From: a virus
Taxonomy: Duplodnaviria; Heunggongvirae; Uroviricota; Caudoviricetes
Length of the DNA stretch: 13,034 nucleotides
IMG/VR virus record: IMGVR_UViG_638341084_000022
Reading direction: 5' to 3' (one strand)
Part shown: positions 1 to 13,034 of the stretch, piece by piece
Layout of the letters: the number at the start of each line of letters is the position of its first letter
Numbering within the stretch: position 1 is the first letter of the stretch
Program-made: the position numbers and the translations under genes
Notes under the pieces: model-generated
The model's database searches: none
Seen by the model: the letters and a program-made list of their open reading frames with translations, nothing else
Told to the model about the DNA's origin: nothing

Positions 1-243
1 CTTTATCTGCTTCATGGCGGCAACAAGTTCAGAGGCAGGAACAACCTGTTCTCCGGCGGCGACAGCGGTAAGACTTCCTTCCTGGTATTGCTTACGCCAG
101 AGAAATAACTGGCTGGCTGCTACACCATGTTGCCGGGCAACGAGAGAGACCGTCATCCCCGGTTCAAAGCTCTGCTGAACAATTGCGATCTTTTCCTGTG
201 TGGTACGCCGTCTGCGTTTCTCCGGCCCTAAGACATCAATCAT
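1..243 (-). CDS. insC: IS2 OrfA (InsC) transposase N-terminal protein, 5' portion only (3' end outside window)
   Basis: Minus-strand ATG at 243-241. Translation [81 protein letters not shown] is the helix-turn-helix OrfA of IS2 as recalled. The frame is cut by the window edge. Confidence 0.85.
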
Positions 244-334
244 CTGTTCTCCAATGACTAGTCTAAAAACTAGTATTAAGACTATCACTTATTTAAGTGA
301 TACTGGTTGTCTGGAGATTCAGGGGGCCAGTCTA
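1..334 (-). mobile_element. IS2 (IS3 family) left end, partial; element continues beyond the window start
   Basis: Reverse complement of 294-334 reads TAGACTGGCCCCCTGAATCTCCAGACAACCAGTATCACTTAA..., which matches the IS2 left terminal inverted repeat as I recall it. It is followed by an orfA-type ORF. Identification is from memory of the IS2 sequence, not a search. Confidence 0.85.
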
Positions 335-814
335 ATTACTTTTTAATCTAAAATTGCTGCAATTAGATTCAATATCTTTATAAAGATGTAATCCTAACCC
401 ATCAATATGTCCGATGCGCGAACCATTTGAATAGAAGCTAATAATACCATCTCCATCTTGCCTAAATCCGGTGTCGTTATCTCCCAGAACAATGGAGTTT
501 TCACCCAGTGCGTTATCAGTAGCACCAATAGCTAGACCTCCTTCAATTTTGGCCCCGTGGCTGACATATATAGCACCTGTTCTTAGATTTATAGCGAATG
601 GCCTTAATGGGCCGATATCACCGTTTTCGCCTTGTCCTTCAGCCGTAGGGATGAAATGAAGGGACTCTTCTGAACGGCGGAAAATAAGACCGAAGGCATC
701 ATTAAAAATTCGCAGCGCATTCATCGTTCCAATTTTCAGTTCTCCGGTCATTTTATCGCCGGAACGCTGAACGGCGTTACCAGCCTTGTTTACCGTTTCC
801 TGTAAACCGAGGTT
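332..814 (-). CDS. phage tail-fibre variable C-terminal segment inside an invertible region; 3' end truncated by IS2
   Basis: The minus-strand frame is open from just below the in-frame TAA at 817-815 (inside the gix site) down to the TAG at 334-332. That TAG is formed by the first three bases of the IS2 terminus. The first ATG is at 751-749. The product is Gly/Asp/Asn-rich with short repeats (GAKIEGGLAIGATDNALGENSIVLGDNDTGF), as in variable C-terminal parts of Mu S / P1 S / e14 Stf-type fibres. Its position next to a gix site and invertase supports this. Family assignment is by eye. Confidence 0.5.
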   Translation of the reverse strand, partial: NLGLQETVNKAGNAVQRSGDKMTGELKIGTMNALRIFNDAFGLIFRRSEESLHFIPTAEGQGENGDIGPLRPFAINLRTGAIYVSHGAKIEGGLAIGATDNALGENSIVLGDNDTGFRQDGDGIISFYSNGSRIGHIDGLGLHLYKDIESNCSNFRLKSN

Positions 815-822
815 TTAGATAA
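797..822. promoter_or_regulatory. gix/cix/pix-type recombination (crossover) site for the adjacent invertase
   Basis: The 26-bp sequence TTCCTGTAAACCGAGGTTTTAGATAA is near-identical to the Gin/Cin/Pin crossover-site consensus as I recall it (TTCCTGTAAACCGAGGTTTTGGATAA), with imperfect dyad symmetry. It lies 55 bp upstream of the invertase start, as gixR does relative to gin in Mu. Confidence 0.75.
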
Positions 823-876
823 TGGCCGTTTCCGGCCTGCATGGCATGATTTGCGCTTTTGGACGGGAGATTCAGT

Positions 877-1467
877 GTGCTGATTGGTTATGTAAGGGTA
901 TCAACAAATGACCAGAATACAGACCTGCAACGAAACGCTCTTGTTTGTGCAGGATGTGAACAAATATTTGAAGATAAATTAAGCGGAACAAAGACAGACC
1001 GACCGGGATTAAAACGCGCTTTAAAGCAGCTTCAAAAAGGTGACACGCTGGTTGTCTGGAAACTGGATCGCCTTGGGCGAAGCATGAAACATCTGATTTC
1101 TCTCGTCGGAGAACTACGGGAGCGAGGGATTAATTTTCGCAGTCTGACCGACAGCATAGATACATCTTCTCCAATGGGGCGTTTTTTCTTCCACGTGATG
1201 GGTGCCCTGGCTGAAATGGAACGTGAATTAATTGTTGAACGTACACTGGCCGGACTGGCGGCAGCGCGCGCACGGGGGCGCACAGGCGGACGTCGACCGA
1301 AGCTGACAAAAGAACAGCATGAGCAAATAGCAAGGCTGATTAAAAACGGTCACGACAGAAAACAACTGGCAATAATTTACAGCATTGGTATATCGACAAT
1401 TTATCGTTACCACCCCGCAGGAGAATCAAGTGGAACAATTGAGAAGAGTAAACAAAATAACCGCTAA
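877..1467 (+). CDS. serine DNA invertase, Gin/Pin/Cin/Hin family
   Basis: Translation from GTG 877 is MLIGYVRVSTNDQNTDLQRNALVCAGCEQIFEDKLSGTKTDRPGLKRALKQLQKGDTLVVWKLDRLGRSMKHLISLVGELRERGINFRSLTDSIDTSSPMGRFFFHVMGALAEMERELIVERTLAGL..., nearly colinear with Gin/Pin as recalled, including the catalytic Ser in the VST motif. A GGGAGA Shine-Dalgarno sits 6 nt upstream of GTG 877. The ORF-track start at TTG 859 is probably too far upstream. Confidence 0.92.
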   Translation: MLIGYVRVSTNDQNTDLQRNALVCAGCEQIFEDKLSGTKTDRPGLKRALKQLQKGDTLVVWKLDRLGRSMKHLISLVGELRERGINFRSLTDSIDTSSPMGRFFFHVMGALAEMERELIVERTLAGLAAARARGRTGGRRPKLTKEQHEQIARLIKNGHDRKQLAIIYSIGISTIYRYHPAGESSGTIEKSKQNNR

Positions 1468-1492
1468 TCTGGCCATTAGCGGTTTTTGTGTT
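1461..1492. terminator. bidirectional intrinsic terminator between the convergent invertase and gpU genes
   Basis: Stem CCGCTAAT (1461-1468), loop CTGGCC, stem ATTAGCGG (1475-1482), followed by TTTTTGTGTT on the plus strand. The minus strand has an A/T-rich tail after the same hairpin. It overlaps the invertase stop codon and lies 4 nt from the gpU stop. Confidence 0.5.
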
Positions 1493-1495
1493 AAA

Positions 1496-1984
1496 TCAGA
1501 ACAGCCCTTTAACGGAGCTGGCCGCGCTGTTAAGGGATGATGTGACCTTATCTTTGAAGCCGGACAGCATATCACTGAACGATGAGGATTGCAGGCGTTC
1601 CCGCAAATCCTCATCGCAGCGTTCAAGAGTCAGTGAAAACTCTATCTTTTTCGCCTTGCCGTAGCGATCAAACTCGGAACGGGTCGTATTCGTTTCAGTC
1701 AGTACATACATGCCGTAAATCTGCCCGACACCATCAATCAGAGGCCAGGGGCGTCCTGTATATGCCTGCGTGGTCAGCAACGAAAGCGACACTTCGCCAC
1801 CTGTAATTTCAGGATAAAGCACGCCGGAAAGCACGATGCGATCATCACCTGCGCCGATATACTGCCAGCTTGCTGAACGGTTAACGCGTTCATTTTTCAC
1901 ATGCCGCCAGCTTTTGTTTTGCTGTAACTGCTGATGCGGCAATGTGCGCAGCTCAAAAACAAACATGCCGTAGATCATCATCAT
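1496..1984 (-). CDS. U: P2 gpU-like tail protein
   Basis: An ORF of about 160 aa immediately downstream of the tape-measure gene, as in the P2 FETUD arrangement. Start is probably the ATG at 1984 (MMMIYGMFVFELRT...), which gives 8-nt spacing from a GAGGAG Shine-Dalgarno that overlaps the T stop. The ORF-track start at 1990 has too short a spacing. Confidence 0.8.
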   Translation of the reverse strand: MMMIYGMFVFELRTLPHQQLQQNKSWRHVKNERVNRSASWQYIGAGDDRIVLSGVLYPEITGGEVSLSLLTTQAYTGRPWPLIDGVGQIYGMYVLTETNTTRSEFDRYGKAKKIEFSLTLERCDEDLRERLQSSSFSDMLSGFKDKVTSSLNSAASSVKGLF

Positions 1985-1996
1985 GGCCATGACTCC

Positions 1997-4819
1997 TCAA
2001 TCTTTATCGTAAAAACTGCCACGCCCGGCACGGGCGCGCCGTTCCATTTCTGCCCTGACCATTTCGCCAATCAGTTTCGCCAGTTCGCGGGGATTCTGTG
2101 TAACAACGTTATGCAGATGAACATGAATTTCACCGCAAAATCCGGAGGCAACAGGCTCCCGGTTACGGGAAGTTGCAGGAACTGATGCCACTGGCGATCG
2201 TATAGCCTCCGCCACCGGGCGGGAGCTGGCCGCAACAACAGGGACCAGCGCCGGAGGCAGCGGAGCCGGAACCACGGGTGTGATAGTAATTGCGGGGGCA
2301 GGCTTACTGACCTGCGCAATCTTCCGCTCCTGCCACTCCCCACGAACAGCAAGTGCGCGGGGCAGGTTCTTAAAGACAATATCGCCGGGGCCAATGCGTT
2401 TTTTCGTCTCATCAACCAGCTTACCTGTGTTATCAGCAATTTTGCTGAGTCTGCGTAGCGTACCGGTATTGTTGTCTGTGAGCGGTTTGTTGTCTCTGGG
2501 TTTATCGCCTTTTTTGTCGTCGACCTTATCTGACGGGGCCGGGCCGGGAGTCCATGGTTTCTGAACCATTTTCTTGAGAACCGGATCCCATTCCCACATT
2601 ACAGGAGCCTTTGAAGCGTTCTCTATTTTCTTTCTCGCCCGTTCCGCTTCATCCGGAAGCACTCCGAGCTTTTCAAGTATCCACGCCAGTGAATCCATCA
2701 ATGCTTTTGTTGGCGTCAGGACAAGCTCTATCGCTCCACCGAGTACCCTGCCGAATACCTCGCCAGCACTGGTACATTTATCCAGCGTTTCCTTGCTGGA
2801 CTCCATCGGTGACAGCAGCGATTTAAACCAGTTAAAGACCTGAATAATCCCATCGCGCACGACATCAAAAACTGGACCGAACCGTTCAAAGGTTTCGCGC
2901 AACGGAGCCAGCCGTTCCATAATCCCACTGAACACCCCTGCATAAAACGCCTTGATGGGTTCCCAGTATTTCCAGATGAGAACCGCCGCAGCCACAAACG
3001 CAGCAGCAATCAATCCGACCGGGCTGAACAGCGCCCCGATAGCGCCCCCCAGTAACGAAACGGAACCCGTCACCATTCCCCATAGTGCTGGCAGGAGCCT
3101 GACAGCATTCATTGATCCGGTCAGGAGGGAAAAGCCAAGACGCAGTTTTGCCAGCGGGCCAGCAAGCACACCAATAGCCAACGACAACGAGCCGACCGTT
3201 GCAGTCATCGCCAGCAATGCCCCACCTGCAATCAGTAGCTGGCGCGTCAGTGCCGGATGGGCCTGCGCCAGCGCCGTCACCTTTGATACCACCCGCGTGA
3301 GCCACTGCGTGACAGAACGCAGCGGACCGTCAATCAGATCTGCAATGCGGATGCGCAACCCTTCCCATGCACTGCCGAGTGATTTCAGATCGCCGTCAAG
3401 GTTGTTGGCCATAACCTTTGCTGTGCGTTCAGCCTCACCGCGCGCGCCTTCAAGTTCTTTTCTCAGTTTGGGTAAGGAGCCGTCACCCGCTGCATCAACG
3501 AGCGCCATAAACGATGTGAAAGCCTCTTCTCCGGCAATGTCCTTAAAGAACGATACCCGGTCAACTTCCCCGTATTTGCGGGTGGCTTTATAAAGGTCGG
3601 CCAGTACATCCTCCATCGGGCGCATTTTGCCGTTCGCGTCAGAGACAGCCACACCCAGCTCTTTCAGCGCCTCTGCTGCCGCCTTTGGCGGTGATGCCAG
3701 ACGAGCCAGGCTGGCACGCATTGCCGTCCCGGCATCACTCCCTCTGATGCCCATATTCGCCAGCACGCCCGCCATCGCAGCGGCCTGCTCCAGCGATATT
3801 CCCAGCTTACCCGCCACCGGACCTGCATATTTCATGGTTTCGCCCAGCGCGCGAAGGTCAGTGTTGGTACGGGTAAACGCCGCTGTAAGCGTGTCGCCAA
3901 CCCGGTCCATCTGGTCAGCAGAGAGGCCGAACTGCGTCAGGATATTTGAGCCAATATCCGCCGTCTCGCCGAGATCCATACCGCCAGCCGTTGCCATGCT
4001 CAGCACGCCGGGAAGCGCAGCCTGAATGGCCTGCGGAGTAAAACCAGCCATTGCAAGAAATGCCTGTCCACTGGCGGCATCTCCAGCGGTGAACTGCGTT
4101 TCAGAGCCAAGTTTTAACGCCTGCTCACGCAGCGCCTTAAACTGTGGGCTGTTTTTGTCGATTCGCGTCAGTGCCTGAACGCGGGACATCTCTTTCCCGA
4201 ACCCAATCGCGGGCTGCAAAAAACGCCCGGCAGCATAGCCGCCCGCCGCTGCCGCACCTGTTGCCAGTGCACCACCTGTTTTCAGTTTTCCCGCGGTTTC
4301 CTGCGCGCGCGAATACCGCTCACGCGCCCGCGTTACACGCGCAAGCGCCTGCCGTTCGCGTTCAAGCTGGTTGTTGTACTGTTCGGTGCGTCTGATGGCC
4401 TGTTGAATGGTGTTATCGCTGCCTGTCAGGGAAATGCCGTGGCGTTTCAGCTCTCCGCCAAGCTCCCGCATTTTCTGAATCTCCCGTGTGCGCGATTCAT
4501 TCAGGCGTTCAAGCCGGGTGCTTAACTGCTGCATCAGCTTTTGTTGTTTTTCGCTGAGCACTGTACCCGTGTGTTGTAACTGATTAAGGGCGTTAAGCTG
4601 GCGTCGAGCTTTCAATATGCCAGCATCCGCTTTACTGACAGCGTCACGGGCGCGCTCAAATGAACGCGCCTGACGCTCGAGATTTTTGATCGCCCCCTGC
4701 GTTCGCTGGATGGAGTCACCAAACTGCCCCATCAGGCGGCGGGCGTTTTCGGCAGGCCGGGTCAGCCTGTCAACGGCGCTGAAAGCGACCCGGATATCAA
4801 GAGTCTTCATTGTCTGCAT
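1997..4819 (-). CDS. T: phage tail tape measure protein (P2 gpT-like)
   Basis: A 940-949 aa ORF with coiled-coil N-terminal part and the conserved central tape-measure region (...LTQFGLSADQMDRVGDTLTAAFTRTNTDLRALGETMKYAGPVAGKLGISLEQAAAMAGVLANMGIRGSDAGTAMRA...). It sits between the chaperone E/E' and U. Start is uncertain: GTG 4846, ATG 4819 or ATG 4810 are all possible, and the 5' end overlaps the end of the E' frame. Confidence 0.9.
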   Translation of the reverse strand: MQTMKTLDIRVAFSAVDRLTRPAENARRLMGQFGDSIQRTQGAIKNLERQARSFERARDAVSKADAGILKARRQLNALNQLQHTGTVLSEKQQKLMQQLSTRLERLNESRTREIQKMRELGGELKRHGISLTGSDNTIQQAIRRTEQYNNQLERERQALARVTRARERYSRAQETAGKLKTGGALATGAAAAGGYAAGRFLQPAIGFGKEMSRVQALTRIDKNSPQFKALREQALKLGSETQFTAGDAASGQAFLAMAGFTPQAIQAALPGVLSMATAGGMDLGETADIGSNILTQFGLSADQMDRVGDTLTAAFTRTNTDLRALGETMKYAGPVAGKLGISLEQAAAMAGVLANMGIRGSDAGTAMRASLARLASPPKAAAEALKELGVAVSDANGKMRPMEDVLADLYKATRKYGEVDRVSFFKDIAGEEAFTSFMALVDAAGDGSLPKLRKELEGARGEAERTAKVMANNLDGDLKSLGSAWEGLRIRIADLIDGPLRSVTQWLTRVVSKVTALAQAHPALTRQLLIAGGALLAMTATVGSLSLAIGVLAGPLAKLRLGFSLLTGSMNAVRLLPALWGMVTGSVSLLGGAIGALFSPVGLIAAAFVAAAVLIWKYWEPIKAFYAGVFSGIMERLAPLRETFERFGPVFDVVRDGIIQVFNWFKSLLSPMESSKETLDKCTSAGEVFGRVLGGAIELVLTPTKALMDSLAWILEKLGVLPDEAERARKKIENASKAPVMWEWDPVLKKMVQKPWTPGPAPSDKVDDKKGDKPRDNKPLTDNNTGTLRRLSKIADNTGKLVDETKKRIGPGDIVFKNLPRALAVRGEWQERKIAQVSKPAPAITITPVVPAPLPPALVPVVAASSRPVAEAIRSPVASVPATSRNREPVASGFCGEIHVHLHNVVTQNPRELAKLIGEMVRAEMERRARAGRGSFYDKD

Positions 4820-5335
4820 TCCCGCTGCGAAGTGCCGCCCGCTCACGCCAGCTAACCACTTCGCCGGGCGTCATCATGAAGATTTCGGCGGGCGACCAGT
4901 TAAAAATAACGGCAATATCCGCCACCAGATCTTCGATGTGCTCAAAGCACACCAGGGTGATTACGCTGCCGTCTCCTGCACGCTCTTCGCGCCAGAGTCT
5001 GGCTCGCTCATAAAATTTACAGCCACAGCGCACAACTGAATAAAATCGCGTGACGACATTTTTTTAATCATCACTTCATCCAGTCGTGGCGAGGTCACGC
5101 GAGGCAACAGCGTGAACATGGTATCCGCTTTCAGATTCAGCACATCAGACAGCGACAGACCACGCAGGGATCCAGCCTGTTCAATAGCCCCGGTGATCTC
5201 CACATACGTGATTTTTTCGCCACCACGCTCAATGGGTCGGGTCAGTTTTACGCCATGTTCGACAGCCATATCCTCACCTGCCGTCACATCATCCGCCACG
5301 GTGTTATTCCGGGTTTCAGTATCGATGTCTTTCAT
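4797..5335 (-). CDS. E': gpE+E' tail assembly chaperone, programmed -1 frameshift fusion product (shift at the A7 tract 5065-5059)
   Basis: The -1 frame relative to E opens immediately after a TAA at 5066-5064 and runs to a stop at 4799-4797, overlapping the T start. The shift site AUU AAA AAA AUG is at codons 91-92 of E. Position between tail tube and tape measure matches the conserved G/GT-type frameshift of tailed phages (P2 E/E'). Confidence 0.55.
4961..5335 (-). CDS. E: gpE-like tail assembly chaperone (zero-frame product)
   Basis: A 124-aa acidic ORF with a strong AAGGAG Shine-Dalgarno upstream of ATG 5335, located between FII and T as in P2. Confidence 0.7.
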   Translation of the reverse strand: MKDIDTETRNNTVADDVTAGEDMAVEHGVKLTRPIERGGEKITYVEITGAIEQAGSLRGLSLSDVLNLKADTMFTLLPRVTSPRLDEVMIKKMSSRDFIQLCAVAVNFMSEPDSGAKSVQETAA

Positions 5336-5390
5336 CAGTTTTCTCCTTTTCAGTCAGAGGCGACGCACTGCGCCGCCTGCATATTACTTA

Positions 5391-5903
5391 TCAGCCAAGC
5401 CCAAGCGCGGAACGGATACGGTCAGGCACAATGTCCTTGCCGTCCTTCCGGTAGATGTGGTTCAACAGGTCGATTTCCCACAGCGGGCGATCGTTAACGC
5501 TCAGCTTGTAGTAGGTGTTTTTGACAGCGTAAGTGTGTGATGTGGCTTCGCCCTGTTTGGCCTCCCCCATATCAATTTCCGTCACACGCCCGCGCATCTC
5601 GATTTCATACAGATCGCTTTCTGCATCGGTGTAGTATTCACCCGCAAAACGCAGCAGCGTGCCGTCAATCGTGCCGCCATATTTAAGGAACAGCGCACGA
5701 ACAGCTCCCCCCATAACAAAACTCGCATCAAGCGCGGAGTCGTCCAGACCGAGATCAATACTTACCGCCCCCATCATGCCACCACCACGATAGCTGTCGG
5801 TTTTGCGCGTCAGTTTGGGCGGCGTGACGGACGTCACCTTACCCACTTCGTTTTCACCATCCACAAACAGCGTAAAAAAGCGAAGATGTTTTGGTACAGC
5901 CAT
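5391..5903 (-). CDS. FII: phage tail tube protein (P2 gpFII-like)
   Basis: A 170-aa ORF (MAVPKHLRFFTLFVDGENEVGKVTSVTPPKLTRKTDSYRGGGMMGAVSIDLGLDD...) that resembles P2 FII as recalled, in both length and motifs. Its start codon overlaps the FI stop (TGATG). Confidence 0.9.
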   Translation of the reverse strand: MAVPKHLRFFTLFVDGENEVGKVTSVTPPKLTRKTDSYRGGGMMGAVSIDLGLDDSALDASFVMGGAVRALFLKYGGTIDGTLLRFAGEYYTDAESDLYEIEMRGRVTEIDMGEAKQGEATSHTYAVKNTYYKLSVNDRPLWEIDLLNHIYRKDGKDIVPDRIRSALGLG

Positions 5904-7087
5904 CAGGCACCTCCCAGCACCGCAAATGCGGGACCAAAGAATTCATCAGTAAACGACTGGTAAAGCTCCATGTCTTCCAGCGGCGGAACGGGCGTATATT
6001 TGTAGCGAATACGCACACGCCCCTGACGTAAATTCGTGGTGCTGTTATCCACGATGTCATACCAGCACTCCGCGCCAATCAGTTTCCCGGCAGTAACCAG
6101 TGAATCCAGTTTTGCCCTGATGGCACTGATAACATCCTTCACGTTCGCAGGCGTCAGTGGACTGTCGATGGTTTCAAACTGCGCTTCCGCAATTGAATCA
6201 GCCAGCACCTGTGCGGTTCGGGTATACACCTCAAAAATGTAGGCGTTCGTTTCCGGTGTGCGGTTGCCCCAGAAGCGGAACCCGTTGCGACGAATAATGG
6301 TCGTGATTTCTTTGTTGTTGAGGCTGTTGGCATCGCTGTCTTCGGCCTGCAACGACCAGAACACATGCCTCGACATCCCCAGCACATTTTTAACCGGAAC
6401 GTTGGACAGCGATTTGTGCCAGCCCTGCTCATGGTCAATGTACGCACGAAGGCCGCACGCATAAGCAGGCGCGGGGAACGTTTCGTTTTCGCCACTTTTC
6501 GGGTTGTAGGCGATGAAGTCCGGCCATAAGAGCATCACTTCACGTTCGTTGAATTTCTGGCGGTAGGTAATCGCTTCAGCCATCGTGTTACAGCCGTGAC
6601 ATGAGGCATACACAAATGCGCGCAGTTTACCCGCAATCACGCACAGGGATTTTGTCACCGCCTCCGTGTCCAGCTCCGGCGCGGCCAGAATACGCGGACG
6701 GTATCCGATGCTTTCATCCTGCTCTGCAACAAGCAGCGCATACATCCCCGTATAGCTGCCGTCATCCTCAGAACCACCGATAACCAGTTGATCCTGCGTC
6801 TTTCCGTCTTCTTCTTTGTGTTCAGCCACGCGAACGACGATCACCTTTGTGCTCACCTGGTCTGCGATGGCCTTAAGCGCACGATAAAGCGTCCCCGTTG
6901 TTCCGCATTTTCCCAGCACGTCATTGACGCGGGTCAGCAGTGTGGGCTTGTTCAGCGGGAACAGCTTCGCGTCCGCATCATCCGCCGTTGCCACGATACC
7001 GATAACGCTGGAATCAACATCGTTAATCGCTGTTACCAGGTCGGTATTTTCCGTAACACGGGCACCATGAAAACGAGTTTCACTCAT
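5903..7087 (-). CDS. FI: phage contractile tail sheath protein (P2 gpFI-like)
   Basis: A 394-aa ORF with motifs I recall from P2 FI (...KLRAFVYASCHG..., ...WPDFIAYNP..., ...GWHKSLSNVPV..., ...IRRNGFRFWGNRT..., ...YKYTPVPPLEDM...). Confidence 0.92.
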   Translation of the reverse strand: MSETRFHGARVTENTDLVTAINDVDSSVIGIVATADDADAKLFPLNKPTLLTRVNDVLGKCGTTGTLYRALKAIADQVSTKVIVVRVAEHKEEDGKTQDQLVIGGSEDDGSYTGMYALLVAEQDESIGYRPRILAAPELDTEAVTKSLCVIAGKLRAFVYASCHGCNTMAEAITYRQKFNEREVMLLWPDFIAYNPKSGENETFPAPAYACGLRAYIDHEQGWHKSLSNVPVKNVLGMSRHVFWSLQAEDSDANSLNNKEITTIIRRNGFRFWGNRTPETNAYIFEVYTRTAQVLADSIAEAQFETIDSPLTPANVKDVISAIRAKLDSLVTAGKLIGAECWYDIVDNSTTNLRQGRVRIRYKYTPVPPLEDMELYQSFTDEFFGPAFAVLGGA

Positions 7088-7243
7088 AGCTTCAGCCCCT
7101 TGTATCCGTTAAATGATTCGGCAACAATCATCACCCACCACGCGCGTAATCTCACCCCTGCGCCGTTCTCCCGACCCGGCGACAACAAAAAGCAGTAACC
7201 CCCTCCGCACGCACATGCGACCATGCCGCACAGGGAGGGAAAG

Positions 7244-8353
7244 ATGACCGACACCACCATGCAATTGCTCAGTCAGAGCACAGACCCCGTGAAAATGCCG
7301 GATTTTGATATTCTCGCGGAGGGTAAAACGCTGTCAGGCGTGGCAGAGCGCCTGATGAGCCTGTCACTGACCGACAACCGGGGATTTGAAGCGGACCAGC
7401 TCACCATCACGCTGGATGATGCGGATGGTCAGTTGCAGCTACCGCCACGGGGCGCGCGCCTGACGGTTCTCATTGGCTGGAAAGGCGAACCGCTGACAGA
7501 AAAAGGCTCTTACATTGTCGATGAAATCGCACACGAAGGACCGCCGGACAGGCTGACTGTTTCAGCCAGAAGCGCAGATTTTCGGGATGAATTTAACGTT
7601 AAACGTGAGGTGTCCTGGCATGATGTGACCGTTGAGCGTGTGGTATCCGCCATCGCTCATCGGTACGGTCTGAAACCGCAAATCAGCGAAATGCTGATGC
7701 ATATCGAAATCGACCACGCCGACCAGACCGAAGAAAGTGACATGTCCTTCCTTACGCGCATGGCGGAAATGCTGGGCGCAATCACCACGGTAAAAAGCGG
7801 TAATCTGTTATTCATCATGCCCGGCGGTGGCGTGAACGCACAGGGCCAGCCGTTGCCATCGTTCGCCATCACACGCAGCAGCGGCGATCGCCATCAGTTC
7901 CGCATTGCTGACCGCGAGGCGTATACGGGGGTACGCGCTTACTGGCTTGATCTTAATTACGGGAAAAAGAAAAAAGTCAGCGTGAAACGCCGCAAACCGC
8001 CAAAACCCAAAAAGGAGAAAAGCAGCAGCCGTGAAGGTGATTATATGGAAGGCGCGGAAGGCAATGTGTTTGTGTTACGCAAGACTTATCAGAACGAGCA
8101 GGCAGCAAGACGCGCAGCGGCGGCAAAGTGGCAGCAGCTACAACGCGGAGCCGCATCATTCTCCATCATGCTGGCACGCGGACGCGCAGAACTCTACCCC
8201 GAAATGCATGGCACGGTAACAGGCTTTAAAAGCGAGATTGATAATCAGGACTGGATTATTGCAAAAGCCGAGCACACCATTGATAACAGCGGCTTTACCA
8301 CACAGCTTGAGCTTGAGGCAAAAATCCCGGAATGGATAGCAGAAACAGAGTGA
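7244..8353 (+). CDS. D: P2 gpD-like tail protein (late gene D), full length
   Basis: Translation (...LSLTDNRGFEADQLTITLDDADGQ..., ...VDEIAHEGPPDRLTVSARSADFRDEFNVKREVSWHD..., ...DREAYTGVRAYWLD..., ...GEYMAGEA-like GDYMEGAEGNVF...) is colinear with P2 gpD as recalled. The second ATG at 7244 has a GGGAGGG Shine-Dalgarno; the ORF-track start at 7223 is probably too far upstream. Confidence 0.88.
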   Translation: MTDTTMQLLSQSTDPVKMPDFDILAEGKTLSGVAERLMSLSLTDNRGFEADQLTITLDDADGQLQLPPRGARLTVLIGWKGEPLTEKGSYIVDEIAHEGPPDRLTVSARSADFRDEFNVKREVSWHDVTVERVVSAIAHRYGLKPQISEMLMHIEIDHADQTEESDMSFLTRMAEMLGAITTVKSGNLLFIMPGGGVNAQGQPLPSFAITRSSGDRHQFRIADREAYTGVRAYWLDLNYGKKKKVSVKRRKPPKPKKEKSSSREGDYMEGAEGNVFVLRKTYQNEQAARRAAAAKWQQLQRGAASFSIMLARGRAELYPEMHGTVTGFKSEIDNQDWIIAKAEHTIDNSGFTTQLELEAKIPEWIAETE

Positions 8354-8421
8354 GCAACTTAGACATATTAGCTCAGACTTAAACTGGCAAGTTTACAGTA
8401 TAGAATTAAACATAAACGACG

Positions 8422-8453
8422 GTCCGCTCCGTGTCAGAAGCGGACTTTGTCAT
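8422..8453. terminator. weak hairpin between convergent D and cargo gene; possible terminator
   Basis: Stem GTCCGCT (8422-8428), 10-nt loop, stem AGCGGAC (8439-8445), followed by TTTGTCAT. The stem is short and the loop large, so this is a weak call. Confidence 0.3.
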
Positions 8454-8473
8454 CCCTATGTAAGGTTGATTGC

Positions 8474-9496
8474 TTAATACGCATTTAATTTAAATTTGTA
8501 TTTGCCTTCTATGTAATGGATAAATTCAATTATGCTTTTTTCTATCGCATCTAATATATGAATATATCCATCCCGATTTAAGGTCCTATCCAACTCAAAG
8601 TGATGAACTATCCCATGTCTATATTGTATGATTTCAGAAATTCGATTCTCAAGAAAATCAACTGATTTTCCAATTCTTTTTTTCTTATAAAGAATCGCTC
8701 TCACATCTATATCCAGCCACTCTTTATATGCTTTATTTAGGTGGGTTAAGTTTTGAAAAGTGTAATTTCTTGCAATAACACTTTCTATTGAAATATTTCC
8801 TTTCTCTATCTCAAGCAGAATATCAAAATCAACTTTTTGCTTATACGATGTTCTTTTTGCTATTGCGAAAGGATCGTACTTTATAAGTATTTGAAAAGCT
8901 CTAGAGAAAAAATATTCAAACATAGCAACCGCAAAAGGTACTAATCCATTATATATAACTCTACTGGGATCCATACATTGCATGTAATCAAAGTATTCGG
9001 ATAAGCCGCCATCTTCCGGTAGGTTTAATTTAATAGAAGGTTCAGGTAAGGCATGTTTAACAGCGGAAATCTCATGATGGACATGATTAAATATTGAAGA
9101 AATGCCACGACTGATCGGACTACTAGAATCCTTCCATAGAGGAGCGTACCTATTTTTCCCATAATCACCTATAAGTGTTCCACCAAAAAGACTCCGTGCG
9201 CCTTTTAGAACATCATTAAGCATTTTTACATCATGCCAACTAGCGCTATATAAATTACGCACATGCAATGCCCATTTATTACCAGATATGTGTAGTTCGT
9301 CATTTGAAACAGGATATATATCAGCCGAAACTCCATCTGTAGATTTGAAGTCCGTATCATCAAACCAAGAGTAATTCAACGTTCCTTGGGGCCATTCCCA
9401 CAAATGTTTACACCTTTTAAAACCTAAATTTTCAAGGTAATTTTTAAGTTCGTTTCTAGTTGCTTTTTTAGGGTACAGCGTTATATCTCTTCCCAT
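8474..9496 (-). CDS. hypothetical protein, AT-rich cargo gene inserted between D and ogr; possible HEPN-like C-terminal domain
   Basis: An uninterrupted 340-codon ORF with an AGGTGA Shine-Dalgarno about 8 nt upstream of ATG 9496. It is visibly more AT-rich than the flanking tail genes and uses AGA/ATA codons. The C-terminal region has an R-x4-H arrangement (QYRHGIVHH, residues 293-298, nt 8620-8603) followed by a predicted final helix, as in HEPN nuclease domains. I recognise no family with confidence. Confidence 0.75.
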   Translation of the reverse strand: MGRDITLYPKKATRNELKNYLENLGFKRCKHLWEWPQGTLNYSWFDDTDFKSTDGVSADIYPVSNDELHISGNKWALHVRNLYSASWHDVKMLNDVLKGARSLFGGTLIGDYGKNRYAPLWKDSSSPISRGISSIFNHVHHEISAVKHALPEPSIKLNLPEDGGLSEYFDYMQCMDPSRVIYNGLVPFAVAMFEYFFSRAFQILIKYDPFAIAKRTSYKQKVDFDILLEIEKGNISIESVIARNYTFQNLTHLNKAYKEWLDIDVRAILYKKKRIGKSVDFLENRISEIIQYRHGIVHHFELDRTLNRDGYIHILDAIEKSIIEFIHYIEGKYKFKLNAY

Positions 9497-9687
9497 GCTT
9501 TATTCACCTGATATACAATATTTTAAATTTTAACTATTATGAACGTATGAATTTTCACATTGGATGTATGGAAGTTCAACAACTATTGAAAGTTCAATTT
9601 TCACTCTTCGCACAGAGCGAGCTGTTAGTTGGAATTAGGGATCGTACAATCTAGAATAGCGGCAACACCACGTTAAGGGAGGTCGCT

Positions 9688-9948
9688 ATGTTCCGTTGTC
9701 CGCTTTGTGCCGCATCTGCCCGTATCCGCACAAGTCGTCCGGAAAATGATTCAAACACCGTGCGGCAAAAATATTACCAGTGTAACAATCTGGAATGCGG
9801 CGTATGCTTCTCAACACTGGAAGCTTTCCATAAATTCACATCGAAACACGCCTCCGGCGTTCACTCTTCAGAAGGTATCCCGTGGCATGAGCTACCAGCT
9901 TCACACAGGGGAAACAATCAGATGAGTTTGCCTTTACCTAAGAATTAA
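9688..9948 (+). CDS. ogr: Ogr/Delta-family zinc-finger late transcription activator
   Basis: MFRCPLCAASARIRTSRPENDSNTVRQKYYQCNNLECGVCFSTLEAF... carries the C-x2-C...C-x4-C zinc-binding pattern and the RTSR motif I recall from P2 Ogr. An AAGGGAGG Shine-Dalgarno sits 5 nt upstream, with a TACAAT -10-like hexamer at 9645-9650. Location downstream of D matches P2. Confidence 0.85.
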   Translation: MFRCPLCAASARIRTSRPENDSNTVRQKYYQCNNLECGVCFSTLEAFHKFTSKHASGVHSSEGIPWHELPASHRGNNQMSLPLPKN

Positions 9949-9957
9949 CAAGCAGAA

Positions 9958-9986
9958 TTGCCGGAGTAACAAAAAAGCGATAGATT
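9958..9986 (+). promoter_or_regulatory. candidate sigma70 promoter for the hok-like mRNA
   Basis: TTGCCG (9958-9963), a 17-bp spacer, then TAGATT (9981-9986). The predicted start near 9993 coincides with the 5' element GGGTGCCTT that is complementary to the 3' end of the locus. Hexamers are weak matches. Confidence 0.3.
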
Positions 9987-10138
9987 ACGCGCGGGTGCCT
10001 TTCGGCTGATGGTCGGAGGGAATACCCGAAGGCCAGATGTGGAAAGGCCCCGGAAAACACTTTTGTTTAACCGAGGCCCTAACCGTCTACCCTAAGCAAG
10101 TGAAAGGTTAGCGCCTCTCCGGAAAAGGAGCAAGTGCT

Positions 10139-10279
10139 ATGTCGCAAAAATCGCTTACAGCCATCACGTTCTGCGTGACGGTAATCCTCATCATCTGGAT
10201 GTTGCACGGTTCGCTGTGCGAAATACGGATGAGTTTCTGGGGAGCGGAGTTTGCGGCGTTCTTACAGTGTAAGCAGTAA
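10139..10279 (+). CDS. Hok/Gef-family type I toxin (46 aa small membrane peptide)
   Basis: This small ORF is not in the six-frame track (under 60 aa). Translation is MSQKSLTAITFCVTVILIIWMLHGSLCEIRMSFWGAEFAAFLQCKQ: an N-terminal transmembrane helix, then the SLCE(I/L) motif and an AAFL-x-CK tail, as in HokA/Hok as recalled. An AAGGAG Shine-Dalgarno sits 8 nt upstream. Fold-back complementarity of the mRNA ends supports a hok-type locus (see findings). Confidence 0.7.
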   Translation: MSQKSLTAITFCVTVILIIWMLHGSLCEIRMSFWGAEFAAFLQCKQ

Positions 10280-10288
10280 GGAAACCGC

Positions 10289-10310
10289 GACGGGGGAGTA
10301 ATCCCCCGTC
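10289..10310 (+). other. perfect 9-bp stem-loop with GUAA tetraloop immediately 3' of the hok-like ORF
   Basis: GACGGGGGA (10289-10297), loop GTAA, TCCCCCGTC (10302-10310). No U-tract follows, so this is more likely an mRNA structural or stability element than a terminator. Confidence 0.5.
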
Positions 10311-10360
10311 AATCGGTTGCCAGGGTAAGGTCGATAAGGCACCCTATCTCACGGCTCTAA

Positions 10361-10396
10361 ATGCAAAAATTCCATGAAACTGTGGGATTTTTGCAT
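10361..10396 (+). terminator. 13/14-bp inverted repeat hairpin; candidate 3' terminator of the hok-like transcript or an operator
   Basis: ATGCAAAAATTCCA (10361-10374), 8-nt loop, TGGGATTTTTGCAT (10383-10396), with one mismatch. The right arm contains a T5 run. It lies just downstream of the 3' fold-back element at 10336-10344. Confidence 0.35.
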
Positions 10397-10540
10397 CACT
10401 ACTGATACAGATCTGACCTTCTTTATGTCTCACTCTATACCAGCTAATCAATTGACACTTATCAATAAAAAAAAATCTGATAAAATCAAAATGTTTTGTA
10501 ACAAATATCAACTCGTATTGATCCAAAGGAGGCGGATTAC

Positions 10541-10873
10541 ATGGCATTAATCAAATGTCCTGAATGCCAGAAAGAGGTGAGCGATTCAGCATTGTATTGC
10601 CCTGCTTGCGGTAAACAAATAAAAAAACTTAAGCGTTCATTTTTTGGAAAGCTCATTAAGTGGATTTTTATATTATTTAATATTTTTATGATCTATACGC
10701 TTTTAGTTGGACTGGGAGGCACTAGTGAAATAATAAATAATGCAACATCCGATGCCGAAAAAGCCGGTGTAGTTATTGGTACAGGCTTAGGTTTAATTAC
10801 CATTGGAAGTTTATGGGTTATTGGCGATATCATTATCGGAATTTTAGTGTTTCTTACTAAACCAAAAGGATAA
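10541..10873 (+). CDS. small zinc-ribbon membrane protein (CxxC-x10-CxxC N-terminus, two predicted TM helices)
   Basis: MALIKCPECQKEVSDSALYCPACGK..., followed by two hydrophobic stretches (IKWIFILFNIFMIYTLLVGLGG and VVIGTGLGLITIGSLWVIGDIIIGILVFL). An AGGAGG Shine-Dalgarno sits 8 nt upstream. The gene is AT-rich. Confidence 0.7.
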   Translation: MALIKCPECQKEVSDSALYCPACGKQIKKLKRSFFGKLIKWIFILFNIFMIYTLLVGLGGTSEIINNATSDAEKAGVVIGTGLGLITIGSLWVIGDIIIGILVFLTKPKG

Positions 10874-10877
10874 CAAA

Positions 10878-11771
10878 ATGAAAAATATAATTTTTTCTAT
10901 AGGTGCATCATTTATATCAATTAGTGTACTGCCTGTTCACGCAGCAACTGAACATAATAACTTCAATGCAGTACTCCAGTGCCGAGCAATAGAAAATAAT
11001 AAAGACAGACTTTCTTGTTACGATAAGTCAATACAACCGACTCGAACGAAAGTTGCTGAAAAATTCGAAAGCAGAGATCAATGCCCTGATGAGAAAGATG
11101 ATGACAGACGTTTATCTTGTTATGATCGTTTTTTTTCTCCAACATTTACTCCATCTGTAAACTCAAAATCTAAAACGGAAAAGCCAGTAACAACAGAGGC
11201 TCAGCAACCAAATCTTTCTGAGATATCTAAATGCCGAGCAGAAAATGATAAAGAAGCCAGACTAAACTGCTACGATAAACTATTCCCACAGGATAAAGCT
11301 GTTCAAGCTGAATCAAAATTAGAGAAAGCCACAGATGTAGGAAAATGGCACACATCCATTACTACATCGCCAATTGATGATTCGAAAAATGTAATTTTAT
11401 CGTTAGAAAGTGATGATTATATCAGAACTCCATTTGGAGAAGCGGTTACTCCTACTCTGTTTATAGCTTGCCGAGAAAAGAAAACCGAAGTATTTCTTAG
11501 TTGGGATGTATATTTAGGCCTTGAACAAACCAGCATGCTTTATCGTCTTGATAAACAGAAAGCAGTTGAGCGAAACTGGCTAGTATCTACAGATACAAAG
11601 GCTGTTTTTTATAAAGGTAATGACATTGATTTCATCCGAAAACTAGCCAACTCAAACAAAATGTATACAAAAATAACTCCTTATAATGAGAGCCCTGTAA
11701 GTGCAACTTTCAATTTAAACGGCCTGTCAAACGCGCTAAAACCACTTCAAGCTGCTTGTAACTGGAAATAG
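10878..11771 (+). CDS. secreted protein with three tandem Cys-containing repeats (C-x8-RL[SN]CYD[KR]) and a C-terminal domain of unknown function
   Basis: Sec-type signal peptide (MKNIIFSIGASFISISVLPVHA / ATE). Repeats lie at residues 35-50, 69-84 and 119-134 (nt 10980-11279). It starts 4 nt after the zinc-ribbon gene stop, with an AAGGA Shine-Dalgarno, so is likely co-transcribed. The gene is AT-rich. Confidence 0.75.
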   Translation: MKNIIFSIGASFISISVLPVHAATEHNNFNAVLQCRAIENNKDRLSCYDKSIQPTRTKVAEKFESRDQCPDEKDDDRRLSCYDRFFSPTFTPSVNSKSKTEKPVTTEAQQPNLSEISKCRAENDKEARLNCYDKLFPQDKAVQAESKLEKATDVGKWHTSITTSPIDDSKNVILSLESDDYIRTPFGEAVTPTLFIACREKKTEVFLSWDVYLGLEQTSMLYRLDKQKAVERNWLVSTDTKAVFYKGNDIDFIRKLANSNKMYTKITPYNESPVSATFNLNGLSNALKPLQAACNWK

Positions 11772-11799
11772 CATAAATCATGTGGCTTAGCCACAATCA

Positions 11800-11841
11800 C
11801 AGATAACACAAAGCCCGTGAAAACGGGCTTTGTGTTATCTG
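11800..11841. repeat. perfect 18-bp inverted repeat with 6-nt loop (strong hairpin); possible bidirectional terminator or boundary element
   Basis: CAGATAACACAAAGCCCG (11800-11817), loop TGAAAA, CGGGCTTTGTGTTATCTG (11824-11841). It is preceded by a second small palindrome, TGTGGC-TTA-GCCACA (11781-11795). No canonical U-tract follows on either strand. Confidence 0.6.
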
Positions 11842-11982
11842 TAACTCGAAAATGTGGTCACTACGTGGACACGTGCTGATATAAATCCTTTTATATCAAT
11901 AAATTAAATCATCATTTTTTTCATCAACAAGGATTTTCACGTTTGTGTTACCTGTATGAGACGAGAGTTAACCGGACAAGTG

Positions 11983-11991
11983 TGCCATAAT
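11983..11991 (+). promoter_or_regulatory. candidate extended -10 element (TGcCATAAT) of the flk promoter
   Basis: TG at 11983-11984, then CATAAT at 11986-11991, about 48 bp upstream of the flk ATG. No good -35 hexamer is present. Confidence 0.3.
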
Positions 11992-12038
11992 CTCGCGGCC
12001 AGGCATACTTGCGAAGATTTCAGGTATAAGGATACGTA

Positions 12039-13034
12039 ATGATACAACCTATTTCCGGCCCTCCTCCTGGGCAACCACCAGGTCAGGGAGATAACCTGCC
12101 GTCTGGCGCGGGCAATCAGCCTTTATCCAGTCAGCAACGTACTTCGCTGGAAAGCTTAATGACGAAAGTGACCTCACTGACGCAACAACAAAGAGCAGAA
12201 CTGTGGGCGGGTATCAGGCACGATATTGGTCTGTCGGGAGATTCACCGCTGCTTTCGCGTCACTTCCCTGCCGCTGAGCATAATCTGGCGCAACGTCTGC
12301 TGGCCGCGCAAAAAAGCCATTCTGCCCGCCAGCTTTTAGCGCAATTAGGGGAGTATTTACGTCTGGGGAATAATCGTCAGGCGGTCACGGATTATATCCG
12401 TCATAACTTTGGTCAGACGCCGCTGAATCAGCTCTCACCGGAGCAATTAAAAACCATTCTCACCCTGTTGCAGGAAGGGAAGATGGTTATTCCGCAACCA
12501 CAGCAGCGCGAGGCGACCGACCGTCCTTTATTACCGGCGGAGCACAATGCGCTAAAACAGCTGGTGACCAAACTTGCGGCGGCAACGGGGGAACCCAGCA
12601 AACAGATCTGGCAATCGATGCTGGAACTTTCCGGGGTGAAAGATGGCGAGTTAATTCCAGCGAAACTGTTTAACCATCTGGTGACCTGGTTGCAGGCGCG
12701 CCAGACGTTAAGCCAGCAAAATACGCCGACGCTGGAATCACTACAGATGGCGCTAAAACAACCTTTAGATGCCAGTGAACTGGCGGCGTTATCGGCATAT
12801 ATCCAGCAAAAATATGGCCTTTCTGCGCAATCATCGCTTTCTTCTGCCCAGGCCGAGGATATTCTTAATCAGCTTTATCAACGGCGGGTTAAAGGGATTG
12901 ATCCGCGTGATATGCAACCGCTGCTTAATCCTTTTCCACCGATGATGGACACGTTGCAAAATATGGCAACGCGTCCCGCGCTGTGGATACTGTTAGTCGC
13001 GATTATCCTGATGCTGGTCTGGCTGGTTCGTTAG
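12039..13034 (+). CDS. flk: flagellar regulator Flk (C-terminally membrane-anchored)
   Basis: A 331-aa ORF with a Pro/Gln-rich N-terminus (MIQPISGPPPGQPPGQGDNLP...) and a C-terminal hydrophobic anchor (PALWILLVAIILMLVWLVR), matching enterobacterial Flk as recalled. An AAGGA Shine-Dalgarno sits 7 nt upstream. Typical GC-rich host codon usage. Confidence 0.75.
   Translation: MIQPISGPPPGQPPGQGDNLPSGAGNQPLSSQQRTSLESLMTKVTSLTQQQRAELWAGIRHDIGLSGDSPLLSRHFPAAEHNLAQRLLAAQKSHSARQLLAQLGEYLRLGNNRQAVTDYIRHNFGQTPLNQLSPEQLKTILTLLQEGKMVIPQPQQREATDRPLLPAEHNALKQLVTKLAAATGEPSKQIWQSMLELSGVKDGELIPAKLFNHLVTWLQARQTLSQQNTPTLESLQMALKQPLDASELAALSAYIQQKYGLSAQSSLSSAQAEDILNQLYQRRVKGIDPRDMQPLLNPFPPMMDTLQNMATRPALWILLVAIILMLVWLVR

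What the first reader, a model, noticed from the sequence alone, without database searches (positions are those of the whole stretch)
332..1467. Orphan invertible tail-fibre switch: coding frame runs through the gix site, segment locked next to the invertase and truncated by IS2
The gix-type 26-mer (797-822) lies inside an open minus-strand frame that continues into the tail-fibre-like ORF, as expected when the crossover site is within the fibre gene so that inversion swaps alternative C-termini. In the present orientation this variable segment faces the invertase rather than a constant fibre 5' part, so it is in the silent orientation. Its 3' end is cut by IS2, with the ORF stop codon supplied by the IS2 terminus. 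The invertase itself looks intact, including catalytic-Ser context and Shine-Dalgarno, and could still act on other gix sites in the genome.
Basis: partly seen in the sequence, partly recalled or inferred. Interest (0 to 1): 0.55.

Follow-up and report, generated by a model that had tools for sequence, protein, structure and literature searches.

The report
IS2-interrupted invertible phage tail-fibre switch
This is the invertase-side end of an ordinary Mu-type flip-flop switch for tail-fibre tips in a P88/P2-like prophage of E. coli B171; an IS2 element has split one of the two alternative tips, and the rest of the switch lies just beyond the IS2 on another contig of the same draft assembly, so it is not an orphan.

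Summary
There is a 26-bp site (797-822) that matches Mu gix at 25 of 26 bases. A minus-strand tail-fibre frame starts inside that site and runs to 332. The left end of IS2 cuts the frame at 334/335 and supplies its TAG stop. An intact Gin-like invertase follows (877-1467, 85% identical to Mu Gin).

The reading "orphan / locked" is wrong. The window starts at the first base of a draft contig (E. coli B171, AAJX02000019.1) that breaks inside IS2. A second contig of the same assembly (AAJX02000102.1) holds the other IS2 end, the 5-bp target duplication, the missing 141 codons of the fibre tip, both fibre-chaperone genes, the other variable tip, a second gix site in inverted orientation and the constant fibre part. 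So IS2 made a simple insertion, enlarging a 2,978-bp invertible segment to about 4.3 kb.

Near-identical prophages carry the same cassette uninterrupted, either silent (FDAARGOS_1059) or flipped and fused to the constant part (E300082). This shows the frame through the site is used.

In B171 the intact tip is in the expressed position and the IS2-broken tip is silent. The system, the phage family and this sequence are already known. Interest is low.

The parts
1..334 (-). Left end (IRL side) of IS2. The 5' part of its first transposase ORF (insC/orfA) runs 243->1. The window and the draft contig begin inside the element.
   Evidence: Matches thousands of plasmid records at 97-98% under 'IS3-like element IS2 family transposase'. 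HTH_Tnp_1 domain. The end at 334 was fixed by comparing three copies with different flanks. A full copy is 1331 bp with 5-bp direct repeats.
335..339 (.). ATTAC, the 5-bp IS2 target site. It is repeated at the other IS2 end, outside the window.
   Evidence: L011 (same assembly) reads ...GGGGCAAATCCA|GTAAT|TACCGCCACC. The ORF predicted from such a duplication exists exactly as BAG66656.1.
332..814 (-). 5' part of the silent alternative fibre C-terminus cassette (H'v, equivalent to Mu S'v). It holds 159 of 300 codons (811-335) plus a TAG stop (334-332) supplied by IS2. It has no start codon or promoter of its own.
   Evidence: Translation. 159/159 identical to the silent cassette of FDAARGOS_1059, and 158/159 identical to residues 378-536 of the expressed 677-aa fibre of E300082. 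PHROG tail fibre families. No promoter-like site in 700-1560.
797..822 (+). Invertase-proximal crossover site (gixR equivalent). The inner half (797-~809) is coding and shared with the partner site. The outer half contains a TAA (817-815).
   Evidence: Unique in the window, 0 in shuffles. 25/26 identical to Mu gix. The inner flanks are swapped between L001 and L005 while the outer half-sites stay put.
866..871 (+). Shine-Dalgarno-like GGGAGA upstream of the invertase start codon (GTG, 877).
   Evidence: Aligns with the annotated Mu gin ribosome-binding site.
877..1467 (+). Gin-family serine DNA invertase, 196 aa, intact. By comparison with Mu, its 5' part is expected to hold the Fis-dependent enhancer (inferred).
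   Evidence: Resolvase E 1e-50 and HTH_7. Mu Gin structures 4m6f/3uj3 at E ~1e-100. 85% identity to Mu Gin. The DNA of 877-1100 differs from Mu at only 7 positions. Same protein as WP_000905050.1 in intact prophages.
1459..1484 (.). Hairpin with T-runs on both strands. A likely bidirectional terminator between the invertase gene and the convergent tail gene gpU (1496-1990, minus).
   Evidence: Terminator scan. gpU is identified by PF06995.

Best explanation
The region is the right-hand end of the invertible tail-fibre segment of a P88-like (Xuanwuvirus, P2 family) prophage. The prophage sits next to flk in enteropathogenic E. coli B171.

How the switch works: a Gin-type serine invertase (877-1467) recombines two inverted 26-bp sites. 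One site lies inside the fibre gene H, after codon ~377. The other is the window's site, next to the invertase. Flipping the segment joins the constant fibre part either to tip Hv (with chaperone G) or to tip H'v (with chaperone G'), which changes receptor specificity.

What happened in B171: one IS2 copy inserted into H'v after codon 159 of the cassette and duplicated ATTAC. The segment grew from 2,978 to about 4,314 bp.

Current state: in the assembled orientation the intact Hc-Hv fibre is expressed and the broken H'v is silent. After inversion the fibre would stop at the IS2 terminus (536 instead of 677 aa). It would lack the gp37-type trimerisation region and the receptor-binding end, and G' would be cut off by IS2.

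Shown: the anatomy, both IS2 junctions, the second site, and both orientations of the intact cassette in other strains. Inferred: that the two contigs are adjacent, that the enhancer is functional, and that inversion still occurs in B171.
For: - Source and contig end.
- Site and frame.
- IS2 boundary.
- Intact syntenic prophages at 100% and 96% identity, with H, G, G', H'v, invertase, U, T, E, FII, FI, D and ogr.
- Phage P88 has the same order.
- Mu annotation of S', gix and gin in the same layout.
- Flipped isomer in E300082 with the same cassette fused in frame to the constant part.
- The predicted IS2/fibre chimeric ORF and the 126-aa remainder ORF exist exactly (BAG66656.1; EDX27705.1 of B171). 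The window's ORF is BAG66659.1/EDX29589.1.
- Partner contig with IS2's right end, GTAAT, the rest of H'v, two Caudo_TAP genes, Hv, an inverted gix site and Hc, with the Hc-Hv frame open for 537 codons to its stop.
- Invertase identity.
- The gp37_trimer domain lies at cassette residues 164-233, just beyond the break.
- Active inversion of such loci in P2-like prophages of another EPEC strain was measured by sequencing: PMC4272514.
- Gin mechanism: PMC3575834.
Against: - The two B171 contigs both end inside IS2, a multi-copy element, and 201 bp of IS2 are not covered by either. Their adjacency is therefore inferred. It rests on the matching 5-bp duplication, the exact continuity of the fibre frame, and accession numbers BAG66656/BAG66659, which lie three apart. 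I could not read that record or the paper describing it.
- There is no read-level evidence that inversion occurs in B171. Both assemblies that carry the insertion show the same orientation.
- The enhancer is inferred only from 97% DNA identity to Mu.
Confidence: 0.9

Rival explanations
1. One reading: a dead, orphaned remnant. The variable cassette and invertase are left alone after IS2 removed the rest of the switch. No partner site or constant fibre part remains, so the segment is locked.
For: Within the 13-kb window there is only one gix-like site, even allowing 3 mismatches, and no constant fibre part. The sequence left of 334 is IS2.
Against: The window starts at a contig end inside IS2. 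The same assembly holds the other IS2 junction with the target duplication, the rest of the cassette, the inverted partner site and the constant part.
Confidence: 0.03
2. Both IS2 junctions exist, but recombination between two IS2 copies (an inversion or translocation) has since separated the two halves of the segment. The partner gix site would then be far away and the switch would be effectively broken.
For: Both contigs terminate in IS2, and IS2 is multi-copy in this lineage: related complete genomes show 7-18 matching places for a query that is 44% IS2 sequence. Draft data cannot tell this apart from a simple insertion.
Against: A second assembly, GCA_002466105.1, has the same two junctions. 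A simple insertion is the most economical reading.
Confidence: 0.05
3. The ORF from the ATG at 751 (139 aa here, 280 aa in intact copies, annotated 'tail fiber protein') is an independently expressed protein rather than a start-less cassette.
For: Annotation pipelines call it as a free-standing gene.
Against: No promoter-like site lies between it and the invertase. The frame is open upstream of the ATG back into the crossover site. It is fused in frame to the constant part in the flipped isomers. Mu S' is annotated as a C-terminal cassette in the same position.
Confidence: 0.02

Closest known systems
Bacteriophage Mu G segment with Gin (S/U and S'/U' tail-fibre genes, gixL/gixR)
   Same: Same layout: silent S'-type cassette, then crossover site, then invertase gene on the opposite strand. 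The site is 25/26 identical and the invertase 85% identical. The DNA from the site into the first 225 nt of the invertase gene is ~95-97% identical. The crossover lies inside the fibre gene, and paired chaperone genes lie inside the segment.
   Different: The host phage is a P2-family myovirus, not Mu. The constant fibre part is ~377 aa with a P2 H-type collar domain (PF12571), against ~170 aa in Mu. The two sites of this phage differ from each other at 3 bases in the outer half. Here the segment also contains an IS2.
Escherichia phage P88 (Xuanwuvirus, Peduoviridae) and its prophage relatives in E. coli
   Same: Same gene order: J, I, H, G, G', H'v, invertase, then the inverted tail operon U-T-E-FII-FI, then D. 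93-97% nucleotide identity over the site, invertase and gpU. Identical crossover sites.
   Different: P88 carries a different variable cassette next to the invertase: homology stops at window ~782. It has no IS2.
Invertible tail-fibre loci of P2-like prophages in EPEC E2348/69, and the e14 Pin / P segment of E. coli K-12
   Same: Hin/Gin-family invertases switch fibre C-termini in resident prophages, and both orientations coexist in cultures (PMC4272514).
   Different: Those loci are not reported as IS-disrupted. e14 is a lambdoid remnant with a different fibre.
IS2 (IS3 family) insertions in prophage genes of EPEC/EHEC
   Same: A 1331-bp element with a 5-bp target duplication and typical terminal sequence.
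   Different: Nothing unusual. The only particular point is that the target is the silent half of an invertible segment.

Membership tests
Gin/Hin/Cin/Pin (Din) DNA-invertase tail-fibre switches | Small serine recombinase: N-terminal catalytic domain with the active-site serine near residue 9, and a C-terminal helix-turn-helix. | tested here: met
   Resolvase + HTH_7. Residues 1-38 are identical to Gin, including S9. Ser9 is the Gin phosphoserine according to Klippel 1988, as cited in PMC3575834.
Gin/Hin/Cin/Pin (Din) DNA-invertase tail-fibre switches | Two ~26-bp crossover sites in inverted orientation flanking the segment. | tested here: met
   Window site at 797-822. Partner site at L011 3266-3291 in the same assembly, in opposite orientation relative to the fibre direction. 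The link between the two contigs is inferred.
Gin/Hin/Cin/Pin (Din) DNA-invertase tail-fibre switches | Crossover site inside the fibre gene, so that inversion fuses one constant N-terminal part to alternative C-termini in frame. | tested here: met
   Both sites read ...LGLQETVN... in the fibre frame. E300082 encodes the fused 677-aa protein with this cassette, and FDAARGOS_1059 encodes the alternative 696-aa one.
Gin/Hin/Cin/Pin (Din) DNA-invertase tail-fibre switches | A matched fibre-assembly chaperone gene for each alternative tip inside the segment. | tested here: met
   Two convergent Caudo_TAP genes on L011 and in the intact relatives.
Gin/Hin/Cin/Pin (Din) DNA-invertase tail-fibre switches | Fis-bound recombinational enhancer in cis. 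In Mu it lies in the 5' part of gin (location from my own knowledge). | tested here: inconclusive
   Only 7 differences from Mu in window 877-1100. Fis binding was not modelled or tested.
Gin/Hin/Cin/Pin (Din) DNA-invertase tail-fibre switches | The segment is actually found in both orientations. | tested here: met
   Met across strains: the same cassette is silent in L001 and in the window, and expressed in L005 and L010, with inner flanks exchanged at the sites. Within B171 itself this is not testable with these tools, because no reads are available.
IS2 (IS3 family insertion sequence) | Characteristic terminal sequence, 1331 bp, first ORF with a transposase HTH, 5-bp target duplication. | tested here: met
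   The window holds 334 bp and L011 holds 796 bp. The middle 201 bp were not seen.
P88-like (Xuanwuvirus) P2-family prophage | P2-type tail and baseplate genes, with the FI-U tail operon inverted relative to H/G and an invertase between them. | tested here: met
   Window ORFs with Phage_P2_GpU, PhageMin_Tail, Phage_P2_GpE, Phage_tube, Phage_sheath, Phage_GPD and Ogr_Delta domains. Synteny with P88.

The most novel reading that the evidence does not exclude
The IS2-bearing segment still inverts, and the lysogen has turned a two-host-range switch into an on/off switch. In one orientation the prophage makes infectious particles. In the other it makes fibre-defective particles, and late transcription reads into IS2, which lies in the same direction as the cassette, so IS2 activity could be coupled to the phase of the switch. 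Nothing here excludes this, and nothing supports it beyond the anatomy.
Probability: 0.03. Interest if true: 0.3.

Novelty: already known. Interest (0 to 1): 0.08.

Why it matters
It matters little beyond annotation. The case shows how a contig break in a repeated IS can make a complete system look orphaned. It also shows that start-less invertible cassettes get annotated as free-standing 'tail fiber protein' genes. For B171 biology, it predicts that one of the prophage's two host-range states is dead.

Tried and rejected
- An exact search for the IS2/fibre junction in one-genome-per-species contigs found nothing.
- A junction search in 5,426 complete E. coli genomes found no record spanning it. 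The insertion is therefore confined to the B171 lineage drafts.
- A plasmid search to fix the IS2 boundary was uninformative on its own, because the best-ranked hits extended by chance 9-18 bases past the end. Aligning three copies resolved it.
- The Ogura et al. 2008 paper on B171-8 islands (PMC2580699) is not held, so the contiguous GenBank record could not be checked.
- Pfam gave no domain for the 159-aa fragment alone. PHROGs did.
- Rfam found nothing in the window at gathering thresholds.
- PADLOC and PHROGs found nothing for the 340-aa cargo ORF.
- I considered that the inverted tail operon (D on the opposite strand to FI-U) might reflect a large invertase-mediated rearrangement. I rejected this because it is the normal order in phage P88 and in all the relatives.

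Full report
**What is in the window**

Bases 1-334 are the left end of IS2.
- They match IS2 in thousands of plasmid records at 97-98%.
- The minus strand from 243 to 1 encodes the N-terminal part of the first IS2 transposase ORF, with an HTH_Tnp_1 domain.
- Two complete IS2 copies with other flanks (L008, L009) share ...GGGGGCCAGTCTA with the window and diverge immediately afterwards. The element therefore ends at exactly 334.
- Those two copies are 1331 bp long and are flanked by 5-bp direct repeats.

From 335 leftward-reading (minus strand) there is a tail-fibre reading frame.
- It is open from 814 to the stop at 334-332.
- The stop TAG is the terminal TA of IS2 plus its next base. The uninterrupted gene reads AAT TAC CGC at this point.

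The 26-mer TTCCTGTAAACCGAGGTTTTAGATAA at 797-822 is unique in the window.
- It has no match even with three mismatches, and none in 200 shuffles.
- It differs from both gix sites of phage Mu at a single base.
- That one difference creates a TAA (817-815) in the fibre frame. The frame therefore starts inside the site and does not run through all of it.

The invertase gene starts at GTG 877, as in Mu and in the RefSeq annotation of relatives, not at the TTG at 859.
- It encodes 196 residues with Resolvase and HTH_7 domains.
- It matches the solved Gin structures at E ~1e-100 and is 85% identical to Mu Gin.
- Its first 38 residues are identical to Gin, including Ser9.
- A hairpin at 1459-1484 with T-runs on both strands separates it from the convergent P2 gpU gene.

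**What the intact system looks like**

The stretch 335-1500 is 100% identical to prophages in E. coli FDAARGOS_1059 and O111:H2 strain 12A. In FDAARGOS_1059 the prophage sits at the same chromosomal place, next to tagO and flk.

There the gene order is V, W, J, I, H (696 aa), G, then on the other strand G' and H'v. Next comes the invertase, then the tail operon U-T-E'-E-FII-FI on the other strand, then D and ogr. Phage P88 (Xuanwuvirus, Peduoviridae) has the same order and 93-97% identity over the site, invertase and gpU. The inverted tail operon is therefore normal for this phage group.

A second site, TTCCTGTAAACCGAGGTATTCGATAA, lies inside H in inverted orientation. Both sites read LGLQETVN in the fibre frame, at codon 378 of H.

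In strain E300082 the same cassette lies at the H site and forms one 677-aa ORF. It is 158/159 identical over the part kept in the window. The other cassette lies next to the invertase. Between the two strains the 15 bases inside each site have changed places, while the outer half-sites have stayed put. That is the signature of site-specific inversion. It also shows that the frame entering the site is a used coding frame.

Mu's own annotation has S', the G-segment boundary and gin in exactly this arrangement.

**What IS2 did, and why the switch is not orphaned**

An exact-sequence look-up of the 139-aa ORF placed the window at the very start of contig AAJX02000019.1 of assembly GCA_000167895.4. 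Its proteins are labelled E. coli B171. So the window begins where a draft contig breaks inside IS2.

I built the sequence expected from a simple IS2 insertion with a 5-bp duplication. I then derived the ORFs that would cover the far junction. Two of them exist exactly in public collections:
- a 155-aa chimera that starts in the IS2 right end (MITDVWKYRGKSSN-YRHH...), deposited as BAG66656.1 from E. coli O111:H-;
- a 126-aa internal-start version, EDX27705.1 of B171.

The window's own ORF is BAG66659.1 / EDX29589.1. The two BAG numbers are three apart, which leaves room for the two IS2 ORFs.

The 126-aa protein maps to contig AAJX02000102.1 of the same assembly (L011, 3,935 bp). That contig contains, in order:
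- 796 bp of the IS2 right end;
- GTAAT (ATTAC on the window's plus strand);
- the missing 141 codons of the cassette;
- G' and G, both with Caudo_TAP domains;
- the other variable tip;
- the partner site at 3266-3291, inverted relative to the window's site;
- the constant part of H. The Hc-Hv frame is open for all 537 codons present, down to its stop.

A second assembly, GCA_002466105.1, has both junctions too. None of 5,426 complete E. coli genomes has the junction.

The segment including both sites is 2,978 bp in the intact relative. It would be 4,314 bp with IS2.

**How it most likely works now**

Gin-type invertases bind each site as dimers, synapse with help from Fis, cleave through a serine-DNA link, rotate and religate (PMC3575834). 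All the protein and DNA parts for this are present in B171.

The 5' part of the invertase gene differs from Mu at only 7 of about 225 positions. In Mu that part carries the enhancer; this location is from my own knowledge and was not tested here.

In the assembled orientation the intact Hc-Hv fibre and chaperone G are expressed. The IS2-split cassette is silent, with no promoter-like site ahead of it.

After inversion the fibre would end at the IS2 terminus, at 536 instead of 677 residues. It would lose the gp37-type trimerisation region, which maps to cassette residues 164-233, just past the break. It would also lose the C-terminal end, which resembles those of Mu S and S'. G' would be separated from the fibre gene by IS2. 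So one of the two host-range states is dead.

Whether the enlarged segment still inverts in B171 is not known. From my own knowledge, comparable segments such as the ~4.2-kb P1 C segment do invert. Inversion in P2-like prophages of another EPEC strain has been measured (PMC4272514).

**Comparison with what is known, and verdict**

This is a member of the Mu G / P1 C / e14 P family of invertible tail-fibre switches, carried by a known phage genus. It has an ordinary IS2 insertion, and the sequence was deposited and annotated years ago. Every defining feature that could be tested was met. The exceptions are enhancer function (inconclusive) and in-strain inversion (not testable here).

Its headline, an orphan and locked switch, is an artefact of the window ending inside a repeat.

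Remaining uncertainty is confined to two points: whether the two contigs are physically adjacent, and whether inversion is still active.

Noticed in passing
window 8474-9496 (minus strand): A 340-aa ORF sits in a 32-36% GC island between gpD and ogr. Its only match is a sub-threshold Pfam hit to HEPN_RiboL-PSP (22.5 bits against a 28.4 cut-off); PADLOC and PHROGs find nothing. The slot varies between relatives: empty in FDAARGOS_1059 and occupied by a DUF3800 protein in T28R. It looks like a cargo or possible anti-phage-defence hotspot of P88-like prophages.
   Followed up: partly
window ~10141-10281 (plus strand): A Hok/Gef-family toxin ORF lies just beyond ogr, near the prophage end (PF01848, weak). 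Rfam found no antisense-RNA or hok-mRNA family at gathering score.
   Followed up: partly
window 333-760: The same fibre cassette occurs at ~96% identity on several 32-117 kb E. coli plasmids, annotated as tail fibre protein. These are possibly P1-like phage-plasmids, which would fit exchange of fibre cassettes between unrelated phages (H65, H67, H73-H75).
   Followed up: no
L001 13575-14417; window 332-751: Annotation pipelines call the silent, start-less cassette as a free-standing 280-aa (here 139-aa) 'tail fiber protein' from an internal ATG. B171's copy was even named 'long tail fiber protein p37'.
   Followed up: yes
L010 (GCA_900449185.1, UGBR01000004.1): A related prophage carries this cassette in the expressed orientation. 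Most of its genes are split into fragments, which suggests an indel-rich assembly rather than real decay.
   Followed up: no
window 10541-11771: A zinc-ribbon protein and a TagO-annotated (type VI secretion-associated) lipoprotein lie in a 35-40% GC stretch between the prophage end and flk.
   Followed up: no

Follow-up and report, generated by a model that had tools for sequence, protein, structure and literature searches.

In phage P2, the F operon has the order PF-FI-FII-E-E'-T-U-D and is followed by ogr; all of these genes are co-directional, with D in last place on the transcript from the late promoter PF. The P2 record further carries a single feature, annotated as 'activator binding site; pO, pP promoters' (3057-3087), which lies between divergent transcription starts at 3016 and 3127; the dyad of this PP/PO region is centred at 3071.5, i.e. 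55.5 nt from each of the two starts. In Smp131, PP' (4398-4381) and PO' (4381-4398) have been assigned to one palindromic site in a paper that also repeats the TGT-N12-ACA consensus for the four late promoters of P2 (PMC3931495). The phages P88, PhiSM and SEN4/5 have been characterized as viable viruses: P88 is inducible and plaque-forming with a burst size of ~65 (PMC5285337), PhiSM is spontaneously released and both forms plaques on and lysogenises K-12 (PMC6456863), and SEN4/5 is a plaque-forming myovirus (PMC5261728). The inverted tail-gene order described here is already known from such published viable phages; neither the inversion nor a promoter between FI and D finds mention in the P88, PhiSM and SEN4/5 papers.

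The window analysed here, i.e. the whole stretch of 13,034 nucleotides from the viral sequence IMGVR_UViG_638341084_000022, codes for a complete P2-like late tail module comprising FI, FII, E/E', T, U, D and an Ogr/Delta protein, with Pfam and PHROG matches for every gene. Its features, other than the promoter elements treated below, are:

332-751, minus strand: C-terminal segment of a tail fibre, an alternative end (PHROG tail fibre families, E 3e-46)
797-822, plus strand: gix-type crossover site TTCCTGTAAACCGAGGTTTTAGATAA, the right edge of the tail-fibre invertible segment
877-1467, plus strand: Gin/Hin-family serine DNA invertase (Pfam Resolvase, 1e-50, and HTH_7)
1459-1484, both strands: bidirectional intrinsic terminator with a 10-bp stem and T-runs on either strand
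1496-1990, minus strand: gpU tail protein (Pfam Phage_P2_GpU, 5e-39; 99% identity with P88 U)
1997-4846, minus strand: ORF of the gpT tape measure protein (Pfam PhageMin_Tail, 2e-58; ORF start at GTG 4846)
4797-5335, minus strand: gpE (4961-5335) with the E' extension reaching to 4797 (PHROG tail protein, 1e-36)
5391-5903, minus strand: gpFII tail tube protein (Pfam Phage_tube, 2e-45)
5903-7087, minus strand: gpFI tail sheath protein (Pfam sheath domains; 98% identity with P88)
7244-8353, plus strand: gpD baseplate hub/late control D protein (Pfam Phage_GPD; PHROG 52, 4e-164; 98% to P88 D)
8364-9651: low-GC cassette of 1,288 bp between D and ogr (GC 31-38%), with an ORF on the minus strand
9688-9948, plus strand: ogr-type zinc-finger late activator (Pfam Ogr_Delta, 1e-12)
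10139-10279: Hok-family toxin gene
10541-11771: zinc-ribbon gene and VasI/TagO-like gene

The open reading frames and Pfam matches bear out the strand assignments of the initial annotation, with FI through U on the minus strand, D and ogr on the plus strand, and an FI-D gap of 156 bp (7088-7243). Comparison of the gene order with that of P2 likewise upholds its view that a block of about 5.6 kb, from FI to U, is inverted; the block measures 5,592 bp (1496-7087). At the U end, the invertase and gpU converge across a bidirectional terminator as originally described: the hairpin at 1459-1484 has folding energies of -14.8 and -16.1 kcal/mol (z -4.7 and -5.2), and this terminator is common to the invertase and the leftward tail operon. 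The invertase ORF of the six-frame list extends over 859-1467, its real start being the GTG at 877 (MLIGYVRV). The true start of gpT is likely ATG 4810, if it is compared with the 14-nt E'/T overlap of P88. E' would be a -1 frameshift extension: frame -1 contains an unbroken E'-like ORF, and a candidate slippery heptamer, A_AAT_TTT at 5018-5012, is the predicted site of the E/E' frameshift. D starts at ATG 7244, which has a GGGAGGG Shine-Dalgarno sequence, as against ATG 7223, which has none. The Ogr homologue displays a CX2C-X24-CX4C motif and 42% identity to P2 Ogr over 53 aa. The chromosomal gene flk begins at 12039. A scan of the window with Rfam gave no match at the gathering score, neither to Sok nor to any other known RNA.

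Megablast searches of phage records recovered matches to the window at 94-96% identity from P88 (Xuanwuvirus), 500465-2, Citrobacter phage PhiSM, P884B11, PhiR44_2 and Chuche, all of which have the same gene order and strands. The matches to P88, PhiSM and P884B11 extend over 63-75% of the window, and coverage by 500465-2 is 92%. In the annotated genome of P88 (NC_026014), the tail fibre and invertible fibre genes, the invertase (+), U-T-E'-E-FII-FI (-) and D (+) reproduce the layout of the window; minus-strand tail-fibre and assembly genes equivalent to 332-751 are found in P88, 500465-2 and Escherichia coli IHE3034. In the latter, a complete P88-like prophage with a single set of structural genes lies beside flk, and the module forms its right end. 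Across 121 complete E. coli genomes, 80% or more of the window is present in one place.

The next-closest phages were collected by tblastn searches with D, and their gene order was determined by local tblastn of the window proteins against their genomes. The inverted order was recovered in the Klebsiella phages Kp4871-3 (Reginaelenavirus, D 73% identical) and Kp4847-1 (Reipivirus, D 72% identical), and in the Salmonella phage SEN5 (Senquatrovirus, D 63% identical), for which the deposited annotation concurs. P2, RE2010 (Felsduovirus) and 500465-1 (Wadgaonvirus), with D 49-53% identical, are co-directional, and so are the distant Peduoviridae PHL101, phiE202 and Smp131. A D-based scan of one genome per bacterial species yielded 80 loci with a D alignment, which separate cleanly: wherever D is at least 60% identical (62 loci), U-, T-, E-, FII- and FI- precede D+ and ogr+, and wherever it is at most 54% identical (18 loci), the P2 order is present. 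The genera with inverted loci include Salmonella, Citrobacter, Enterobacter, Klebsiella, Serratia, Erwinia, Pantoea and Pectobacterium, as well as Brenneria, Edwardsiella, Xenorhabdus, Photorhabdus, Providencia, Morganella, Hafnia and Yersinia. Neighbour-joining trees were built for D and FI with Smp131 as the root; in both, the inverted set came out as monophyletic (30/30 bootstraps in each), and the D and FI of the window fall inside this group.

The monophyly of the inverted set, taken together with the co-directional outgroups, argues for a single ancient inversion, and the simplest reading would be that it occurred once in the ancestor of the clade and has been inherited since. The inverted order is the ancestral, fixed plan of the P88-like clade (Xuanwuvirus, Senquatrovirus, Reginaelenavirus and Reipivirus). 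We also sought a scar of the inversion in the C-terminus of U and the N-terminus of D; both vary across all lineages and are uninformative in this regard.

With FI-U inverted relative to P2, D is off the F-operon transcript, which cannot serve it; hence D requires a promoter of its own, as the initial annotation had already concluded. That annotation had also reported no TGT-N12-ACA dyad in 7088-7243, which holds literally, but a dyad with one mismatch was overlooked; the inference from the lack of a dyad was misleading since a conserved Ogr-type element is present in the gap. The elements that we recognize there are:

7132-7127, minus strand: GATGAT, predicted -10 of PF, the leftward late promoter (start predicted near 7120)
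7167-7184: Ogr-type activator dyad TCT-N12-ACA, centre 7175.5 (on the minus strand GTTGT-N12-AGAAC, 7165-7186)
7216-7224, plus strand: TG-c-GACCAT, predicted extended -10 of PD, a rightward promoter for D (start predicted near 7231)

The one mismatch to TGT-N12-ACA is in the left arm of the dyad (TCT), and its centre lies 88.5 nt from the ATG of FI. Among the relatives, the FI-D gaps are mostly of 145-167 bp (n=67). A single T[GC]T-N12-ACA box, centred 78.5-88.5 nt from the FI ATG, is present in 60 of these 67 gaps and in the window; the remaining seven are without a box by the exact pattern. The 12-nt spacer of the dyad is freely variable among the relatives. A perfect TGT-N12-ACA occupies the homologous position in SEN5 and Kp4871-3, and the same TCT variant of the dyad recurs in the divergent P/O region of P88. 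The left arms of the P/O and FI/D boxes agree within each genome (TCT/TCT in P88 and Kp4847-1, TGT/TGT in Kp4871-3), and this match within three genomes fits a single activator that would read both sites.

To examine the flanks, 60 unique sequences of relatives were stacked on the box without gaps and nAnnnT hexamers were scored by their offset. In 57 of the 60 sequences the FI side has such a hexamer with its end at 48.5 nt from the dyad centre; the D side has one at the same distance in 54, preceded by TG-n in 38 of them; at any other offset the hexamer occurs in at most 11. The candidate promoters fit a weak -10 element at fixed spacing, with no good -35 element. In the relatives with the P2 order, the PF box lies 79.5-85.5 nt from FI, and a check of these phages for a divergent promoter upstream of the box found nothing conserved there, which suggests that the D-side half is specific to the inverted clade. 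Some features count against a shared dyad: seven of the 67 gaps are without the box, the left arm carries the TCT mismatch, the predicted leader of D is short (~13 nt), and the extended -10 could act without an activator. On the basis of conservation and geometry, from which the shared-dyad model is derived, D is probably activated by Ogr from the dyad that it shares with FI.

Other explanations of the layout, some of them raised in the initial annotation, can be weighed against this background. Convergent and divergent gene blocks may arise when prophages come to lie side by side or when reads are misassembled, and the window could in principle join two degraded prophages tail-to-tail or be an assembly artefact. 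We give this practically no credence: these junctions are also present in plaque-forming phages, each packaged as one genome (P88, PhiSM, SEN4/5), as well as in the 121 complete chromosomes of E. coli and dozens of further genera, and each tail gene of the window is single-copy and full length with respect to P88. The viability of P88 and PhiSM excludes both the artefact and the two-remnant junction. A local or recent inversion fares little better, the same divergent FI/D order being found in related intact P2-like phages that form a monophyletic clade. In its most explicit form, i.e. recent or ongoing site-specific inversion of FI-U by the adjacent Gin/Pin-type invertase, it draws on the position of the invertase, right beside the U end of the block, and on the ability of serine invertases to invert multi-kb segments; yet it appears highly improbable to us. 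In DNA, the invertase region matches the gin genes of Mu, D108 and SfMu at 91-96% identity (91-95% for Mu and D108), and the Mu record has a 'G-segment boundary' feature beneath its match to window 782-1256. The gix-type site at 797-822 (one mismatch to the gix sequence) is located beyond the invertase as seen from the FI-U block, with the alternative fibre segment on its other side. It is the sole match in the window, with none expected by chance, in a search with the full 26-mer allowing up to three mismatches; the gix core AAACCNNGGTTT, with up to two mismatches, matches elsewhere at chance level (7 found versus 6.8 expected). At 1468-1495 and 7088-7243, the two regions earlier proposed for inspection, there is no gix site and no flanking inverted repeat, gix-like cores do not exceed chance, and no inverted repeat pairs one region with the other. 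All 68 of the 68 clade loci and phages examined have FI-U in one orientation. Most members of the clade are without an invertase: one was detected next to U in only eight of the 62 inverted loci, it is absent from SEN5, Kp4871-3 and Kp4847-1 despite their inverted block, and none was detected in two loci with 98% D identity (L009, L010). Conversely, 500465-1 has an invertase in the equivalent position yet retains the P2 order, as do the loci L069 and L086. The placement of gix, the chance-level cores and the lack of a linking inverted repeat indicate that the invertase serves a leftward tail-fibre switch; it is an independent accessory of sporadic occurrence, and the tail-fibre segment on its left is all that it flips. 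As separate observations, we attribute to chance a 16-nt match of 2486-2501, within T, to the dyad region (7174-7189), and comparison of window 1-796 with E. coli genomes, in search of the opposite fibre orientation, returned only mosaic tail-fibre matches to 333-796.

A third alternative accepts the ancestral order but has D transcribed from an extended -10 independently of Ogr, with the dyad serving PF only. Extended -10 promoters can function without a -35 element or an activator, the TGn motif on the D side of the above 38 relatives would suit such a promoter, and a virion requires few copies of D. Against this, the distance from the dyad centre to the D-side hexamer is fixed at 48.5 nt, equal to that on the FI side and to the PO spacing of P2, despite the divergence of the flanks, and it would be unusual for a lysogen to express a tail hub gene without regulation. 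We therefore consider this alternative unlikely, albeit far less so than the preceding two.

The explanation that we favour, and hold to be quite likely as a whole, combines a P88-like prophage end beside flk, an inherited order that goes back to an inversion which happened only once, an uninvolved invertase and a predicted bidirectional Ogr-type promoter between FI and D. The window is the right end of a P88-like prophage (Xuanwuvirus, Peduoviridae) inserted beside flk, and the FI-U block would have been inverted once, along with its late promoter PF, in an ancestor with the P2 order. The 156-bp FI-D gap would then constitute a bidirectional late-promoter region built like PP/PO of P2, in which one Ogr-type dyad (7167-7184) is predicted to lie ~55 nt upstream of two divergent starts. 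The leftward PF would transcribe FI through U and end at the terminator at 1459-1484, and a clade-specific rightward PD, with its extended -10, would transcribe D; in relatives without the cassette, PD probably continues into ogr. The more specific proposition, that throughout the P88-like clade one quasi-palindromic Ogr box drives both PF and PD, that PD defines a 1.1-kb D-ogr unit and that late control was rewired in this way, seems to us evenly balanced between being right and wrong.

The junction of D and ogr bears on the latter proposition. In most members of the clade ogr follows ~40-70 bp after D (in P88 it starts 42 bp past D), and in most clade loci it lies ~1.1-1.2 kb from the start of the D match, i.e. 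close behind D. With ogr in this position, the rightward late promoter probably transcribes it too. In the window the two genes are separated by the low-GC cassette, whose homology breakpoints with respect to P88 fall inside the 42-bp D-ogr gap of that phage. The cassette encodes a 340-aa protein (8474-9496, minus strand) with an Rx4H motif (RHGIVH) and a weak match, below the cut-off, to Pfam HEPN_RiboL-PSP; searches of this protein against PADLOC, PHROGs, NCBIfam and PDB sequences found nothing. The cassette also contains a hairpin at 8422-8445, and a promoter-like TTGGAA-17-TAGAAT is present at 9629-9657 ahead of ogr. The cassette and its hairpin probably uncouple D from ogr in the window.

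As to its significance, this analysis is mainly a correction: an order that looks rearranged against the textbook map of P2 is the standard layout of a widespread clade, and to flag it as a local inversion, a junction of remnants or the result of invertase activity would be wrong. How FI-U is oriented with respect to D is instead a clean marker, of single origin, that divides the clade from the phages with the P2 order. The only added value lies in the putative bidirectional late promoter with its shared dyad, and the conserved, symmetric FI/D region offers a natural test of whether one Ogr-type site can serve two promoters after a rearrangement. If the proposed D-ogr unit is real, the positive-feedback loop of Ogr would be much shorter than in P2, where it depends on read-through from PF; by reusing the symmetry of an activator site that already existed, the inversion would have rewired the control of the late genes, and the cassette in the window would have broken the coupling of D and ogr.

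Comparison with the known systems sets these features in relation to each other. The G segment with gin in Mu, the C segment with cin in P1 and pin of e14 have a near-identical invertase and gix and alternative fibre ends on the opposite strand; a switch of this type accounts only for the region left of 822, and the FI-U block lies outside it. P88 (Xuanwuvirus P88), along with PhiSM, P884B11 and 500465-2, is the nearest counterpart, with ~95% DNA identity over 782-10350 or further, an order and strands of the genes from the invertase through U, T, E', E, FII, FI and D to ogr identical to those of the window, and an FI-D intergenic sequence that differs by a few bases. P88 differs in having neither the 1.29-kb D-ogr cassette nor the zinc-ribbon/TagO pair, both present in the window, and in its tail-fibre cassette left of the gix site; moreover, its E and T are only 74% and 92% identical to those of the window, which points to local mosaicism. 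The F operon of P2 comprises the same gene set as the window, at 33-49% protein identity, and its PF dyad is 82.5 nt from the FI ATG as against 88.5 nt in the window; whereas D is there served by the PF transcript, FI-U and PF are inverted in the window and D is divergent, and whereas P2 is without an invertase, the window has one. Finally, PP/PO of P2 is the counterpart of the predicted promoter region: a single dyad sits midway between divergent late promoters, with -10 elements at ~48 nt and starts at ~55 nt, and the geometry in the window is alike, the difference being that the P2 site serves P and O, while that of the window would serve FI and D from starts that are predicted.

A difference from phage P88 lies between D, the baseplate hub/late control gene, and ogr, the gene for the zinc-finger late activator: in P88 these genes are separated by a gap of 42 bp, whereas in the window a cassette sits exactly within the corresponding gap:

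8364-9651, low-GC cassette of 1.29 kb (31-38% GC)
8474-9496 (minus strand), ORF within the cassette, encoding a protein of 340 aa

The product displays an Rx4H motif (RHGIVH) at its C-terminal end and a weak, below cut-off match to the Pfam HEPN_RiboL-PSP model; searches of PADLOC, PHROGs, NCBIfam and PDB sequences recovered no match. The cassette is 100% identical in the near relative phage 500465-2 and is also found in the P88-like prophage of E. coli IHE3034. The 340-aa ORF is a candidate for a HEPN-type gene of defence or abortive infection carried by the phage.

Relative to P88, the tail gene E (4961-5335, minus strand) is 74% and the tape-measure gene T (1997-4846, minus strand) 92% identical, against 96-99% for the rest of the tail block, and this local drop indicates a recombinational patch within the chaperone and tape-measure region. 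The P88 tape-measure gene further contains, on the antisense strand (28823-28844), a third exact copy of the Ogr-type dyad GTTGT-N12-AGAAC, which is absent from T of the window; with a chance expectation of about 0.07 copies per genome, it may be either a chance occurrence or an internal site. In IHE3034, D is annotated as a shortened ORF of 786 bp with a pseudogene fragment upstream (24693-25537 of its locus); the prophage is otherwise complete, and this copy may be tail-defective.

This E. coli-type prophage module, with a D protein about 98% identical to that of the window, is also present on a chromosome labelled Salmonella enterica (CP191473.1) and on a contig assigned to the Firmicute Vagococcus sp. 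(NZ_JBQPOM010000071.1); the Vagococcus record appears to be contaminated or mislabelled.

At the left end, the window contains a single gix site (797-822), and the invertible tail-fibre segment thus continues past that end. The stretch 333-796 is 94-100% identical to tail-fibre cassettes found in P1-like plasmids and in numerous prophages that are otherwise unrelated, in contrast to the remainder of the window, for which the matches are P88-like phages. As a module, the fibre tip is exchanged freely.

Beyond ogr, two further features are found:

10139-10279, Hok-family toxin ORF of 46 aa (NCBIfam HokA, 6e-9, below cut-off)
10541-11771, low-GC pair of a zinc-ribbon gene and a VasI/TagO-like gene

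Counterparts of the former are annotated as Hok/Gef in the P88 and IHE3034 records, and an Rfam scan of the window yielded neither Sok nor any other RNA at the gathering score. The VasI/TagO-like protein matches Pfam VasI (3e-25), with an NCBIfam match below cut-off. The pair occupies the equivalent position in Klebsiella, Raoultella, Brenneria and Salmonella relatives, while a Pantoea locus carries the TagO-like gene without its zinc-ribbon partner, at identities of 40-72% (loci L004, 33596-34826, L033, L038, L042, L047, L054 and L067). In the P88-like prophage clade the right end thus carries a T6SS-accessory-like gene as a conserved cargo. P88 itself lacks the pair, whereas the window has both genes.

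Follow-up and report, generated by a model that had tools for sequence, protein, structure and literature searches.

A P2-type −1 frameshift site predicted at A_AAT_TTT in the tail-chaperone genes E/E' of a P88-like Escherichia coli prophage

The overlapping tail genes E and E' in this DNA are probably expressed through a P2-type −1 ribosomal frameshift at the heptamer A_AAT_TTT (positions 5018-5012), which would give rise to both E and an E+E' fusion; we place the probability of this reading at roughly 80%. The mechanism is already known from the E/E+E' type of phage P2, and the new part is a minor variant of the heptamer. A preliminary description of the same DNA had proposed an E/E' tail-chaperone −1 frameshift on a run of seven adenosines (A7). 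A P2-type E, a GpE' domain and a −1 shift remain the best reading of the locus, but the assignment to A7 does not stand: comparison among relatives indicates that this run is almost certainly not the programmed shift site. Throughout, "the window" refers to the whole stretch of DNA analyzed, 13,034 nucleotides in length.

The tail operon and the predicted fusion

Pfam and PHROG matches, gene order, and the closest phage records identify an FI-FII-E/E'-T-U tail operon in the window, belonging to a P88-like E. coli prophage (Xuanwuvirus, Peduoviridae, P2 family). The relevant features are as follows.

7223-8353, opposite strand to the tail operon: gene D, outside the operon
5903-7087: tail sheath gene FI (Pfam)
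5391-5903, minus strand: tail tube gene FII, directly 5' of E (Pfam Phage_tube, 2.1e-45)
4961-5335, minus strand: gene E, zero-frame tail assembly chaperone of 124 aa, from ATG at 5335 to TAA at 4963-4961
5059-5065, minus strand: A7 run, encoding Lys91-Lys92 and the first base of Met93; the tract flagged earlier, almost certainly not the programmed shift site
5012-5018, minus strand: predicted −1 slippery heptamer A_AAT_TTT (P-site codon Asn107, A-site codon Phe108), followed by ATG in place of the TTG of relatives
4797-5012, minus strand: E' segment in the −1 frame, 71 codons plus the TGA at 4799-4797
join(5335..5012, 5012..4797), minus strand: predicted E+E', 179 aa
1997-4810, minus strand: gene T, tape measure (Pfam PhageMin_Tail, 2.3e-58)
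1496-1990: gene for GpU (Pfam)

Gene E is flanked by FII (tube) and T (tape measure), all three on the minus strand. Its product shares 34.8% identity with P2 E over residues 26-114 (tblastn, E value 2e-7) and matches phrog_103, annotated as "tail protein" (1.2e-36); the match to Pfam Phage_TAC_7 is weak, at 20.6 bits and below the cutoff of 25. The E' segment matches Pfam Phage_P2_GpE (2e-12, 46.8 bits against a cutoff of 23) and phrog_1756 (2.3e-38). Searches against NCBIfam returned no match for either E or E'. The start of T was chosen from annotated homologues and the sequence; from its ATG at 4810-4808, T shares 14 nt with the end of E', and the full open reading frame spans 1997-4846. 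Among phage DNAs, the closest are Citrobacter phage PhiSM and Xuanwuvirus P88_4B11 (98-99% identical), with P88 itself at 87%. The exact E protein was found on 144 contigs, from E. coli wherever the source names a host. The E/E' region is also widespread, occurring in 1,374 of 5,426 complete E. coli genomes (about a quarter), with approximately 600 of the genomes at or above 95% identity.

We infer both the occurrence of frameshifting in the window's clade and the identity of the slipping tRNAs from sequence. In the proposed mechanism, most ribosomes would read E to its stop codon and yield the 124-aa chaperone. A minority would slip one base back at A_AAU_UUU, with the P-site tRNA-Asn re-pairing from AAU to AAA and the A-site tRNA-Phe from UUU to UUU. 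Shifted ribosomes would then read UAU GAG CGA and onward in the −1 frame to the TGA at 4799-4797, and the resulting 179-aa E+E' would carry the P2 GpE' domain at its C-terminus. By analogy with P2 E/E+E' and lambda G/GT, the two products would serve as tape-measure/tail-assembly chaperones made in a fixed ratio. A T>A substitution in this lineage (TTG, Leu, to ATG, Met) would have destroyed the P2-like heptamer, leaving an overlapping heptamer one codon upstream to carry the shift. The predicted fusion comprises 108 + 71 = 179 aa with the junction ...AVAVNF|YERARLW, and the tryptic junction peptide expected from a shift at the heptamer is DFIQLCAVAVNFYER. Neither this fusion nor the one predicted for a shift at A7 had an exact match in a collection of 15 billion proteins.

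The heptamer across P2-like relatives

Within the overlap of E and the −1 frame, A_AAT_TTT is the sole in-phase heptamer of the X_XXY_YYZ form. We compared it across 83 loci of the window's clade (98-100% identity) and 80 loci of the P88 clade from IMG/VR, and drew polymorphisms from 44 unique haplotypes of the window's clade. The heptamer is invariant in 83/83 loci of the window's clade. It aligns with the annotated T_TTT_TTG of P2 (L084:940-946) at the x-Phe-Leu column, and A_AAT_TTT is the positional homologue of the P2 site. The window codons are GTA AAT TTT ATG (Val-Asn-Phe-Met), and those of P88 are GTA AAT TTT TTG, a site composed of two overlapping heptamers, A_AAT_TTT and T_TTT_TTG. 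The literal P2 TTTTTTG is absent from the window (AAT TTT ATG), the T6G having been broken by the T>A (Leu>Met) change in all 83 clade loci. This loss alters the sequence of the site and leaves its position and type as they were. The P88 clade (87% identical) has in common with the window the genes, the A7 Lys-Lys run and the GTA AAT TTT core. The two differ in that P88 has the double heptamer A_AAT_TTT_TTG and a −1 frame closed by TGA, whereas the window has TTT ATG and a −1 frame open back to A7.

An initial search returned only relatives at 98-100% identity. We assembled 17 more diverse relatives (from Escherichia, Klebsiella, Enterobacter, Serratia, Yersinia, Salmonella, Burkholderia, Aeromonas, Mannheimia, and Zymomonas) from a phage collection and from searches with the E proteins of relatives. 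The x-Phe-(Leu) column near the end of E was occupied by T_TTT_TTG in 14/17, by T_TTT_TTT in one and by C_CCT_TTC in another; the Mannheimia relative was the exception, with G_GGA_AAG further downstream. In 7/17 just 4-5 open −1-frame codons precede the heptamer, and this short stretch locates the shift site there. Fusions constructed at the heptamers of these relatives align collinearly, and the 142 aa of P2 E+E' is reproduced. Throughout the phiT5282H clade the site is C_CCT_TTT_TT(G/A) or T_TTT_TT(G/A).

A second lineage lacking T6G was found among Reipivirus-like Klebsiella loci. Here, GTC CCT TTC TTG occurs in 59/60 loci: a synonymous TTT>TTC change has removed T6G, and C_CCT_TTC is kept. 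These loci were retrieved with a Kp4850-1 E query whose first ~36 residues were improvised, and the identities obtained with it are underestimates; tblastn over residues 17-116 confirmed the matches, and the heptamer itself was taken straight from their DNA. The Kp4850-1 clade thus resembles that of the window in keeping the overlapping upstream heptamer at the same column. It differs in its P-site codon, which is CCT (Pro) and not AAT (Asn), and in having lost T6G synonymously rather than by Leu>Met.

Lambda, a siphovirus, uses G_GGA_AAG as its G/GT heptamer. P2 E/E+E' is the myovirus counterpart of lambda G/GT. The lambda proteins have no detectable sequence homology to the E/E' of the window. 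For P2, PMC3091744 (citing Christie 2002 and Xu 2004) and the NC_001895 annotation give T_TTT_TTG as experimentally established, with a 91-aa E and a 142-aa E+E'. Every P2-type feature tested here was found in the window, with the exception of the literal TTTTTTG. The likeness extends to the FII-E-T position, homologous E and E' domains, the −1 frame relation, the x-Phe-Leu shift column and an E' that ends at the start of T, with no downstream RNA structure evident; P2-like sites were likewise reported without downstream RNA structure (PMC3091744). The differences are of detail. The P2 heptamer T_TTT_TTG has Phe in the P site, whereas A_AAT_TTT has Phe in the A site and lies one codon further 5'. 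The E of the window is 124 aa against 91 in P2, its zero-frame tail past the shift is 16 codons against 6, and the fusion is 179 aa against 142. Gene D is outside the tail operon in the window, unlike the P2 arrangement.

The heptamer could also be used in another way. tRNA-Phe might slip by itself on U_UUU, from the P site while AUG occupies the A site or as a Z_ZZN tetramer in the A site, and no re-pairing of tRNA-Asn would then be needed; we consider this unlikely, although several observations lend it some weight. Under stimulation, U_UU.U ranks third among the 16 tetramers for shifting in E. coli, at 0.80% (Sharma 2014); the Phe codon concerned also occupies the P site at T_TTT_TTG in P2, and the re-pairing of tRNA-Asn from AAU to AAA involves a wobble mismatch. 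With the IS3 stimulator, however, the heptamer A_AAU_UUU shifts at 11.4% compared with 0.8% for the tetramer (Sharma 2014), and therefore the AAA context helps. AAA preceding TTT is also invariant in both Xuanwuvirus clades despite synonymous options for GTA (Val) and AAT (Asn), and C_CCT_TTC TTG of the Reipivirus lineage is retained even though it is less able to use a P-site U_UUC slip. Tandem and single-tRNA slippage yield an identical protein, ...NF|YER....

Production of E' with no frameshift at all, by initiation at an internal GTG at 5033 (78-aa ORF) or near 4952 (51-aa ORF), is very improbable. Such ORFs do exist, and the 51-aa form is annotated by RefSeq/PGAP and in phage records; in all annotations inspected for the clade, E' is a separate 51-aa "GpE family phage tail protein" with no E-E' join. 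Neither GTG, however, has a Shine-Dalgarno sequence at a usable distance, the nearest GGAG being ~20 nt upstream of GTG 4952 when read by eye. The −1 peptide is moreover conserved between clades upstream of the 51-aa start, beginning just past the heptamer (LWREERAGDGS / VWSIERGGDGE / AWSVERGGDGE), and members of the family keep a slippery heptamer at precisely this position. P2 itself makes an E+E' fusion that begins at the E start (PMC3091744; NC_001895 annotation). We rejected independent initiation of E' on two of these grounds, the absence of a Shine-Dalgarno sequence at either GTG and the conservation of the peptide upstream of the annotated start.

The A7 run

The sequence facts first noted for A7 hold. 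The run occupies 5065-5059 on the minus strand, within codons 90-93 (ATT AAA AAA ATG, 5068-5057), and a TAA at 5066-5064 in the −1 frame is followed by 87 open codons to the TGA at 4799-4797, overlapping the T start. Product lengths of 179 aa for E+E' and 124 aa for E were also correctly given, a −1 shift anywhere in the overlap resulting in 179 aa. The same description had voiced doubts over the phase of the heptamer and over the 32 codons by which zero-frame E extends past A7, and both were justified. The heptamer in phase is the non-classical U_AAA_AAA; the zero-frame phase of the run itself is AAA_AAA_A, which departs from the in-phase X_XXY_YYZ pattern of an A-run shift site. The predicted site, A_AAT_TTT, lies 47 nt downstream of A7, inside that extension.

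Nowhere do the sequence features of A7 exceed chance. The window contains nine A7/T7 runs against 6.2 ± 3.2 expected, a count reached in 48/200 shuffles. The TAA at 5066-5064 is a mere Ile-Lys codon junction, AT[T AA]A, and the chance that the −1 frame stays open over the 15 codons to the heptamer is about one in two, (61/64)^15.

Programmed shifting at A7 would proceed by a −1 slip of tRNA-Lys or by insertion of an extra A by RNA polymerase, to give a 179-aa product with the junction K-K-N-V-V. We regard this as highly improbable. The −1 frame is indeed open from after the TAA at 5066-5064 into E', both in the window and in 80/83 loci of its clade. In addition, tRNA-Lys(UUU) is intrinsically shifty, and an in-phase A_AAA_AAA shifts well when stimulated in reporters (Sharma 2014). 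The relatives tell against it. In 80/80 loci of the P88 clade from IMG/VR, A7 is retained and a −1-frame TGA follows four codons later; P88 itself reads ATC AAA AAA ATG, with the −1 frame closed by TGA between A7 and the heptamer. The same TGA arises in three loci of the window's own clade (L018, L021, and L023) through CGC>CGT at Arg96, which leaves the E protein unchanged. The polymorphisms lying between A7 and codon 106 are 5/5 synonymous in frame 0 (P ~6e-4) and 0/5 in frame −1, where they are nonsynonymous or nonsense, as counted per site among unique haplotypes that are not phylogenetically independent events. The frame −1 pattern in this interval is that expected without constraint. A shift at A7 would also exchange a conserved E segment, MSSRDFIQLCAVAVNF, which aligns with LELPDLVALAGKVVGF of P2, for the unconserved NVVTRFYSVVRCGCKF. 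The distant relatives have no A-run at the A7 position, and in 7/17 the −1 frame is closed there.

Reporter data and run length point the same way. In E. coli, the A-site tetramer A_AAA shifts at 0.125% unstimulated and at 0.256% with a strong pseudoknot, values at about background (Sharma 2014, Table S2). Efficient transcriptional slippage in bacteria involves runs of ~9 A/T, equal to the length of the RNA-DNA hybrid, or a hairpin in the nascent RNA as context (PMC5009743); A7 is shorter than such runs. The resemblance to the A-run sites of dnaX and insertion sequences (A_AAA_AAG) is superficial, with the A residues here encoding Lys-Lys. Compared with those sites and with A9/T9 slippage, the run in the window is only 7 bases long, lies out of phase, and closes with A UG instead of AAG; it is accompanied neither by a stimulator nor by a conserved open −1 frame downstream in relatives.

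Taken together, the comparative data largely refute the A7 model. A7 simply encodes Lys-Lys. In the allele of the window, A7 may still make a minor, adventitious contribution distinct from the conserved, selected event; a minor share is compatible with the frame architecture because the −1 frame of the window is open from A7.

Function of the variant site and its implications

Evidence that the variant heptamer is functional comes from E' itself. Among the 44 haplotypes, 14/20 polymorphisms in E' are silent in the −1 frame, where 22% would be expected (P ~7e-6, counted in the same way as those near A7). This pattern indicates that E' is under purifying selection and, by extension, expressed in the window's clade. 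PhiSM (L001) has an identical AAATTTTATG site and is a fully functional, plaque-forming temperate phage (PMC6456863). That the T>A change abolished frameshifting and left E' as a relic in defective prophages is thus scarcely credible: the canonical P2 heptamer is missing from the clade and no stimulatory structure was found downstream of the heptamer, but E' is under strong purifying selection, the variant is fixed in 83/83 loci, the region is present at no less than 95% identity in ~600 complete E. coli genomes, PhiSM forms plaques with the same site, and a canonical heptamer, A_AAT_TTT, remains in the window. The selection on E' and the viability of PhiSM were the grounds on which the defective-prophage explanation was rejected.

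A search for stimulators around the heptamer gave negative results. The 87 nt after the heptamer fold like shuffled sequences (z = −1.11), and an alifold consensus of eight sequences reached −1.09 kcal/mol with no credible helix, indicating no conserved structure downstream. Inspection by eye for an upstream Shine-Dalgarno-like stimulator found nothing consistent across clades.

Reporter measurements in E. coli provide a scale for the two heptamers (Sharma 2014, Table S3). For A_AAU_UUU the rate was 0.070% unstimulated, 0.355% when the IS911 stimulators were present and 11.4% when the IS3 pseudoknot was used; the P2 heptamer U_UUU_UUG gave 0.118, 0.247, and 0.765% in the same three contexts. 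The unstimulated 0.07% of A_AAU_UUU is near the reporter background (Sharma 2014). Motifs of the form R_RR.U_UU.Y were described as exceptions that stay shift-prone (Sharma 2014).

These comparisons raise a wider, tentative suggestion, to which we give somewhat less than even odds. In P2-like sites of the form X_XXT_TTT_TTG, such as A_AAT_TTT_TTG of P88 and C_CCT_TTT_TTG of phiT5282H, slippage may take place on the upstream X_XXU_UUU and not on U_UUU_UUG. We suggest this because the window's clade and the Reipivirus clade dropped T6G independently and kept the upstream heptamer, and because A_AAU_UUU, C_CCU_UUU, and C_CCU_UUC were 15-30 times shiftier than U_UUU_UUG with a strong stimulator in E. 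coli reporters. If this is true, the window's clade would offer a natural "minimal" site in which to study the tuning of a tail-chaperone frameshift that appears to lack a stimulator.

There are also practical consequences for annotation. Everywhere inspected, E/E' is recorded as two genes, a "tail protein" or "hypothetical protein" and the 51-aa GpE protein, with no frameshift product; placing the site at 5018-5012 would give the correct 179-aa E+E' product. Motif searches keyed to the P2 TTTTTTG or to homopolymer runs would miss this clade or select the wrong site. The apparent replacement of U_UUU_UUG by an overlapping upstream heptamer in two lineages suggests that, in this phage family, slippery sites can drift while the junction column stays fixed.

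Gene order and accessory genes

Beyond the tail chaperone gene, we examined the organization of the window, in which the order of genes is unlike that of the FETUD operon of P2. The features concerned are as follows.

Genes around the tail operon of the window
859-1467, + strand: resolvase-type DNA invertase (Pfam Resolvase, 1e-50), adjoining U
7223-8353, + strand: GPD baseplate hub gene (D), on the opposite strand to the tail operon and upstream of FI
8474-9496, - strand: 340-aa ORF, flanked by gene D and by the Ogr/Delta activator gene
9688-9948: Ogr/Delta activator gene
10541-10873: small zinc-ribbon ORF, preceding the VasI-family gene
10878-11771, + strand: type VI secretion protein of the VasI family (Pfam VasI, 2.6e-25), beyond ogr

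The sole match of the 340-aa ORF was to RiboL-PSP HEPN (1.2e-4), weak and below threshold (22.5 bits; cut-off, 28.4 bits); this ORF may be an accessory or defence gene of the prophage. The VasI-family gene and the zinc-ribbon ORF presumably lie in DNA of the host, or else in cargo, at the end of the prophage.

Annotations of related P2-type genes were at times inconsistent with gene identity. In the record of Citrobacter phage PhiSM (OR565851.1), the sheath gene carries the label "late control gene D protein," and two RefSeq phage records (L002 and L003) name FII, the tube gene, "head closure." PhiSM virions have been described as siphovirus-like with non-contractile tails (PMC6456863), a description at odds with the P2-type sheath encoded in the PhiSM genome.

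Sequence conservation and length variation around the shift site

Located 30-45 nt downstream of the heptamer at which the -1 slip is predicted, the nucleotide block GG(C/A)GGAGACGG(A/C)(G/A) (window about 4985-4972, - strand) is near-invariant among clades that diverge elsewhere. The block, within which GGAG lies, codes for AETE in frame 0 and for GGDGE or AGDGS in frame -1, and its near-invariance probably reflects dual-coding constraint.

Length variants were observed at and near the shift site. A single relative, L237 (IMGVR_UViG_2822731401_000001), carries T5 (CCTTTTTAGC) at this position, whereas its siblings (e.g., L230) carry T6 (CCTTTTTTAGC). The shorter run shifts the frames and places TAG directly after Phe; either the homopolymer was misread in sequencing or the slippery run has undergone a natural indel. 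In a metagenomic, Reipivirus-like locus (L296, IMGVR_UViG_3300031110_000632), an indel 5' of the shift site places the N-terminal part of E in direct continuity with the -1 frame, and the resulting ORF of 151 aa has E' at its end. Misassembly is the probable origin of this ORF, although it could also represent a pre-fused form that occurs naturally.

A CRISPR match and recombination within E

Within the E' coding region, 34 nt (window 4842-4875) match NZ_CM183652.1 4375146-4375179 at 100% identity, an interval labelled "CRISPR" in E. coli strain GmM066. The GmM066 match may be a spacer targeting the window's prophage family.

A mosaic E gene was found in E. coli SE11 (NC_011415.1 1958308-1959458). 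The N-terminal half resembles the corresponding part of the gene in the window clade; the C-terminal half is P88-like, including TTT TTG and the -1-frame TGA after the A7 run. This structure indicates exchange between these two Xuanwuvirus clades by recombination within E.

Follow-up and report, generated by a model that had tools for sequence, protein, structure and literature searches.

Why should a P2-like prophage carry a single AT-rich gene between its tail gene gpD and its late-gene activator ogr, on the strand opposite to both, and is this gene an anti-phage defence gene? The window, that is, the whole stretch of 13,034 nucleotides analysed here (IMG/VR record IMGVR_UViG_638341084_000022), covers the right arm of a P2-like E. 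coli prophage, which is complete and has inserted between pdxB and flk. In the prophage gene order the integrase adjoins pdxB and is followed by cox, replication gene A, and the portal, capsid and tail genes; the window then leads through gpD, the 340-aa open reading frame, ogr, a hok/sok module and two AT-rich genes to flk, which starts at 12039. A near-identical prophage record, NC_049343, is placed by ICTV in Peduoviridae, genus Gemsvirus. The lineage is only distantly related to P2, with identities of 48% for gpD and 36% for Ogr. In P2 itself D and ogr are indeed the close neighbours that the sequence-only reading took them to be, 81 bp apart and with the ogr promoter lying within this spacing. 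The features of the locus are as follows.

7223-8353, plus strand: gpD (tail/baseplate hub), left conserved flank of the slot (Pfam Phage_GPD, 2e-17)
8355-8363, plus strand: left junction repeat CAACTTAGA, directly 3′ of the gpD stop codon (sequence, alignment)
8364-9655, no strand assigned: inserted cargo cassette, 1,292 bp, GC 0.341 (alignments with the empty site of prophage L019 and with other cargo types; composition)
8422-8445, minus strand: GC-rich hairpin GTCCGC...GCGGAC between the cargo stop and the gpD stop, terminator-like on both strands
8474-9496, minus strand: coding sequence of 340 aa plus stop, ATG start, RefSeq hypothetical protein WP_000532200.1
9504-9509, minus strand: Shine-Dalgarno AGGTGA, 7 nt 5′ of the ATG (read from sequence)
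9629-9657, plus strand: promoter-like site for ogr, TTGGAA-17-TAGAAT, kept to the right of every cargo type
9647-9655, plus strand: right junction repeat CAATCTAGA, 7/9 identical to the left copy (sequence, alignment)
9688-9948, plus strand: ogr (late-gene activator), right conserved flank of the slot (Pfam Ogr_Delta, 1.1e-12)

Alignment with L019, a prophage of the same lineage without the insert, sets the limits of the insertion at 8364-9655, and the cassette is missing from the empty-site prophages of this lineage. Sliding-window GC is 0.30-0.39 over ~8350-9650 versus 0.50-0.60 on the phage side, and the GC of the cassette as a whole (0.341) contrasts with 0.55 for the late region 1496-8353 and 0.541 for gpD. 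The codon usage of the gene is foreign: AGA serves for 9 of its 17 Arg codons and ATA for 18 of its 32 Ile codons, compared with 2/26 and 1/20 in gpD. Hence, the AT-rich block of ~1.3 kb, its AGA/ATA bias and its one opposite-strand gene of 340 aa, all proposed from the sequence-only reading, stand as described, and the cassette holds no second gene. That reading also credited the gene with its own expression signals; the Shine-Dalgarno is in place, whereas a consensus scan of 9497-9687 found no minus-strand promoter for the gene. The hairpin at 8422-8445 starts 29 nt beyond the cargo stop codon, ahead of gpD. No Rfam match was found inside the cassette, and repeats near the gene were short ones at chance level only.

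The gene is not a constant feature of its site. One or both of this lineage's gpD and ogr genes were found in 1,202 of 5,426 complete E. coli genomes, and in a spread sample of 60 records the junction is empty, spanning 755-757 bp, in most of those that have both genes. The HEPN cassette, as we call it in view of the C-terminal domain described below, occupies the D-ogr slot in 65 of the 5,426 genomes (~1.2%), with the gene intact, at least 95% identical and chromosomal in all of them. Elsewhere the slot takes other genes, namely a 304-aa TIR/SEFIR protein matching the PADLOC bSEFIR model at 1.4e-44 (5 genomes), unknown proteins of 221 aa (54-58 genomes), 384 aa (20 genomes) and 201 aa (8 genomes), and an alpha/beta hydrolase with no known link to defence (6 genomes). 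As to conserved occupancy of the junction, the site is mostly empty in related prophages and elsewhere held by other single genes. The flanks are the same for all cargo types, the promoter-like segment of ogr is kept on the right, and minus-strand cargoes have a similar hairpin on the left; in the bSEFIR cassette it lies at the same position. As judged from these alignments, the shared flank elements are a signature of cassette exchange between conserved flanks, and the D-ogr junction is a cargo slot exchanged between otherwise near-identical prophages. A structural phage gene was considered as a candidate and rejected: canonical P2 and most related prophages are empty at this position, and thus the 340-aa gene is not structural, in agreement with the sequence-only reading.

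P2 has two well-known hotspots, A-Q (old/tin) and Z/fun, and a third one beside a tail gene has been described in general terms (bioRxiv 10.1101/2024.10.15.618418). Since P2 hotspots are already on record, the D-ogr slot is a refinement and not a discovery. Like the cargo genes old, tin and fun, the gene is an AT-rich accessory gene that lies between conserved phage genes, is swapped as a cassette, opposes the late operons and comes with its own Shine-Dalgarno and a terminator-like hairpin. However, this cassette sits at the D-ogr junction instead of A-Q or Z/fun, and the D-ogr slot is mostly empty, whereas in P2 no main hotspot was ever found empty.

The encoded protein is divided as follows.

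9047-9496, minus strand: N-terminal alpha+beta domain, aa 1-150, no Pfam family
8963-9046, minus strand: variable linker, aa 151-178, conservation 0.41, the lowest in the protein
8477-8962, minus strand: HEPN domain, aa 179-340, RiboL-PSP-HEPN family PF18735
8603-8620, minus strand: codons of the Rx4H catalytic motif, R293-H294-G-I-V-H298 (read from sequence)

Conservation reaches 0.69-0.74 in each of the two domains versus 0.41 in the linker, and the N-terminal domain is conserved as strongly as the HEPN domain. The HEPN signature R293-x4-H298 had been picked out from the sequence-only reading, and its numbering is right because QYRHGIVHH starts at residue 291. All 51 diverse members, some with as little as 19% identity, have R293 and H298, and at least 90% of them keep H294. 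G55 and D89 in the N-terminal domain, E194 and F247 are invariant as well, N94, F104-G105-G106, G113, N183 and Q248 are near-invariant, and F247-Q248-N forms a conserved motif of the HEPN domain. Taken alone, the window protein scores below the gathering threshold of PF18735 (E 1.2e-4; 22.5 bits versus 28.4), with aa 181-329 aligned on profile positions 29-189 of 191. On the other hand, 36 of its 51 diverse relatives match this profile, at best with E 4.3e-10, and a precomputed match is present in most close homologues. Membership of PF18735 thus holds for the family and not for the query by itself.

An AlphaFold2 model built from 40 homologues (pLDDT 80.6, pTM 0.72) gives a HEPN fold for the C-terminal half (aa ~179-340), with the alpha-helical bundle core present and the Rx4H motif ahead of helix 308-333. 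Together with the profile matches of the relatives, this model upholds the HEPN-like C-terminus suggested at the outset. The accompanying remark that the first 200 residues belong to no family was right as to the family and too generous as to the length, the unmatched stretch being ~150 residues. Neither the protein alone nor a profile of 51 sequences matched any PDB sequence at E <= 10, and Foldseek against PDB and against BFVD returned nothing at E <= 1e-3. Two ideas about the N-terminal domain were dropped: a divergent L-PSP/RidA domain found no support, and apparent fusions of the domain to other effectors were frameshifted or truncated metagenome proteins.

A 2013 catalogue lists the Ribo L-PSP-HEPN domain family as a distant relation of AbiD/AbiF and as bearing an active motif (Anantharaman et al., PMC3710099). 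The C-terminal domain of the 340-aa protein resembles this family in covering nearly the whole profile and in its Rx4-6H motif with a polar residue after Arg. However, the founders of the family carry a fused endoRNase L-PSP domain or share an operon with ParB, whereas the 340-aa protein has an unrelated alpha+beta domain of ~150 aa and no L-PSP, ParB or operon partner. Similar in plan are lactococcal AbiD/AbiF, AbiJ, ApeA, PD-T4-5 and PD-T7-3, in which one gene joins an N-terminal non-catalytic domain to a C-terminal HEPN domain; such single-gene HEPN Abi or defence proteins likewise reside in islands or prophages, among them the hotspots of P2-like prophages. They differ from the present protein in their N-terminal domain, and no PADLOC model of them matches it in sequence. 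With PADLOC 2.0.0 there was no match at E <= 1 for the window protein and no relevant one at E <= 0.1 among the 51 relatives. One review places PD-T4-2, PD-T4-5, PD-T7-3 and ApeA under PF18735; since their PADLOC models miss it, the 340-aa family would be at most a distant cousin of these proteins. NCBIfam gave no match for the window protein, PHROG gave a single marginal one of unknown function (E 0.092), and a literature search on RiboL-PSP, PF18735, L-PSP-HEPN and WP_000532200 found no functional study and no paper on this protein. The class of effector, the logic of a single HEPN gene and the residence in a prophage hotspot are all familiar; there is no earlier description of the N-terminal domain, of the family with its fixed two-domain layout or of its extreme conservation.

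The gene is most likely a putative defence gene against phages, of a general type already known. The reading that we prefer, and hold with moderate confidence, is that of a single-protein HEPN RNase of the abortive-infection type, which would have a new sensor or substrate domain and act as lysogenic-conversion cargo. HEPN proteins that offer functional analogies are PrrC, RnlA, HepT, Cas13 and Csm6. A metal-independent endoRNase activity from a dimeric composite site is a trait of the HEPN superfamily, and we infer it for the 340-aa protein by carrying this trait over; RNA cleavage as such, dimerisation, autoinhibition, a trigger and a phenotype against phages are likewise what we infer by analogy. 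According to this model, the gene would be transcribed from its own putative promoter, in the direction opposite to the late genes, and would for this reason be expressed in the lysogen. The protein would stay inactive until an infecting phage supplies a cue, and the N-terminal alpha+beta domain may gate the nuclease by reading this cue or by positioning the RNA substrate. Two HEPN domains would then pair and build a composite Rx4H site, which would cut RNA of the cell or of the phage (tRNA, rRNA or mRNA) in a reaction that needs no metal ions, and cleavage would halt translation and abort the infection.

The distribution of the family bears on this reading and on its rivals. The gene had been called an orphan, and this label was wrong, since a search of 5.8 billion proteins found 295 homologues and the family is widespread and very conserved. 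The best 120 of the 295 are full-length (~340 aa), 64-99% identical, and come from Pantoea, Proteus, Shewanella, Aeromonas, Pseudomonas, Methylococcaceae and Halochromatium. When 1.84 billion cluster representatives were scanned exhaustively with HMMER, 284 clusters matched at E <= 1e-3, and the two-domain layout of ~340 aa persists to ~20% identity. A pattern-based scan of one genome for each of 185,579 species, built on the closer alignment A1, gave 33 loci with 37-100% identity, at least 20 of them above 60%. Loci occur in Gamma-, Beta- and Deltaproteobacteria, Bacteroidota, Gemmatimonadota and Acidobacteriota, and further ones in Spirochaetia, Latescibacterota, Cyanobacteria, Verrucomicrobia and one Patescibacteria MAG; close full-length homologues with 56-88% identity are found in at least 10 bacterial phyla. 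In all 27 loci with usable flanks the GC of the gene is below that of its surroundings. Taken together, this conservation, the spread over phyla and the AT-rich bias point to strong purifying selection and wide horizontal transfer of the 340-aa family.

The neighbourhoods of the homologues are diverse. In Pantoea the homologue lies in a lambdoid prophage that also bears a SIR2 gene, in Pseudomonas in an integrase/AlpA/DUF927 integrative element, and elsewhere in an island next to smpB that also contains AbiTii, two integrase genes and a type I RM system; one homologue adjoins an HNH gene. Within 3.3 kb in 27 genomes we found retron RT-VI (2), ResIII (4), Mrr (2) and AAA_21 (2), as well as type I RM subunits, a STALD protein, integrases and transposases. 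These raw counts, which carry no background rate, suggest the usual company of defence genes. Some homologues, on the other side, lie amid metabolic genes with no defence or mobile element in view, and it is these loci that give some ground to a mobile HEPN RNase without any defensive role, which would serve RNA processing or a stress response, or regulate transcripts of its carrier element, as ordinary accessory cargo. High conservation across phyla, with the N-terminal domain at the level of the HEPN domain, would also fit a universally conserved cellular RNA or protein target of such an enzyme, and the D-ogr slot does accept the alpha/beta hydrolase. However, the patchy distribution (65 of 5,426 E. 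coli genomes and, in the pattern-based scan, 33 loci in 185,579 species) and the foreign composition of the gene everywhere it was measured (27/27 loci) argue against this. Moreover, the gene repeatedly has RM systems, retrons, Abi genes or integrases as neighbours and shares its slot with the bSEFIR gene, and a housekeeping role predicts a stable synteny of which none was seen across the 27 loci. We therefore regard a non-defensive RNase as unlikely, though it is the rival that survives best.

The same neighbourhoods speak to the question of a partner. Nine independent contexts with Pfam-annotated neighbours have no partner in common, and when the 144 neighbour proteins of 27 further genomes were compared with one another by BLAST, all against all, no neighbour family recurred in more than 2 of 27 loci. 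A partner or antitoxin gene was rejected, the neighbours being different in every lineage. Likewise rejected was an RNA antitoxin or leader, as the cassette has no Rfam match and no upstream element of the gene is conserved across genera. Neither an adjacent nor a fused MNT nucleotidyltransferase antitoxin was found, and the protein has no NTP-transferase domain. These features set it apart from HepT/MntA (type VII), in which HepT is less than half as large and has its MNT antitoxin, and from C. difficile AbiF, reported as a type III-like system with an RNA antitoxin, since no conserved ncRNA or repeats lie beside the 340-aa gene. Because a shared partner, an upstream RNA and meaningful repeats are all lacking, a toxin-antitoxin or multi-gene system is unlikely on sequence grounds, and the gene appears to be a stand-alone module that is always solitary. 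Another reading is an addiction toxin that stabilises the prophage, or a toxin of inter-element competition that excludes P2-like phages or P4-type satellites, instead of a defence against unrelated phages. However, no antitoxin accompanies the gene, be it MNT, a recurrent neighbour, a conserved upstream RNA or an Rfam match in the cassette, and many homologues are chromosomal with no recognisable prophage. We consider such a toxin improbable.

A further reading is a phage counter-defence or host-takeover factor, acting in the prophage's own lytic cycle as an RNase that degrades, for example, host RNAs or nucleotide immune signals. Against it, the gene is opposed to the late operons, with its own Shine-Dalgarno and with the hairpin 8422-8445 set before gpD. 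In addition, outside E. coli the gene mostly lies elsewhere than in phages, and in IMG/VR it was found on only 7 contigs, a count built, like the 33 loci, on the closer alignment A1. Such a role is very unlikely. A catalytically inert HEPN-fold protein that serves as ligand binder or scaffold hardly deserves credence, for although the original definition of HEPN was that of a fold binding nucleotides, and inactive HEPN families are many, this family is listed with an active motif (PMC3710099), even relatives at 19% identity keep R293 and H298 without exception and H294 almost so, and E194, N183 and F247-Q248-N are conserved.

The single-protein defence RNase that we prefer is supported by the real insertion, by the HEPN family, fold and invariant motif, by the fixed architecture, by the lack of a partner, and by the cargo-slot and defence-or-mobile contexts. 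Against defence, identities of 60-70% across phyla are unusually high for a sensor engaged in an arms race with phages. Because conservation across phyla is so high, it may be speculated that the N-terminal domain recognises something universal (RNA, the ribosome or a core phage feature) and not a fast-evolving phage protein. A broader proposal, which we put forward tentatively, combines these points: the 340-aa proteins may constitute a family of single-protein immune RNases that spans phyla and has not been catalogued, in which an undescribed and unusually conserved alpha+beta domain would sense a conserved cue, such as the state of host RNA or ribosomes or a core phage component, and switch on a HEPN domain of the RiboL-PSP type; separately, the D-ogr junction would be a discrete slot for defence cassettes, and its 221-, 384- and 201-aa occupants would be new defence genes.

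If the defence role is true, a compact single-gene HEPN system would be added to the immune repertoire of E. coli, in which ~1.2% of complete genomes carry the gene, and a near-identical architecture exists in at least 10 phyla. A function would also be assigned to an unannotated and highly conserved N-terminal domain, and the D-ogr junction of P2-like prophages would be a small, cleanly bounded cassette slot that holds three further unknown genes. Moreover, if the sensor reads a universal feature, this family would contrast usefully with sensors that bind phage proteins and evolve fast.

On the gpD side of the D-ogr slot, the cargo junction that holds the HEPN gene, the tail genes are divergent from gpD, in the opposite orientation to the F operon of P2, and are followed by an invertase gene that immediately adjoins gpU and then by tail-fibre fragments. 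This layout was identical in all related prophages examined. Invertases with adjacent inverted genes have been described at the Z/fun hotspot of P2 (preprint 10.1101/2024.10.15.618418).

1496-7087, minus strand: tail genes FI-FII-E-E'-T-U
859-1467, plus strand: serine DNA invertase gene
332-751: tail-fibre fragments

On the other side, a hok/sok-type toxin-antitoxin module lies immediately after ogr, and ogr was followed by hok in every prophage of the lineage, regardless of integration at serS, ihfA, tRNA-Leu or flk. Between hok and flk lies a second AT-rich island with two genes. Among the loci examined, both genes were confined to the HEPN-carrying prophage at pdxB-flk, and lineage members integrated elsewhere lacked them.

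9993-10152: sok RNA (sub-threshold Rfam match, 51.9 bits against a gathering score of 59)
about 10139-10279: hok/gef coding sequence
10350-12000: second AT-rich island, GC 0.36
10541-10873: zinc-ribbon membrane-like protein (phrog_6586)
10878-11771: VasI/TagO-like protein (Pfam VasI, 2.6e-25)

The 5′ region of the HEPN gene contains a short direct repeat (TGGAAGTTCAA / TGAAAGTTCAA, 9569-9597, 18 bp spacing). It may function as an operator or as a promoter element, or it may have arisen by chance.

In the set of 27 genomes sampled for neighbours of HEPN homologues, a retron type VI reverse transcriptase (L027 6965-7954; PADLOC RT_VI, 3.1e-97) is located about 2 kb upstream of the 88%-identical homologue in Hafnia paralvei, and such a reverse transcriptase was also present at one further locus. 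An apparent Firmicutes homologue was rejected. It lies on a 4,211 bp contig (L026, DEQA01000038.1) of the metagenome-assembled genome 'Planococcaceae bacterium UBA3378'. This contig encodes HEPN, gpD-fragment, zinc-ribbon and TagO-like proteins that match their counterparts in the E. coli prophage at 100% identity, and its ogr is only 74% identical. Judged from these sequence identities, the contig is almost certainly E. coli contamination.

In the E. coli prophage to which the window belongs, the A-Q hotspot (L066 3963-5238), a classic defence site flanked by replication gene A and portal gene Q, encodes a ParM-like segregation ATPase together with a 'plasmid partitioning/stability' protein, and a recognised defence system was absent from this hotspot. 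In other prophages of the lineage, the D-ogr slot is occupied by different cargo, counted here among 5,426 complete E. coli genomes.

L015 2149-2814: 221-aa protein, 54-58 genomes
L018 2073-3227: 384-aa protein, 20 genomes
L016 2107-2712: 201-aa protein, 8 genomes
L017 2081-2839: alpha/beta hydrolase, 6 genomes
L014 2092-3006: bSEFIR-type TIR protein, 5 genomes

Searches of the 221-, 384- and 201-aa proteins against Pfam and PADLOC gave no match. Because of their location in the D-ogr slot, these three proteins are candidates for defence functions.

Follow-up and report, generated by a model that had tools for sequence, protein, structure and literature searches.

The segment from 9958 to about 10352 of the DNA analysed here (a stretch of 13,034 nucleotides, the window) is very probably a hok/sok-type type I toxin-antitoxin module, which encodes a peptide of Hok cluster 72 and is carried as cargo by a P2-like prophage. 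The module is of an already catalogued hok/sok type and is neither new nor unannotated in public records. An earlier reading made without database searches (the sequence-only reading) had proposed a hok/gef-type type I toxin, and this is borne out by a Pfam match, by the RefSeq annotation and by covariation in relatives; its description of the locus as unannotated is right only for the 60-aa track of open reading frames (ORFs), because the gene is present in RefSeq as a "Hok/Gef family protein" (WP_000078920.1) and also in phage records. The elements of the module, in their order along the window, are the following.

9958..9986, plus strand: candidate hok promoter, with -35 TTGCCG (9958-9963), a 17-nt spacer and -10 TAGATT (9981-9986), read from the sequence
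9993..10007, plus strand: predicted 5' end of the hok mRNA, "tac" element GGGUGCCUUUCGGCU, from the start of the RF01794 match, folds and covariation
10009..10095, plus strand: ORF of 28 codons, stopped by TAA at 10093-10095; in some relatives its frame forms an ORF of 60-87 codons that overlaps hok
10037..10111, plus strand: leader ORF of 24 codons, a possible, unconserved mok analogue, with GAAGG 4 nt 5' of its ATG and a stop 28 nt before the hok ATG
10040..10098 (about), minus strand: predicted Sok antisense RNA of ~55-60 nt (5' single-stranded tail, hairpin, UUUCC), from positional homology to annotated sokW of 933W
10042..10051, plus strand: "ucb"-like internal partner of the 5' element, GAAAGGCCCC, from truncated-RNA folds and relatives
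10073..10117, plus strand: predicted Sok-target hairpin GAGGC...GCCUC with a CUAA-containing (YUNR-type) loop, from the 3'-truncated fold
10105..10133, minus strand: candidate sok promoter, with -35 TTGCTC (10133 to 10128), a 17-nt spacer and -10 TAACCT (10110 to 10105), from alignment to 933W hokW/sokW
10125..10130, plus strand: hok Shine-Dalgarno sequence AAGGAG, 8 nt 5' of the ATG, likewise read off directly
10139..10279, plus strand: hok coding sequence, 46 aa, from PF01848, WP_000078920.1 and 45/46 identity to 72_1621
10244..10259, plus strand: coding segment GCGGAGUUUGCGGCGU, predicted partner of the hok start region 10139-10154 in a 14-pair helix
10289..10310, plus strand: hairpin 3' of the stop codon, with a 9-bp stem and a GUAA loop, from the fold, relatives and hokW
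10312..10325, plus strand: segment of the 3'-UTR predicted to sequester the Sok-target loop in the full-length fold, from the helix of the relatives
10329..10344, plus strand: "fbi" fold-back element GGUCGAUAAGGCACCC, from the fold and the alignment of 36 relatives
10361..10396, plus strand: A/U-rich inverted repeat of 15 bp, context-specific, from the fold

The coding sequence is a 46-codon ORF exactly where the sequence-only reading had placed it, and its product is MSQKSLTAITFCVTVILIIWMLHGSLCEIRMSFWGAEFAAFLQCKQ. This peptide matches the Pfam family HOK_GEF (PF01848) with 30.1 bits against a cut-off of 22, its residues 7-44 corresponding to profile positions 5-42 of 42. Among its 68 homologues every one with a source name is called Hok/Gef or HokA. 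The best NCBIfam model is HokA (NF007290, an equivalog model), with 35.8 bits against a cut-off of 89, and the peptide is thus not a HokA orthologue. The product name "MokW-like host killing", given to the ORF in phage records, is a misnomer. The interpretation of homologues of 59-81 aa as Mok-Hok fusions was rejected, their extensions being the result of C-terminal stop-loss. Neither Hok nor the cargo ORFs beside it gave a hit in PADLOC.

The family to which the peptide belongs is Hok cluster 72 in a 2026 preprint by Escalera-Maurer et al. (bioRxiv 10.1101/2025.08.07.668861). Member 72_1621 differs from the window peptide by one residue (V15A, 45/46 identical), and member 72_1589, a variant found beside lom in Stx phages, is 76% identical to it; at the peptide level there is no difference of substance between the cluster and the window. 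The residues conserved in more than 80% of Hok peptides in the logo of the preprint (M1, C16, T18, L30, C31, E32 and E41) are present as M1, C12, T14, L26, C27, E28 and E37, positions being matched through pairwise alignments with Hok peptides, R1 Hok among them. The Shine-Dalgarno sequence predicted for 72_1621 in Table S2 of the same preprint is GGAGC. Both 72_1621 and 72_1589 were included in its toxicity assay, where the only non-toxic peptides among 45 homologues were 19_179, 60_1482 and 69_1540; the exact window peptide is absent from the supplementary text that was searched. By analogy with 72_1621, reported toxic, the window peptide is probably toxic as well.

The second component of the reading is the architecture of the hok mRNA. 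The only exact complement of GGGTGCCTT (9993-10001) is AAGGCACCC at 10336-10344, the pair of 9-nt segments on which a fold-back of the mRNA ends had been proposed, and such a match occurs in 323 of 200,000 shuffles of the downstream sequence (0.16%). In the minimum-energy fold of 9993-10400 (-178.2 kcal/mol, z = -7.66) the two ends are indeed paired: nucleotides 1-15 of the RNA bind 10329-10344 through 9 bp and then, past a one-base bulge, 6 bp. Comparison was made with an alignment of 36 non-redundant relatives (80 near-identical loci came from a viral collection and 7 from a genome collection, several of these 7 looking like contaminated assemblies), to which diversity was added through contigs encoding divergent peptides. 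Their consensus full-length fold is 97.9% paired and contains 21 pairs changed on both sides. In shuffles the number of such pairs is 11.6, and none of 500 reaches 21; slid controls give 2-9. The core of the fold-back, of 7 bp, is 100% paired and kept in all 36 relatives, but none of its pairs is changed on both sides, and the case for its pairing is made by conservation and energy and not by covariation; in the 4-bp extension all 4 pairs are changed on both sides. The predicted pairing of the ends is therefore in excess of chance. The conserved module ends near 10352, ~8 nt past the fold-back element.

A different structure is predicted for RNAs that lack the 3' end (folds of 9993-10314 and 9993-10050). 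In the 3'-truncated fold the 5' element pairs with 10039-10051, and the ucb-like helix, in which 3 pairs are changed on both sides, is 95.7% paired across the 36 relatives. Together with the target hairpin, this alternative pairing is 94.9% paired in relatives, with covariation, and column 10 of the alignment, within the 5' element, covaries with both the fold-back and the internal partners. These two mutually exclusive pairings of the 5' element would form a two-state switch as in plasmid R1 hok mRNA. The Sok-target hairpin, whose loop reads CCCUAAGCA and contains CUAA, is a feature of the 3'-truncated fold alone; in relatives, 97.7% of it is paired. In its place the full-length fold has 10091-10104 paired with 10312-10325, a helix (alignment columns 103-116/340-353) with 93.4% of its cells paired and 5 pairs changed on both sides.

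Two further helices complete the structure. The one formed by 10139-10154 and 10244-10259 is 100% paired in the 36 relatives, with both sides nearly invariant, third codon positions included; it lacks covariation, and we infer this pairing. The 9-bp GUAA hairpin at 10289-10310, already noticed at this position in the sequence-only reading, has an energy of -19.7 kcal/mol (z = -4.9), with 5 of its 9 pairs changed on both sides in relatives.

An Rfam search of the window at gathering thresholds returned no match; a permissive search returned a full-length match to RF01794 (model 1-157) at 9993-10152, with E = 1.2e-10 and 51.9 bits, below the gathering score of 59. This family is labelled "sok", and its consensus reads in the hok-leader sense; the leader in the window is a divergent member of it. 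Weak matches to sR1, CsrC and a flavivirus stem-loop (E 0.13-8.8) were dismissed as chance. The fold-back of the mRNA ends is in this way supported by the predicted fold, by covariation and by a full-length, sub-threshold match which starts at 9993.

The sequence-only reading had found no evident Sok antisense promoter, and here it has to be corrected. The minus-strand TTGCTC/TAACCT pair aligns with annotated sokW and is conserved in the cluster: of the 36 relatives, 33 have TAACCT and 3 TATCCT as the -10 box, 30 have TTGCTC as the -35 box, and the spacer is 17 nt long in every one. Each hexamer agrees with the sigma-70 consensus at 3 of 6 positions, and the promoter overlaps the ribosome-binding region of hok, so that its conservation is not creditable to sok alone. 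The mutagenic primer YO-421 has CCGGCTCG against GTAGGTTAG in 933W, the complement of the sok -10 box (PMC8621323). We infer the ends of the Sok RNA from positional homology to sokW; the predicted RNA folds into a free 5' tail and a hairpin (-23.2 kcal/mol). Upstream of hok, the -10 box (TAGATT, TAGAAT or TAAATT) stands at a constant distance from GGGTGCC in relatives, the flanks further upstream being unrelated. A sigma-70 promoter scan listed neither the hok nor the sok promoter, the candidate hok promoter falling below threshold; homology and conservation are the basis on which both are candidates.

The statement that no mok-type frame overlaps hok was right for the window. An ORF overlapping the hok start is found in ~13 of the 36 relatives and is lacking in ~23. 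The ATG of the leader ORF (10037) is present in 26 of the 36, and the position of its stop, counted from hok, varies between -78 and +137, which means that frame and peptide alike are unconserved. Moreover, a TAG upstream of hok (10109-10111 in the window) is present in all 36 relatives and lies in the hok frame in 35, which excludes an arrangement of the mokW type. As no mok frame overlaps hok, the locus is filed as hok/sok-type without a canonical mok. It is conceivable, though we hold it only tentatively, that cluster-72 modules work without Mok-coupled translation, with Sok acting only through RNA refolding, RNase III cleavage or the leader ORF; the in-frame TAG would then be kept in place by the sok -10 box, to which it is complementary. 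In such a Mok-free arrangement the predicted Sok would be unable to reach the hok ribosome-binding site, and the leader ORF at 10037-10111 ends upstream of hok.

At the 3' side the window departs from its relatives. An inverted repeat claimed at 10361-10396 is present there (15 bp, one of them G-U; -18.1 kcal/mol, z = -5.8), but it lies outside the conserved module and is absent from most relatives; the segment flanking it is confined to 232 of the 5426 genomes. In most relatives an intrinsic terminator, consisting of a GC-rich stem and a U-run, follows the fold-back element at a distance of 20-35 nt. At this position the window has the A/U-rich 15-bp hairpin, with the U-run inside the stem, and no canonical GC-rich stem with a free U-run. 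To learn whether inserted cargo had displaced it, the terminator of the relatives, CCCGCAGCGTAAAAACTGCGGG, was sought in the rest of the window; it gave no match. The repeat is possibly a weak substitute terminator, and a copy in which an atypical hairpin replaces the canonical one could be abnormally expressed.

The window is E. coli chromosome, with a P2-like (Peduoviridae) prophage between pdxB and flk. The suggestion of prophage cargo is confirmed by the presence of the hok module in the sequenced phage P88 and by collinearity with K-12 that begins only at ~11918. The module stands directly downstream of ogr, as had been noted; ogr occupies 9688-9948 (Pfam Ogr_Delta, 48.1 bits). A hok match is found in 1750 of 5426 complete E. 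coli genomes, and an identical 471-nt stretch is present in many unrelated strains. The module recurs at the cargo end of prophages: it follows ogr in P2-like phages, lom in Stx phages and tail-fibre genes in a Salmonella prophage. This recurrence agrees with the enrichment of hok that has been reported for prophages (bioRxiv 10.1101/2025.08.07.668861).

Known systems share most of this layout. The chromosomal hokA-E of K-12 belong to the same Pfam family, HokB-E being 24-30% identical to the window peptide, and the K-12 annotation shows mokC and sokC arranged in this way too; mokC is an in-frame extension of hokC, which in the window is ruled out by the in-frame TAG. The mechanism of plasmid R1 hok/mok/sok (parB) is established from the work of the Gerdes laboratory. 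R1 and the window are alike in the pairing of the 5' element with either a 3' fold-back element or an internal box, and the YUNR target loop, the short 5'-tailed antisense RNA and the post-stop hairpin of R1 are all predicted in the window. R1 Hok is 30% identical to the window peptide, and R1 is a plasmid locus with an overlapping mok, whereas the window holds a prophage locus with an atypical terminator and no such frame; R1, hokC and hokW all have a mok frame overlapping hok. The hokW/mokW/sokW locus of Stx phage 933W/Sp5 (AF125520) is also prophage-borne and has the same -10 box, a GGGUGC 5' end with a complementary 3' end, GGTTAG (the sok -10 complement) at the common position and a post-stop hairpin. 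In 933W, mokW is an in-frame N-terminal extension of hokW, starting in a 15-nt loop segment that is absent from the window. Identity of the window locus with hokW itself was rejected, HokW being a paralogue of 51 aa, ~30% identical, which is found at another site in Stx phages. Experiments have established hokW/sokW as a type I toxin-antitoxin pair (PMC8621323).

By homology to R1 hok/sok and hokW/sokW, the module may be expected to work as follows. A weak promoter (-10 TAGATT) would drive synthesis of a stable mRNA whose 5' end lies near 9993. As long as the RNA is full-length, its 5' element would be paired with 10329-10344, the Sok-target loop with 10312-10325 and the hok start codon with 10244-10259, three pairings that would close the RNA both to ribosomes and to Sok. 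Slow 3' trimming would remove the fold-back element, upon which the 5' element would move to 10042-10051 and the target hairpin at 10073-10117 would form. An unstable Sok (~55-60 nt, minus strand, from ~10097 to 10040) would bind this hairpin and block expression or lead to cleavage; when the supply of Sok ends, Hok would be synthesized and would damage the inner membrane.

Other explanations of the same data differ in how well they fit. That the 9-nt complementarity of the ends is a coincidence, and the ORF a gene for a small membrane protein without antisense control, has next to no probability and is already effectively refuted: although the pair was picked by eye, and so could be post hoc, and the core helix has no pair changed on both sides, the chance rate is low, both 9-mers are near-invariant in the 36 relatives in unrelated contexts, the 4 adjoining pairs are all changed on both sides, 933W hokW has the same design and the RF01794 model begins at the same base. 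It is improbable, but less remote, that the window copy is a decaying or silenced relic, with an ORF which is intact but untranslatable, a broken mok-type coupling frame and a lost native terminator, kept as neutral baggage like several hok loci of K-12, where mokA is a pseudogene and hokA and hokC adjoin IS150 and IS186. In favour of this, the window has a stop, TAA 10093-10095, in the frame that in some relatives overlaps hok, foreign AT-rich sequence stands in place of the canonical terminator, and the hok start codon is still paired in the truncated fold. However, the missing mok overlap is the majority state and the TAG is shared by the relatives, so this is not a lesion specific to the window copy; the ORF and the remaining RNA elements are intact, with covariation, the same 471-nt stretch spans many unrelated strains, and a peptide identical at 45 of 46 positions is reported toxic.

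A further question concerns function. A role in lysis or phage release at induction, as reported for hokW-sokW of Stx prophage Sp5, and not in retention or post-segregational killing, is possible, with a probability well below even; retention, suggested in the sequence-only reading, is likewise no more than a possible function. In that prophage mitomycin C leads to the loss of sokW and to RecA-dependent synthesis of HokW, and deletion of the locus halves phage release (PMC8621323). In the window hok lies directly 3' of ogr on the same strand, and a scan found no same-strand terminator between them, so that ogr transcription could read into hok at induction; such late-phase read-through could be a natural trigger of hok. 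On the other hand, HokW is a different paralogue, ~30% identical, and R1 hok/sok is reported to limit T4 growth, which makes a role in defence equally possible.

The value of the locus as a discovery is low, as RefSeq already has the gene, few type I toxin-antitoxin families are better studied and the peptide cluster is catalogued; a small toxin gene below the 60-aa ORF filter was nevertheless read correctly from raw sequence alone. The preprint that defines the clusters carried out no analysis of Mok, Sok or mRNA structure in them, so the description of the RNA given here is extra detail and not a new kind of system. For cluster 72 the comparison of relatives at the RNA level modestly adds predicted, mutually exclusive dual pairings with covariation, a conserved candidate sok promoter and the absence of a conserved mok.

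The ORF at 10139-10279 (+) encodes a 46-aa peptide, MSQKSLTAITFCVTVILIIWMLHGSLCEIRMSFWGAEFAAFLQCKQ, that passes the Pfam HOK_GEF model (30.1 bits against a threshold of 22). The hok/gef identification proposed by the sequence-only reading is right and well supported, and all the sequence features it listed are found where it had placed them. The peptide scores under the cut-offs of the NCBIfam HokA and Hok-subfamily models and is 20-33% identical to R1 Hok, HokB-E, HokW, PndA and SrnB; a protein search returned 68 relatives, from E. coli, Shigella, Salmonella and Klebsiella, and those named by their sources are all called Hok/Gef or HokA. The locus had been described as unannotated, which applies just to a 60-aa ORF track: RefSeq holds the ORF as 'Hok/Gef family protein' (WP_000078920.1), and the product name in phage records is 'MokW-like host killing', a misnomer when applied to the hok ORF. 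It is already known, as a member of the catalogued Hok cluster 72, which is abundant and for which two tested representatives are given (Escalera-Maurer et al., bioRxiv 10.1101/2025.08.07.668861); 72_1621 and the window peptide are one residue apart, and 72_1589 is the Stx-phage variant of the cluster. In that preprint, 42 of the 45 homologues assayed were toxic, the three exceptions all being outside cluster 72; prophages were enriched in hok, and Mok was left out of the analysis. Seven Hok variants (P0002, P0005, P0007, P0013, P0014, P0017 and P0027) have lost the stop codon and are read into the 3' UTR, giving 59-81 aa; they may be either sequencing errors or real.

The complementarity claimed between the ends of the mRNA is confirmed. 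The exact complement of GGGTGCCTT (9993-10001) occurs at a single site, 10336-10344, and shuffling the downstream sequence 200,000 times gave such a 9-nt match in 0.16% of cases. At minimum energy (-178.2 kcal/mol, z = -7.66 vs dinucleotide shuffles), 9993-10400 folds with its first 15 nt paired to 10329-10344, and the 9-bp GUAA hairpin at 10289-10310 folds as described. In Rfam, RF01794 gave a full-length match, spanning 9993-10152 and starting at the same G as the predicted 5' end, with a score of 51.9 bits that is under the gathering score of 59.

The comparison used 36 loci, left after redundant ones were removed from a set of relatives found in genomes, in IMG/VR contigs, in Stx phages and in assemblies that code for divergent peptides; their alignment starts at the predicted 5' end and stops 6 nt beyond the fold-back element. 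Conservation of the module begins at a -10 box (TAGATT or TAGAAT, 9981-9986) and stops about 8 nt beyond AAGGCACCC, near 10352; its flanks are unrelated from one context to another. In the RNAalifold consensus, 97.9% of cells are paired; both sides have changed in 21 pairs, whereas column shuffles give 11.6 (0/500 reach 21) and slid controls 2-9. The end-pairing helix has a 7-bp core that is invariant or shows G-U changes only, and a 4-bp extension in which all four pairs have changed on both sides. Five covarying pairs join the Sok-target region (10091-10104) to the 3' UTR (10312-10325), and five more support the hairpin 3' of the stop codon. The hok start region (10139-10154) pairs with the AEFAAF codons (10244-10259) in a 14-pair helix, 100% paired, both sides of which are near-invariant, third codon positions included. 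Within the coding sequence, about 23 consecutive nt of 10250-10274 (the GAGTTTGCGGCGTTCTTACA region) are invariant in the 36 relatives even at third codon positions, against an average column identity of 84% elsewhere, which suggests constraint at the RNA level and fits pairing with the start-codon region.

When the fold-back element is removed, the predicted fold (9993-10314) differs from that of the full-length RNA: the 5' element pairs with GAAAGGCCCC (10042-10051), and a hairpin GAGGC...GCCUC (10073-10117) appears, leaving its loop, CCCUAAGCA, exposed. Across the relatives, 94.9% of this alternative structure is paired, and column 10 of the alignment, in the 5' element, covaries with both the internal and the 3' partner. 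As modelled, one 5' element has two mutually exclusive pairings, both kept by compensatory change. The 5' element of R1 hok mRNA likewise has two mutually exclusive pairings, and the arrangement predicted here matches that established model of the Gerdes laboratory.

The statement that no Sok antisense promoter was evident does not hold. The record of Stx phage 933W annotates sokW, mokW and hokW, and alignment of that locus to the window puts the sokW 5' end at about 10098 on the minus strand, with these candidate promoter elements:

10110->10105, minus strand: sok -10 box, TAACCT
10133->10128, minus strand: sok -35 box, TTGCTC, 17-nt spacer

Among the 36 relatives the -10 box is TAACCT in 33 and TATCCT in 3, the -35 box is TTGCTC in 30, and all have a 17-nt spacer. 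A promoter-less sokW, which unmasked HokW toxicity, was built with a mutagenic primer (Takada et al., PMC8621323) that carries CCGGCTCG where 933W has GTAGGTTAG, the complement of the -10 box TAACCT. Both hexamers fit the sigma-70 consensus weakly, and the ribosome-binding region of hok overlaps them. In the predicted Sok RNA, an unpaired 5' tail, complementary to the target loop, precedes a stable hairpin and UUUCC. By the sokW alignment, the conserved promoter boxes and this predicted shape, a sok gene is present at the sequence level.

The absence of mok stands. In hokC and hokW, mok extends hok in frame at the N-terminus, whereas in the window TAG 10109-10111, part of the sok -10 complement, is in frame with hok, as it is in 35/36 relatives. 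An overlapping ORF of 60-87 codons is found in about 13/36 relatives, and the same frame ends in the window at TAA 10093-10095. ATG 10037, with GAAGG upstream, is found in 26/36; its ORF has no fixed end, stopping between -78 and +137 relative to hok. Mok is not conserved in cluster 72.

The inverted repeat at 10361-10396 does fold (15 bp, one G-U pair). It had been counted as part of the hok architecture, but it lies outside the conserved module. Most relatives have a GC-rich stem and a U-run 20-35 nt past the fold-back element; in the window, unrelated AT-rich sequence takes their place from about 10353. It is present in only 232/5426 genomes, and at least one plasmid has the hok module directly followed by the part of it that starts at about 10426. 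The repeat therefore occupies the expected terminator position, outside the module and without canonical form. A long perfect hairpin at 11796-11842 (CACAGATAACACAAAGCCCG-tgaaaa-CGGGCTTTGTGTTATCTGTA), just 3' of the TagO-like gene, is probably a terminator.

The 471 nt around the locus are 100% identical in many E. coli chromosomes, IHE3034 among them (1750/5426 complete genomes hold a match), and the genes around hok make up the right end of a P2-like (Peduoviridae) prophage:

within the prophage right end: tail sheath gene
7223-8353: gpD, tail gene D
8474-9496, minus strand: 340-aa ORF between tail gene D and ogr, AT-rich (GC 0.30-0.38)
9688-9948: ogr, before hok in gene order
10541-11771, plus strand: zinc-ribbon membrane protein (110 aa) and TagO/VasI-like protein (297 aa), after hok and before the insertion's right junction
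after the TagO/VasI-like gene: host genes flk and yfcJ

The 340-aa ORF, hypothetical in RefSeq, has a sub-threshold Pfam HEPN_RiboL-PSP score (22.5 bits, cut-off 28.4) and no match in PADLOC; it could be defence-type cargo. Together the zinc-ribbon and TagO/VasI-like genes make an AT-rich stretch with a GC of about 0.35, and a type VI secretion accessory-like gene is unusual cargo for a P2-like prophage.

Collinearity with the K-12 pdxB-flk intergenic region starts only at about 11918, so the window is inserted DNA up to there (junction about 11917). Since the same module also follows tail gene D in sequenced phage P88 (a circular record) and in other Peduoviridae, hok is phage cargo, as the sequence-only reading had suggested. 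Many IMG/VR predicted prophage contigs (e.g. L014, L019, L022) stop 3 nt past the hok match, at the stop codon, and their boundaries seem to be cut at the gene call, not at an att site. Enterobacterial hok on contigs labelled Planococcaceae MAG, Vagococcus sp. and Xanthomonas pisi (L003, L004, L007; peptide identities 100%, 100% and 74%) is probably contamination of those assemblies. Some Salmonella loci carry tandem pairs of cluster modules about 490 nt apart (L102, 2501-3131; L103, 2501-3135), each with separate 5' and 3' elements.

Mobile elements that are otherwise unrelated carry the module at their cargo end. In P2-like phages, both of E. coli and of Salmonella, it comes after ogr; in Stx phages its place is after lom, and in one Salmonella prophage after tail-fibre genes. 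Plasmid-like Salmonella contigs have it next to a relaxase gene. Among relatives, hok/sok of plasmid R1 acts in post-segregational killing. It is also reported to reduce T4 growth, and hokW-sokW is reported to aid lysis and phage release at induction (PMC8621323).

Follow-up and report, generated by a model that had tools for sequence, protein, structure and literature searches.

A zinc-ribbon membrane protein and an exported VasI/TagO-family protein encoded side by side in the cargo region of a P2-like prophage

Within a 13,034-nt stretch of viral DNA (hereafter the window; IMG/VR record IMGVR_UViG_638341084_000022, Caudoviricetes), two small genes follow each other on the plus strand with a gap of only 4 nt (CAAA). 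What are the proteins that they encode, how did the pair come to this locus, and what might it do for the bacterium that carries it? A preliminary description, made from the letters of the sequence, saw in the pair an operon-like cassette of foreign origin and an unfamiliar protein family. We found that both families were known beforehand and that their pairing is conserved in many prophages. The function of the pair is a more tentative matter, and we weigh several explanations below.

Position of the gene pair in a P2-like prophage

Gene and profile annotation of the window returned P2-like prophage genes and flk only. Upstream of the cassette, on the same strand, the prophage context (9688-10279) comprises ogr (9688-9948; Pfam Ogr_Delta match) and an ORF for a Hok/MokW-like toxin (10139-10279; PHROG 251 MokW-like, E 2.5e-23). 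The ogr/hok context is also seen in the RefSeq annotation of 225 genomes, and it places the cassette in the cargo region between ogr and the attachment site. Downstream, the attR core TTTTCATCAACAAGGATTTT (11918-11937) forms the right boundary of the prophage: prophage-free E. coli chromosomes match the window from 11918 onward only, and the stretch that resembles the attP region of phage P88_4B11 stops at about 11937. The cassette ends 147 bp inside this core, and in the packaged genome of P88_4B11 it sits between hok and the integrase gene. Its GC content is 35.7%, against 52.4% in flk and 55.3% in the prophage tail genes. The proposals that the pair is AT-rich relative to flk and was acquired horizontally are both borne out, since the cassette is cargo at the right end of the P2-like prophage filling the window and not an unknown island. 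It combines the features of moron, or lysogenic-conversion, genes: a position inside the prophage borders, rarity among phages, deviant GC content, a conserved putative promoter of its own and a likely transcript-end signal. Taken together with the family assignments described below, this cargo status is close to certain.

The neighboring cargo is of the toxin or defence type, with hok in the window and a RES-domain toxin in P88_4B11. At Rfam gathering thresholds, no RNA family, hok/sok included, matched anywhere in the window. Searches of PADLOC-DB v2 gave no match to gene 1 or gene 2 at E values up to 0.1, and a PADLOC scan of a HEPN-like ORF and hok gave none either.

Upstream of gene 1, a sigma-70-type promoter-like element occupies positions 10459-10486 of the plus strand, with a -35 box TTATCA (10459-10464), a 16-nt spacer and a -10 box TAAAAT (10481-10486). 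A plain consensus scan did not score it above shuffle expectation, so the promoter call rests on conservation across phages: the pattern TTGTCA-N16-(GA)TAAAAT is kept 5' of gene 1, directly 3' of the ogr terminator, in P2-like prophages that have diverged from the window to synonymous saturation in their genes. When the regions 5' of gene 1 were aligned between prophages of Escherichia, Klebsiella and Raoultella, a further conserved leader block, ATGTTTTGTAACAAAT, emerged at about 10487-10512. Inside it, on the plus strand, the inverted repeat TTTGT-A-ACAAA (10495-10505) is a candidate operator or 5'-UTR element. Small ORFs overlapping the leader (10344-10550) were judged unlikely to be genes, as their frame is not conserved in P88_4B11. 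On the 3' side of gene 2, a perfect 19-bp stem-loop on the plus strand, CAGATAACACAAAGCCCGT-GAAA-ACGGGCTTTGTGTTATCTG (11800-11841; predicted fold -32.9 kcal/mol), has three base pairs that are altered on both sides in P88_4B11. It is likely a transcript-end or attP-arm structure; no T-run follows the stem, and it is therefore not a canonical intrinsic terminator.

The two proteins and their relatives

Gene 1 (10541-10873, plus strand; Shine-Dalgarno AAGGAGG at 10526-10532) codes for a 110-aa inner-membrane protein assigned to PHROG 6586 (E 3.7e-42). Residues 1-28 (10541-10624) form a C4 zinc ribbon that is predicted to be cytoplasmic and to bind metal. Its cysteines 6, 9, 20 and 23 (CxxC-x10-CxxC) are invariant in 21 homologues, and it passes the Pfam model Zn_Ribbon_1 / C4 zinc ribbon PF13240 (31.1 bits, cut-off 25). 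The rest of the protein consists of a basic juxtamembrane stretch (RSFFGK), a first hydrophobic transmembrane (TM) segment at residues ~38-60, a periplasmic loop (~61-76), a second segment (~77-105) and the C-terminal LTKPKG. In agreement with this layout, the AF2 model (pLDDT 80) is a helical hairpin with helices at 34-66 and 71-105, so that the zinc ribbon and two TM helices read earlier from the sequence are confirmed by the Pfam score, the invariant cysteines and the model.

The hairpin of gene 1 is, by profile and motif comparison, a remote homologue of DrpB (YedR), a non-essential divisome protein of E. coli. Residues 28-110 can be aligned to full-length DrpB over 79 columns (hhalign probability 86.8%, E 4.3e-6), the DrpB family HMM scores up to 29 bits on representatives of the gene-1 family, and weak precomputed matches to Pfam DrpB PF28000 exist for several homologues. 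The two families have the motifs RSxxGK(L/I)xxWxF and (L/Y)T(R/K)P(K/R) in common. YTRPR of DrpB aligns with LTKPK of gene 1, where the nearly invariant T106 is the counterpart of DrpB T89, the sole point mutant that loses Rcs activation (bioRxiv 10.1101/2024.08.29.610257). Both proteins would be N-in/C-in two-TM hairpins with a short periplasmic loop. Unlike DrpB, gene 1 carries an N-terminal zinc ribbon, is phage-borne, falls below the curated DrpB cut-offs (NCBIfam NF038392, 21.8 bits, E 1.7e-4; cut-off 50) and belongs to a family that extends far beyond the enterics, whereas DrpB has been reported only from E. coli and close relatives (PMC7648144).

DrpB localizes to the septum, suppresses ftsEX defects and, in multicopy, activates Rcs and Psp (PMC7648144; bioRxiv 10.1101/2024.08.29.610257). 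This homology raises the possibility that the hairpin of gene 1 switches on the envelope stress responses Rcs (and Psp) or tunes the divisome of the lysogen, with gene 2 as a periplasmic cofactor and with an indirect benefit in the form of capsule, biofilm, or resistance to phages or type VI secretion (T6SS). The alignment to full-length DrpB, the family-level HMM scores and the T89 counterpart all speak for such signaling. Against it, the curated models are not passed, TM-helix composition can inflate scores of this kind, and DrpB has neither a zinc ribbon nor a VasI-like partner. Moreover, the gene-1 family occurs with the same motifs in Bacteroidota, Alphaproteobacteria and other groups. 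As far as we know, the Rcs phosphorelay is missing from these groups, and a motif conserved in them cannot be specific to Rcs. On balance, we consider envelope signaling through Rcs or the divisome doubtful as the primary role.

Gene 2 (10878-11771, plus strand; preceded by Shine-Dalgarno AAGGA) codes for a 297-aa exported protein. A signal peptide (residues 1-22, 10878-10943) with a hydrophobic N-terminus ends at VHA|AT. It is followed by three Cys-stapled helical hairpins at residues 29-51, 66-85 and 113-135 (10962-11030, 11073-11132 and 11214-11282), joined by disordered linkers, and by a beta-sandwich of the IalB fold (residues ~153-297, 11334-11768). The sequence holds exactly three C-x8-RL-x-CYD matches (residues 35-49, 69-83 and 119-133) and two additional cysteines, 198 and 294; in the structure model the three matches become disulfide-type hairpins. 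The signal, the matches and the model corroborate the proposal of a Sec-exported protein with three motif copies and a C-terminal domain. Across 49 homologues, C119, R128, L129, C131, D133 and C198 are invariant, and C294 is nearly so. The motif is therefore not a low-complexity feature.

Two other suppositions did not survive. The families are recognizable: gene 2 passes Pfam VasI PF11319 (89.6 bits, cut-off 26.5), RefSeq labels it 'T6SS-associated protein TagO', and both proteins already have a PHROG family. Nor is the motif new, for it is the N-terminal element of the VasI/TagO family, present here in three copies. All 184 positions of the VasI model align to residues 118-296, and two more stretches of the model match the other hairpins.

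The RefSeq label suggests that gene 2 could be the T6SS accessory protein TagO/VasI, supplementing or modulating the T6SS of the host, with gene 1 as its helper. Along with the VasI match, the shared architecture favors this: TagO/VasI proteins (E. coli Sakai ECs_0222; V. cholerae VCA0118) likewise have a signal peptide, a C-x8-RLxCYD hairpin, an IalB-like beta-sandwich with its Cys pair and a C-terminal C-x-W, and gene 2 is clearly homologous to the T6SS-encoded ECs_0222 (26% identity, E 5e-11). In addition, the VasI-family gene of the related Citrobacter phage PhiSM has been counted as a T6SS/virulence factor (PMC6456863). Gene 2 differs from TagO in having three hairpins instead of one and in being prophage-borne beside a zinc-ribbon two-TM gene. 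It scores 75.9 bits on the TagO equivalog TIGR03360, under the cut-off of 124.2; its phage-borne relatives reach 35-57 bits and the genuine T6SS protein ECs_0222 257.4 bits. Furthermore, no T6SS genes of the kind of tssH/clpV or tssM were found near the VasI-like gene in six chromosomal contexts or 80 viral contigs, covering relatives down to about 40% identity, which were in prophages or standing alone. The role of T6SS-encoded TagO is itself given as unknown in a 2026 review (PMC13584744). Altogether, a T6SS function is very unlikely, and the T6SS label in public annotation and the virulence-factor count in one paper are not supported by the evidence gathered here.

Structural comparison adds fold relatives. 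A PDB sequence search with the gene 2 profile gave chance-level matches only. At the level of structure, Bartonella IalB (PDB 3dtd; Pfam PF06776) shares 16-19% identity with gene 2 and lacks the Cys hairpins; as the molecular function of IalB is unknown, this match says nothing on the activity of gene 2. Chain A of the Vibrio polar flagellar LPHT ring (PDB 8z5n_A), whose description and length suggest MotY, is 8% identical and a structural analogy only; gene 2 lacks its OmpA-like peptidoglycan-binding domain. Fold relatives also occur in the virulent T4-like phages RB16 and KP15. Together with the small N-in/C-in two-TM layout of gene 1, typical of some holins, these relatives could point to a lytic-cycle function, with gene 1 as a class II-type holin/antiholin or an injection/assembly helper and gene 2 assisting lysis or entry from the periplasm. 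The cassette, however, is missing from most P2-like phages and lies outside the late operons at the att end, is AT-rich and has its own promoter, and homologues of gene 1 are common in non-phage chromosomal contexts. The lysis genes of P2 are located elsewhere in its genome. We judged gene 1 unlikely to be a holin, and we give a lytic-cycle role as a whole hardly any credence.

Linkage and selection

Gene 1 lies directly upstream of the VasI-like gene, with a 4-nt gap or an overlap, in 67 of 80 viral loci that carry a VasI-like gene, a count that overstates the number of independent lineages because many of these prophages are near-identical; the other 13 lack gene 1. Lineages of prophages with the pair that can be told apart number about 15. 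The pair is found 3' of ogr in P2-like prophages of Escherichia, Klebsiella, Raoultella, Dickeya and Citrobacter, and the order gpD-ogr-[110-aa zinc-ribbon 2TM]-[VasI-like]-host is repeated at differing host sites in the last four genera. Hence, the operon-like arrangement noted at the outset, with two ORFs 4 nt apart and each with its Shine-Dalgarno sequence, is not peculiar to this locus. The pair is an accessory trait, carried by 7 of the 50,697 phage records and by 225 of the 5,426 complete E. coli genomes (~4%). Both genes are under purifying selection (dN/dS 0.1-0.37 against orthologues), strongest in the beta-sandwich, and we saw no diversifying selection in either gene against its orthologues.

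Could the two genes simply be unrelated cargo that shares a hot spot, coupled neither physically nor functionally? Chromosomal homologues of gene 1 mostly have other neighbors or none, and some adjoin genes for different small secreted proteins, among them Excalibur-like and OB-fold ones. VasI-like genes, in turn, also stand alone beside integrases of other temperate elements or are inverted after ogr. Each gene is thus found without the other, and their coupling is frequent but not obligatory. Three observations nevertheless make mere co-residence improbable. First, lineages at saturated synonymous divergence still show the 4-nt spacing or the overlap. Second, two independent natural fusions, L071 (488 aa) and P0414 (310 aa; Pfam VasI 38.3 bits), each combine a VasI domain with a DrpB-like two-TM module and additional TM helices, in a topology that puts VasI in the periplasm. 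Third, elsewhere a zinc-ribbon two-TM protein from another TM family takes the place of the partner: in a further P2-like prophage of E. coli (L084, 8830-9126), a protein with CxxC...CxxC followed by two TM helices is encoded after ogr/hok beside a VasI-like gene. It resembles gene 1 in these respects, but its TM part belongs to the TM2 family (PF05154) and its gene is convergent with the VasI-like gene. Considering these data, the two proteins probably act together.

A possible envelope module of lysogens

The best explanation overall, which we put forward tentatively, is that the cassette is a lysogenic-conversion module working as an envelope-resident unit. As a moron of a P2-like (Peduoviridae) prophage, it lies in the stretch of variable cargo that separates ogr/hok from att and would be transcribed from its own conserved promoter. 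Gene 1 would reside in the inner membrane, its N- and C-termini both cytoplasmic, with the C4 zinc ribbon facing the cytoplasm and the DrpB-like two-helix hairpin serving as the membrane module. Gene 2 would be exported through Sec and oxidized in the periplasm to four disulfides, one per hairpin plus C198-C294. The VasI/IalB-fold beta-sandwich may then represent the periplasmic working end, and the hairpin-plus-linker units, one to three in number, a spacer whose reach varies. The most likely role for such a unit would be to change or guard the envelope of the lysogen. The version that we prefer, possible but held with low confidence, is that the unit keeps out incoming phage DNA, or other contractile injection machines, at the level of the periplasm or inner membrane.

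Several observations weigh against this explanation: the IalB fold has no known activity, neither protein matches a PADLOC model, the two genes can also occur singly, and a factor engaged in an arms race might be expected to show the diversifying selection that we did not see. We found no functional study of the gene 1/gene 2 pair in the literature.

What is new with respect to the literature and annotation consulted is a phage clade that is distinct from T6SS TagO and varies from one to three in its hairpin number, a partner that couples a zinc ribbon to a membrane hairpin remotely homologous to DrpB, and natural fusions that tie DrpB-like and VasI modules together. The pair is carried by about 4% of complete E. 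coli genomes and by many prophages of Klebsiella, Raoultella, Dickeya and Citrobacter. With it, P2-like phages gain a candidate function in lysogenic conversion at the envelope level, and TagO and DrpB become accessible to inexpensive experiments. In a broader and more speculative reading, the pair would be a widespread and hitherto unrecognized two-part envelope system with which temperate phages guard their lysogens against superinfecting myophages, tailocins or T6SS, either in the periplasm or via stress responses set off through the DrpB-like hairpin. If so, T6SS TagO and the DrpB of the chromosome would represent this module in domesticated or parallel form, and both of these orphan proteins would gain a testable function.

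Small inner-membrane or periplasmic proteins encoded by prophages are classic agents of superinfection exclusion, as exemplified by T4 Imm (two TM helices) with Sp, P22 SieA and HK97 gp15. The likeness of the cassette to these systems is one of layout and genomic role alone: like them, it combines, within phage-encoded DNA, a small two-TM inner-membrane protein with a protein that faces the periplasm.

A cassette in the cargo region of a P2-like prophage

The cassette consists of two ORFs on the plus strand, gene 1 (10541-10873, 110 aa) and gene 2 (10878-11771, 297 aa), each preceded by a Shine-Dalgarno sequence and separated by a 4-nt spacer (CAAA). As the preliminary description had stated, both are AT-rich and unlike the neighbouring flk: the GC content of the cassette is 35.7%, versus 52.4% in flk and 55.3% in the tail genes. 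The idea of a horizontally acquired operon was also correct, the vehicle being a P2-like prophage within the same window. We found that the window covers the right half of this prophage, with a tail fibre fragment, a DNA invertase, gpU, the tape measure, gpE, tube, sheath, gpD and ogr, and that flk (NCBIfam, 507 bits) then adjoins the prophage right end. Because prophage-free E. coli chromosomes align with the window from 11918 onward only, and phage P88_4B11 resembles it around attP until about 11937, we place the att core at 11918-11937 (TTTTCATCAACAAGGATTTT), 147 bp from the cassette. Among complete E. coli genomes, flk is matched in all 5,426 and the cassette in 225. The pair is also found in Escherichia phages 500465-2 and PhiR44_2, in Citrobacter phage Shae_phiSM, and in P88_4B11, where it is located between hok and the integrase gene. 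Since matches occur in only seven of 50,697 phage records, the cassette is accessory cargo of the prophage; a function in the lytic growth of the phage itself is extremely improbable.

Several signals surround the cassette. A promoter-like element, TTGTCA-N16-GATAAAAT, is common to the upstream regions of prophages with saturated synonymous divergence, and directly follows the ogr terminator in lineages without hok. The plus-strand version in the window reads TTATCA (10459-10464) and TAAAAT (10481-10486), and the conserved leader downstream of it contains the inverted repeat TTTGTAACAAA (10495-10505). Downstream of gene 2, before the att core, is a perfect 19-bp stem-loop (11800-11841; predicted -32.9 kcal/mol, no T-run), whose pairing is maintained in P88_4B11 through three compensatory double changes. 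It may act at the transcript end, as a stability element or as an arm structure for integrase/IHF. Gene 1 has a dN/dS against orthologues of 0.20-0.36 and gene 2 one of 0.09-0.37, with the lowest values in the gene 2 beta-sandwich (0.05-0.18). Both genes are functional and arranged like a moron, and the cassette is presumably expressed in the lysogen.

Other cargo was noticed in the same prophage. A second cargo gene, the very AT-rich 340-aa ORF at 8474-9496 (minus strand, 33.6% GC), is an insertion that separates gpD from ogr. It has a sub-threshold match to Pfam HEPN_RiboL-PSP (E 1.2e-4, 22.5 versus 28.4 bits), and PADLOC, PHROG and NCBIfam scans returned no match; it is a possible candidate for RNase-type defence or abortive infection. 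Between ogr and the cassette, a 46-aa Hok/Gef-type toxin ORF (10139-10279, plus strand; SLCEIR motif; PHROG 251, MokW-like, E 2.5e-23) follows a leader at about 9960-10138, with a terminator-like site nearby on the minus strand (10311-10288). Rfam at gathering score gave no hok/sok RNA family. In P88_4B11, two extra genes upstream of the cassette (4854-5686) encode an 82-aa protein and a 192-aa protein with a RES domain (Pfam RES, 39 bits). They are probably a toxin-antitoxin pair of the RES type, and their presence shows the ogr-att region to be a cargo hot spot. At the other end of the window, a serine DNA invertase (859-1467, plus strand; Pfam Resolvase, 172 bits, and HTH_7) adjoins a tail-fibre-like fragment (332-751, minus strand), which suggests an invertible host-range segment of the Gin/Cin type in this P2-like prophage.

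Families and predicted structures of the two proteins

Gene 2 has a signal peptide ending VHA|AT, exactly three C-x8-RL-x-CYD motifs (residues 35-49, 69-83 and 119-133) and further cysteines at 198 and 294. Its family, not recognised in the preliminary description, is VasI (PF11319, 89.6 bits versus a cut-off of 26.5). The N-terminal part of the VasI model matches each of the three motifs, so the motif is an N-terminal element that the family already has, present here in three copies. In the AF2 model (mean pLDDT 74), three helix-turn-helix hairpins (29-51, 66-85 and 113-135; pLDDT 75-82) are joined by disordered linkers and followed by a beta-sandwich (158-294, pLDDT >90). In each hairpin the first cysteine lies at the end of helix 1 and the second within helix 2, a placement that would suit a disulfide within each hairpin. 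A fourth probably links C198 and C294, both conserved among homologues. The 92 homologues, chiefly from Enterobacterales, fall into three length classes of about 297, 250 and 210 aa, carrying three, two and one hairpins, respectively. Gene 2 is thus well supported as a Cys-rich periplasmic protein that is exported by Sec and contains an IalB-fold domain.

Membership in VasI raises the question of a T6SS accessory, and the PhiSM copy is indeed listed as a 'T6SS VasI family protein' (PMC6456863). However, gene 2 falls below the equivalog TIGR03360 cut-off (75.9 versus 124.2 bits), whereas the TagO encoded in the T6SS cluster of E. coli Sakai, which shares 26% identity with gene 2, scores 257 bits; we consider a T6SS role very unlikely. 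The function of TagO/VasI is itself listed as unknown in a 2026 review (PMC13584744). In a viral structure library, gene 2 matched uncharacterised proteins only, some from T4-like phages, and none gave a hint of activity.

Gene 1 has two hydrophobic segments besides its CxxC pairs (Cys 6, 9, 20 and 23), passes the Pfam Zn_Ribbon_1 threshold and belongs to PHROG 6586. Its AF2 model (pLDDT 80) shows a small ribbon and a helical hairpin (34-66 and 71-105), and 21 homologues keep the four cysteines, RSFFGK before TM1, WVIGDIIIG in TM2 and a C-terminal LT(R/K)PK. An N-in/C-in inner-membrane protein with a cytoplasmic zinc ribbon is well supported. Residues 28-109 have a sub-threshold NCBIfam match to DrpB/YedR, and several homologues have weak precomputed matches to Pfam DrpB (PF28000). 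With hhalign, gene 1 reached a probability of 14% against a single E. coli DrpB sequence and 86.8% (E 4.3e-6, whole DrpB covered) against a 25-protein DrpB alignment, and an HMM from that alignment scored up to 29 bits on representatives of the gene-1 family, although transmembrane composition may have inflated these scores. We take gene 1 as a zinc ribbon fused to a putative remote DrpB homologue that falls short of curated cut-offs. DrpB T89 lies within aligned motifs (YTRPR in DrpB, LTKPK in gene 1), and T89A is the only point mutant without Rcs activation (bioRxiv 10.1101/2024.08.29.610257). DrpB-like signalling or division effects would agree with this alignment, but we regard them as rather unlikely. 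DrpB has been reported as limited to E. coli and close relatives (PMC7648144), whereas the gene-1 family is far broader, comprising 403 clusters (E ≤ 1e-10), with matches in Gamma- and Alphaproteobacteria and Bacteroidota.

Linkage between the two genes

Conservation of the pair, a point raised by the preliminary description, is borne out in prophages at differing host sites: the order gpD-ogr-gene 1-VasI-like gene-host recurs at yccJ/wrbA and fieF/pfkA in Klebsiella, at pflB in Dickeya, and likewise in Raoultella. Gene 1 lies directly upstream in 67 of 80 viral contigs bearing the VasI-like gene, nearly all 67 also having ogr upstream, and the VasI-like gene accompanies 60 of the 80 best viral gene-1 matches; many of these contigs are near-identical, and independent lineages number nearer fifteen. 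Moreover, the two modules are fused in nature. In L071, a 488-aa protein from a Rhodospirillales MAG, a DrpB-like hairpin is combined with about three additional TM helices, a coiled coil and the VasI sandwich; the 310-aa P0414 has such a hairpin, a single additional TM helix and a VasI domain that scores above the Pfam cut-off. The odd count of extra helices in both places VasI on the periplasmic side. In another E. coli P2-like prophage, located beside tamB, the VasI-like gene has two hairpins and converges on the gene for a 98-aa protein that, like gene 1, combines a zinc ribbon with two TM helices, here of the TM2-domain type.

On the other hand, chromosomal gene-1 homologues mostly stand alone or beside genes of other kinds (for small secreted proteins or zinc-ribbon single-TM proteins), further fusions of this type bear OB-fold or LprI-like periplasmic domains in place of VasI, and some VasI-like genes are solitary and adjoin integrases. 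These cases would suit two unrelated neighbours, a reading we hold to be decidedly unlikely given that coupling of the two gene types, fusions included, is frequent. We conclude that the DrpB-like hairpin serves generally as a membrane module, with the VasI sandwich as a frequent but not constant partner.

A recurrent alternative neighbour directly upstream of gene-1 homologues is an uncharacterised protein of 170-280 aa that begins with a zinc ribbon, has one TM helix and ends in NPEFLFKF, seen in Photorhabdus, Ewingella, Competibacteraceae and others (loci L011, L015, L023, L009, L029 and L012-L014). In viral contigs of E. coli-type prophages (L124-L128, L117), the VasI-like gene is split into short ORFs beside an intact gene 1, which hints that gene 1 can persist alone. 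A solitary VasI-like gene of Photobacterium phosphoreum (L092, 7001-8513) adjoins a gene with an LprI (lysozyme-inhibitor family) domain, and protein P0415 fuses a DrpB-like hairpin with a domain weakly resembling LprI; the two cases faintly connect these modules to periplasmic domains of the LprI type.

A putative role at the cell envelope

Both gene families are already catalogued and the gene is annotated in RefSeq; a literature search for a functional study of the pair found none. New here are the distinction drawn between the phage clade and T6SS TagO, the DrpB link of gene 1, the natural fusions of the DrpB-like hairpin with VasI and the variable hairpin number in the gene 2 family. We propose that the two proteins would form a single unit at the inner membrane/periplasm interface, in which one to three hairpin-plus-linker units of gene 2 may serve as a spacer; in L071 a coiled coil takes the same position. 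The most likely role of the pair would be lysogenic conversion at the envelope level. Its likeliest version, which we put forward tentatively, would be the exclusion of incoming injection machines, because the cargo niche also holds hok (and the RES toxin in P88_4B11), because the pair occurs in many temperate elements, and because known exclusion proteins have a layout like that of the pair.
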